This document shows, piece by piece, positions 1 to 64,000 of a DNA stretch of 64,000 bases; position 1 is the stretch's first letter; each line of letters starts with the position of its first letter. The DNA lies in the NCBI GenBank assembly GCA_003693705.1, contig RBZT01000978.1, forward strand, positions 4,659 through 68,658, written 5' to 3'. The notes under the pieces are model-generated. The model saw only the letters and a program-made list of their open reading frames with translations, had not been told where the DNA came from and searched no databases. This DNA comes from Polymyxa betae A26-41. Its lineage: Eukaryota; Protista; Endomyxa: Phytomyxea. The translations under genes and the position numbers were made by a program.

Positions 1-1143
1 TTGAGATCCAGAAGCATGCACCTAATGACAACCTTGTGGATCAGATAGATGAGATTGAGGAGCAGATCGAGACTGAATGTCAGCAGATCGAGGATGTCTA
101 TACCAATGATATAGGTAAAGCTCAGGAACAGCTCAATGAATATCAGCAAGATCTAGATCTCGTACAAGATCAATTATCTGATCAGAATACCAAGATTACA
201 TCTTTACATAATCAAATAACTGATCTGACACAACAAAATCAAGATCTTACATCTAAACAAGGACAAATTCAAACAGATCTGGATACATTACAATCTCAAT
301 TACAACATTCTATTGAACAATTAGAACAATTGAATAAGAAATTTACTGATCAGATTGCTGCAGATACCAAGGGTATCTCAATGGTTAACGATTTCATTAT
401 TCTGATCAAGACGCCAAATTCAAATCCAGATCTGGAATCGACATGGAATCAGATTCTAAAAGTATTGAGTTCTAATCCAGCTAATGATATTCAGGCTCGA
501 TTAGGCAAGATTCAAGCTGATATTGATAAATATCGTGTTCAAGGTGCCAAAGAACGTCAAGATACCAAGTCAAGATTATTGAATTCAGCTCGACAATTGA
601 CAAATGATTTACAGAAAGATGTTACTAATCAGCAGAACACACAAAAGAGTACAAATCAGAATCATGCACAGCAACAGACCAAATTGCAGAATGATATAGA
701 ATCACAATCGGATTTATTGGAAACTATTAGTGAACAATTAGAAGATCTCGGTGCACAGATTCAGGAATTGAATAGTGATTTAAAGGATGTACAAGACAAT
801 CTGAATGAAATTACTGGTGAAGGTCATGATCTAGAAGTAGATATATCTGAGATTAAGAATGGAATTACTGAACTTGAATTAAATCATAAATCTCATCAAG
901 ATACATGTTTTCAATATGAGAATCAACTTGATACCATACGTCATTATCTAAAGGTAAGATCTGTATCTATATAATCATTATAATATTGATATATTTCAGA
1001 CTCATCCACCTAATGCTCTACAGCAATCATGTAAACCAGGTGATCAAGATTGTCCACTATGTCTATATGATTATCATTGTCCTAATGGATTACAATGTTC
1101 CAAGTTTGCTATCTGCTATAATGCTACAATAAGCAAGACCTGA
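1..1143 (+). CDS. 5'-partial long coiled-coil protein with C-terminal Cys-rich module
   Basis: The frame is open from the window edge (nt 3) through ORF 36-974 and is Q/E/L/D heptad-rich. GT-AG intron 954-999 joins a last exon THPPNALQQSCKPGDQDCPLCLYDYHCPNGLQCSKFAICYNATISKT*, stop at 1141-1143. Confidence 0.75.
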
Positions 1144-1275
1144 AGTTTATTAACATCTCCATGATACTATTATCATGAATAAATGTAGTGATTGGTGTTG
1201 GTCTATTGAATTGCATGAATATAGTATATGTAGATATACATATCATGTTATATTATATCAGATAATATTCCCATC

Positions 1276-1775
1276 ATGTTCAACTATATAGTCCAATCTG
1301 GACGTCATTTTGTGTGTGCTCTAACATGTCTGAATTGGCGTCATCCTGTAGTATTAGGAGCTGTACTGATTCAGACGTTAACCTGTGCCTTAGCATATCG
1401 TACACGTCATCATTTAGATTCACAAGCTTGTATACTGGGTGCAATAGGTCTACATCTATCTACTCTATATATATCTCTATATAACATTATTATAGGAACT
1501 ATCGTCTTAACATCTCCTGTATTTGATCATATTCTCAACATGTTATCATTGAAGTTATGGCAAATTACTCCATCTACTAGTAATACTGGTAATATGTTTA
1601 TGAAGCTAAATCTGCAGATATTGGCTGCTATCAGTACATGGATTCTGGTAATATATTCCATCATATTGCATATATAACCCCTATATAACACTATGTACAG
1701 ATTAATACAGGATATCGTCTATATCTTACATATAGACCACATCAGTTATTATTACGTCGTAAGAAGATGCAATGA
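1276..1775 (+). CDS. TMEM18-like small membrane protein
   Basis: Introns at 1448-1495 and about 1648-1700. Three hydrophobic segments; LNWRHPVVLG resembles TMEM18 DWxEPWLxG; basic tail RRKKMQ*. Confidence 0.5.
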
Positions 1776-2022
1776 TCATCTACATACAATAATAATATCA
1801 TACATGCATATCATATCTCTGTGTGTCATTCAAGCTATTCCTCCTTAGAAATATTAAATAAATCAGTTGCCAACACAAGTACTACTGGTTGATCTGCTCC
1901 TGGATCTTCAACATCTCACTTCCACCTGATTCTATCCATTCGTTTAGCATTGTGAAAATGAGAAGTTCGACCCCCGGGGGTACTTGATTAAGTATCCATA
2001 GAACAGAGCGAACTCCAGAGGA

Positions 2023-4703
2023 ATGGCATGCTGGTCCCGGTCGTGCACGCCCTCGCCTAGTTGTTATACTGTCTATATACGTGATAGATTGAGTCGATAT
2101 TCAGAACATAGATGGTGGTTGATATCAATGACATTAATAACATTAATATCACTCTATATAGATGATATTCAACAATATTACTTTACTAAATCATCAGATA
2201 CAATATTCCAGGTAATATCAACATATATATTTATTATATATCTAGTCGAATTAATTCTATTATGTCTTGTACAAGCACATTATCCATTATCATTATTCTT
2301 CTTTCTAGATTTAATATCAACATTAGCTATATTTCCACATACTTCATTCATGCCACAAGCATTATTAGGTGATGCATTCCGTTCTAATAGTTCAACAACT
2401 ACAAATTTCAATCTAATGCGTGCTGCACGTGCAACTCGTGCTGGTACTCGTGCTTCACGTATATTACGTATTAGTCGTATTATTCGTATATTACGTTTAG
2501 CGAAATTATCCAAGATTGTTGTACAACGCTTACATAAGAAATCGTCACCTACATTTAATACGAAATCAAGATATCCTCATCATAATACTGATATTGTACA
2601 TTCTATCGCAACTCCATCACATACGTCGAGCAGTCATACTGGCCCGCCACTGCATCCTCAATATGGTGGAGATCAATCACGTGTTGGTGCCCGTTTAGCA
2701 GATCTAACAGCACAACGTTTAGCTGTAATGGTATTATCAATGTTATTTATAATTCCATTAATATCATATCATGATGATATACAAGCACCATTAGTTGCTT
2801 TAGATCAGATTATACAATTAAGTAGAAATCAATCAGTATCATTACAACATGCTGCACTTCAATTTACTGAATTTCAAGATCGACATGGAGTTCAATCGTG
2901 GACTGTATTAGCTTTAAGATTACAGAGTCCAGATGCACAACAATATTATTATGAATCTGAAGATCTTCAACTATACAGATCTAATGAGATATCTGTATAT
3001 CAATATGATGATCAGAATGAAGTAGTATTTTCTATACAAGCTTTCATGCAGAATCGATCTCTATATTCTATATATCAAACAACATTTATTATCATGTTAA
3101 TGGGTATTGCAGCATTGGTATTTCTTCATGATGCTGAGCATCTAATCATACGTCCTATTGAACGTATGACAAGGGTTATAGATCGATTACGTAGTAATCC
3201 ATTGGCTAAGAATCAACATAGATCTGGTACTGAATCAGAACCTGAGACATTAGAGACTGCTATGCTGTAAGAATATCTCTTTAAATCATATTCAGACATC
3301 TAATCATGATTATAGAGAACATACATTGGAGAAATTAACTGGATTATTACAGATTGGATTTGGAGAAGCTGGATCAGCGATGATACAGAAGAATATTAAT
3401 GCAAATGGCGAATTAAATGCATTAGTCAATGGTGAACGTGTTCTGGCTATATTCGGGTTCTGTCATATTCGTGGATTTCAAGATATGAATGGACAACTTC
3501 ATGAGAATATCATGCTGTTTGTTAATGAAATAGCCGAGATTGTACATCGACAGGTTCATGAATCTGGTGGTGCTGTTAATCGTAATCTTGGAGAGACTTT
3601 TGTCCTGGTCTGGAAGATCCCTCAGGTTCTCTTATATAATCAATATGATGCATGAATGTAATATTGATATAACAGATAGTACGAGCTGATAGAATGGAAT
3701 GGATATTAGAACATGATCCTCAAGGAATACATCCAGATACACAATTATCTTCAATTGAACATCAAGCATTACAAGATGCACAACAGACTGCTGCTCATGC
3801 ATTAGCTGCATTTATTCGTGTTATCTATCATTGCTCTAATCCATCTCCACAATTACAGCAATTACTTAATACTTCCAACAACGTAACCACCTCCTTTCTG
3901 TTCTCTCAATCAAATTCTGTTCAATGTATTACTTATGTTGGTTATTTCAATGTGATATTGAATATTAAGGTGGATTTATGTATTCAGCAATCAACAACAG
4001 AAGGTGTGTCGGTTGGTCTTGGATTACATGTTGGATGGGCTATTGAAGGTGCTATTGGATCTCGATTCAAGATAGATGCATCATATCTATCACCAAATGT
4101 GAATATGGCAGCCCGATTAATGGCTGCGACAAAGCAATATCGTGTACCATTACTATTTAGTAAGGAATTCTGGTATATAAACATGTCTCATATTTACATG
4201 TTCATATCTGACATTTATATAGGTCGATATTACCATTATCAGCTCGAAATCGATGTCGTCAATTAGATCGTGTAGCAGTGAAAGGCAGTAATAAACCAAT
4301 AGGTTTGTATACATTCGATTTGAATACGTCATTACCATCACGATCATCACGATCATCATCAAAATCATCAATGGCTCTCATCTCTATGACCAAATCTGCC
4401 ATTGAACGACGACGACGTGAACATCGTAATAAGGCCAAGACCAGGCCTGTAGACTTTGACAATGATAAATTGCTGAACTCGTTGCAGAATGGGGTCATTG
4501 TGAAAGCCTTCCGTGAGAATCATGAAGAAGGTCTAGCTGCATATCTGCAAGGTGATTGGGCTAAGGCTATCAAGCTATTCGAGATGGCGTTGCGATTTAA
4601 ACCATCAGATGGTCCAACTGATAATCTGATCAAGTATATTCGAGATTCGGGTGGTCATGCTCCTGAATATTGGTCAGGATATCGACCTCTATCTCAAAAA
4701 TAA
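2023..4703 (+). CDS. Ion-channel (voltage-sensor)/class III adenylyl cyclase fusion with C-terminal TPR-like helix pair; catalytic Asp residues degenerate
   Basis: S1-S3 helices, S4 RAARATRAGTRASRILRISRIIRILRLAK, linker LIIRPIERM...ETLET...GLLQIGFGEAG, cyclase motifs GLHVGWAIEGAIGSRFKIDASYLSPNVNMAARL and DRVAVKGSNKPIGLYTFD, C-terminal YLQGDW...DGP...WSGYR. This is the Paramecium/Plasmodium AC architecture. GT-AG introns near 3267, 3626 and 4172. Confidence 0.92.
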
Positions 4704-4718
4704 ATCTATTTCTACATA

Positions 4719-7700
4719 TTATTTATTTACTAGTGATGGGATATCTGTAGTAGGTGGTCGTGGAGATACTGATGAACTTCGAGAATGTACAAGTATAGGA
4801 GATCTCTTCCCAGAACTTGTACCAGATACAGAATCGTATTCTATGACATTCTTCTGAAACCCTAACAATGCTTTCGATAGGGCTAGTTCAGCTGACAGAT
4901 CATTATTCTCAGAGTTGAACATTTCGATCTCATTACGTAATTGTGCCAGCTGATCCAGATAACATTGATGAATGAGATCATCGTTTAACGTCATTGATAG
5001 CATAATTGTCTTACCTTGACACTATGCGCCGTATCAGATCGGATCTTATCACGTTTTAGTTCATTAGCAGCTCTTCTAGCAGATATCTTGGTATTCTGCA
5101 GATCAGTACGTAGATCTGACATCTAAACATGGGTCCAGCATGACCTGATCAGTTACCAGAATAGCACTAAAAGTTCATGTTTAAGCTGACCTGTTGCGAT
5201 GATCTCTCAATCTGTAACTCCATCTCAGATTGTCTCTTTTTTGAAGCAATGAGATCTTGCTCTTTACAGTCTAACAAGAGCTGCAGCTGATCACGCTTAC
5301 GTATTGCTTCCTAGAAATCATTATTGTTCATCAATAGGGTAAAGCAGCTCAGAAACTATGTCTGACATCAAGTTCCAATCTGATCCGATCCATGTCATTT
5401 GTTAATTGATCATGATCAAACTGAAGTTGAGTGAGGTTGTTATCTGATTGCTCATATCGATGTTTTAAATCTTGAAGTTGATCTTGCATCTGAATAATCT
5501 GATCCTGATCCAAGTTCTGTTTCTGTGCCAGCCGATGTTGCAATTCCTGAATTCGTGCATGACATAAATCCAATTCGCGACTTTTTTCAGTCATTCGACT
5601 GTCCACTGCCTCTTTATATTGTTGTAGCTCCTATAGCACGGATCATATTACACATCATGACGATTAGAATGCCGACCTTGACTTCATGACGTTTCTTATC
5701 AAGATCATGTTCATATTGATCAATACGTTTCTCATCGGTTGCTAACTGACTGCGAACCTGTTTTAATCGATCACGTAACTCTTGAAGATCTCGATCATGA
5801 TCTGCTGCTTGTGATGTCTTTTCATCTATCAGTAATTGAACACGTTGTTGTAATGTCATCTCCGATTTATTTAGCAACATCCTGTTATTGAAAGCCCCAT
5901 TATAAACCTGGAATCATGTATAATGTAGATATACCGATCTGTCTCCGATTGTTTCAATTGATTTTGAAGATCATCATAACGTTGTCTTTGTGTTTCATAT
6001 CGATCACGAATAGTGTCGTATGCGATCATAATCTCATCATTACGTAATTCCAATAGCCTGAGCACACAAATACACAGATCAATACGTGAACAGCCAGAGC
6101 AGCCAACATCAACGAACGTATATTTGGACTGAAGTTCAGTCAATCGACCACTCAGGGATTGCAGCTGACGACTAAGCTCATTACTGGTAGCTTCATGTTC
6201 TTTGCTAAGACCTATACAGGAATAAGACAGATGATACCTGGTTAGGGATCAGACCTAGATATTACATTGTACTACATTTTCATGGCTCTCCTTAATTTCA
6301 CTGAACCGCTGATCCGTATCAGACTTGATACGTTGAAGGTCAGAATGGCATGAATGATATTGATCTAGATAATCTTGTGATTGTTGACGTAACGTTCGTA
6401 CTTCAATCTGCAATTGATCACGTTCATGAACCAGATCTTGTTCATGAACATGAATAGATTGCAGTTGATCGCGCCATTCTTCATGTTTCTTACGTAGCGA
6501 TTTTATCTGATCAGATTGCTCATCATGTGTTTGTCGTAATTGATGTTCCAGTTCTCTGGAGCACTCTAACTGCTGCATTAAATCAGATTCACGTTGTCGT
6601 AATTGTTTCAGATCATCTTGTAATGCAAGTTGACATTCTTCACGAGCTTGTAGATCATGACGTAGATCCGCCTCCCGACTAGTTGATTCTCGTATCTGAC
6701 CTTCCAGATAACATTTACGTTCATCATAACTTTCCATCTCATTACGTAAATCAGATTCATGTTTAATCAGCGCCAGTATCTCAGCCTTCAGACCATGTTC
6801 ACGCTCTTCACGAACTTGTATATCTTGATATAGATCAGCCACACGATTTGATAATTGCATGACCTGATCTTTCAATTGATAATTCTGAGCTTCCATCTGA
6901 ATACGCAAATCTGATTCACGTTTAGTTAAGGATGAGATCTCCCCCTTCAGATCATGTTCACGTTGTTCGCGATTCTGAATGTCATGACGTAGATCAGCTT
7001 CGCGATTACATAACTGCATAATCTGATTCTCCAGATGACAATTCTGAGTTTCCATTTCATTACGTAGATTTGATTCACGTTTAGTCAGTGCTGATATCTC
7101 CTCCATTAGGTCATGTTCACGTTGTTCACGATCTTGTATGTCATGACGTAGACCAACCTCACGATCAGACAGCTGTTTGATCTGCTCTTCTAGATGCCGA
7201 TTTTGACCTTCCAGTTCATTTCGTAGGTTTGATTCACGTTTTGTCAGGGCTGATATCTCCTCCTTTAGGTCATGTTCACGTTGTTCACAAACTTGTATGT
7301 CATGACGCAGACCAACCTCACGATCAGACAGCTGTTTGATCTGCTCTTCTGAATGCCGATCCTGAGCTTCCAACTCACTTCGTAGAATTGATTCACGCTT
7401 AGTCAGGGCTGCTATCTTCTCGGTTAAATCATGTTCGCGCTCATCACGAATTTGTACATCATGACGTAGATCAGATTCAGTCTGACGTAATAATTGAACA
7501 ATTTCCTGATTATCTGAATGACATTGTTCGAGTTCCAGCTGACGGTCATGCAGCTGTTCGATCTCTGTATTCAACTTGATTTCAGCAGAACGTAATGTTC
7601 GTATCTGGATTTCTTGATGTTGCTGTTCCAGTAGAAGTCGCTGCTCACGATCGGACGCTAACTCTAATTGCTGTTCTAGACGTAATGTTGTCTCTTGTAG

Positions 7701-10648
7701 GTCAGCTACACGTTGCTGCTCAGTAGTAAGTTGATATCTAAGATCAGTAATCTGATCAGATAGCGTAGCTGATGTTGCTACTAACGATGTGTTCATAGAT
7801 GTAATTCTCTCTGCTTCATTCTTAAAATCACATATTTCTCTCTCTAATCTTGATTGATCTCGTAGTAGTATTTCACATTGACATTGATAACGATCACATT
7901 GTTCCTTAACCGTATAGTGTTTCTCTCTAGATACCCGCTTAAAATCACAAATGCGATTTCTTAGCTCCTGAATATCATTGACAAGTTTGTTAATAAACTG
8001 ATCTGTGAATTATGGGTATCAGTACTGCTTATAAAGCATTTAAGCACTGAAGTAGACCTCTGCATAGTATAGCTGAATCATAATGCCCCATCTGTTCCTG
8101 ATAATGTCTATGTATATCAAGTAGGATGCACATATGATTATCAGAAGGCGCAGCTAGCCTTTGAGCAGAAAGCAGATCTCGCACCAGTCCATGATCATAG
8201 AGTAATAGGTGGTTATGACGTTGTATTGGATCTAGATCGAGAGCAGTTATTGTATGATGTATACGTCGCAATAGAGATTGTCGTCTATTGGTATATTTGA
8301 CCTATAGATGATAGAGAAGTGAGTAACACAACCATATGTTACATATCTCATTACTAACATGTAATGAATTAATGATACAGTTCATAGCATATACTAGATC
8401 ATCATACTGTTCTATAACATTATCGCATTCATTATCACCACCAACTAATTCATACTCCTCCATTATCATCCTTCTGTCATTCATCTCATCTTTCATCTGA
8501 TCCAAGATCTTTTCACGACTTTCTAGCCTGTATCACGTGCTTAAAATCGACATAACAAACGACCTCGAGCTCCCGCACCGTCTTTGCAGCATGGTCGAGT
8601 ACTGCAATAAAGTCGTACAGGCCCGCTGCAGTTCATCATTGAGCTGTTTACATCTGTAATTGATACATTTGGTTAGATGTGGATCTTAACAAATGAATGC
8701 CCAATTACTGTTGCTGATTATGTAGATACTGATTATATTGTTTGATCAATACATTAATAATAGGAAGTGCATGATCTGGTATATGATCATGTTCTAAATC
8801 ACTAGAAATCTGCAATCCAGAACTGAATGATTTCGTTATTGCATTCAATACATCGATTGTATCATGCAGAGAAGTTTTTAACAGATCATGTTGATGTTGA
8901 ATATGTTCTTGATCTATATACAGGCCCAGTGTTAATCCACATTGCATGAAATGCAAGAAACACATAAATACGAGACCTTGGCGTAATAGATCTAATTGAG
9001 CAAAGTTGTCATCTTGACCTATACGATATTAGTTAACGATTTGCCATTGTTGATGAGTTTTTATAAACCTGATTTCTGATCCATTGAAACTGATATCGAT
9101 GAGGAATTGCTCTCTGATAGATGCTCCTTGATACGAGGACTTCCGATTTTTGTGCTAGATATATTGACAGAATATTGATTATGAATGGTCTTGGCTAATG
9201 CAGCGAATTTCAACGAACTAATAGTCCTGAAATCAATGATGTCATATTGTTGAGAATTGGGATTGATATAATATAATACTGACTAACTCATGAATATTAT
9301 GTTTAGCAGCAGATGCACATACACAAATTAATGTTCGAGAATTCCCTCCTAATGATGGCTGTAATATTCGTGTTAACCGTGAATTTCGATATGGTATATG
9401 GCTAGACCCTAAGCAGACATCAACATATGATTGTGTTGCATCAGATATAAAATGGATTAAGACCTTGGGCTAAATGTGATACAACTGAAGTCAACGAATA
9501 GAGGGACTTATTGATATTTCCACCTTCCTTCTGTCTTACTAATGCATCAACTGATTTATCAGTCGAATATTTCGCTATTCGTTCTGATCTGAATAAGAAT
9601 ATCAACCTAGACAGTATATGATCTAAATAGTCATGTCATTTACCCAGCAAGATCGACGACATTAAGAACAGATCTCCGCCTGATTTCTGTATCATCGTGT
9701 TGACGTCTATGGCATACTTCTAACTCAATACTCATGATTGAATGACTTCGGCTGCTTTCATGATTCCAAACAGTCGCTGCTACACTACGGTTTTGAGCAC
9801 CACGTTTAAGTAAGTTATGAATCTGATTATGCAGGCCGTTAAATATCGATATTAAACATAGACCTGTCACCTAATTACTTCTTCAATGTTCGTCACGTTC
9901 TTCTTTTCCAATCTTTCAATATACACTCCATCGCTGTTTTCTCTGATTCGCAACGATTCACCTTTCCGTGTTTTTGAGGCTAAAAGATCATAGACCTCCC
10001 TGTGCACATTCAGTGAAATAAACATATGGGTCACATACTGAGTACAAACTCGTTATAAATCTCAAAATATGAGACCAGAAGCTGATATGTGCGATTGGAT
10101 AAATCTGGTTGGTTAATTTTTTGTAATATATCTTGAACTAACATTGTAGATACACCAGGACATGTAGATGTGCCTGTTAATGTAAATGTCTTTCCACTAC
10201 CTGTAATCCTGAATGTAAACTTTAAGATAACAGAGCAGAACATTGATTACCGGTCTGTCCATATGTCATAATGGTCCCTTAATAACATTAGTATTCTGCA
10301 TCTATTAAATGTATACAGTATATGATTACCATTAACTCCAGATAGAAATGAATCTAATAATGGTGTGACATTACATTTATATAACTCACTTGTACTAGTT
10401 CCTGCATCAAATACATGATCGAAATTATACCTCAGACCGGCTTCAGACTGTTCAAGATCGTCCCCGATTTCATCGGAATCAATGCAGATTATAGATGTAG
10501 CATCATGTGGAACTTGCCATGATGGTTGTGATTGTGGTGAATCCAGAGGACGTACACGAACTACAACCTGAATATTCTCTGATGTACTATTCAGACTTGA
10601 TAATGATGTCTGACGACGAATATGGGCTGGTTTTGGTGTTTGGCTCAT
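4719..10648 (-). CDS. N-terminal-motor kinesin (kinesin-7/CENP-E-like) with very long coiled-coil stalk, multi-exon
   Basis: [16 protein letters not shown], spliced P-loop [56 protein letters not shown]; downstream exons are coiled coil. The subfamily call is tentative. Confidence 0.9.
6580..7482 (-). repeat. Coding tandem repeat, 159 bp (53 aa) period, about 5.5 copies, in the kinesin stalk
   Basis: tcatgacg...gaccaacctcacgatcagacagctgtttgatctgctcttc recurs at 7141 and 7300. Unit: RE(V/A)(G/D)[49 protein letters not shown]. Confidence 0.9.
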
Positions 10649-11543
10649 ATTAGATTGATAAGAATTGTGTGATCATATTCTCATTAATACATATCAATAT
10701 ATAAATGATGTATACAGATCAACTATAAACAGTCTTGGTCAAAAGTACTTGGAAATATCTCTCTATATGTAATATATGTCATATGAGGCCATTTACTCTA
10801 TAATCGTAATAGATTATGAACTGTGAATCTCAACAATAGATTCGGATTTCTAAAGCGATAGTATTGTCTAGCCGCTTGAAGAAAATCGTCAACCATTGCT
10901 GTCTCCTTCAGCAGAAGCCTATTGCTAACATTATGACAATCGAGATGATACCTTTGCTGATAGAATATGAGAGTATAAGTACATGTATTTGAGTATAGTA
11001 TGAGACATATGTAGGAGGTGAGCGGATCTCACCACTTCTATATCACATTTATTTGTATTATTCATATTTGAACAATACTCTCGATCATATCTAATAGTTC
11101 ATATTTATAATGTTATATCCTCATGATTCTCCATCCAATAGCATGTCACAGCAGACAAACATATTCCACATCTTTGTATCGAATGGAGATAACCATTCTA
11201 GCCTTCTAATTTGTATCTTTGGACTCGTATTTTCAGATTCTGCTTGATATCTTCTATTCAGTATGGATGATATATTAGATGATGATCTGCTACTGGGGTT
11301 GTATTGGTAGTTATCATGAAACCATATCCGAGTTTCTGTGTATTTATATGTACTTAAACTGAGACTATTGCTATGTCCTTCATGATAATTAGATGATGAC
11401 GAGCAGCATATGCAGTAGTTATATGACAGATCATGAACCATGTGACGTTCATTAACTGATTGCCATGCAGCAAGTCATGTCGTTATGGGCCAACACAGAC
11501 AAGCAGGATCTTGCTGCTTTAATCCATTCTGATAAAGTTCCTG

Positions 11544-11933
11544 ATGAAGATGTTCAAGATTACCATCATGATACTGGTCTTGAGTCTGATACTGATGTTT
11601 AGTCCATCTAAATGTTATGCTGCTTCTAGTAATATAACAACCATGATGAGATCTACAACAAGCAGAATGTCAATAATGTCATCTAACAGAACATCATCAG
11701 CATCTAATCAATCTGCAAGTTCATCTCCTACACCAACATCTTCTAATACAACCAATCATATCCATGCACTGGATATTACAGTAACTCCATCATCATCATC
11801 GTCACCATCATCATCATCATCATCTGGATCTTCTGCAATATCAACACCACCACCAACTTCATCTTCTAACAAGCTCACCATCCTTCCATTAGTTCCACCA
11901 ATCCTCTGTTCAATTATTGCTCTAGCAATCTAA
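11544..11933 (+). CDS. Small secreted Ser/Thr-rich (mucin-like) protein with GPI-anchor-like C-terminus
   Basis: Hydrophobic N-terminal signal (MKMFKITIMILVLSLILMFSPSKCYA), S/T/P-rich body, terminal hydrophobic tail SSSNKLTILPLVPPILCSIIALAI*. Confidence 0.75.
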   Translation: MKMFKITIMILVLSLILMFSPSKCYAASSNITTMMRSTTSRMSIMSSNRTSSASNQSASSSPTPTSSNTTNHIHALDITVTPSSSSSPSSSSSSGSSAISTPPPTSSSNKLTILPLVPPILCSIIALAI

Positions 11934-12601
11934 TTAATCATGTTTGATGAAATAATACAATCATCATACATTTGCTATCATAAATTGATGTACAGTAGTT
12001 AATGCAACAGTTGATATAATTATGTAAACCTGTATGCATAGCTTGTCATTTGAATATTATCATTATCAACATGGTTTGCTATTACTCCCAATATAAATAT
12101 TCACTTTCCTGCTTGACAACTCTATGCTATTACTACAATATTTTCATAAGTAGTGATAGATGTTCACTCTCATATGTTTATAAACGATTCCAAATCTTTT
12201 TTACAGGTACTGGATTTTGCAAAATTCAGATTGGTAGTTCTAACTGACTGCTGAATATATTGCGAATTATAGAGTATTAATGGATGAGATAATCGGGGAA
12301 TGTTAATGTCGATATTGAATGTGACAATTATTACTGATTATTACACAGTTCATTCTGTACAAAACAGATAAACGAGATTTGGCTAAAGCACGATCGTCTG
12401 TTTCAATGAAAATCTTGTAGCCATGGGACCTATGACGTACATCCTGTAATGAGCTGCATCATGATGTCATGATTAATGGTCATGATGAATTTGCTGCATG
12501 CATGACGTGCAGCCATATTAATGAAAGAAATGATTCAGATCTAGATGTACCGGTATAACATCTTCATTATATCTGCACATACTCGAAATTAACCAATAAT
12601 A

Positions 12602-14464
12602 ATGATATCGAGATACATTATACTGGCTGTAATCATTGCTGTAGTAAATCATGCATGGGGATCTCGTATACAACGTCCTCCAGATGTTAAACCTCAAACA
12701 TCAGCACCACCTCCAAGATTCCGACCATCAAATCCACCACAACAAACTCCTCCAAATCTTGCTTCTCAATCATGCAAGCTCGCTCTTGGCCATCTCTATA
12801 ACCAAACCACTGCTTGTTTCGGTACAATCCCATATTACAATATCCCAATGAATCCATTATTGAATAGGCCTGATCCCTCCATCTCCTAATCAAACATTTA
12901 AGAGTAATTGGTGCTCAGATTCTGGATGTAGAGCGAATATTCGTAACCAAGTCTCAATTGTTCTTGGCCAATGCACAAAGAATGATGGTGCTCAAGACAT
13001 GATCGCTACAATACAATCAAGAACTGAGAATATGGTTCAATATTTGTGTCCAGCTCAAGATTCATGTCCTGGCAATTCTGATCTATTATCTAAAATCGCT
13101 AATCAAGGACCACCTACCACGACGATGCTGAATTCAGTCTGTCAGCCATGTGCCTTAAAAGTTGGTTCAGTCAAATTCAAGTATTCATGATTTTTCAGAG
13201 TAATTGTTCATATAGAACTTGGGACAGCAAACTAGAGATCAAATGATGAACAGAAATGGACCTCCTGTTGATCATATCCCACAATTTAACCAGATTGCTC
13301 AAGCAAAAGCTATCTGTGACACGGTAAGAATATTGCCAATAATCCTGGATCATCTTTAACTTATATAACAAAGGCTGATGGAGAATATTGCAGTCCTCAG
13401 ATACTGAGCTTTAATGGCAGTCAACCAGAACAGTTATGCAGCCTCTGTTTCAGGAAATATTTCGCCAAAATGGCTTTTACTGGCAACAGAACTACAGAGA
13501 AAATCAATCCCTACCAAAGATTTGGAGAACTTCTTGATCAGTAATTCAGCTTCTACTGCTGGAATTTTTCGATTCTGATTATGTCGTTGCAGTGGTTGTA
13601 TTCATGATGAAAACGATAAACCATGCATCAAGAGATTGGCCCTGCTACTGAGTGTATCAAATCCTGTATTAGCTAATCTTAGTGCTCAAGCACCATCTCG
13701 TCCTCTGCAACAGTGCCTTTCTGGCTGTGATCAAAATTGTCTCAGATTCCTCAATAACACTGCCACCAAAGCTGGAAACTGCTCTGCTGCGCTTAAACCT
13801 TTCGTTAAGTTCTTAGGAGTTAACCTTCCTGATACTTGTGAGTCTATTACAACTTACAACTGATGAACATCGTCTCACTGCATATCGATTTCAGGCTTCG
13901 GAAATCTGAGCATCCCTCCGCCAAGTTATTCGAAAACAATACAAAGATTGACCTGGGTTATCAAGACCAATGATACAGCTACAAACATCTGCAACCAATT
14001 GACACTGGATATGGCAACCAACTTCGGCATGGATCGTAATAAAATTTCCTGCATGCCCCAACCAAATGCTATGTTTGCTCGGCGCTTATTATCGAACACG
14101 AGGACTGTGACCACGACATCCAGTGATTACTCAAGCGATGGTAAGATCATAATGCTGATATTGAGTAAATTTGTCAGACATCTCATATGGGGCTGTAGGT
14201 TCGTCGAGTCAGTCGACGTTTACACCAGATACTGTCAATGGTGAAGTAGTATCTGTTTCAGATGCTACCGCTACAACTATGTCACCTGGAACAGCAAATC
14301 CACAAGATGTATCTACCCCAACTACTGCCCCTACATCAACACCATCGACCCCTACATCAACAACTCCAACACCATCGACGACTTCTACAAATTCCCCTGC
14401 TTCTAAGAGTACAAAATCCATAGCCCTGATAACACTGCCTATCATATTCAGTCTCATTCTATAA
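12602..14464 (+). CDS. Secreted Cys-rich surface protein with Pro-rich N-region, S/T stalk and GPI-anchor-like tail, multi-exon
   Basis: Signal peptide MISRYIILAVIIAVVNHAWG. Six GT-AG introns (first 12822-12867) give a continuous frame with many Cys (LCxxC motifs), an RRLLS motif, a PTST-rich stalk and the tail SKSTKSIALITLPIIFSLIL*. Confidence 0.8.
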
Positions 14465-14548
14465 GAAATTATCTGGGACCTAAATAAATTCATACAAATT
14501 TGGATACATCTGTTAAATTAATGACTTATAAATGAAATCGATGGAAGT

Positions 14549-16060
14549 TTAACAACCCAAAAGTCGGCAAACCGTATTAACAACATCAGTCTTATGAGGT
14601 AATGCTGCTTGCTCTAATCCAGTTGCATATGGCATTGGAACATCAGCACCTGAAACACGACCTACTGGACCATCTAGATGATCGAATATTTCACTCTCTG
14701 CCACCATAGCAGCGATCTCTGAGCCAATACCACATACAGGCCACCCTAATTCATATCAGACAGCTTTTAACCAGCAATGTCAATTTTTGTTACCATTTTC
14801 AATGGTAACAAGATGATGGGTTTTTTTAACAGACTCGAAGATGGTATCCCTGTCTAAAGGTCTGATAGATCGAAGATTAATGACCTGCGAAACATTCAGC
14901 TGTTATCGTGATTGGTTTATTCAGTAACTGACCTCGCATTCAACACCAAAATCTTTGGACAAAATTTCAGCTGCTTCTAATGCCAGTTCAACAGGTTTAG
15001 AGAATGCCACCAGTGTGACATCAGTTCCAGGGCGGGCGATATGTGCCTTGCCAAGCGGAAGCACAAAATCTTTCGATAGGACCTCAGCACTAACATCAAA
15101 AGTTTTTCCATACCTAGCTAAGATTAGTCAAACTGAAACAGCAGACAGTAATAGACAGACATCAATTCATCTTCTAAGAACACAACAGGAGAGTCGGATC
15201 GAATTGCGGCTTTAAGTAGACCACGAGCGTCAGTTGAGTCAAAAGGAGATAGAACAATGAGGCCAGGAACAGAACCATACCTAACAGGCGAGCAAGTTAA
15301 TATAAACAATAGTTTTTTATGGGACTTTTACCAAGCCGCGAAACATTGCGAATGTTGTGCACCGACTCCAAGAGCTGGGCCGTTAGGACCTCTGAAAACG
15401 ATTGGAACCTGTCAATATTAGTAGTCGTAAAATACTGAAATGAACAATATGAACCTTGATTTGCCCGCCCGACATGTAATGTGATTTGGCAGCAGAATTA
15501 ACAACTTGATCGATTGCTTGCATGCTAAAATCAGAACTTAGTACATTCCTCAAATAGCGGTTTTACTTCCATAACCTGAAATTCATCGTCATGAATTCGC
15601 AAACTGGACGTAAACCAGCAAACGCGGAACCGGTAGCAATCCCTATTGAAATGAGCGACCAAATTGATGAAACATATTTGAACATGCAACAAACCTGCAA
15701 ATCCCATTTCTGTAATCGGAGTATCACGAACGCGTCGGGCTCCATACTTATCGAATAACCCTTTTGTAATCTAATTGACACTGTTTCAAAAAATTATATA
15801 TAATAAGATGAAGTTCTGGACCTTGTACGCGCCATTGTATTCAGCGACCTCTTCACCAAGAATATATACTTTTTCATCGCGTTCCATTTCTTCATCCAAC
15901 GCTGAATTTAAAGCCTCGCGTACTGTCATCTATTAGAAGCATTCAGCAACACATTGGCGAGTGAGTCTCTCAGTGAGACCTGTTTGGATGCCGCATTGCT
16001 GAACAAGCGGGTGTGAATTATTCTGGATGAAAATGCAGATCTTGCCCGGCAGGTTAACAT
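14549..16060 (-). CDS. PDHB: Pyruvate dehydrogenase E1 beta subunit, mitochondrial
   Basis: Presequence [15 protein letters not shown]..., [90 protein letters not shown]. Confidence 0.96.
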
Positions 16061-16184
16061 GGAAATGAGCAGAGAGATAAAAGAATGAGAGAAAACCCTG
16101 AACACATAGACCTTGCTCTTACGGCATAAACAAGCTACAAACTATACTACTTAATGCAACAAGCCCACAACACAACATCATCTT

Positions 16185-19100
16185 TTACATCTTAATCATT
16201 TTATCTTTTCCTTTCACATAGGTAATGCTTTCACCAATACGGCACGGTTTCACGAAAATATTGGTCAGCGACTTATCGCTCAAAAGGATCTCGCCTGAAT
16301 CGTTGGTAATTTTTATGGATGGCAAAGGCTGGAATCCAGGCTGCAATGGATAAAGTCTCCATTCCAATTTCATATTGTCATTTGCTGGAATCCAGACTGT
16401 TCTCTACATTTGCATAAACAACCTCAAAATAAACAATAAATCATGGCAAACCTTAATCGGACCGATCAAATGATAGGTGCTTTTGGGAAATTCAACAAAT
16501 ATATGCACCGTACTGCTAGTCTGGAGAAAGGATTGAATCTGAACTATTAAATTGCACGATCGCCCGATTTCGACATCTTCTGGAGCAGGAAGAAAAAGAT
16601 CAGCAGAAAGTGGAGGAATCAGAACAGTGATTGCAGTTGAAACAGGGATTGCATATGTCTGAATGCAAGACGATTTTGATCGTTTCCAATTAAATCGAAT
16701 TTGTCCTGGGCATATTGAATTGCATTGTTTGATGGGAAGGAACGCAAACTGCAGAGAAATGAAATCGCCAGGGCCGACTTCTGGAAAAAATCATTCAGTT
16801 ATTTATACGCAGATCTTTAACAAACTACCTTGATTGACATCATGTGACGGATTCTGCTTCATTTCGAGAAAGTCGGCTTCCTGACAATGAAATCAGTTAA
16901 TAATGTCTATTGTATGTAAAAGCTTATACTAACATGGTCAAAGAAGACCTCAATAACATGTATACTAACCGGCGATACGTTCCGCAATAGTACATGCAGG
17001 ATTGCAGGATATCCCGAACGTAATATCGATTGCAAAAGTCCAGGCTAGTCAAAAATCAATTCGTTAAAAAAACAGATAGATCAGAGCAAACTACAGACCG
17101 GATTCGGAGTACTGACCGAAAGACTGAACACGTTTTCCACGATTTCCAACGGGTTCATGACATGCCAGTGCACTTCGTGTTCATACAATGAGACTTTGTC
17201 ACCAAATAACTTTAACCACGCCTAGGGAGAATAAGCACGATTTTTTGCTGTGTATGCGGTACTTACCTGAGCGTTGCCAGAAGATAAGAAATACAATTGT
17301 GCCTTAACAGTTCTCGCAGATTGATTGGGCGAATCGGAGCTAGGAATAGGAACAGGGTCATGAAATCTGATAGGCTCGCATGTGTCTTCATCAACAATGG
17401 CATTCTCTTGGCTGCAGTTCAATGTGTAAAGCTCGTAGGCTGAACATAAAATCAGTACATGAAACAAAACCCATTATGGGGTTTCAGATCACCTTCAGAG
17501 TTTTCAATAACCAATGACAATGGGAACAATTCCTGAACAAACACCACAGGAGTATCGAAAGCAGATTTCACTTTGATGGTTTCACTTTTCTAGAAAGGCT
17601 GTGAGCGAAAAAAGATGTAAAGAGTAAACGAACTCGCGAAGCAGGGCCAGTATGATGGCATATAGATATTCTCACGGCCACATCTTTGATTGTCAATACA
17701 GCATATGATTGTGGAGGTAATTCTCGTTCTAGAATCAGTGACTCTTTCCGAGATAGAGATACATCTAAACGCACGTAATCAATATTTTCTAAGGGTGAGG
17801 ACGACCGTTTTAACAGACTTTGGCATAGTTCGCGCGATGCTCCAGATTCGTCATATAAAGTGACCAGGTTGCATAAAATCGCTGGTGAGAATTGGCTGGT
17901 ATAACATGATGAGAGATTTTCAAGCAGGGCTTCACTTTACCTTTTGATTGCAATTTTTCCCGACTCCTGTGATAACCCAACTGAAATACACATGATTAAT
18001 GCAGATCGAACATAAGGAAAAAATTTCCAACTACCAATGCCAGTCGACGATACGTCAACAACATCTTGGCATTTTGACAGATAGAACACCAATTCTTTCT
18101 GAAGAGCGGAAGTTGAACCTGTACCATCATCAGCTTATGGAAAGGGCTTTTAGCTCAAATAAGCTTACCATCTGTCGATAACGCTATTAATTCGCAGGAG
18201 TAAAGAACAATTTTTGTAATCAATTCAAGCGATATGCACGCAACACGAGCATCACAAAGAGCAGATATTAACAGTTCAGTCCAATTTTCTTTACGAAGTA
18301 AACTTATCGCCTACCATAGTCAATTACAAAATAATTTGCAAGAACACTAAGTAAACCTTCTCAAAAAGGGGTAAGGCAGCCGTGTAATGACCATCACGAT
18401 TTAGTTGCCTGGCTATGCGTAGCTCTGACAAGGCGACCTGACGTTTTCTTTTTCTAGGATAAGCTAGCAATAAATTATGAGCGGCTGTCAGCAGTGATGT
18501 AACACTGGAAGATTGGCGATATTTTGATTCCGCTAGCAAGTATAAGTCGAGAAAAAGAGTATTATCGGATTCAAATTCGTCATCTAAGCCATGAATATCA
18601 ACCAGATAATTAGCTGGCAAAGAGGAACTGACATCGCTGAATTTGACCGCAATAAAACGGAGTCTTCTGCATCAATTCATCTAACTGGCCCATGTAGTGT
18701 TGTTCGAAATCAGGCAGAGCGAATGAGCACTCCATTCGATGCATGAGGGAATTTGCAGCAGAGTTCACATAACGTAGACAGAGTGCTAAGTTTCCCTGCA
18801 TCAGCAATCCCATTGTGGTATACCTTCATCAAGAATAAGAACTACATCGTCAAAGATAATAGATGTCTTACTCATGTTGAAGCCAGCTGTAAAATGTAAA
18901 ACGCAGAGCTTTCATAAAAGGATCGTCAACGTTGATTTTAGTCATTGTCCTGATATGACGATCAAACTGTTCACTTGCTCCAACAAGATCTTCGCTTAAA
19001 ATTAAGAGACGACAAATCTATCAACTTCTTATAAGCAGAATTTTAAGTGATGAAACTTAAAATGCGAACCAGAGCATTGATAATGAGGCCAACATCACGT

Positions 19101-20235
19101 ATTTCAATCAGCTGAAATACGGATGAAGGCTGCATTTCAGAAAGATCTTTATGGGCAGCATTAAGGTACCTAAACCAATATGGCAAAGCAGTCCATGTTA
19201 TAACAGAACGTACTTTTTGGCAGAATTCAAATCATGACTTAGGAAAGCATAAAACCCAAGTTTGATATGATAGCGAATCAGGGTAAAGATATGAGAATGA
19301 CGGCCCAGTTTTGATCGCTTTCGCTTTAGAATCTTCATACAGTTACTATAAGAAGCGATAGCATTTTCTTTGATGTGCGATACGACAGTATCCACAGATT
19401 GAGGTAAACGAAACGATTGCACGATTATCACAGAATCTTCTGGTAGTCCCAAATCATCACGTAATGTCATAACTTGACGTTCAAGAAGAACATCATCTGG
19501 CACAACAAAAACCAATCAGCGATCAGAAATTAGAACTTAACTGGTCACCTTCAAGAGGAACAGATGCTTTAAAAATTACAACCATCAGAAACCCAGTTCT
19601 TGTACGATTGTGTTGCCTAAATTAGATGAGATGAACAAAGAAATCATAATCGGACAGAAACCTGTGAAGTCTCCATTGTTCATTGACACACTTTCTCAAT
19701 TCTGAGAAACTCTGATTCGATTCCCATTGAAATAGAAGAACAGATAAAGCTGGGACGAATGCGATCCGATTCATAAACCAAGTTGAATAAATAATGCCAG
19801 CAACAGGCTGTAATCTCATTAATAAAACTCAATAGTGCTCGATTTGATGGCATGCCTGTGAATCTGATATAACGTCGCTCCCGTCGTCTTCATCATCGGA
19901 GCCATTACTTCGCTCTGGCAATCTCCAATCATAGTCACCACGAAGCACCTATAAGTTTCACTCATACAAATTGCAAACATTTTGAAAGTAACATTGCGGT
20001 TTCCCAATCAGAATCTCAGAAAAAGCTTCACTGATAAGAGTTTGAGTTTACAATGTGTAAATACGAGCACTACATTGAAATGAGAGAGGCAATGTTGCTG
20101 AACGATGTCGGTCAGATTTACTGGCCCATGAAAAGCGATACTTGGTTGGATAAAATCACAGGAACACAGCCAGGATAGATGTTGTGGTATAACTGCACTG
20201 AGAGCTGAACGTGCTCTGGCAGATGGAGACGCCAT
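16185..20235 (-). CDS. TRAPPC11: TRAPP complex subunit TRAPPC11 (foie gras)-like, multi-exon
   Basis: GIIYSTWFMN...VPALSVLLFQWE, IRYHIKLGFYA, and C-terminal LEWRLYPLQPGFQPLPSI...IFVKP resemble the TRAPPC11/gryzun layout; GT-AG introns checked at several junctions. Confidence 0.72.
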
Positions 20236-20437
20236 TGGGCACTGCTATGCCTATGAGATCTGATTCATGAGCTGAGCCTACTGTAGCTTGTATTATTAAA
20301 TCCGTAATCCTCTGCTTGCTTCCTTATCTTACATCTGTCATAGACGATATTCTGGCATATGCTTCCCTCCTTTCTCGGGAACTCTTGTGATTCCTCCAGC
20401 ATCTAGCTTTCAGTAAATCATTGGCTTTGCAGTTGTA

Positions 20438-21127
20438 TTACATACGACGGGTTCTGTTATAGCGTAAATGGATATAAGAACCCAGGCAAAATTGCTGGCA
20501 GATTAAGATGACGGCGATAATGCTGTAGCGCCTCTTGCCATACAACTTAAACAATCTCGAGTCGTCTGTAGAAAATTTACTTGGGCCAGCTTGCATCCCG
20601 CTATCTGAACTGAAACTGCTTGAGTTGACGAAAAACTCGTCATTCAAACTCGATTCAGGCTTTCTCTTGACTACAAAAGATATAAGAGCTTGATCACATT
20701 CTTGAGCATCGAATATTGATACAGATCCGAACTGACTGAATCGCGATTTCATATCGTTTCTTGATACTCTAATGGTGTATGACATCAAAGGAAGCACCTG
20801 CCCAAGGTAGTCATATACAATGTGCATGCAATATTATCCCAGATTGTTCACCTGAATGTTACTATGATTACAATGAAACCTAACCATATAAATGGATTCA
20901 GGAGTTAAATCATGCAATCTGAATCGATTCAATCCATCTGTAATGGGAAAATGCTCTAGATTCGATTCACGAAACCGATGGAGGAGGTTTACGACTAGTT
21001 CGCAGGAGAAATCCATCACAGCTACAGCATAATGGACATGGATGTCGATATGGTCTCCGCAAACCTCCATGATTGCAGACGATACAAATGGTGAATTGAA
21101 TATGGTCAGGAATAGGATCCAATGCAT
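20438..21127 (-). CDS. Putative type-I membrane or secreted protein with an FN3-like segment
   Basis: Signal peptide MHWILFLTIFNSPFVSSA; FRLHDLTPESIYMVRF resembles the FN3 LxP..Y motif; hydrophobic segment near the C-terminus. The 3' end is uncertain. Confidence 0.5.
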
Positions 21128-21615
21128 CACTTATCATGAGACAATTTAGTGACGGAACCTTTCAGACCTGACTCTACATTACTAATCTATGCTTATCAAC
21201 AAATCTTCTGAATATGGACATCCCCCTGGTCAGCAGACGTCCCACTATCCCACCCAGACAGTTGGATGCAAGTTGGAATACAGTAATACAGCACACACAC
21301 AACCGTTTATCTCATTGCGAACTCACCAAATGAAACGTTCACAGGTTATCAAGATATCGGATGTGCAATTTTTCATGAGGCTAAAACGACAAAACATCGA
21401 TTGAAAATTGTGATTCTTGCAAAAACCCATGTGATACTGTATCTATGAGCTACCGACTATGGATTTGTTATATTGTGAGTACAGCTGGGGCCATACCCAT
21501 AAATGGACATGTATGCGCAAAATGGGACTTTTATGTTAAATACTTTCCCGACCAAATCCATCAACAAGTGATCAACCCCCGCCCCAAGCCTCCTTACTTT
21601 GTCGAAATATCCTTC

Positions 21616-22611
21616 ATGGAAACCAACCATGCAAATTCTAGGGTGCCTGCTATTGATCGAACTTTTCTATCAGCTTTGCATGATTTTTCCAATATTCTTG
21701 CTTGCCGTTTGCCACTGCTACAGGCAAACCCAGATGATGATACCGATATCTCGGACCTAACGCCCGAACAGAAACTGCAGCTGTCTAGATATAAAACCGT
21801 GCTCAGTTAAATCACTAATTTATTGGCTTTAGGATTGGCCCGTGCCCGGTTCAATGGGCTAAAAACATCTCAAAAGTTCTCTGGACTGAATGTGAAATCC
21901 AAGCTCGTGTACGTCAAATGGCGAACGAAATAAGCAAAGGTCTCGTTGCATGATTTGACAGTATAGCCAGAGCCCAATTTAACATTTCTAGACTACATGG
22001 GTGAAAACATTATTGCTGTCGGGTTATTGAATGGAGCTGTGTTATTCGCTTCGGATCTGCTACGACATCTAACTGTTCCTTACGAGCTCGATTTTATGGC
22101 ACTTTCTTCGTATCATGGAACCAATAGCACTGGAACTGTAGTCTCCACAATTTCCATCATTTTGTGGAATCTTAAAAGTTGTGTTCAGATAATGTTGAAA
22201 AAAGATTTATCTATTGATCCCGAGAACCGTCATGTTTTGATTATTGAAGATCTTATCGATACTGGGGCGACATTGTACTGGCTCCAGAAACATTTCGAAC
22301 ATAAAAAGGCCAAGTCTATAAGAACGGCATGCTTACTTGATAAGAAAGTACTTGTGCTTATACTACTTAGTGATTCTCTCTAAGCAGACCTAGGTTAAAA
22401 GAGTAAATGAGGTTAACGTCGACTATATCGGCTGGGAATGTCCCGATGAGTTTGTCATCGGTTATGGCATGTATGGTATATCGCTATTTGTGTGAAACCA
22501 TCTGATACAATTCCGTTTAGGGATCTAAACCGTGAGTATCGATGCCTGCCTTTTATTGGAGTATTAAATCAGGATCTTCTAAAGGCATCAGACGCTCAAT
22601 CCAATCACTAA
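21616..22611 (+). CDS. HPRT: Hypoxanthine(-guanine) phosphoribosyltransferase with N-terminal extension
   Basis: ISKVLWTECEIQARVRQMANEISKDY, VGLLNGAVLFASDL, DFMALSSY, PRPP loop VLIIEDLIDTGATL, ACLLDK, CPDEFVIGYGMD...YRCLPFIG. The start codon is inferred. Confidence 0.93.
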
Positions 22612-22690
22612 ACATTTCTTATTTTCCCTTTTTATATCATGGCAGTTGATTGCTTCAAAAATCGTAACATCGACCATTTTTCTCCCAGTC

Positions 22691-23113
22691 ACCATATCGA
22701 GTAGGTTCTAGCCCGCGAGGTCTAACAAACATTCAGCTAAAGGCGTTAGATGAAAATAGATGTATCCACCCATCTACTTCGCCGGTCTCGGAAATTTGGT
22801 GTTGGTCATCAGTAGAGTCTTGTTTCGGTTCGCTTTCTATAAGCTCATCAGCCTTTGCTTTACTCTGTTCCAGGGCTATGAAGTATGCTAGATCTGGCTT
22901 TTTAGGTGCATCATGCAGTTTTCTGGATAAAGAGATGTGTTCTCCATAAATCCATGCTCTTCTGATTAATCTGCAATGCATCTTAAAGAATTATTTCAGC
23001 GCAATTTTTTACAACTTTCACAACATACCGGTACCCATTGACAATACTTTTCTCGTACAGTATAACAGGATGCAGATCTTGATCTTTCAGAGTTCCGCAA
23101 ACTGGTGTCCATG
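22691..23113 (-). CDS. Small hypothetical protein, probably 2-3 exons
   Basis: ORF 22733-22981 flanked by plausible GT-AG introns; no recognised motif. Confidence 0.35.
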
Positions 23114-23653
23114 ATTGTCAAACACCAGGAGCGGCCTTCTGTCAAAGCTAAAAGGACCATGCTATGATTATATTCATGAAACTAGAAGAATTCCATCGCA
23201 TTCATCAGATCTTGATCTCATAGCGCTTTAAGGTCAGCCCGGATTTATTTTTTCTATAAAAATAAATATCAATAATAAGTTGTTTTGCTGGGCGCAATAC
23301 TGTCATGCAACACCGGTAAACAAACCAGATCCAATCCGATGCATGTATTGCCGATTTCAAGAATTCTGTCCTCGCGCACTGTATAAAGCCCCATAATAAA
23401 AAACCCCGTGGCCGTATTTATTCGTCAGAGCCCTGTTTTACTATTCGTCAAGCCTGGTTCAATTGAGTCATTGCTGACGTAGATTCACAGCAAATCTGGC
23501 CTTGGGACCCATTTTTAATCTTAAATCAGGGCTGTTTTGATAAAATCCTGCAGTTTGGCCCCATTGGAATGGGACAAATATCCCGTTTTTGGCACGCGAT
23601 CCCAGGATCGCCAGAATCAGGTTTCAGTAATCCAATAAAGCTGCGAATTTGAC

Positions 23654-24470
23654 ATGTTTGGAAAGGATCTTCGCTGGCGATATTTAGTTTTGCACTATGT
23701 GTAATCGACGTCGTTAGAAAACGTGTCGTTGATAACGGTATCCTCAAGCGATGCGTAAAACGGTGAATGGCGCTCTTCGAAAAGAACGGCGTCGTCATCC
23801 CCAATGCTCCACGACAGAGGTCTGCACGATGGCCCCAAGAGGTCTATAATTTTGTTCAGCAGTTCGTGAGCAATCCTTGTTTCTATATTCAAGAATTACA
23901 GGAACAGCTATTGGAAAACTTCCCAGATGTGGGCTTCTACCTACCATTTGCAGAGCATTACGCGACGAGAACTAATGTGAATTACTTAAAGCATTTATTC
24001 AACGATCTTTTCAATAAAATTGATTTGGCCCCATAGAAAGGCAGGACCGGGTTTTAAGAAAGTGCGTGGCCGGATATAGATGTAACCACCATAGGACAAA
24101 AATTTTGAAATCGGCAATAAATATACAATATTACTGGATATTGGTACTTGACGATGCTAGATTCCTTCTTTTCAGATAACTTGACATGTCGATGGATTTG
24201 TTTCAGATGGTCAACGGTTAAAAGGGATTCTCATGGGGCAATGAAAGGACAATGGTAAGTTATATTTCAAAAGGTGGAAACAACAAGCGCTGATTAACTT
24301 TTGTCATCCGATACCTTATCCAACAAATGGTTGCTTGGCCCACCTGGAATTACAGCTCCTTGACATACATAATGACAATATGCTATCACCAGAAGACTGA
24401 GCATCAAAAACGGTCTGTCTGTTAATGATTGAATGGAGATGTATTTCATCATTACGACTTCTCCATATCA
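23654..24470 (+). mobile_element. Degenerate IS630/Tc1-mariner-type transposase remnant
   Basis: MFGKDLRWRYLVLHYV*...ENVSLIT / GILKRCVKR*MALFEKNG...VYNFVQQFVSNPCFYIQELQEQLLENFPDV / TICRALR, with stops and frameshifts. This matches the N-terminal HTH region of IS630/Tc1 transposases. Faint DDE-region traces (DGFVS..WSTVK) near 24190-24225. No TIRs confirmed. Confidence 0.72.
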
Positions 24471-24587
24471 ATTATACAGTGTAAGAACAAGCGAATGTGT
24501 CTGATAATAAAGCTCCGATATCAGACAATTAAACTTGAAGTACAACTCTAAAACACAGGGAACAGCAAACTGCTTATACTGTAATGA

Positions 24588-25154
24588 CTAAATTTTCGAA
24601 ACTTCTCTTGCAATTACAGCCATTTGAAATCCTTGAGATCCGGATAATGTCTCAATAGGTGTTAATATAGATTGAACATTAACGTCATCTTCTGGGGCAT
24701 AAACCCATTTCCTGGTATTATCAACGATTTGTCGTGCAATATCAGGATTCATTGTACGAACATATAATCGGTATGATTTGAGATCAGAATCGGAAGGTGA
24801 CTGCATAACTGCTCTCAGCAGCAGCAATCGCTGCAGTATGCGTTTAATCTGGTCTTCCGCAAGGCTGGAAGGGTGAAACGTTCCTGAGAACTTGATTACA
24901 TATGACTCAAAAAGCCGCTTATTTGCAATTAAGGCGACAATGATGGAAGATACTTTGGAGCGGTAAATATATGGAGAAATGGACGATACCCAGTCATTAA
25001 TATAGTTACGTGCAGCACTAAAATGTTTAGGATGTAGACCATGCATGGGAATGCCAAGATGAGTTTCAGTAACAAAGCATTCTGCAGGGTAGACCGACCG
25101 CTGATAGAGAATCTCGTTGATGGCGACCGAGATTGAGTTCAGCAACACGTCCAT
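24588..25154 (-). CDS. REV7: HORMA-domain protein REV7/MAD2L2 (DNA polymerase zeta subunit)-like
   Basis: VAINEILYQRSVYPAECF...LGIPMH...NYI...FESYVIKF, the REV7/MAD2B pattern; single coding exon. Confidence 0.8.
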   Translation of the reverse strand: MDVLLNSISVAINEILYQRSVYPAECFVTETHLGIPMHGLHPKHFSAARNYINDWVSSISPYIYRSKVSSIIVALIANKRLFESYVIKFSGTFHPSSLAEDQIKRILQRLLLLRAVMQSPSDSDLKSYRLYVRTMNPDIARQIVDNTRKWVYAPEDDVNVQSILTPIETLSGSQGFQMAVIAREVSKI

Positions 25155-25455
25155 ATCTGAAACAATAAACTACAGTTTAGGTCGAAAGAGCTGGGCGAAT
25201 TCCAACAAAATGCAAGTTTTCATGTTGCAGATATTAAAACCAGATGTGATATACTACTACGCAAAACTTGTTGATAGTTCTCCATAGGTAAGAATCTATT
25301 AGCGCATTGTTGAATAGTCCATACACAACTGGTAGGCTTTAAGCGCATTTGTTTTCTCTCAGCAGACTTCCTACCAATACTCCTTCCTTTCTATTTCAAC
25401 ATTATTTTGCTGGAAAGACGATGTGAATATAGCTCGTAAATATGAAAATAGTCTG

Positions 25456-26765
25456 TTATATTCTGTCAAAGTCGGAAACAATAATAGTTATCAAGAGGAT
25501 GCCTTGGTCAAATGATATCCTCCAGATGCTATTAGCAATGATAATGCTTCCATCTGCTGTCATCATTTCAACAGTGAATCCGGCTGAAGGCAGTATTTCA
25601 ATAAAAATGTCCATTATCCAATAGATAATATCTTCCCAGGATGTATATGGAAACAGACTGGAAATACAATTGAGATTACAAACGAGTAAATGGTATAAAT
25701 GCAATTATTACCTCCAGAACATATCTTGTGTTGTCCAGTATTGATTTATATATTCTGTACACGATGATGGTTGATGTTGGTCTGGACCAAGATATCCATT
25801 TCTTATTGTGCAGTCTGAGATCGAATGTCCACCTGCTGTTATCCATCCAAATAAATTCTCAGCAAATGGATTCATCAGAACCGTATAAAAAGCTTCCAAC
25901 GGGTTTGTGTAATCAATGCTGTTATCCATCCAAATAAATTCTCAGCAAATGGATTCATCAGAACCGTATAAAAAGCTTCCAACGAAATTGTGTAATCAAT
26001 GAAATATTGAATAATAGGTAAACTATTATCATGTAGTATTACAGATCCCTACATATAGATTAGAGATTAGTTAATTACAGATATTAATAGCTATTACTTG
26101 ACAAACTTGATATGCACGACGTGTCTGTTCGATATAATGCTCACGAGCAAGATATTTTACTACTTCTTCCTCATTGCGATTTTCTCGGTCTGTAAGACTA
26201 TCATATAGCCATTGCCGAATTTGCAGTCGATCATTGATATCTAATAACGAGCATGATATTTTGCTCAAATGATCCCTAGGAGCACCATTCAGAATTTCAC
26301 AAACATACCAACAATATAATAAATAATTCACATGTTAACCGGAAAGGCGAAGAACTGCATTAACTGATCTTTAGAATAGCGAGAAAAACAATGCAGCATA
26401 GCCATTCGAAGTGCATTAGATAATGAGATAGGCTTATCTACAGGATTTATACAAGTATCAAGGTTAAAATCTTGACAGTTTTCATCAACTGTAACTATAT
26501 TGCCAGATGCACATTCCAATCCTAACCGTACACATCGTGGACATGGTCGTTCAGCAGATTTACAGGATAATTTCGCCTTGCGACAAGCAAGACACGTCTC
26601 TGAGCTAGAACGTCTCCTTCTATATGTTTTCAGAATTGGACGATCATGACATTGATCAATAATCCCACGTTGAACACATCTAGAACAAGGTCGATTCAGA
26701 TCACATCTCAGCTTTGCAGCTGAACACAGCAAACAAGCAACTTTAACACGACGTGGTCGAAGCAT
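25456..26765 (-). CDS. Transcription factor with two tandem Zn(II)2Cys6 clusters and a C-terminal PAS-like region; interrupted by an 83-bp duplication
   Basis: CLLCSAAKLRCDLNRPCSRCVQRGIIDQC and CLACRKAKLSCKSAERPCPRCVRLGLEC; later exons contain MNPFAENLFGW (PAS-like). GT-AG introns near 26332, 26097 and 25710. Confidence 0.8.
25834..26001. repeat. 83-bp tandem duplication (2 copies, 3 mismatches)
   Basis: tgctgttatccatccaaataaattctcagc...cttccaacg(ggt/aaa)ttgtgtaatcaatg starts at 25834 and again at 25917. Confidence 0.95.
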
Positions 26766-27727
26766 AGCAAACAGCTGCCTTGAATATTGGTATTCAAAAA
26801 CACCAAATAAAAATAATAGGAAGAATTTCAGTAAAAAATGGATGCGAGATAGGGCGGGTCCTGAGACTTGGTTATTCTTGCAAGACAGATTAATTTCATA
26901 GACCCCTAACACAACATTTTATGGAATTGAATTCCGTGATCTGATCTTGTATTATACAAGTCAAATCGTCGCCGAAATCGATTTCATTCTGTTACGATAT
27001 GAGAGCTTGATTTCAACGACAATAATCCGCCCATGATGAATAAATCATATCGTTGAATATGCAATTCCACTCCAAAAGCAGTAACTTATATTTCTGCTAT
27101 CTCTTTGGTGGCCGACGATACGACATACAATGTCTCATATTGACAGCAGTTTATTTAAAACTATAAAGCCGTGATATAGATATAGTGATTGTAGACGTGG
27201 AGACGTCATTATTTGCCAAAACTGAACGACTCAACGATCTTAGTTTGGACTGCGATCAGCAACGAACCGACGCAGCTCATGGCATGGAGCATCACTGGTT
27301 TCGTCCTCAGAAGTTGAAGTATTTAGTGAATATGCGACCCGGTTATTAAGCCTACATACATTGCTAGTTATCATCAATAAGATATTGAATAGTCCAATCC
27401 ATTTTTGAGCTTTGTCATACGTCAAATGTAGGTTGTAAGTAGATGGTGACAACTTGACCATTGGGGTTAGGTACTTGTCCGTTTGTTTTAGGTGTGTTTA
27501 AGGTTGCAAATTCCTCCATTACTGATACGGTTTTCGTATCAGACGCATGATATCGTGAGCGCGGAATACGATGGAATACGGGCTGTGTACAGATATAAGA
27601 CCAAATATGTATGATAGGTAATAGGATGACTGAAATCTATAGTGATGAAGATGGTTACTGTTACTGCTGGCCTGCTGGGGCGCCCCAACATCCCATACCA
27701 CTATTTGACTGCGTGATCAACTTAATA

Positions 27728-29572
27728 ATGTATCGCATTCCATCTGTCTCATCTCAATCTGTATTATTCAATAGATATGCATCAAGGATACGATCAGTAT
27801 CTAACACTATCCAGGTTGATAACCCTTATACATCAAAGGCTTATGTAGAGGTACAGGCTTTCGCCTAGTTGTGCTTGATTATTTAATGTCGACGTTAGAT
27901 CGAAGAAGCCGATGAGCCGACTATGTTAAAACTTGTAGATTATTCTGCACAAGTATATCGTAGTTGGGCGAATAGTCCTATGAGTGAAAGGATTGACCTA
28001 TGCCGGAATTTTGTGAAGCATTTCCAGGCTCAAGGAAATCGATATGCAGAACAGATCTGCAAGCAGACGGGAAAACCTTTAAATCAGGCTTTAGGAGAGA
28101 TATCAACGACTATTACTCGCGCTAATAAGCTTATTGAATTAGCGGGTGTTGCTTTAGCTGATCATAAATTAAACGATGAAAATGGCGTCGAAAGAAGAAT
28201 CACTCGAGAGCCAATTGGACCAGTATTACTGCTATGTCCTTGGAATTGTATATTGACAGCAACGTTCCGTTTATTCTTAATTTAAAATGGTTGTTAGATC
28301 CAATGCTATGCGCCATCAATGGCATTATCCCAGCCGTTCTTTCTGGAAATTCAGTGCTGTTAAAGCATTCAGAGCGATCCTCATTATGTGCAGATGCATT
28401 TGAAGAGAGCTTCAAGCTTGCTGGTGCTCCAAAACATCTTTTGCAAGCGTATGATCGATGCTGTATGGGAAGCCCGGCTTGTTAAAATCTGTTCATCAGT
28501 TTTCATGGATCACACGAACGTGTTGCTCATGCTATTGCTCATCCTGCAATTGGATATGTGCAGTTCACAGGCAAAACATTTTTACAAGTTTAAAAAATTG
28601 CTCATTGCTTTACAGGATCTGTTGCCGGTGGTCAGAGCGTCTACAAAGCAGTTTCTAATCGCTTTATCGGTAAAAACGATCAATTCCTTATCGATTTTAA
28701 CAGTTGTTGTGAAGATGTTGGACTTGAGCTTGGGGGCAAAGATGCTGCTTATATCTGTGCTGATGCTGATGTAACAGCAGCAGCAGCTGGCGCTATCGAT
28801 GGTGCGTTTTACAACGCTGGACAATCATGCTGTGCAGTTGAACGTATTTATGTTCACAAATCTGTCTATGACGTCTTTGTTCAAGAAGCACTTTCTCTGG
28901 TGAAGAGTTACAAACTTGGCGATCCAATGAAATCGGATACAACCATTGGTCCAATGGCTCAGCCAAAAGCTCCTTCTTTTTTGCTTCATCAGATCGAGCA
29001 AGCCCGTGCAATGGGAGCTAAGATCTTGTGTGGCGGAAACCCTACTACTGATCCTGATGGAAATGTTGGCTTCATACCAGATCAGTCCTCTTCTACGCAG
29101 TCTCATCTCGCTTTAGGGACGATTTTTTGAACCAACATTGGCCGTTGAGTGCAATCATGAAATGTCACTAATGGTTGAAGAATCATTCGGACCAGGTTTT
29201 AAAGCATTCTATTTCTTTTCGTTGAAGCTCATCTGCATACAGTTGTCGGGGTGGCGGCTGTAGAATCAGACGAGGAAGCGGTCAAGTTAATTAATGACAG
29301 TCCATATGGATTAACTGCTTCTGTTTGGACTAGAGATAATGACCATGCAGATCATTTGGTAGTATTCTATAAAAGTGCCGTTATTGCTCTGAATCATGCT
29401 TTAGATGCCCAAGCTGAATGTCGGTACAGTTTTCCAGAATCGTTGCGATTATTTGGATCCTGAATTACCTTGGTCTGGAAGGAAAGCTAGCGGAAAAGGA
29501 ATTTCGTTGAGCCATCTAGCTTACAACGCTTTTACAAAAACAAAAGCATATAATCTGCGACGTTTCCAATAG
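27728..29572 (+). CDS. Aldehyde dehydrogenase (ELGGKD / RCDYLDP subtype), probable mitochondrial presequence
   Basis: REPIGPVLLLCPWNYP, LLKHSE, VQFTGSVAGG, LELGGKD, FYNAGQSCCAVER, EESFGP, NDSPYGLTASVWT, VFQNRCDYLDPELPWSGRKASGKG; seven introns. Confidence 0.95.
28571..28615 (+). other. GC-AG intron (45 nt) in the ALDH gene
   Basis: ttc aca g|gcaaaa...ttacag|ga tct restores the invariant FTGS motif; retention introduces an in-frame TAA. Confidence 0.85.
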
Positions 29573-29717
29573 GCAGCACATAAAAATTAGAGTCGATGAT
29601 TACGTGAAAGATACCTCTTTCTTATAGCTTCCTGTTTCACAGTTGAACGTGCACCAGGCAGATTAGTCTCCGATCTGTGACTGAAACGGCCTACAAATCG
29701 CTTGGATTTCACATATC

Positions 29718-32267
29718 ATGATGGATGAACTGAGATCGGTTGTCAATGAACTCAATAAGCCGCCATTCTCCAAGGGGCTTACTCTTGTATCCCTCGATCA
29801 GAAGACAGCGCCTGAGCTTCTTCAGCTTATCATTGATGTTCTTTCAGAAATGGACTCTAAAATGAAGTTGAATGTCAAACATGAGCAAAAAGACGTGGCG
29901 GTGTATGCAATTACAGACTTTGTAGCGATGCTGAATTATAAGCCGGCCGTTGAGAACAGGAATGATTTTCAGGCTCAGCTCAATGAAGGTTTCGAAGTTT
30001 GATTCAGTTACAAACGAGATGCTTACTGCCAATTAGATAATCGCCGTGTTATCCATTCCCTTCTTCACTGGCTACTCCGCCCTCAGTCTATGGCCGAATT
30101 TAAGGTATTCCGAGCAGTATGATTTGAATCATGACTTGATGGTTTGTTTAGACCCGGGCTTATTTAGCTCGCTTCCTGAGAAAACTGGAGATTCCACAAC
30201 AATTCATGACAAACGATGAATCAGATCCATTGAGAATTCTAAGCAAAAATCTCCAGTCGCTTCAAGAGGAATTTGTTTCGGTGCATCGAACAGTAACTAA
30301 ACTCAGAAATGAGGCAGATTCGCCCAGTTCAACATTGACTGTTCCCAAAACCGTTGCGTCTTTAGCTAAAGCCATCGAGCAAATGGAATCAGAAAAGACG
30401 CAATTAGAAATGAACATATCCCGCATCCAGGCAAAAACCGCGAATGAGGCCCAGATCCAGAATCTTGATTTAAAAGCAATGCTGACTATTACAAATCAAT
30501 TAAGAAAACTTCAAGAACAGCAAAACCAATTACAACAAAGGTAAACAAACTCGTGCGGCTGCGATTGTGATATAATTTCTCTATTAGTTGCAATGATCAA
30601 AATCAATTGCTGAAGAATGCTCAAAATAAATGCGATTCGATTCATCGGAGATGGCGAGACATCAAGGATAGAGAAACCGCAGGCAGGGAAGTTGGCCCAT
30701 CCGAAATAGTAGAGCGACTCAAGAACGAGCTACAATCTGTCAACGCACGTCGCAACAGAACTATTTTGGATATAGCAGAAATTCAGAAGCATGCATTGGA
30801 ATCTCAGCGAATTTTAACCTCAGAGCGTTTTACTGACGATCAGGTCGGAGTACAGCGAAGTCCATGCATAATTGACAACTGAGATTTCCCGAGGTGGCTA
30901 GCATCGAGACAGAACTCGCTGAAATTCGTAGAGAAGTCCAAACGATGGAGTCTCTAAAAGAAACAATCTATCAGAAGACTGACGATCAGTTACGGGTATT
31001 TAGAAACCAAGCAAGTGCAGTAGAGAACAAACGGAAGATGATCATCAAAGAGGTTGGCAAATTAGTAATTTACTTCAGCTAATAAACAGAGAATTTAGGT
31101 GAGCGAAGCCGACGAAGAACTACAAGAGCTAAGAAAAGAGTTAGCCAATATAGATGCCGAACTTGGAGTGGAGGGCAACCGTCCGAAAACGCAAGCCGAT
31201 ATCAAACGGTAAAGGAGAAGAGCTAAAAATGAAATCAAATATTCATTTTGAGGTCACAGATATATGAATGAGTTGCAGGCTAAAACTCAAACGTACAAAA
31301 CTTTAAAACATCAGCTTCAAGAAGGCAGAAATGAGCTGGCGGTTTTAGTCCGAACGGAAGAGATTTTGAGAAGCAGGGACGACCATCTCTCTGATCTCAT
31401 ACAAAATATGGAACAAGAAAAAGGTCGGCACGCCTGCTGAATGAACAAATGAACCAGAAGTAATTTTGTTTAGGAATAACTGGATATGAAAAGACGCAAG
31501 GGCAGATCGAAAAGGTATCAATGGAGAAGAGCGGAATTGATGTGGATAAAGGAGCGACATTGGAAGAAATGTCTCAAATTGTCACGCAAGTCTTAAGTGA
31601 AATCAAATCTAAAAAGCACGAACTTGGGCCTATAGTACAGGTTACTGCAACATACAATATTTGATGGAATTCCACTTAAACTGATACAATAGGAGCTGAA
31701 AGAACAACGAGACGTTTATCAGGAAGTGGAAAATAGATATATCGAGAAGAAGCGAAAATGGGACAGCGTGGCAATCGGATTTGACAATGAGCGATCGAAA
31801 CTAGAATACGAATTGGATGAAAACTCGAACGGGTTCTCTCGTGAGGAATCCCAGTTTCATTTGATCAACAGTTTGCTGTTGATCGAAGAAGAGAAATTAC
31901 AACGGTTAGACCAAGAGAAGGTTCTGCTAAAGAAAAACACATCGAACAGCCTCCTTGGGAAATACATCAGCCATAAGCACATGTTGGAAACCATGATAAA
32001 AGAGAGGGAGCAGGAATCCAGAAATTTGAGGAAGCAACAAAAAGAAATCCAGGTGAATAATAGTGAACTGGGAATTACAGCAACTGAAATATCTAGTAGA
32101 CGGATCATAGCGAGAAAGTAAACCAACGCCATGCGTTTACTATTCTGCGACAGTTGCTACAAGCCAAGATACAGCTGATGCAAGTGACGCCGGAGGACCA
32201 AGAGGAGCATAATTTCCTGAAGATATCCCAAGGCGACCAATACCCAGGTGGCGTTCCTGTCATCTAA
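29718..32267 (+). CDS. IFT81: Intraflagellar transport protein 81
   Basis: VVNELNKPPFSKGLTLVSLD...LLQLIIDVL, RAYLARFLRKLEIPQQF, ELAVLVRTEEILRS, EKGITGY, KGATLEEMSQIV, then coiled coils. Confidence 0.92.
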
Positions 32268-32421
32268 AAAGTAAACAACAACTGAATAAATGAAATGGGA
32301 TCTGTGATTACTCCCAACAGAACCAGGCGCACTATTTGTTGGTAGAGCTGCCTTTGTTTGTGCTGTGACTACGTAAAGAAGTTCGGGGTCTCCCCTTCGC
32401 CCCAAAAAGGCTCCAGGCACA

Positions 32422-34817
32422 ATGGCAGGATCTTCTATAAGGACTCCCTCCCGACCGGACCTTAACTCTATATTCAATACCAGGCAGCGTAAACCACGAT
32501 CTACACAATCAAAGAATGCCAATGCCAAACAGCAACCTGCCATCGTGCAGGGCGATCTCGTACAGCTGTATGCTGCCAAAATTGAGCAGAAACAGATTCA
32601 TAATCGTGCCGATGCAGTACTTGTCAAGCGCTCTCGTGTAAGTGGTCACTGTTGCCACGACTATAACGTTGAATGCCGTTTAGTCGCCACAGGGTGCTGA
32701 TGAGAGGATAACACGACGCCGAGTTGACTTGGAATCCTCTGAGGAGCACTGCTCAACGTTATCGAATTCCAAAGTTAGTCAAATATTTAGTTTAGTTGCA
32801 ACGGTTGATGGACTTGTAGGATATCGATCAAACTACCTCAGGTTTACGAGAGATTGTCGTGCTTCCTGAAAGAGACAATTTAGTCGTAAATATTGCTAAA
32901 GATGGTGTACTTGAGCTCAACAAACTTCCAATCAACCTGAATTCTGATGAACCCACTATTACTGCGCCTTTAGAACAGATCTATAATCCTGTTATCAAAG
33001 TAACCACGTTCTTGAATCTCTCAAGAGTCTCTTTAACAATATGGTTTCAGATTTCAGAGCCTTTTAAGCGGACTGAAACAGAGTCTGCTTCAGTTGGCAG
33101 AGCAGTGAAGCTGACAAGAGCTCAGTTACTGATGAAATCTGCATTAGCGCCCGACCGCGCTCCTAAATTTCAAGATATTCCCAAAATTCGGAACATATCT
33201 TCTGCCGGTTCACAGATCAAAAATGCAGAACCAGAAACCGTGGAAATTGTTTCTACCAGCGACATAGCAAAAGTATAGGAGGAGTTCTCAGCTGCCGCTT
33301 CTTACAGTATCTTGTCCAGGTGCGAGATGATTGGGTTTCGACTGCCAACCGGCTGCTAACACCTGAATTGCATATTCCTGTTCGATTACAGAATTTAAAA
33401 GAGGCAATCACTCAATTGCGGCTTTCCTATTCAATGACCGGTTTACAGATCTTTAAAGCTGTTGAAACGACAATGAACGTGCACAAAGCTCGCCGTCGAA
33501 TCTCTGTTCCGGTCAAATTTTTGTCACAGGAATGGCTTTACAAACTCAATATTTCGCTTAGTTACCAGAACTTTCATCTGGTGTAGAATCCATCGTTAAG
33601 AAGACATTCACAAAATCGTATCTGGCACAGATTGTTCACTTGTTTCCTGAAGGGTATTCCCTGCATAACAGGTCGATTCGTGATTCGGAATCAGGCAGAA
33701 ACGGTACTAGAAATGTTCTATGGTCGCAAATATTATTCCAAATGATGGTACAGAAAATGTTATTATGGTAACCATGGTGGAACTGCCAGGATCGAGCAGC
33801 TTGAACCAGCTGCAAAGGAATCAACACAGGCTCGACCGTTTTCACGATTGCTTACTCAAGTTTGTTTTCCGGTTTTATCTTCAATGGCTCAAAGTCTCTG
33901 CGTTACGAATCTCCTTTCGTTGCTTCATTTTGACTGTTCTCATTAGACTAAATATCCTGAACACTATAATGAGGTGGAATCATCCGGTCTTTACCATCTT
34001 AAATCGTGGCATTCTGCGTTTCCTGTAGAACGTTGTCCTGCAGTCCCACTCTGTCAACTACCTGTACCTCCTGCGTCCGCATCGAGTAATGAGTTGGCAA
34101 GGCTTGTTGGTGTAAACGCTCCCGAACGACAGTGTCCAGTTGATCTCAATTGCTGTAGGAAGGCGATGCCAAGCAAAAAGTAGCTGCGGAACATGAAAGC
34201 AAGGCAAAGGTCAGTGGGGTATTGTGCTTTTTTGATTTTACTCATTGACTTTAGGCTTTACCGGCAGAAGGCATTAGCAATACTGATATTCCCGAAGGAC
34301 TTCAAGGCCTGCCATTGTCGCTGATTCAAAAGATTCGGTCAAAGGAAGCGGCTGCTCGCAAGCTTACTGAAGAGATAGGAACGAAGCAACAGATACAAGC
34401 AGACATGTAATTTGTACAGTGTCCTGCCCGTTTAGCTGTTTAATATTGAGTCGCATCAGTGATTTGGATTCCTTGCCTAATTTTGTTGTGTTGGTGCATG
34501 GGATGTTCTCTGCTCTAGGGAGGCCCTCAATGCTCTTTTCTGCATTCATTGCACAGCTGAAATTCAAGCTCAAGCAACAATTCGTGTCTGAAGGTAACTT
34601 CTGAGATTAGAGTGTGACCTTGTAATGAACACCCGTAGGTTCCATCTTGAATCGAGTCAATCTTCTATTAGAGCTTCTTCCTAGCTTTTGCCAAAAAGTT
34701 GCGGATGGCCGCATAGAAGCATTTCGCATTGATTTGAGTGCCAACATTGGTCATCTAAGATCGGAGTTACGTTATAAGATCAATCAGAGCAAAAGTAAAA
34801 GGAATTCTAAAGTGTAA
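32422..34817 (+). CDS. CDT1: DNA replication licensing factor Cdt1
   Basis: IFKAVETTM...VESIVKKTFTKSYLAQIVHLFPEGY, WHSAFPVERCPAVPLCQLPVPP, GLPLSLIQKIRSKE, C-terminal winged-helix region. Confidence 0.8.
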
Positions 34818-35014
34818 TTTCCTGCAAGTCTGAAACATGCACCTATATCGTTGTCCATCAGATCTGGCGATGATTATGTGGCATAAGGGGATTCACGATT
34901 GTCATATATCATTAGACATTAGCCAACATTATTATTATGTATGTAAATATATATATCACACTGGTTATTCCTTATTATAATGGCGTTAATCACACAAACA
35001 CTACTAACTGACAA

Positions 35015-37821
35015 TTACTCAGGGTTATACCGAATAATATCAGAAGTGCCTGAATCCCGAGACAAATACTCCCTTGAGATGAGATCCACAATAATATCTG
35101 TCAACATTCCATCTTCAAGCAGAAACTGTTGTCTAGTCTTCTCGATAATTTGCGCTTTTAGTTCTTGGATCCTGAGGGTCTTCTTCATTTTCATCAATTT
35201 GACTATATATGCTTCGATAACATGCTTTCGATCCTGTATACATTTAAAAGTAGCATGAGAAATCTAAGTGCAATCACCTCTTTTATAGTAGCAACTGATT
35301 TTCGTAGCTCATTGTCGGCAACAGGTACCTCCGCGCCTAAACTTATACATATCTGCCTCTGAGAAGTAGAGAACTTGAAATTGACTGAAAGTACGTCTTT
35401 GGTCGAGTATGACTGCGGAGGGTCTTTCAGCAATACCTGAACATAGTAAATCGAATCTGAAAACCGTTACAAATTGACAGACATTGAATTTCCCAGTGCA
35501 CATATGCCGCAGCGCCCGCTTGATCATGGACAAACTAAGTCCCGTTAATGCAGGCAAGTCTTTGATAGCAATAGAGTCTGTTTGGTTAAACTGCAAAAGA
35601 ATGACCGCTTGAATCGAGGACAAGTGTATTTCAGGTGCAGACCGAAAACATATAGCTGAAGGGATTAAGTGTCATAGCAGGCAGACTGAAATTTTAATAC
35701 CGGTTATAATACAATTTGCTGCAGAATGAATCCATGATATACATCGTCCAACAGTTGCCTTTCTATAAAGTTCTTCAAGTGCAATTAAACCTGAGGAAAT
35801 CCTCGGCGGAATAAGCATTCCTTTTTCGCAGTCAACTAGCGATTTTGGCCAGGAGCCTGTTGTTAAAATGCGCCCAGAAAACTGGATATTGTCGAGTCGA
35901 GTAAACAATGGAGGATGGCGGGTAACATCAGAAATCATCACGTCCATCTGATGAGTAAATCCTTTCCCCAATAAACCACGAAGCTGTTCAACGAAAGCCT
36001 TATCCCTAAAATATCGTGTTGGTCGATATACGAACCTCATTTTAAAGTTTGTAAGTTAAGTTACCCGTTATTGTCGACATCTGAGTTCAGCAACCGATTC
36101 GCTAATCCATTGCGGAAATGGACTGAGAAGACATCTTTCTCTTGACGAAGGCAACAAACAAGAGCAACGAGGTTTTCAATTTGCTGAATGTCCCCATCTT
36201 GACAGTATATATCAGCAGTGAAAGATTATCCACACACTTTTTCAGTACCGCCTAGTAGCAGCTTGTTTAAGTAATTGCAAACAAGCTGTGCACTGTTATT
36301 AGCCGCTTCCAGGATAAACTCAAATGCGTCATGAAGGGCCCGATGGAATCTATCGTTAAGCAATAAGCATATTATTGGGTTACAGTCAAGAACTAACCGG
36401 ATCGAATTTTTGAACGCAGCTTGAATTAATTGCAATTCTGAAATGCGAAGGGCTATGGCATTACCAATAAAGCTCTCAGGATCATTCGCTAGAAGCTTCC
36501 CTTGATTAATGATGTGCTCTTGACACAGTGTTGCTAGCATATCAAGAGAAGCCGGATGTCCTTGATAGAGGGAATACGCTAGAGACAGATCTGGCTAGCA
36601 TTAGTAAATGCCGGTGTGGGTTCCACATAAAAAACGTCTTACCTGTAGCGGAGCGTTTAACAAACATTGCATTGAAGCCTTCGTCCTCATCAGCAAGCAT
36701 AACGGGAAAATGTTTAATCAACAAGTTTGAATGCAAACATCCAGTAACAGCAGATATAGATTCCTCTAAAAGCCAGTGGCTAAAGAACGAGATCTCGTTT
36801 GAAAGAATGTTAGAAACCTATAAAGGCACAATTCTTGAGCCAAATATCACGCACTGAGGGTTGCAGAATACCCGACTTAAATAGAGAGAAGTTCCCAATT
36901 CAGAGAGAAGATCAATAGAATCATTACCACCATAGAATCGCTCTGTACCGCGAATAATAGGCCTAGAAAGAAAGTCCTCGTACAACGTTTTTGGCTAGAG
37001 AATTTTAGAAGAATATTTTAGATGGCCCAGCGCATTACGTTGCCAGGTAGCATTCTAAGTTTTAAAACGCACTTTAAAACAGTCTTAAGCAGTCTGATAT
37101 CCCCATCGTAAGGCTTCATTATCGGAATGCAGGTGGATCGGAACTGTAAAATTTCGTTTTGAATAGCAGTACTTAGTCCACTTCTGAATTCGGAGAAAAC
37201 AATTGCATGAAAGCAGGATAAGCATAATTGCTCTATCGACAGACATTGTTCCCTTTTCACATGGAATTGATTCTAAAGAAATCTTTCAGAAACCATATAG
37301 AGTAAAGATCATTCCTACCAAGTAATTATAAACACAGCTCAAATACTTTTCCACAAAAGTGAATTCGTGGTAAAGGTTCTGGAACTGAGAAAGAGCTGAA
37401 CCATAGCGGGATCTGGGAAGCAAATCGTCACGAAGCCACGTGGACAACATCTGTTCAAGCCTGGAATATATCTCTTGGCCAAATACGCAGCCTTGCTGAC
37501 ATAAATCGAAAACCATCCTACAAATTATACATTTCAATAACAAAAGCAAACCGCATCGAGCGAAGGCATCGAACTGCAAGCAGAAAATTAAACTCACGTA
37601 TAGGCTTTAATAACCTGTAATTTCACAGGATCATTTCCATTCTTAATCGACTCGATTAACGATAAGAACTGGTCTGACAACATCCTCCAGCCAGTATCAA
37701 TCGATATCCATGCTTTGGTATTATGTTCTAAATAAGTATGGGCGTGATCAGAAGCACCGAGCAGAACACGGGTATAAGCATCCATGAGATCTCCAGAAAA
37801 AATGGATTTTGAGACATCCAC
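35015..37821 (-). CDS. Divergent cullin
   Basis: EKDVFSVHFRNGLANRLL, QMDVMISD, ILTTGSWP, GRCISW, SSIQAVILLQFN, neddylation-site motif IEAYIVKLMKMKKTL, IVDLISREYLSRD...IRYNP. Confidence 0.88.
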
Positions 37822-37938
37822 AAGGAGCGAAAGACAATTAATAAAAACACCTTTGAGTGAGGTCGTCTCGAGTGAAACGCAAATGTCACGCAGACAATCC
37901 AGTCAATTAAAGAGGCCTCGCTGTCTGTTACAGTATAA

Positions 37939-39201
37939 ATGTCACTGCTCTCTATAGCACAATTTCAACACAATGATATCAGCCTGGTTCTATGGCTAAC
38001 AGCTACTTCAGATACACAGCGCTATCAGCTCTCCATAACTGATGCTGCCCGTTTATGGAACACTATAGTCGACCTTAAAGACTCACCACCCGAGTATCCC
38101 GATGCTCGTGCCTACAAGGAACTTGTATTGCGGTCCAGTGCTAGTTTGATTCGTCAATCCCCTCTCATTCGATTACAGATGCTTGGGACATCAAGATACT
38201 GGATCATTTCATTACGAGTTTGATAACCTGAAAGACTCACTTCAGGTTTGCTGATTGATGTCAGCTGGATAGCCTTTAATAATAGTAGTAAGTTATCAGT
38301 CTCCCGGTTGATAAGCACTACAGCTGGCGCTATACGAGTATTTTTGTTTATATAACCATCGCTTGAATTGATTCTTGCAGCAAGGTCTTTTCTCGACAAC
38401 GTTGCAATCTAATTCTGAATGTCGAACGGAAATTATGTCCTTACTGCTGCAATGCATCTCCAAAATCGATACACTTCGCGTAATTCGGAAATTTTGATCT
38501 TCTTTGGAGATAATTAGAAACATAGTTGGAAAGACGGAAAATTCGCTTTGCTAACGAACGCCTTGTTAAAGAAAACGCACAGTTACAGGAATTTCACGAT
38601 AAAGTAATTCAGATGTGGTAGCAACATTTCATTTATAAGATTTACATTCTATAGGCCTGCGAAGCGAAGTTGATTTCGGAAGAAGAAGTGATGCACAGCT
38701 GTGTTGCTCTAAATTTTACTCAGTTCGACACAGATAATATCTCGCATTGCTAGCTTACAAGCAAAAATAGAACGAAACTTGTTGCGGGACAGAGATGTCG
38801 TGAATTCGCATATACAGCACCAAGATGAAAGGGAACAATCTCCACCCCGCCTGTCCCAGAGTTTCTACCATCTTGCAATCTGAAAATTAGTTATTTAGTG
38901 CTTTTTAGGTCCAGTTAAGGAGGCTGTTTCTGGAGATGTTTCTGGAATCGAGGCAGCTTTAAATCAGGCTACAAAATCGGATTTAATTCAGCCTAGCATC
39001 CATAAAGGTCGCAAACGAAGAACTGCTAAAGCCGGAAATAAAGCAGTTTCAACAACGTCATCCCAACATGAAAAATCACCGCAAGGCAACAAGCGACTCA
39101 AAGCTGGGTAAGCAATATGAAGCATATCGTGTATGCACATGATTGATTTTAAAATTTATAGTTATATTGGTTCTGAGGATCTAATCTCTCAGCTGGAATA
39201 A
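37939..39201 (+). CDS. Possible XRCC4/XLF/PAXX-superfamily head + coiled-coil protein
   Basis: N-terminal beta-rich YQLSITDAARLW resembles the XRCC4/PAXX head (LxVTDxxxxW), followed by a coiled coil and a low-complexity basic tail KGRKRR. Confidence 0.4.
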
Positions 39202-39460
39202 GTGGGCAGGATCCAAGAAGCGAACTGTACAACAGGACAGCGAATATCATCAATTTAAGTGAAATAAAGTGTTTGAGTTTACAAGGTTTGCTGTGACCAC
39301 AACTGCAACAGTAACTTCAAATTTGTATGTATGTGATGGAATGCCGGTTGGCCATAATCAATCATCATGACCGGTCCTAAACCTGAAATTCGTCAGAGCT
39401 GAACTAGTGCGTGATAAAATTTCCTTTCAGAATCTTTTTGCAATTGTTGGTCACTGAACA

Positions 39461-40748
39461 ATGTATGCCGCTCTGGACAATCTTTCTGACGGTGACAGCG
39501 ATAATGAGTTAGCACTTTGTAATATCCGGCCTGTATATCGGCTATCTCCAGCAGAACTATTATGTCGACCTCTCGACATTCTAGAAGTGAGAGAAACACG
39601 GCCTCGTGGCCTTTTGAATCAGGTAACTATAATATAATCGGATCAACCTGTTCTTATACCAGATCAGAGGAACAACTGCTATCTAAATGCTGTTCTGCAA
39701 TCACTGTTTGCCTTTAATGGTTTTCGAGCAGTTCTGCAGAGGCTTAATCTTCTGTTAGATTATCTAGATGTTGATACAACCCCTGTCTGTCTTGCTTTAC
39801 ATATATTATACCAACAGGTATCACAGGAGCTAAAATGCCTTATTCATTCTTTTGAAGTGCTGTTAGTGGTTGGGTGAAGAGCTCACAGATACCTCTATGT
39901 GGAGATGTCCATCGATATATCCCCAGTCTTTTGAAGAAATTCTAATCCGTTTCTCCAAGGATATCGGAAGCCATGAAGACGCTCATGAATTTTTCCATTA
40001 CCTTGTTGACACAATGCACGAGGAGTTATCTAAGTTGCAAAGTGCCGAACACAATACGAACGGTCCCCAATCGTCGTTGACGGGATTCGTTGCTGTACCG
40101 TCGAGAAGAAAGAATCGTGTCGTAATCAGTCTCAATGAATCGCCTATATCTCGACTATTTTGTGGTCGAATACGATGTTTAATCGCTAAAAAGAATTCAC
40201 AGCATTGCGTCCCCTTTTTCTCGTTGCAACTGTCTTTAGATGCATCGAGAACGCAACCCATTGAAAATTTGTTATCCGAATTCTCCAGGCCAACCAAACT
40301 ACAGGCTCGAAAAGAAGGAAAACAAATATTTACCTCACAAACTTCGCTTATTGACGTGTTTCCTGAAATACTAGCGCTTCATCTGAAAAGGTATTATTAG
40401 GCAGACAGCAATGTGTATCTAGGAATGACGAATGAAAACAGATTTGCCTTTAACGGCTCAGTCGTACAGAAAGTCCATCAACATGTTCAATTTCCAGAGA
40501 CTTTGACTTTCCCTGATGTTTCTTTGACAAAAGCTTTGAAAAATTCCGGGCATACTTACATATTACGCTCTGTAATTTGTCACTTTGGGCAATCACCAGC
40601 ACGAGGACATTATACTGCTTATTTTCGCCACCCCAAGTATGAATGGGTGTGTGCTGATGACAGTAATGTCAGTCGAGTGAAATGGTCTGACGTCCGAGAT
40701 CAGCAAGCTTATATCTTGTTCTATGAGCTAAATAAAAAGCATCGCTAA
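39461..40748 (+). CDS. Ubiquitin-specific protease (USP10/Ubp3-like catalytic domain)
   Basis: PRGLLNQRNNCYLNAVLQSL (Cys box), EDAHEFF, SPISRLFCG, LHLKRF, VICHFGQSPARGHYTA (His box), DDSNV, AYILFY. Confidence 0.9.
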
Positions 40749-40818
40749 CTGCAACTTTGTGATTCGCTAAGTGAAGCTCTTCAAATAAAACATTATTATA
40801 TGGAAAACATTATAGATT

Positions 40819-42209
40819 TCAGGATAATGGCGGCGATTCCGGTGACGGGTATTTCAAAGGATCTCGGGCAATAAATACAGTGGCTGTCGAAGCAACCATA
40901 TCAGTTTGCTGCTCAGAGACTTTAACAGAAACTGATGACGATATCCCGGTGCGAATATCTTGAAACACTAGAGCGCATTATAAATACCCTGAAAAGACAT
41001 AGATGGACGCATACCATCTGTGACATCAGCAGCAGACAGAAGCGATCTTAACATGGGTGGAGTGATTTGACTCCAAGGAACACCAACAGAAAAATCTGCT
41101 GAAGGAAATGCCCAGCGATGAGCATTAGCGAAAGCTACCATCTCGATGCAGATGATCAAATCTTCAAAACGTTCGATATTTCCATGAGATCCCTAAAAAG
41201 GTCATCGGAACTTTCATTACAAATCACCAAGTACACTACTTGTAAAATTCCCATAGAAACTAGAAAGGCGATTAATACGCTTTGCCAAAACGTAAAGAAG
41301 ATCAATCCTTTGATGCAAAACATTTTAGGGACAGGTCGAATGTGTTTCAAGTCGTCAGCAAAGGCTAGGTATAAAATCATCAGGCAATACATTGCCTATT
41401 ATGGTGGTAAGCTCAAAGACAAATTAACGAAGAGGAAATACCCATATCTGGCTGCAATTGATGACGAAAGAGACATAGGCGTAGCCTTATTGTACAATAA
41501 GTTGTGATGATTATAACTGAATGAAAAGAATTATACCTGCATTGACAGCAATAACACCTTCCCTGTATACACCAAATGCCCCCAAAATCAAAGCAATCAG
41601 GCCCATCAAAGGCTTGACTGCAACATACTGCAGGATACCAAACTGCACTTTAAGCAGAAAATGGGTACCCATTTTCCAGGAAGGAAGGAACTAAGCAAAG
41701 TGGAAGTGTTTAAACAGCAAACAGTAAGAAAAATCTTACACTGAAAGGAAAGAAGTGACGTTGTTGAGGTTTGGATCGCAAGAGAGATGCCATGGCATCA
41801 GTGCCGCCCAGGATTATGCTCATGAATTTGAAGAAGGAATAGATAACGAAAGCTTCCTAAAATGCAGGATAAAATTATTAAACAATATTGTTTGAAATAA
41901 ATATTTCCTACATAGCAATCACGTATAGTATCGAAATATATCGAATACCCGATGGTCGTGGAAAGGAACGATGTCCAAGCATAAACTATACGAAATCATT
42001 CGAGGAATTATCAATCGAGAGCTCTAGGTCGAACCTGGGCACATTAAAAGTACCCTATTCACATGGACTTTTAGAGCCGTATTTGGGTTATGTCGAAGAT
42101 GGTCGCGAACTTGAAGAAATGTCAATACGGTGGCGACGACAGCACAGATAGCTGCAGCAGTCGTCGTTGACTGGCTGATTTGAATATTGATGATGATGGG
42201 AGGCGACAT
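40819..42209 (-). CDS. TMEM184/OST-alpha family transporter
   Basis: [64 protein letters not shown]. Confidence 0.9.
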
Positions 42210-42382
42210 GATGATCTAACCCTGACCATCACCTTTACGCAAATGAAACCGTTAAAACAAATTTACCGCAGATTGAATCTGTTCTATGAAGATATGACAC
42301 ACAATTACAGTCGCTCTGTCGTATAGAAGACATAAATAGTTTATTAAACAATGGATCACTCAATAATGACGTGGAGACGTCA

Positions 42383-43776
42383 TCACACCTGTGATGAAAG
42401 CTTGCCAGCACGATTCCTGTGCGGTATTCGACGTTCCATCCAGTAAACAGGGAACGCGAACATCACAATGACAAGAACTAGCTGGGATATGTTCCAAGCG
42501 GTAACACTGAGATGAAATAATGACTGAAATACCAGCCCATGTGCTAAGAATATGATTGAATTGATAAGAAACAGAACACCGATCAGCATTCCGAAGTTCT
42601 GATAGCCAAAATCGACACTCATTACGAAGAAAATCCAGGAGAAGAAGCAACTTCGACTAACAGGGTACAGCAACAGTGCAGTTAGCAATAACCCGATGCT
42701 ATTGACGCAGAGAAGAAGTGCAATAGAATATCCTAATAAAAGAGACATTACCAGGACTGCAGACTTCACAATCCCGAAACGATCAATGACAGCGCCAAAG
42801 AGAGGGTTTATAATCCTAAACATATTTAGAAAAGCAAGTAAGAAAAAAAAACAGCTGGAATCATACACGCCAGTTAATAGAAGCAGTTGGCTTAAATCGG
42901 TGTAGGACTGCACAGTTTCGATACTGGCAGCCACCCCAAGTGCATTGCTAATTTGTTCTTTAGTTAGGACCAGGAAACTGTTCAGATAAAACAAAATGAC
43001 GGGTAGAAACAGGGCCATGCCGAAATAGCTCGAAGTGAACATCTGAGATCCTAGCGATTTTCGGCTCTCGAGCGCTCTCGCTCCACTTGTAATACAGAAC
43101 TTGAATATGGAAGGTTGAACCTTGTCATCAATTGAGACAGATTTGGTTCCGAACGCTTGCATAGGCCAAACCACAAAGGAGGCAATCGCAAGAGCCAGCT
43201 GTAAGCTAGCCAGTATGATTAGCAGAATCTGGAACGAGAAACCCAAACCATAAAGATTTTTGATGAGGAGAAATAGAAGACAGGAGACCTGAAATGCCCC
43301 GATTTGCAATGAGACGACTAATCCTCGATTGTTTGGAAACAGCGCTGCCAGATGGATTGTTGAAACCTGAGTTCCAGGGCCACATAATCCAATCAGAGTA
43401 CAGGCAACATACAGAGCCTGAAAATATTGCAATCCAAACGATAGGATGAATGTTCCAAAACCCAGTAATGACATGCAAATCCCAGAGCATCGTTTAGGGC
43501 CAACTGCATCTAGTAAAAGACCACATAGAAACTGTCCTAGGGCTACAGCCATGATACCTGTCTGCCCTAATATCATAAAATTGATTTCCTTATGCATATT
43601 CTCCTCTTCTAAGATGATTCTGAGAGAGGCAAAGCCATACATCTGGCATTATTAAGAAACCAGTGATTGAAGATTAGACTTCGACAGACCATTCCGCTGG
43701 ACATAGCAATCTGAAGTAGAGATAACAATACAAGCGGCCATCGTAACTTTTCGTAATTAATATTCAATAAAGACAT
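42383..43776 (-). CDS. MFS transporter (SLC43/FMP42-like)
   Basis: About 12 TM segments, motif A GLLLDAVGPK and GAVIDRFGI, HLAALFP, DFGYQNFGMLIG; the first exon MSLLNINYEKLRWPLVLL splices to MYGF. Confidence 0.85.
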
Positions 43777-44384
43777 ATCGGCTTGAGAAAAAGAAAAGTG
43801 AAAAGTGAAAGAAAGCAGATCAGGGTCGCGTCATATACAAAGGACACATGAGAATTGACCTGCGCAGTAGTATAGTTAGTCAATTAATCAATTGATCTCA
43901 TCCTTTATTAGTTATTGAGTCTTCGCCATACAGAATCGTAGCCGAACTGGCATTTAAATAAGTGGTGACGTTGATGTGATGATACTGTCCCAGTAGAGCT
44001 CGCTTTTCGCTGGTGTGCCAATTGCAATGTCAGAAGGACCTATTGTTTGCGGTGATGATACTTTTGCATGTTCTAATAATATGTTGCTAGTCACGCTTGT
44101 TGAGAGGATGTCATGCAAGTTCGTTGTATGTACAAGATCCCTCCGACCTAGCTATTCTTGTCTATGTAAGACACACCTGTGATACAGATTAGTATCACGT
44201 AGCTGTCTTGTGGTAGTTCAGATTGACGTCTGATCAGAGGACGTCGCCACCTCAATGGTGTCGGATTTCGTGCGAGCCGAGAGAGAATGAGGTCGCGTCC
44301 TGTGACCAGAACGATAGATCTCCATTACGATATTGCGATAGCAAATCAGATGAATCGGTTGTTGCGTCCTGCATTTTTCAGACC

Positions 44385-46481
44385 ATGACCACACGTGATC
44401 CCAACAATCTCGAATCACCATTGCTAACTGCTCACAATGATAACAGGAAGTTCACTGTAGCGGCACTATGGCTGAAAGATGCCATGGGTTTTCGATCAGT
44501 GAATTTGAAAACATTGGATCCACCATCGCTGATTTACCTTAACATCGATAGGAATTCGGCACTACAATTTCTATACTCACGACCTTTTCAAATTGTTCTT
44601 TTGATGGCTGTTTGCTTACATTTGATTGTACCTGTGGTTCCTGCTATCATGTTTCCATTCAAGCTGTTATGTATTATTCTTGTCTATGCAACACGTGAAG
44701 CGCTTCTGCTTTATGTTCGCCCTTTTCGGCTGCGAGTCGTTGCGAGAATATTGGCAATATTGACCATGCTCTACCTAACTATCCAGTCGGAAATTTCCAC
44801 CATCTCACCTCATGACGCTGCCATGGTATGTGGCGTATTTGCTCCTCTATTTTTAATCGATGTGTTTCCTTCATTACGGTTTATGGCAACCGCTATGATT
44901 ACAGCCAGTATTAGTGTCTTTCCTATTGTCATTTCTATCGCCTGTCTCGTGATTCTCTTCGGCTGTGTTGGGCATCTGTTCTTTTCAGGACATTTTTTCG
45001 GTCTCGCAGCAAATAACAACTTTCGAGACATGACCACATCGATATTCTCAATGTTGTATTTAATGACAACTGTTAACTTCCCGGATATTATGATGCCAAA
45101 TTATCATCAGAAGGGTGTCGTATTCGTATTTTTTGGCCTTTATTTGGTGCTAACACTGCTCATGTTCGCATGGTTGTTAGCTTCCGTGTATGGTTCGTAC
45201 ATAGATATTCGGCTGAAACAGCTAACGGGCATGGTTTTAAATCAGAAAGCATCTTTGGTGCGCGTATTCGATCGTATTGCTACCAATGCTGAGACATTAA
45301 GCCGGGAAGATTTCGAATGCCTGATGTCATACTATCGTCCAGATCTAAAAGAACATTATGCTCAGGCTTTGTATACGTTAATGGATCATGATGAAGTTGG
45401 ATATATATCGAAACGATGCTGGCTTGATCACGCCAATAGATGTCTTGATATTACAATTCAACAGCAGAAACATTCTGATACTAAATTCCGCCATCCGATT
45501 CACATTCTGGCTACAAGTGTTCCAGTTCTGTTAATTCGTGCATTCGTGATCGCAATTGATGCCTGGCTACTCTTTGAACGTGCTCTGATTCCTGTATCAG
45601 AAGCACATCTGAAATCCGTTCAACTTTCCATTCGTCTTTTACAGGGAGTCTTCTTGTTCGAGGCTATCGCGAAAATAATTTTACTTCGCGGTTTGATTCT
45701 GCAGAACAAGTTCCAGAAAATCGACATTGCTGTTATATTGGTATCATCTGTGGGAATACTTGATTTCAAATATCACGAATATTTTCAGTTAGTCGCCATC
45801 GGGCGGGTGTTCAGCCTGATACCACTTTTCGAAAAAACGCATTCACTGAAAAGAATATCACTTCTTCTGTCAGGCATGTTGGCCATGACTCTTTCAGTTT
45901 TTTATGTGTTTGCTTATGTCGGGGCGTTATTGTTTGCTGATAAGGTCACTGATACTCCCGAACTGAGAGCCAAAATAATGGCTGCTGATAAAGATGTTGC
46001 CAACATTTGGATTGGAGCACATTATTTCGACTTGAACTTCAACACGTTTGCCGACGGACTCGTCATGTTGTTCGTTCTGGCTATTGTCAATAACTGGCAT
46101 GTTATCACAAACGGGTATCTGATTCCGTTTCAATTTAATCGCAGCTGAATTTCTTTCTCTAGCTACATAATATTAACTGATTCCATCAACACCAGTATCT
46201 TCTTCATCAGCTTCTATTTCGTAGCGGTCGTGCTTGTATTGAACATTGCCACAGGTCTCATTCTGGAAGAATTCATGCTGAATCGAATTCCTCGTTCCCA
46301 GTGGCAAAGCCGTCTTCTGCAAATATTAACGAAACAATTTGCAGACGTCCCAGTGACCGATTGGGTGGTCAGAAAACCAGTACATCTCCAGCTCATGCTC
46401 ATGGATCATATCGATTCCGAATTGTCCACTCTAAGTCATTTCAAAACTCTGTTTCGGACAACACATTTAATGCCTGTTTAA
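44385..46481 (+). CDS. Two-pore channel (TPC)
   Basis: Two 6TM repeats; pore I LMTTVNFPDIMMPNY, pore II YFDLNFNTFADGLVMLFVLAIVNNWHVI; EF-hand-like linker; LVLNIATGLILEEF. One intron near 46114-46161. Confidence 0.9.
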
Positions 46482-46818
46482 CTTATGGTGAGCGTTGAAC
46501 CAAAGTCAAATTCAATGTTTTTTAAAATCCCACTTCATAAAAAATGGTCTAGCCGGAGTTGTTCATGATAATAATTAAGGAAATTGCAAAAACACGGTTC
46601 GAAAACTCGTGCTCCAACAACAATAGTTTTGCTTTTCTCATCTGGTTTTAGTTATCTGTACTGCAGTAATCAAATACTTTTCTTAATCATTTGAATCAAG
46701 ATTTCAGAGTTCAGAATTCGCACTAATTTTTTCTTGAACAAACTACCTGTTGTTGATCATGAAGAATCTCAACATTTTAACACAATCTAGATTGGATGGC
46801 TAGATCCGAAGCTTGACC

Positions 46819-47730
46819 TTACATTAATAAACAGTTAGGTTGATCACCAGTTAGACTGGCTAACTCAGGTGGTATATCTGGCAAGACAGGTTCTCCCTCA
46901 CTGTTGAACTCTAAACCAGGAACAAGTTCTTGTATAATCTCTCTAGGAGGTTGACCATATGTTTGGATTTCAGTCATCATATCCATAATTTCAGTGGAAC
47001 CTGCCTCTCCGCTCTCAATCATTACACACATTCTCTTGAATACTGCATATTGCTTCTCGTAGCTAGATCTGTCAAGTTCCACATGATTAACGTAACTCTA
47101 CAGTATAACTGGGTACCGACCTTTCCGATTCGGAGAGCCTAGAGCTATGTTCCTCCAGCCAAACTGGATACCTGGCTGTAACCTACAGCAAAATGTTAAC
47201 AAAGGAAACAATAATAACAGCAACAAGAAACCTGCTTAACAGGCTGTTCAAGCGCTTCTGCCGACAACATTTGAGACATTAACCTCTCCACAGATTCCTC
47301 AATATTAGATTCAGTACCAATTTGGAATTCTTCCTGCATTGCCCCATTGATTAAAAAACCGGACAGCTTAAACAATCTCATTACTGACCATCAATTTTCG
47401 AATGAGTTCGTCTTCATCTTGTTCCCTTGATGTAGCAGATTGACCAGATTGTGTATTTATCATTCGAATCGCTTCCTCTAAAGACTCCTGCAGATTTTCT
47501 GGCCTCTTTCGGTTATCTTCATTAGGCATTGAGCGCACGAGTTTCTCGAATAAGGCAGGCAGAGTATCGTCCGCAGAATTATTCTGAGATGTGAGACCAG
47601 GGGAGCTTGCCTTCTGATTCGATTCAGCAGACCGACAATGTCTGGGAACATCCCCAGCAGGCGATTGGTCGAATTCGTCCAGAAGCGAATCGATCAAGTC
47701 ATGATCGATACTATCTTGCTTCGAACCCAT
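46819..47730 (-). CDS. PEX19: Peroxin 19
   Basis: N-terminal DLIDSLLDEF, MSQMLSAEALEQP, YEKQY, IMDMMTEIQTYGQPPREI, C-terminal CaaX CLLM*. Confidence 0.93.
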
Positions 47731-48149
47731 TGTGCGAATAAACTTTGTTGCGTCCTAAATAAAAGTGTGTTTTTTATCATATGTATGTACGGGACTTCAG
47801 AGGTGTGAAAGGATTGCGTAACTGTAGCAGCATTCCAAACAGTTGGCTTTAGGTATTGACGTATTGTACTACGATCATATGACAAATTTATAGTGATTAA
47901 ATACCTGCATCATTGCAAGGTTTATTCAGTACCAGGACGTAACTGATGTTTGAAATCAGCCTTAGATCCAGCTTCGATCAGTCATGATCCTAGTGAGCAT
48001 CCTTTTTGCCCACCAAAAATACTTAACTTTCGGAAGCGTCTTTTTTTCCTGTAAATATGAACCTCGATTTCAAACAATTCAAAGCAACTACCTGATGGGA
48101 CAACAGACAATCATGTTTAATGTTTTCTGTTAAAACCCAGGGTAGACTC

Positions 48150-49161
48150 ATCCAGGTTCAAACTTGATGTACTCCGATGTTAACTTGTCATCGATTTATT
48201 TATTCTCTTCACCTTTCTGGGCTTGGTTGAAGATCGAGCTGATATTTTGACAGGAACGTCAACATATGCATCAAGAGATCCTGAACCACATCTACTTGCT
48301 CTTAGAGCTATCTCTAAGTCATCATACGCCTACAGATATATTCAGTACAGTGATCATCTTAGAAGTTAGTGTCTAATTCTCACTTTTTGTTGACTTTCTT
48401 GGGTTTTAGTCAATTCTTTCAGTAAATCCGCTTCAAGTTTCGCCATTTTCTCAATTTCTGCTTGTTTATCTTTCGCTTCGATCTGTTCCCTTTCGATACG
48501 AGAGAACACCTAAACTGCTTTAGCATCTTCTTCGCAACTAAGTAAAAGCTTCACCTGTCGTTTAACTTGTTCTCTTCTGTTTCTAATCTCTTCTTCTTTC
48601 TTTCGTCTTGCTAATTCATGCTGTCTTTGTATATCAAGTTTCTTCTGTATTGCCTGCCTTCGTTCTTCTTCTCTCTGTTGTTTAATCGCCAACAAGTTCT
48701 TCAGATGATCTTCTTTGAGTTGCTTAGCTCGATTATCTTTCTCTGCCTTTACTACAGCTAATCTTTCATCCATTGTTAATTGTGGCCCAGATTGCTTCCT
48801 TGACTGATATTTAGCCTTCGCTTCGTTATTCTGTTCGATCACAGCTTTGGTCAGCTGAATTTTCTTCTCTAATCTTTGTTCTGATTCACGTTGTACCCGA
48901 TGTATGAATTCTGTTCGTGATTTAGTCTCTTCTATTTTTCTTTGAGCTTTCTCTGTTTCTGCCTATCACCATTCACAAAAACAATCCATTATGGTGAAAT
49001 GTTCCTTTTACTTTTAACAGCAGAAGTCTATTAGCGAGCATCTGAGCATCAGACTCAGCTTGTTTCCTTTGCTGTCTTGCAGCAGCTAGCTGAGATTTTA
49101 ACACAGCTAGACCATCTGATTCACCAACACGATGATGATGAAGGTTGTTGTTTGGCGCCAT
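48150..49161 (-). CDS. Charged coiled-coil protein of unknown function
   Basis: RKQAESDAQMLANRLLLLK then E/K/R/Q-rich exons joined by GT-AG introns; the 3' end is uncertain. Confidence 0.6.
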
Positions 49162-49422
49162 GCCAACCCTTTCGATGTCCTTCTTCCTCGTTGGTTATCG
49201 TGGCCTTCGCATATACAACGATCTTTCTCAGGTACAGATCTGTACCTTTATCTTAAGAATCCCATATACATTTTCAAACAATTTTTTTCTTGGAAACTTA
49301 GATTGCGAATTTCTGTCAGTTATTGCCAAAGAGAAACTGAAAACTGGAAGAGGTTCTTGTTGGGTAATCTGTAAAATACCTGAAGTGATTTAATTCAATA
49401 TTATCATGTTTATTTGAGGTGA

Positions 49423-51093
49423 TTATGGAGCTGGTTTTGAGTGAGGTCGTGATTTGGTCTTGGTCGATGTCAAGAACGGAGCATGAAACTCGTCGCTATC
49501 AGAATCTTCATCAGTATTAGGTTCCCCATCGCTCCAGGCTGACGTTGGTGGTATTAGAGCTGGTGTCGCCTCCACCAATAACACATCCTCATCAATGGCG
49601 GTTGCATCAAAATCATTCCTGACATGAACATCGTTGATGAATGTATTCTGTTGTATCATCCATTGTTGCAGAATACGACACACTTGTTCTTCCATGAATG
49701 CAAGATGATGTACTAATGTTGTCTCTGTCACAGGTGTTATTGTCAGTGGATCCTCAACATCTCCAAACAATTTCAATATTTTCCCAATACCAGTCCTTAG
49801 GTTCGCCATGGTTCTGCCTTGATCAGCAGCCTTATCATTCAATTCTGCTAGATCGTGCTGTACTGATGCTAACCTCTCACCAAGCCTTCCAATAGCTGAT
49901 TGACTTACAAGCCGCTCACGTAGTCGCCCGTCGGTAACACTGCCTGCATCGCCATGGATTTTGGCGTCAGATAATGCATCAGCTTGCAGACGAATTTCGT
50001 CGAGTTTATCATCGAGGTCATCAATATCGTCATTTAGAAGATTCACGATCTGAAATTTTTGGAAGTTCCTGTCTTCACTTGTCTCAAAGACGGCAATGAG
50101 ATCATCAAATGTCTCAACACCAATTGCCTGCCGAAGTCGATCAAACTGGTGACGATATGCATCAACTCTAGCTCTTGTCATTCTGATACAAGCTTTATCT
50201 TTAGCAATATCCCATGCTCCTGCTGTTAGCACCGTTCGCAATTCAGATTCTTGTGCTTGAGCCCATTTCTCTTTCTCTTTCACGAGTTTACGATCACTTA
50301 ACAATCCGATGAAGCCAACAATCTTATCGTTGTAAGACACGAGACGACCCAGTTCACGCCATTGGTCTTGGAACTGACGATGTTCTCGATCAGCCGTATA
50401 TTTTAATTCGGCAACCAGAGCTGTTGAAGCATCTCTTGTTGCCGCTAAAGCATTGGTTCGTTCAACAACTTGAGTTATTTGTGTGACATGTTTGTTGGTT
50501 TGACGAAGTATGTGACCAATCATACGTTCCACCATAATACGATCAACACGAAGTTCATGAATAGTTTGACGCATGCTTCGATTTGAGGTTATTCGTCTAT
50601 TGAAATCAATTCGTGCCCGATGTAACCGATGCTCCAAAATCTGGAATTGTTTCAGATCCCGATCTCGTGCTTCCTTGCTAGCATAAATGCCACCCTCCGC
50701 CTTCCTTCTCTCCATAATACCAAAATAGAACTCTTCAGCTAAACGTTCCAATCTATCAAGACGTTCTTGTTTATCTTGTGCGACAGCATTAAACCATTCC
50801 TCTTGAGTATCATCAGTCTCATTTGTTTCAATCTCAGCGCAAGCTTTCTGTTCTGTCAGCCATGCAAGACTTGCTGAGTCGCTTGTCAGCTGCTTCTGCA
50901 TTTTGTTATTGGCTGATTTCATCTTTTCGATTTGTGAATGCATGAGTCGGCTGACAGAAGGTGTGAAATTAATCAATGGGACGCTGCGAGACTCGAGCTG
51001 TCGTGTCTTCTTGACAAGACCTTCGAGTCCATCTGTAACAGCTTTTGTCGTGTCATCTTCATAATTAAGTGTCTTATCTCGGAATAAGCCCAT
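49423..51093 (-). CDS. Outer dynein arm docking complex subunit (ODA1/DC2, CCDC114/CCDC63-like), intronless
   Basis: QFQILEHRLHRARIDFN...NRSMRQTIHELRVDR, ADREHRQFQDQWRELGRL, LIAVFETSEDRNFQKFQIVNLLN. Confidence 0.78.
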   Translation of the reverse strand: MGLFRDKTLNYEDDTTKAVTDGLEGLVKKTRQLESRSVPLINFTPSVSRLMHSQIEKMKSANNKMQKQLTSDSASLAWLTEQKACAEIETNETDDTQEEWFNAVAQDKQERLDRLERLAEEFYFGIMERRKAEGGIYASKEARDRDLKQFQILEHRLHRARIDFNRRITSNRSMRQTIHELRVDRIMVERMIGHILRQTNKHVTQITQVVERTNALAATRDASTALVAELKYTADREHRQFQDQWRELGRLVSYNDKIVGFIGLLSDRKLVKEKEKWAQAQESELRTVLTAGAWDIAKDKACIRMTRARVDAYRHQFDRLRQAIGVETFDDLIAVFETSEDRNFQKFQIVNLLNDDIDDLDDKLDEIRLQADALSDAKIHGDAGSVTDGRLRERLVSQSAIGRLGERLASVQHDLAELNDKAADQGRTMANLRTGIGKILKLFGDVEDPLTITPVTETTLVHHLAFMEEQVCRILQQWMIQQNTFINDVHVRNDFDATAIDEDVLLVEATPALIPPTSAWSDGEPNTDEDSDSDEFHAPFLTSTKTKSRPHSKPAP

Positions 51094-51433
51094 GGTTGCG
51101 ATTAGCAAGCTTTGGACCCTGTCAATATGGCGAAATTACAAGGTACTGTACTCAATACGATCGATTCTGGCTCTACCCTCTTGATAAATTATGCAACATT
51201 TATGGACTTCGCTGATGATGTTAATCGAGCCAAAAGTTGAAGTGTTTTCTCATCAACAGCTGTTAAAATTTGGTACTGTTGGCAAATCAGGGGAAGAGTC
51301 AGTCGTATCCGTTCTTCCAACGAGCGCTACCAGCATGGCTAGCCTGAAACCGGAGCCGAATAATGTGAGATTAGAATTCTACAGAATATTGAATGTTGAT
51401 TTCAATCTGGCTTGTTTGAAAATCTGCAATATA

Positions 51434-52843
51434 TTATAATCTGGTCTGCAACACTCGATGTCTCAAGACACCAATATGTAATTCCATCATACGAATCTCA
51501 TTACGTAATTCGACGAGAGCTCCACGAATACGTCTTAATGGGCTCATATCAGTCATGGAATCATTACGGCTATCAAGTTGACGCTTGGAAGATTCCAATT
51601 CTTCAGTCTTGGATGCCAAACTCTCATTTAACACATTCACCTCACTTGACAACCGACTGTACTCTTTCTTCATATCTTCAATCTACAAATCGATCAGTAA
51701 AATTCCCGAGAAGAAGTCAATAGAACAACACGAAATTACTTACAGCGGAATGCTGCTTCTGAAAATCTCCCACGAGATGAGAGAACTTCTCTTGAATATG
51801 CCTCTCTTGTGACTGAATTCTGCTTGTAATTTCAGCCATTTGAGTTCCGATTTTATTCAGCAACGTATTGAGATCTGGTGTTAACTCTCTCAGCAGCTGA
51901 TCATGCTTCACCATTGAATCAAGATGCGTGCGCCATTCCTTCGCTGCTCCCATTATCTTCATCTTTAACAGAGGTGCTACACGCTCCATCTCCAATTTCC
52001 ATTCTGCAGGATCCACCTATAGATCGCCAACATTCAGATTTGTCTCAGAGATAGCAAATATCTTACACTGGATTGCATAATAACGGCAGGCTTTAATTCA
52101 CCATCGTTGCCAGGTTCTAGGACGGGCTCACTGGCATAAAAGGCATCATATTGAGCATCGTCGTCATCATTATCACTTCCGCGATCGTCGTCCTCTATGT
52201 CACCACCAATTCGGAAATCGTCATCGATCTCGGTGCCAACCTTAACAATGGTGATTATCAGCAGACACAAAATAAAATCCAGATTACACTGTCTGAAGCA
52301 TTGTTTTGCTCTCTTGTCAGATGGTCGTACGACGGCTTTCGAATGCGAATGCTTTTGGCTCGTAGAGCCCGATCGATGACAAATTTTAGCAACGACAACA
52401 CATGAATGCCATAACCAGGTTTCAACTGATTAAAACAGGTTAAAAATGAAGAAAATTCAAGAGGATTACTGCCTCACTTTTGAAGCAGGAAAGTCGGCAG
52501 TAAAACCAAGCTTTGTGATTTCCAACAAGATGTTATTTGATGCTGTTGATGGATCATCGAACTCCCAATCGAGAAAATCGGCTTGACAGATTTTGAGAGC
52601 CCATGCGACTACAGCAGCAAAGCAAGGAAATGGTGAGATCTTGCCCGGCACCAAGAATATCGAATGGTCAAAGACAGGAAAGGATTTAGCAGAACAGAAC
52701 GAGGATTCATAATCTAATAGTTTCAGCTTGTCAATGATCTGGTCCATGAGAACATAACATTGACCATCGGGCCAATCTCCAGTAGCTGAACCACGACGCC
52801 GACCAGCAGGGGTGGGTCGCTGCTGATCATCTTCGTCCTCCAT
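51434..52843 (-). CDS. IFT57: Intraflagellar transport protein 57 (Hippi)
   Basis: DKLKLLDYE, EFDDPS, DFPASKLKPGYG, DPAEWKLEMERVAPLLK, KEWRTHL, MTDMSPLRRIR...EIRMMELHIGVL. Confidence 0.93.
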
Positions 52844-53143
52844 TTTTATGTCCCAATCTCTGTGATCGACATTCATGATCAGTACGGCACACAGGTCACA
52901 CAAGCGTATTGCAAAGACTCATTGAAAATTCTTATCTAAACAATGATTTAGACTTCAGTTATCAGGTCTGAATGCGATTGAGCTTGCTTCTTTAATCAAG
53001 AGTTCGATCTGACGTTGTAAGTTTTCAAAATGCTTGAGAAAAAGAAAGTTGATCCCCAAGAAAAGAGGAATGACAGAGAGTGGAGAAGAAAGATATACCT
53101 CGCAGCGGCGTAGCTTTCTAGAATCATCAACAAGATTGCAAAC

Positions 53144-53413
53144 AGATGTCCAGCTAATGTACCGGGCAACAGGTCCACTTTAAGAAAAGCTTCGGAAGGT
53201 TATTCGTGTTAAACTAACAAAAATAATGTAGAAGTTACAGCCCATGTTCCGGGAGAAGGGCATAATATACAAGAGTACTCAATTGCATTAGTCAGATCAG
53301 GTCGAGGAAGGGATTTACCTAGTATACGATATAAAGTTACTAAAAGGAAATATGATGCAATAGATGTTCAGCTAACAAACCGGGCACAGGTTCACTTATA
53401 AAAGGGAGCCTTC
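53144..53413 (+). repeat. Imperfect direct repeats of about 50 bp flanking the rps12 fragment
   Basis: agatgtccagctaatgtaccgggcaacaggtccactttaagaaaagcttc (53144-53193) versus agatgttcagctaacaaaccgggcacaggttcacttataaaagggagccttc (53362-53413). Confidence 0.8.
53190..53368 (+). pseudogene. rps12: Frameshifted fragment of mitochondrial/bacterial-type ribosomal protein S12 (probable NUMT)
   Basis: [10 protein letters not shown] (53190-53219), a frameshift in an A-run, then [49 protein letters not shown]. Matches the S12 core LRKV.RVRL...GEGHNLQEHS...RGGRVKDLPG. No start codon or N-terminus. Confidence 0.9.
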
Positions 53414-53826
53414 TCCTCTAGCCTGGAGGGATAACATAATTAAAGCACACCTATGCCACTAGAAGAGCTGAATCGGGGCGACCTCGAAATGGGGCTTGAA
53501 TGCTTTTCCTCTATGTCGATTCACCAAGTTGGGTACTTATTGAACCTCATGCTATAACGACAATTTGTAAAGTATGCGATGTTCGACTCCGATTTGGTTG
53601 CTAGTGGTTTCGAAGCGAATGTCGGGTGATGAATTTGAGAAAAGAGCGTCTTTTGTTGGGACAAAGTTTTCACTCATAAAACCGGTCTCGAATTTCCAGA
53701 AGAACAAGAATTAGTAACCAGTAAAAAATTGAACATAGCCAAAAGAATGAACTGTTCGGGAATCCCCAATCGAAAATAACAATGATATAGACAATTCTGT
53801 TTAGTGAAAAATGATATTGCAAATTA

Positions 53827-56800
53827 TCAAGCATAAACAGATGACACGATATTCTCGAATTCCTTTTGGTGGACACTAGCGAAACCAGTCGCAGGCGCAG
53901 CAGCAGTTGGTCGCCCGGCGTATTTCTAGAAATGAAGTCAGTACAAAAAGGACCAAATAAAACCGGATTACAATTTGCTGCCGTCCGATGGAGCGGAAAG
54001 CAGTTTGTAAGCGAGGCTTGACGTAACTCCAAGCACCCATATTCTTGGGCTCCTCTTGAGCCCAAATGATCTCCGCTTGTTGGTATCGATTAGCCTCATC
54101 AAGAACCAAGTCGAAAGGGAACGGGGAAATTTGTTCGATTCTGCAAAGGGCGACATCCGTTCTAGATTCCCCTTGCTCAAGCAGATCGTAATAAACCTTT
54201 CAACAAAAGCCATTAGAATATACGAAAGACAAACTGAAACGCAATGGCAAACCTTTCCTGAGCAAAATACAAGTTTCTTAACAGCCTCTGGATTCTGGAC
54301 AATTTGTGGACGGGATTCTTCGATGACCCTTCTAAACGTAGAATCACCTGACATCTCCTCTAGTGTTGATACGGCTCTCTTGTGACGAAGCAGGGATTTG
54401 GGATTCATCACAATCAGCGGTTTGCGGAACTGACGATGAATTTGTCGTCGGAGCACATGGAAATAATTTGCAGGAGTTGAGGGCATCACGACCTGCCAGT
54501 TGTTTTGTTGGATCTGTTTTCTCAGCTCGTCCTTCATCTCAGGAACTGTATCTTCGTCTTCAGCAGACATTTGAAGAAATCGTTCCAATCGTGCAGAACT
54601 ATGTTCAGGGCCCTGGCCTTCATATCCATGAGGTAAGAGAATTACCAAACCAGATTGCCTAAGCCATTTTGCTTCTCCACAGGAAATAAACTGATCGAAA
54701 ATAATTTGAGCACCTACAACCTCATAGGTAAGAGAGTAGAGCAGTAAAATCTGACCGTTGACCGTTTGCGAAATCTCCAAATTGAGCTTCCCATAACACC
54801 AATGCGTTAGGATTCTCAAGTGAATACCCCAACTCAAAGCCAAGAACTCCAAATTCACTCAAACTGGAATTGGAAACCGAAAAAGCGGCCTGGTTCGGAG
54901 ATAAGTTCGCTAAGGGGATATAAGGCTGACGATTGCCATCGATTTGGTCATGGAGCACAGCATGACGGTGAGAGAAAGTCCCACGCTCGACATCCTAGAC
55001 ACGCTATAAGAGAGGTGGGCAGTAAATGGCGGGCACATACCTGCCCACTCAAGCGCACATGACACTTTTCTAACAGAAGGCTACCGAATGCTAACGCCTC
55101 AGCAGTACCCCAGTCAAACCCTTGTTTAGTCTCAAACATTTTGGCTTTGGCATTGAGAATGTTTGAAAGTCGCCGGTGAATGTTGAAGTCTCCAGGAACA
55201 GAGCATAACCTGCAGAAAATAAACAAGATGTTCTTAAAAAAAATGTCATTACTTCTGGCCGATATTTTCTAAATCAGAACCTGAGACTCCAGTACTCTGA
55301 GGCTGGGAATGTTGAGAAGACCTCAAGAAACCTTCCCAGTTAGACGATAGCCAGTCAGAGGCGACAGAAACTCGTTCACGTGACTGTTCAAATGCTTCAT
55401 CGAGTTTCGTGCGTGCTCTGACAGATATCTAAACATGGTTCAGCAAAATAAACAATAGGAGAAACAAAATCGAACAGCATCGGCCTCATCAGCAGAAACA
55501 ATGTTTCGAGTTTCCAAATTCTTTCTGTAAGTATCCAATACAGAGCTCATTTGGCCAATCTGACGGTACATCAGAGGCTGGGTGAACCTGAAAATGCTCA
55601 GTTTAATGATGGAGAGGACTTTCAATGCTTACATGGGTTCGTCAATTTCGTTATGACCGAACTTTCGGTAGCAAACCACGTCAATAACAACATCACGGCC
55701 AAATCTAAAAAAAAAAATGTTAAACTGGCAAGCGATTTAAGAGATAAACTACTTCTGGCGCCAGGCTGCAGCAAGCTGATGCACTCGCGTAACCGCCTCA
55801 ACGTCGTTTCCATTCACATGAAAGACAGGAGCATTAAATGCTTTGGCTAAATCGCTGCAATAGGCAGATGAACGCGACCTACAGTAGTTACAAATTGAGA
55901 AATGATCCAAAGCAGAGCACAGAGATGTACTTGGTAGGGTCTGTGGTAAACCCAATTTGATTGTTGACAATGATGTGGATCGTGCCGCCAACAGAATAAC
56001 TGGGCAGATCAGTAAAACCCATCGTTTCATAAACAACTCCTTGTCCAGCGAAAGCAGCGTCACCATGAAGAAGTAAGGGTAAGACTTTGGACTTGTCTAG
56101 AAATAAGTTAAGATAAACTTCTTAAAAAGAAGCAGAGTAACAACCCATATTAAACTTATAGAATTGCTTGGCACGAGCTTTGCCCATAACAACAGGATTG
56201 ACAGCTTCAAGATGAGAGGGATTTGCAAGTAAACTGAGATGGACATTTCCACCGCCAATGACAGGCCGATTAAATGACATCCCTAAATGATACTTGACAT
56301 CACCGCTTCCTGAGCCTGAATAAGATAAAAGAAATGGAGCATAAATGTTTAAACCTTCAAATTCAGAAATTGAGCCGCCTCCAGAGAATTCAGCAAAGAT
56401 CTGCTTAAGTGGTTTCCGAACAACGTTCGCAAGCACATTCAGACGTCCTCGATGGGGCATTCCCATAACGACATCAGTTACCCCTAACATCAAATAAAAT
56501 AAATTTTAGCGAGAAAAGAGCATTTAACCAAACCGTTATGATGCGCATGGTCGATCAATTGCTTCATTCCAGGAATAACCGCCTCTGCACCTTCCAGGCC
56601 AAATCGTTTAGCCGTCGACCATTTGTTAGCCAAAAAACGCTCGAAATGATCCGCCCAGATCAAGCGATCCAAAATCCGCTCACTTTCCGACTTTGTGAAT
56701 GCAAAGGGTTCGGCCAGCTCGATATTGTCGCGGATCCAGTTGCATAGGTCTAAGCAAGCACGTCACTCACAGCCCAACGGCAAGATATTTGCAAAAATAT

Positions 56801-57489
56801 ACCTGTGCTTGGAATATGCATGTACTCGAAGCCAATATGCCTCGTATATGCGTCTTTCAGTTGTTGGAGCAGAGTTTTTAGCTTGATAGGAGGACGTGCA
56901 GGATCGTGGAATCCTGAATCCAACACTTATGGAGAGAAAAATTTTACAACTGTTTCCCCAACCTTTCAGGCCCTTCACGCGAATATCAACCACACGATCA
57001 AGATCGCTTTCGGAAATCCCAAAGCGGGCAAGATTGAACTCGTTCTGAGCAATTATCTTCCGGTCAATGCCATGCTGTGTTAAGCCCAATGGATCTACCA
57101 AATCTAAAAAAAGGAAGAGAAATATGAACAAGCATTGAAGACCTAGCTTCGCCGAATAATGTCCACGAACTTGATAAGCCCTGATCAATTGTGTTACTTT
57201 AACAGCAAGATCATCAAACGAACGGTCAGTGGGGACAGGGGCTAGGAAGAAAATTCATTAATCTGAGGCATGGGCGATTTCCATATGTCTAACTCTGATT
57301 CTTTCCAGAAACCGGTGCGATTGCAAACTGGCCAGTTCTGAAGTATGCATCCCAAGAAGCATGAACTGAATTCGGGTCCTTTTTCCAGCTCTCGAACATT
57401 GCTTCCATGTAAGTAGCATTCCCTCCCTGAAATACTGACAGAAGCCGGCGGCCGGCAACGGCACGATATGACGCCTTTCGTATCCACAT
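53827..57489 (-). CDS. OGDH: 2-oxoglutarate dehydrogenase E1, mitochondrial
   Basis: [113 protein letters not shown]. Confidence 0.97.
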
Positions 57490-58077
57490 AATACTAGCGA
57501 GGATCGTCATTCGGCCTGTCTGTCTTCCCAGGAAGCACTTTGGCTTTCTGTAATTTCAGAGATAACTTTGGCAGAAAAGAGGAATGACAGAAAGCCGGGG
57601 AACGAGACAGGATCGGCGTAGCCTCATCCCCGGCACATCAGTCATCATGTAAACTCGAGTGAGGTAACATAATCATGTTTCATGACCACATCTATCTCAT
57701 CCATATTCTCTCCATCTACAAAAGTCCTTTTTCCTGTTGTATGCTGATGAAAATTGAGAGACTTACGGGAATCATGAAATATCCTGGCAATGAAGCTTAA
57801 AATTGATTTTTGTCCCGCAAGCCTGATTACGACTCTATACAGACTTTGAAATTTCGATAAAAATTATGTTTGAATGCACAATAATAACATTGAATAGAGA
57901 TTGCGGTTGTGCCTTACTTCATTCCATGATGACAATATTTTATGTTTCACTTAACCTGAAAAAAAACTGATCCAGCATGAATCTGTAATAGAGCCTGATC
58001 CACTTTCTATCCATCAGGTAACCATTGTGTTTTCCGGTCTCGGCCTTCAGCGCATAATCCAGTGAAGTGTGAACCTC

Positions 58078-58446
58078 ATGGATCATTGTCAGCACCCAAA
58101 CGAGATCGTCGACGATGTCAACCTAGCATTCAACCAGCAAGCGTATACGTCGATCCAGGTCTTAGTTTCGATTGTGTCTGGATGCTTGTGCGGTTTGCTG
58201 GGTCTAACAAGTTTGCTGGGGCTTGCGTTCTTCATCGTCACCTATCTAATCACATCGCTCTACGTTATCTTGCATACAGGACCGAATTTTCACAAGTACT
58301 TTTTGTCAATACTGTCAATGATAAAATCGGGAATTTCGCAATCTGCAATGGTACGTCTCTTTCAAATGAAGTTCTTCGTTTTAATTACCTCATAGACGTT
58401 TGTCTTGTTCTGGACTTTAATATTTAATATGATCTATGTCTACTAA
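58078..58446 (+). CDS. EMC6: ER membrane complex subunit 6
   Basis: SIVSGCLCGLLGLTSLLGLAFF; the spliced last exon TFVLFWTLIFNMIYVY* matches the EMC6 C-terminus. Confidence 0.88.
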
Positions 58447-58662
58447 ATATCTTAGACTATTAATCACTGTAAGATAATATAATTACGAGTTTACAGCAAC
58501 GATGGCGTCAGCTCTAGTCGCTCATCCGTGAGAATAACGGCTTAGGTCGATATTATCTCTCTGACAGAAATTTGGCATCCTTCTTATCGTTGCTAGTATC
58601 GGTTTCGGTAATCGTACAACTATAGATAGAATGTGCCGAGATTTAGGTGTTCATCTGCAGCG

Positions 58663-60369
58663 ATGCCACCGAATCATGGCGCTTCCCGTCTCAGATCCAG
58701 AGTACTCGAGATCATCCTCGACGACCCATCAAACTCTCTACTGATATTTCTCTCAGACTCCGTCACGAATGACCAATCTTGACTCTCTCAATAGCGATAT
58801 ATTTATTTTGATAAGTCTATTTCTTAGTGATGAGGTGGATGGCTTTTGGATTTGCGTGCGATTGTCGTTTAACGGTTGTTCAGGAAGTGTGTGCTTTGTT
58901 CCAATCAAGTCGGGCAGTTGAAAGATTGAGCAGATTACCAGGCTTTTGGAAGGTTAAAACTCCCATGATTGTAATATGTTTTCACAAGGTTGCAGGCACG
59001 ATCGTTAGTTTTCATGCCGGCTCTGCAATCATCAGCCATAGTCAGTGTTTTTCATCGAGAGATTGTTATCGATGGATTCCCTCTGGCTCCTTTTTATTGG
59101 CGCGATCGATATCGCTCAGCACGAATGCTACAGCCAAAAGGACTGCTAGTTTCGTCCGATCTCCTCTCCTGGTTCGACGTATCAAATTTGCCAGAATCAA
59201 CTCTTTCGAAACCGCCACTAAAATCCGACCCCGAATTAGATTCAGAGTTAGGTGAAGGTTCGGAACAAAACGCTCCTGGTGCTTTCTTACAACACTTTTT
59301 GCACCGAATCTTGCACCCGAACGACGATGCGATGGCAATTAATTTCGATGTTCCTGTTGGAGAGAATAATACGGGCGCTGACGAAAATCGGGCTGAGGAT
59401 AACTCTGCACGCGCGACTCATGATCGAGCTTTATCCTTACAACAACTGATTCGCATTCGGTCGAACCCAATCGCTCTTCAAGAGAATTCCCAATTCTTAC
59501 ATGGGCGTCTAGTCACTGTCAACAAATTAATCCCGTCGTCATCCCGAGCGAGGAAATGGGCTCTGACACATAGCAAGTATGGCAATAACAGGCTTTTCAC
59601 CATAGCGTATTAATATTGATTAGGGATCCTATTCAGAAGTTAGCACGATATCATCGATATGGCATGTTCTGGTACGTTATGTTGCCTGATTACTGTTTTC
59701 AGAGCCTTTATATGGCTAAAGCCCTTAAGGTTACAGATCGAACATGACGATATGTCGTTTCGGGCCGATAAACCATTCCTGCGGCCATCGTGCGGCTGGA
59801 TTCCGGGTGGTGGCCAAATTTCTGTCATTTCCTACTTCGAATGCACTGTCCTTCGGCAACCAATGGCAGTCGGCATCGGGCTCTGCGATGAACGATTCCA
59901 TTCCAGAACGCCCGGTGTTTTTATCGGGTGGCCGGCGTCTCCTGGTGCCAGCTATGGATTCCACGGCGATGATGGGCTCAAGTTTCACAATGACGGCCGG
60001 GGCCAAGTATGAGTTCTGTTAATCCAGGAAAGTTTCCCTCAATTTGACATGGTCTAGGAATACAGCGGCCCGTATGGAGCTGGTGATACAATTGGTTGTG
60101 GTCTCGATTGGGCACGGGCTTCGATTTTTTTCACCAAAAACGGCGAGTATCTTGGCGAGGCATTTCGCGACGTTTATATTGAGCCCGGGGCGAAGTGGTT
60201 TCCCACCGTCAGTCTGAAACACATTCTGTCCAGGCGACCTAGCGCTTTGAAGGGCGATGATTTTGAAGATGATGACGCAACCGATGCAATTTCGTTTAAT
60301 TCTGGAATGCAAGGAATCCCATTCGTTTACAATTTGGAGAAACACAGCGCCACCATTGGTCATAGCTAA
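58663..60369 (+). CDS. SPRY-domain protein (RanBP9/SSH4-like SPRY), possibly with an N-terminal F-box-like segment
   Basis: SYFECTV, VGIGL, FIGW, SYGFHGDDGLKF, YSGPYGAGDTIGCG, IFFTKNGEYLGEAF, WFPTVSL. The start and 5' exons are uncertain. Confidence 0.82.
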
Positions 60370-60529
60370 TGCTGGCTAGCTCCTTGAATGAATACTGCTT
60401 TTATCTATTATTAATATCACAGACGTTCGTTATAATTAATTGTGTCAAAAAACCTTCCGTTAAATATACCATGATGAGTATGCTGCTGAATCTGAAGGAT
60501 TTCTGTACTATTGTATTTCTTGGGATGAG

Positions 60530-61624
60530 TTATCTGACACGATTTATCATGTAATTGACGAAATCCAGTAATGCGACAATTTCCGACTGAGCCAGACAAG
60601 CAATCTCTCTGGGTGTAGATATGATATCATGTTCCGATATTGGTACAGCCATCCAGACTCGAGCCCGAACAGCTAACAGAAGTTGTTGACCAGACGATTG
60701 TGGACCTCCAGGAACAGTAATATCTGCTAGTCGATACGGATGTTGGGTAAGTTCATCTTCCATTAACAGACTAGCTGCAGCTTCCGCCGCGCTCCCAATC
60801 GCGTTCATGTTCATTTGCTCTAACATCATGGTTGAAGATATTCTGACTCAATCAACGAATACCTCCATACCTCGAAATGATGAATGCTGTGACGAATTTA
60901 GCCTCAATATTCTATAGCAGCAAAGATTAGACGCCTTCTGTTGTGGACTGATAGGATCGGGCTTTGTTGAGGGTCTCCAGCAGCAACTCCAGAGCTGTGT
61001 CCGCCTTCGAACTGGAACATGTTCTACTATAACCGAGGTCATAGCGACATTGCCATGCCGATACTGATCAGATAAGAATCCAGGCTTGACAGGATGAGAT
61101 GCCTCTGATATGATAATCCAGGCGGGACATCGAGGGAGTCGCAGGCCCACGTTCTCGGCCAGGTAGATTTCCATAGCTGGAAACAGCTCACGTTGTACGA
61201 GCTTCCTGAAAGCTTTGCCCTGGTCCAGGCCTTGAACATATTGCAGATAAAGTTCAAGCAATTCGCGGCAGATTAGACGTCGGGTTTTGGCATGAATGCA
61301 GGATGGAAAGAAGACTGCTGATAGTGTTGCTGTACGATTATCCAGAGCTAAATCTAAGGCCAAGTCGGGCGTCTCTAGACGTGGTAAGGCGAGCCCAAGC
61401 GATTCCTGGTTGGGATCCAGAGCGGCTGCATTCCTGCATAGAGCGAATAGCAAGCCGCTGACATAGAGCGGATCTAGGTCTGGGCCTTCTATATAAAATT
61501 AAATAGTGATAGGCAGGGAGATGGATATCGACAGACCTGGACGATTAAAACCGAATTGAGGTGTGATCTGCAATGATGACAGCAACTTGCCGGTGTTCAG
61601 ATCGACTATCAGGTATCCATGCAT
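60530..61624 (-). CDS. Hypothetical protein with longin-like N-terminus
   Basis: MHGYLIVDLNTGKLLSSL...(intron)...VSGLLFALCRNA...ELLELYLQYV follows a beta-beta-alpha longin-like pattern; three exons. Confidence 0.5.
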
Positions 61625-62121
61625 GCCGAGGTCATAACGATCTGGGATCTGTACCTGGTGACGAGCTGTTCCTCATGACACAGTTTGACATATAAAAGTA
61701 CCCAGAGCGGTGGCGTGATTGCAGATTCAAGCGGAAATCCCGCATGAGTGATAATTCCCATCTCCCACCGAGGCGTGATTCCTGGCGTTTGAAATCTTTG
61801 CAGCATGATGGCGTGGGTGAAATTCGACACATGCAATACTGCATAGCTATTCTTGTACTATTTTATAACAAACGTCAAACAATTGAGTTAGATTACATTC
61901 AGTAAATCCCTTACTCTAGTTAGTTTCAAAGGACTGTCACAATGAGCATAATAGCACCATTCGGTAGATAACAATCAGGTTATAATAGATCATCTGTAGA
62001 TTAATCAATAGAAGATCAGCACAGACACCTGAGAACACGTTCTCCAGCGATGATTTCAACAGTGGTATAACAAACGCAACAAATTATATTACAAAAACCT
62101 TGCATTCGTAGACGTTAGGGT

Positions 62122-63187
62122 TTAGGGTTTCGTTGACGCTATTGAAACGGGAAATTCGCTAACATATACTGGATCGCAATGGAATCCGGATGCATGATAG
62201 ATGTCTGGGACAGAGGTAATAATGGAAACCGTTGGATCAGATTTACGAAGACGTTGAGCACTGGAGCGGATTCTTAGCAAAATCTGTTGCTGATGATGGT
62301 CAACTTTAGTCGAAGTGCCCAACTTGACACATTTCGGAACCGTTTGAGACAATCGGTAGCTGATTGATACTCATTAGAGGTCAGCAGTGCTGATTTACGT
62401 GAACTAGTGCAAAACAAATGCAAATGCTTTAGAGACAATGTCTAGATCCTGATGTTCACATCAGCGTTTTTGCTGGAAATTATGCATATCGGTTCTTTGC
62501 CAGTATGATAGGCAGATACGTAGACGATATAAGAGCACGGCATCAATAATGTTTATTGCTCAATTATAGCCAGTATATTCCGAACTGTCTCAGTAGCTAT
62601 ATATGGCCTAATCTTCAGACAATACTTTCTGGTGTTATCGATATCATTTATATCGAAAACCAATTGATGCGCATTGCGATATAAATCGGATCTTGGGAAT
62701 TAGCCGTCCGCCGTACCTGCCCCAGATCCCAAGATGTATAGACCGATCATCTAGTCGGTTTAATAATTCGATATCACGTTCTGGTCCCACTGGACCACGA
62801 CCTTGGTAGTTGTGTGTTTGTCCTGCCGGGCCAGTATGGTCCTTCGATAAGATTGTCATCGAATGTCATCCGATGCGGATCGATGGTAAGAATACGTTCC
62901 TGTTCTGGATCTTTATATGAATATGCAAATCTATATGAAAATGATGGTTTTATTTATGTTCTTTGTGTGATGAAAACTCGGTACATTGAAAACTGTGCTA
63001 AATGATAGCTGGATCTGCGATCTAATGTTTATAGACTTGGTAGTTATAATATGCAGGTAACTGGGACAAGGGAGGAGTGCTGCTACAAGACATTCTTGAT
63101 AGTATTGTGCCAAGCCAGTCAGTCTTACCACCAAGGAAGATGTTATCGCAATTCACCAAGACGGAAGGTGGTTGCGGGCATCCCATT
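62122..63187 (-). CDS. Probable multi-exon hypothetical gene, structure unresolved
   Basis: Several short minus-strand ORFs separated by GT-AG-bounded 45-55 nt gaps; no single consistent frame could be assembled by hand. Confidence 0.3.
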
Positions 63188-63321
63188 TCAAATTTTGTTT
63201 TTGAACTGAAGAAAGAACCATGCAAGCGCATGCCATGGCCAATGGTCCTCGAGAGGTCAGCCGGGAGCCACTAAGCTAGTTTGAATGTTTTAGTAAATAT
63301 GCAATAATGACAATTAGTATG

Positions 63322-63374
63322 AGCTGCCTGCGTAGTATCAGCGGAGCAGCTGCCTGCGTAGTATCAGCGGAGCA
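63322..63374. repeat. Perfect 26-bp tandem duplication upstream of PIG-P
   Basis: agctgcctgcgtagtatcagcggagc x2. Confidence 0.95.
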
Positions 63375-63436
63375 CGTTCAGCTCATACCATACACAGGTC
63401 GTTGTGCTCTGTCTTGGACTTACAATTGTTAGTCCC

Positions 63437-64000
63437 ATGTCCGATACAGCTCTTGAACGTCAACATCAAGACCCGCCGGCTGCCGCTCTAACAGTGGATC
63501 CAGCTGCACCTAATGCCAAAGGCGAAGTGGCTGGATTTGCCATCTGGATCACGTCTTACGTGGCATTCTGTACTCAGAATTTGGCTTTCAGCAAACTGTC
63601 AATCTAATCCTGAAATATAGTTCTATTTCTATTATGGGCATTTATACCTGAACGATTCCTTCATAGAGTTGGTGTCTATTATTACCCATCAAAGTATCTA
63701 ATCTTGAATCTGTTTTGTACTTTTACTTGGGCCACCTTGTCTTCAGTATTGAACTTGGCGACAGTATTCTAACTAATGTGATTAGGTATTGGGCTCTATC
63801 AGTACCAGCTTACGTCTGTAGTACTGTTTTCTGTCTGTTCATTCTTTATATCGGATCCAATCTCTATATGACCAATCCACTCGAGTCTCGACTCACATAC
63901 ACAGGTCGGACAGGGCCAGTACGTCGGTCGTTTTTATCGCCCACTCAGCTCGTGCTGCAGACAAATTCTCGGTGCCTATGACAAGGAAGCCTCGACAGAG
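63437..64000 (+). CDS. PIGP: GPI-GlcNAc transferase subunit PIG-P (3'-partial)
   Basis: EVAGFAIWITS...LLWAFIPERFLHRVGVYYYPSKYWALSVPAY...NLYMTNPL; three GT-AG introns. Confidence 0.92.

What the first reader, a model, noticed from the sequence alone, without database searches (positions are those of the whole stretch)
3326..4703. Voltage-sensor/adenylyl cyclase fusion lacking both metal-binding aspartates: pseudo-cyclase or obligate heterodimer half
Seen: FGFCHIRGF (CAT at 3464-3466), NRNLGETFVLVWK (GAG at 3593-3595) and intact KIDASYLSPNVNMAARL. Established: in this family the motifs read FGFCDIRxF and NKNIGDAFLLVWK. Those two Asp bind the catalytic metals, while Lys/Asp (adenine specificity) and Asn/Arg (transition state) come from the partner subunit of the class III dimer. 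Here both metal ligands are changed (D>H, D>E) and the specificity Lys is Arg, yet the D/N/R residues and a highly charged S4 are kept. Inference: a 'C2-like' subunit, inactive as a homodimer, that could pair with a paralog as a voltage-regulated heteromeric cyclase or act as a regulator.
Basis: partly seen in the sequence, partly recalled or inferred. Interest (0 to 1): 0.8.

Follow-up and report, generated by a model that had tools for sequence, protein, structure and literature searches.

The report
Half-site voltage-sensor cyclase with matching partner
This gene of the sugar-beet root parasite Polymyxa betae encodes a voltage-sensor-linked cyclase that lacks the metal-binding half of its active site. 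The genome's only other gene of this type lacks the opposite half, so the two most likely work only as a pair.

Summary
CAT at 3464-3466 (His) and GAG at 3593-3595 (Glu) replace the two metal-binding Asp of a class III cyclase. The transition-state Asn and Arg and the phosphate Lys are kept.

The gene is larger than reported: five exons, 2023-4703, 808 aa. It has an S1-S4 voltage sensor, two more membrane helices around a small ectodomain, a long linker helix, the cyclase and a TPR tail. It belongs to the Paramecium/Tetrahymena/Plasmodium "ion-channel adenylyl cyclase" family.

The assembly matches the published Polymyxa betae draft. It holds exactly one other family member, on contig C725. 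That paralog is intact and keeps both Asp and the Lys, but has lost the Asn (Glu), the Arg (Thr) and the phosphate Lys (Arg).

Across 302 relatives, secondary residues decay on the side this model predicts. Complementary pairs also occur within Rhodelphis marinus and within Platysulcus tardus.

Best reading, 0.65: an obligate heterodimer with one composite catalytic site.

Caveats:
- The Plasmodiophora brassicae ortholog still has both Asp.
- The partner has no detectable ortholog.
- Nothing was tested biochemically.

The scan had noted this same stretch before (s1-673949), read from another window.

The parts
2023..3266 (+). Exon 1 (residues 1-414 plus 2 bases): membrane module and start of the linker helix
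   Evidence: Open frame from ATG 2023 with an in-frame stop just upstream. GTAAGA donor at 3267. The P. brassicae ortholog P0155 aligns from residue 20.
2059..2547 (+). S1-S4 voltage-sensor domain (residues 13-175)
   Evidence: AlphaFold2 model, pLDDT 81, pTM 0.77. Every listed structural match (top 50) is the voltage sensor of another protein. Best is the Ci-VSP sensor 4g7v, Z 11.9, rmsd 3.1 A, 129 of 136 residues. Pfam Ion_trans is sub-threshold at 17.2 bits. Acidic D59, E76 and D96 are invariant or nearly so in 88 homologs.
2416..2505 (+). S4 helix with nine Arg and one Lys, mostly at every third position (residues 132-161)
   Evidence: Sequence. R146, R149, R152 and R155 are nearly invariant in the family.
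2680..3195 (+). TM5 (220-247), folded ectodomain of two helices and four strands (255-337), and TM6 running into a long cytosolic helix (339-391). No pore-loop match.
   Evidence: AlphaFold2 secondary structure. Structural matches cover only residues 13-171.
3316..3625 (+). Exon 2: GFG linker motif (3353-3373) and the first half of the cyclase domain
   Evidence: It matches canonical relative P0017 at 53% identity.
3464..3466 (+). CAT = His465 at metal-binding position 1 (Asp in the family)
   Evidence: The position was mapped on bPAC and CyaB.
3479..3481 (+). CAA = Gln470 in place of the Thr of the FT(D) phosphate loop
3581..3583 (+). CGT = Arg504 at the purine-selecting Lys position
   Evidence: Arg is shared by orthologs P0155, P0003 and P0154.
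3593..3595 (+). GAG = Glu508 at metal-binding position 2 (Asp in the family)
3676..3882 (+). Exon 3: variable insert between the two cyclase halves
   Evidence: This is the least conserved part of the cytosolic region.
3988..4172 (+). Exon 4: second cyclase half, with Ser619 (4081-4083), Asn626 (4102-4104) and Arg630 (4114-4116) all kept. An in-frame alternative acceptor would start the exon at 3970.
   Evidence: Pfam PF00211 gives 17.8 bits on this exon alone. 80% identical to P0017.
4223..4703 (+). Exon 5: end of the cyclase with Lys669 of VKG kept (4281-4283), a Ser/Arg-rich spacer, the TPR tail (4497-4700) and stop TAA 4701-4703
   Evidence: TPR_2 E 3.7e-05, 24 bits.

Best explanation
The window gene (called W here) encodes the C2-like half of an obligate heterodimeric, voltage-sensor-coupled class III cyclase. 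Its partner is the single paralog on contig C725 (called par_P). In the dimer, one composite catalytic site would be built from par_P's two metal Asp and its FT loop, together with W's Arg504, Ser619, Asn626, Arg630 and Lys669. The mirror site (W His465/Glu508 with par_P Glu/Thr/Arg) is degenerate and could at most bind a regulator. Each subunit brings an S1-S4 voltage sensor, two further membrane helices and a long helix leading to the cyclase. Membrane potential would therefore be relayed through these helices to the catalytic dimer. By analogy with Paramecium and with the flagellar Phytophthora homolog, this probably happens in the zoospore flagella. Shown here: the residues, the intact gene models, the uniqueness and complementarity of the paralog, the voltage-sensor fold, and the family-wide residue pattern. 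Inferred: physical pairing, activity, the product (cAMP or cGMP), voltage control, and location.
For: Exact complementarity: across Me1, FT, Lys, Me2, Ser, Asn, Arg and VKG-Lys, W reads H Q R E S N R K and par_P reads D T K D S E T R, against the family norm D T K D S N R K. The genome has only these two members, so no canonical, homodimer-competent copy exists. Both genes are intact. W has 5 exons and par_P has 10, all with GT-AG introns. They are collinear over their whole length at 29% identity, E 3e-101. W's cyclase halves and linker are its best-conserved parts against the P. brassicae ortholog: 66-72% identity versus 31-40% in the membrane module. W's branch is no longer than the ortholog's. 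Family-wide, in 302 members: the VKG Lys is kept in 36/38 C2-like and 176/178 canonical members, but in only 24/64 C1-like members. The FT Thr/Ser is kept in 63/64 C1-like but only 18/38 C2-like members. Complementary pairs occur within single species: Rhodelphis marinus P0034 + P0132, which are sister sequences (support 98), and Platysulcus tardus P0022 + P0006. W's clade is sister (support 98-99) to a C1-like clade that includes the rhizarian Mataza.
Against: The P. brassicae ortholog P0155 keeps both Asp, so the half-site state is not conserved across plasmodiophorids. par_P sits on a very long branch (1.0-1.5 changes per site), and no ortholog turned up among the listed hits of the searches run. 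The only would-be active site carries Arg instead of the purine-selecting Lys. Members degenerate on both sides are not rarer than independence predicts: 20 observed against about 16.5 expected (my calculation). Dead copies therefore do exist in this family.
Confidence: 0.65

Rival explanations
1. Both Polymyxa copies are catalytically dead pseudo-cyclases. They would be kept for another role, for example as voltage-sensing scaffolds, regulators or conductances, and the complementarity would be coincidental.
For: Twenty of 302 family members are degenerate on both sides. par_P is fast-evolving with no ortholog found. The purine Lys is Arg in the only possible active site. An earlier scan note reports other catalytically dead cyclase fusions in this genome (s1-657952; not checked here).
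Against: The losses split cleanly by side of the active site, at seven changed positions in two proteins; my rough estimate is about 0.002 by chance. The retained catalytic motifs are the most conserved parts of W. Secondary residues decay side-specifically across the family.
Confidence: 0.17
2. W is active on its own as a homodimer, with His465 and Glu508 acting as unusual metal ligands, perhaps with a different metal preference.
For: His and Glu can both coordinate divalent metals. Glu at metal position 2 recurs in relatives such as P0158, P0183, P0079, P0295 and Perkinsus P0259. All C2-side residues of W are intact.
Against: Position 1 is Thr in the related P0003/P0154 and Ile, Gly, Phe, Asn or Ser in other C2-like members, which are not metal ligands. 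The FT loop is also lost. This reading does not explain why the only paralog lacks the opposite residues.
Confidence: 0.1
3. The substitutions are assembly errors, or the gene is a decaying pseudogene.
For: The codons could not be checked against reads. The assembly is a draft binned from a metagenome (PMC6328671).
Against: The frame is intact with canonical splice sites. There are four separate codon changes, none in a homopolymer. Reported coverage is 225x. The cyclase region is 66-72% identical to the ortholog, and related sequences also vary at metal position 1.
Confidence: 0.04

Closest known systems
Ion-channel / adenylyl cyclase fusion proteins of Paramecium, Tetrahymena and Plasmodium (ACalpha; Weber et al. 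2004, cited in PMC3283738 and PMC12223298)
   Same: Same architecture: S1-S4 sensor with Arg-rich S4, two more membrane helices, GXG motif after TM6, class III cyclase and TPR tail. The closest W relative, P0003, matches the Tetrahymena pyriformis adenylyl cyclase (P0225) and Paramecium proteins at 37-39% identity over the cytosolic half.
   Different: The alveolate enzymes carry all canonical catalytic residues (PMC5746546). W lacks both metal Asp, the FT Thr and the purine Lys. [quoted passage not shown]
Mammalian membrane adenylyl cyclases (6TM-C1-6TM-C2 pseudo-heterodimers)
   Same: One composite active site: metal Asp from C1 and purine, Asn, Arg and Lys residues from C2, plus a degenerate second site (established knowledge; PMC9552081, PMC8815786). 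Two 6TM-plus-cyclase halves would give the same 12-TM, two-domain layout.
   Different: Here the halves are separate genes on different contigs. The membrane modules are voltage sensors. The cyclase is class IIIb-like, closest to bPAC, CyaB and CyaC.
Soluble guanylyl cyclase alpha/beta
   Same: Two separately encoded class III subunits that form one catalytic site (established knowledge).
   Different: Soluble, haem/NO-regulated, with no membrane or voltage-sensor module.
Heterodimeric rhodopsin-guanylyl cyclases of chytrid zoospores (RGC1/2 + NeoR)
   Same: Sensor-fused class III cyclases of a zoospore-forming protist that work only as heterodimers of separately encoded chains (PMC8815786).
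   Different: RGC1/2 keep all catalytic residues, and the need to pair is attributed to the rhodopsin or linker parts. Here it follows from complementary catalytic losses.
Phytophthora parasitica PPTG_13136 / PPTG_13761
   Same: Two voltage-sensor-cyclase paralogs (38.75% identical) in a plant-parasitic zoospore former. PPTG_13136 was immunolocalised mainly on a single flagellum, and the paper groups both as mostly flagellar. No pore-helix homology (PMC12223298).
   Different: The main text contains no word beginning with 'dimer' or 'heterodimer' and does not discuss cyclase catalytic residues. I could not read their sequences. An oomycete member (Aphanomyces P0099, I-K-A-S-N-R) is C2-like and sister to a D-K-D-T-E-R clade of unknown origin.

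Membership tests
Ion-channel/voltage-sensor adenylyl cyclase fusion family (Paramecium/Plasmodium ACalpha type) | N-terminal S1-S4 voltage-sensor domain with Arg-rich S4 | tested here: met
   AlphaFold2 model plus VIA-align: Z 11.9 to the Ci-VSP sensor, and all 50 top hits are voltage sensors. Nine Arg and one Lys in S4. Pfam Ion_trans is only sub-threshold.
Ion-channel/voltage-sensor adenylyl cyclase fusion family (Paramecium/Plasmodium ACalpha type) | Two further membrane helices, then a GXG motif after TM6 | tested here: met
   TM5 at 220-247 and TM6 at 339 onward in the model. IGFGEAG at residues 428-434.
Ion-channel/voltage-sensor adenylyl cyclase fusion family (Paramecium/Plasmodium ACalpha type) | C-terminal class III cyclase domain homologous to the family's | tested here: met
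   Profile search finds more than 4,000 relatives. Ortholog P0155 passes the Pfam PF00211 cut-off. W's single exons are sub-threshold alone. The joined protein was not scanned.
Ion-channel/voltage-sensor adenylyl cyclase fusion family (Paramecium/Plasmodium ACalpha type) | TPR-like tail ending in the W-x-G-Y/F-R motif | tested here: met
   TPR_2 E 3.7e-05, below the curated cut-off. The tail aligns with par_P and relatives up to YWSGYR.
Ion-channel/voltage-sensor adenylyl cyclase fusion family (Paramecium/Plasmodium ACalpha type) | Complete set of canonical catalytic residues, as reported for PfACalpha | tested here: not met
   H Q R E at Me1, FT, Lys and Me2.
Ion-channel/voltage-sensor adenylyl cyclase fusion family (Paramecium/Plasmodium ACalpha type) | Intrinsic K+ conductance | not testable with these tools
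   No pore-domain structural match to residues 220-391. This does not exclude a conductance.
Class IIIb cyclases (Thr/Ser instead of Asp at the second purine position) | Ser/Thr seven residues before the transition-state Asn; closest solved relatives are class IIIb | tested here: met
   A canonical family member aligned to bPAC, CyaB and CyaC. Ser619 falls in that column.
Obligate heterodimeric class III cyclase with one composite site (tmAC C1/C2, sGC type) | One subunit lacks the metal ligands but keeps purine, Asn, Arg and Lys residues | tested here: met
   W reads H..E with S, N, R and K kept. The purine Lys is Arg.
Obligate heterodimeric class III cyclase with one composite site (tmAC C1/C2, sGC type) | A partner in the same genome keeps the metal ligands but lacks Asn/Arg | tested here: met
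   par_P on C725 reads D, T, K, D kept; Asn>Glu, Arg>Thr, Lys>Arg. It is the only other member.
Obligate heterodimeric class III cyclase with one composite site (tmAC C1/C2, sGC type) | Co-expression and physical association of the two chains | not testable with these tools
No multimer prediction is on hand.
Obligate heterodimeric class III cyclase with one composite site (tmAC C1/C2, sGC type) | Activity only when both chains are present | not testable with these tools
   Needs a biochemical assay.
Pseudogene | Frame disruptions, lost splice sites or relaxed conservation | tested here: not met
   Intact frame and GT-AG introns. The cyclase is the best-conserved region against the ortholog.

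The most novel reading that the evidence does not exclude
Voltage-sensor cyclases across eukaryotes (Rhizaria, stramenopiles including plant-parasitic oomycetes, Rhodelphis, some ciliates) often work as obligate heterodimers of complementary half-site subunits. These would have arisen repeatedly by duplication followed by complementary loss. The result would be an unfused counterpart of the mammalian 12-TM adenylyl cyclase, with one catalytic site and one spare regulatory site under voltage control.
Probability: 0.45. Interest if true: 0.75.

Novelty: new variant of a known kind. Interest (0 to 1): 0.66.

Why it matters
The ion-channel/voltage-sensor cyclases were described as homodimer-type enzymes with complete active sites. 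How they are regulated is still unsettled 30 years after the Paramecium work.

A clean two-gene case, one metal-less and one lacking Asn/Arg, gives a direct experiment: assay each catalytic region alone and the two mixed. About a third of the family falls into these two half-site classes, which would explain why many protists carry paired paralogs, possibly including the two flagellar proteins of Phytophthora zoospores.

It also extends the family to Rhizaria. If the pair controls zoospore swimming, it bears on how a virus-vectoring root parasite finds its host.

I found no description of complementary heterodimers in this family in the searchable literature. The original 2004 paper is not held in that library.

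Tried and rejected
Expression, splicing and the two codons remain unconfirmed by reads.

2. P. brassicae ortholog of par_P. A word search with a profile of P0017 plus five par_P exons (A5) was dominated by generic ciliate relatives. No sequence closer than 34% to par_P turned up. Absence is not shown.

3. Placing par_P in the C1-like clade that is sister to W's clade. The AU test does not reject this (p 0.09) but the free tree does not favour it. A count of shared rare residues gave no signal. The origin of par_P is left open.

4. Alignments of par_P exon fragments against full-length proteins (A1, A2, A4) were partly misaligned and were discarded. A3 and A5 were used.

5. The Pfam label PF26726 (Helical_RasGEFs), precomputed for relatives, was not reproduced by my own scans and is ignored.

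6. A depletion of doubly degenerate members, which would have supported pairing, is not seen: 20 observed against about 16.5 expected.

7. Spliced proteins. The joined models were built only inside local scripts from the stored files, for pairwise and multiple alignments and trees.
Full report
WHAT IS THERE. The window is eukaryotic DNA (40% G+C, short GT-AG introns). The assembly G000 has 1,001 contigs and 27,085,814 bases. The published Polymyxa betae draft has 1,001 contigs and 27,085,946 bp at 225x coverage (PMC6328671). Earlier scan notes also name Polymyxa betae. P. betae is a plasmodiophorid (Rhizaria), a root parasite of sugar beet and the vector of rhizomania virus.

The finding's span 3326-4703 is the 3' part of a five-exon gene: 2023-3266, 3316-3625, 3676-3882, 3988-4172 and 4223-4703. 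The introns are 49, 50, 105 and 50 nt, all GT-AG, and the product is 808 residues. An in-frame alternative acceptor would start exon 4 at 3970; it does not touch any motif.

OBSERVATION. The codons are as reported: CAT 3464-3466 in FGFCHIRGF, GAG 3593-3595 in NRNLGETF, and an intact KIDASYLSPNVNMAARL.

FAMILY. A profile of exon 1 found 4,168 representatives at E <= 0.001. A word search with the closest relative listed named members:
- Tetrahymena pyriformis adenylyl cyclase (P0225)
- Paramecium
- Perkinsus
- Amoebophrya
- Hondaea
- Pyramimonas
- Plasmodiophora brassicae (P0155)

This is the "ion-channel/adenylyl cyclase" fusion family of Weber et al. 2004, as cited in PMC3283738 and PMC12223298.

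In 183 aligned members the six key positions read D-K-D-S-N-R in 96. An environmental relative (L018) shows FGFCDIRQF, NKNIGDAFLLVW and NVNISARL.

I aligned a canonical member to solved structures: bPAC 5m27/5mbh, CyaB 3r5g and CyaC 1wc0. This fixes the identities. The Asp of FCD and of IGD are the metal ligands. The Lys four residues before the second Asp is the purine Lys. The residue seven before the Asn is Thr in bPAC and Ser here, which is the class IIIb pattern.

MEMBRANE MODULE. Exon 1 was folded with 88 homologs (pLDDT 81, pTM 0.77). Residues 13-175 form an S1-S4 bundle. Every listed structural match (top 50) is a voltage-sensor domain. [quoted passage not shown] S4 carries nine Arg and one Lys. 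The acidic countercharges D59, E76 and D96 are invariant or nearly so in the family.

A disordered loop follows. Then come TM5, a small folded ectodomain (two helices, four strands) and TM6, which continues as a roughly 50-residue helix. No pore domain was matched. The Phytophthora paper makes the same remark about its homologs.

THE PARTNER. Own-genome searches with exon 1, exon 2 and a canonical full-length relative hit only two loci: this gene and C725. I modelled the C725 gene (par_P, locus L015) as ten exons with GT-AG introns, 863 residues. It is collinear with W from S1 to the final WxGYR motif: 29% identity, E 3e-101. Some small introns of this model are uncertain without RNA data. The motif-bearing exons are not.

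Key residues:

| Position | Family norm | W | par_P |
|---|---|---|---|
| Me1 (metal 1) | D | H | D |
| FT loop | T | Q | T |
| Purine Lys | K | R | K |
| Me2 (metal 2) | D | E | D |
| Purine Ser | S | S | S |
| Transition-state Asn | N | N | E |
| Transition-state Arg | R | R | T |
| VKG phosphate Lys | K | K | R |

In class III dimers the metal Asp and the FT loop of one chain face the purine, Asn, Arg and Lys residues of the other. This is established from the mammalian C1/C2 structures. W has lost its whole C1 side and kept its C2 side. par_P shows the reverse. A W:par_P dimer would have one complete site and one degenerate site. W:W and par_P:par_P would have none. The chance of such a clean split for four and three changes among eight positions is roughly 0.002 (my estimate, not a tool result).

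IS W DECAYING? No.
- Against the P. brassicae ortholog P0155 (47% overall), the linker and the two cyclase halves are 66-72% identical. The membrane module is only 31-40% identical.
- W's terminal branch (0.32-0.37) is close to the ortholog's (0.25-0.34).

HISTORY. The orthologs read D Q R D S N R K in P. brassicae (P0155) and T.R.D in P0003/P0154, which are unnamed assemblies 40-42% identical to W. The FT>FQ and Lys>Arg changes are therefore old in this lineage. Loss of metal ligands came later and more than once: His and Glu in Polymyxa, Thr in P0003/P0154, none in P. brassicae. This is what relaxed constraint on the C1 side of a dedicated C2-like subunit would produce. It also means the full half-site state is specific to the Polymyxa line.

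W's clade is sister (support 98-99) to a clade of six C1-like sequences (D-K-D-S-N-T/S), one of them from the cercozoan Mataza. Whether par_P belongs to that clade is unresolved: AU p 0.09, long branch, no shared signatures.

FAMILY-WIDE PATTERN (302 members).

| Class | Members | Scored | VKG Lys kept | FT Thr/Ser kept |
|---|---|---|---|---|
| Canonical | 178 | 178 | 176 | 143 |
| C1-like | 66 | 64 | 24 | 63 |
| C2-like | 38 | 38 | 36 | 18 |
| Both sides degenerate | 20 | 17 | 3 | 9 |

("Scored" counts the members with no gap at any of the eight positions.)

The two secondary residues were not used to define the classes, yet they partition as the half-site model predicts.

Complementary pairs occur within single species. 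Rhodelphis marinus has P0034 (I-K-E-S-N-R) and P0132 (D-K-D-S-D-A), which are sisters with support 98. Platysulcus tardus has P0022 (N-K-D-S-N-R) and P0006 (D-K-D-S-G-T). An oomycete C2-like clade (Aphanomyces P0099) is sister to a D-K-D-T-E-R clade of unknown source. This may correspond to the two flagellar voltage-sensor cyclases of Phytophthora parasitica (PMC12223298), but I could not read those sequences.

Against over-reading: members degenerate on both sides are as frequent as independence predicts (about 16.5 expected), so dead copies do exist.

MECHANISM. Inferred: two 6-TM subunits dimerise through the post-TM6 helices and the cyclase domains. S4 movement changes the helix register and hence the geometry of the single composite site. 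The degenerate site may bind a regulator, as the forskolin site does in mammalian enzymes. Arg at the purine position leaves the product, cAMP or cGMP, open. A zoospore-flagellar role is proposed by analogy only (Paramecium; Phytophthora).

LIMITS. There are no reads or transcripts, no multimer prediction and no biochemistry. Spliced proteins were searched exon by exon by reference. The joined searches and folds were left out, and joined models were used only inside local scripts.

LITERATURE. Searches found the family described as carrying all canonical residues (PMC5746546) and, in 2025, as restricted to stramenopiles and alveolates (PMC12223298). I found no mention of complementary heterodimers.

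VERDICT. This is a new variant of a known kind, and the claim is directly testable.

Noticed in passing
window 2785-3033: Between TM5 and TM6 the model shows a compact folded ectodomain (two helices plus a four-stranded sheet, pLDDT about 90) where a channel would have its pore loop. It could be an extracellular sensor. It was not searched on its own.
   Followed up: no
L015:3038-3489 (G000:C725): The 488-nt first intron of the partner gene holds a 225-bp unit in two tandem copies, 90% alike.
   Followed up: partly
window 44223-46148 (+): A 641-aa open frame with a strong Ion_trans match (E 1e-19). This is a separate cation-channel gene about 40 kb from the cyclase.
   Followed up: no
window 49423-51108 (-): Open frame matching the ODAD1 outer-dynein-arm docking coiled coil (E 2.9e-30), so flagellar motility genes lie in the same window.
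   Followed up: no
window 42383-43642 (-): Open frame of the major facilitator superfamily (MFS_1, E 5e-12).
   Followed up: no
relatives P0304/P0310 and P0320/P0336 (Stentor coeruleus): Stentor has copies with Arg>Ala at the transition-state position. It also has copies with the same FT-lost plus Lys>Arg signature as the plasmodiophorid W orthologs but with both Asp kept. This may be an earlier stage of the same split.
   Followed up: partly
L018 (JGI metagenome contig, 4,030 bp): An environmental, intron-bearing, fully canonical relative (52% G+C) whose membrane exon was the only hit of the first word search.
   Followed up: partly
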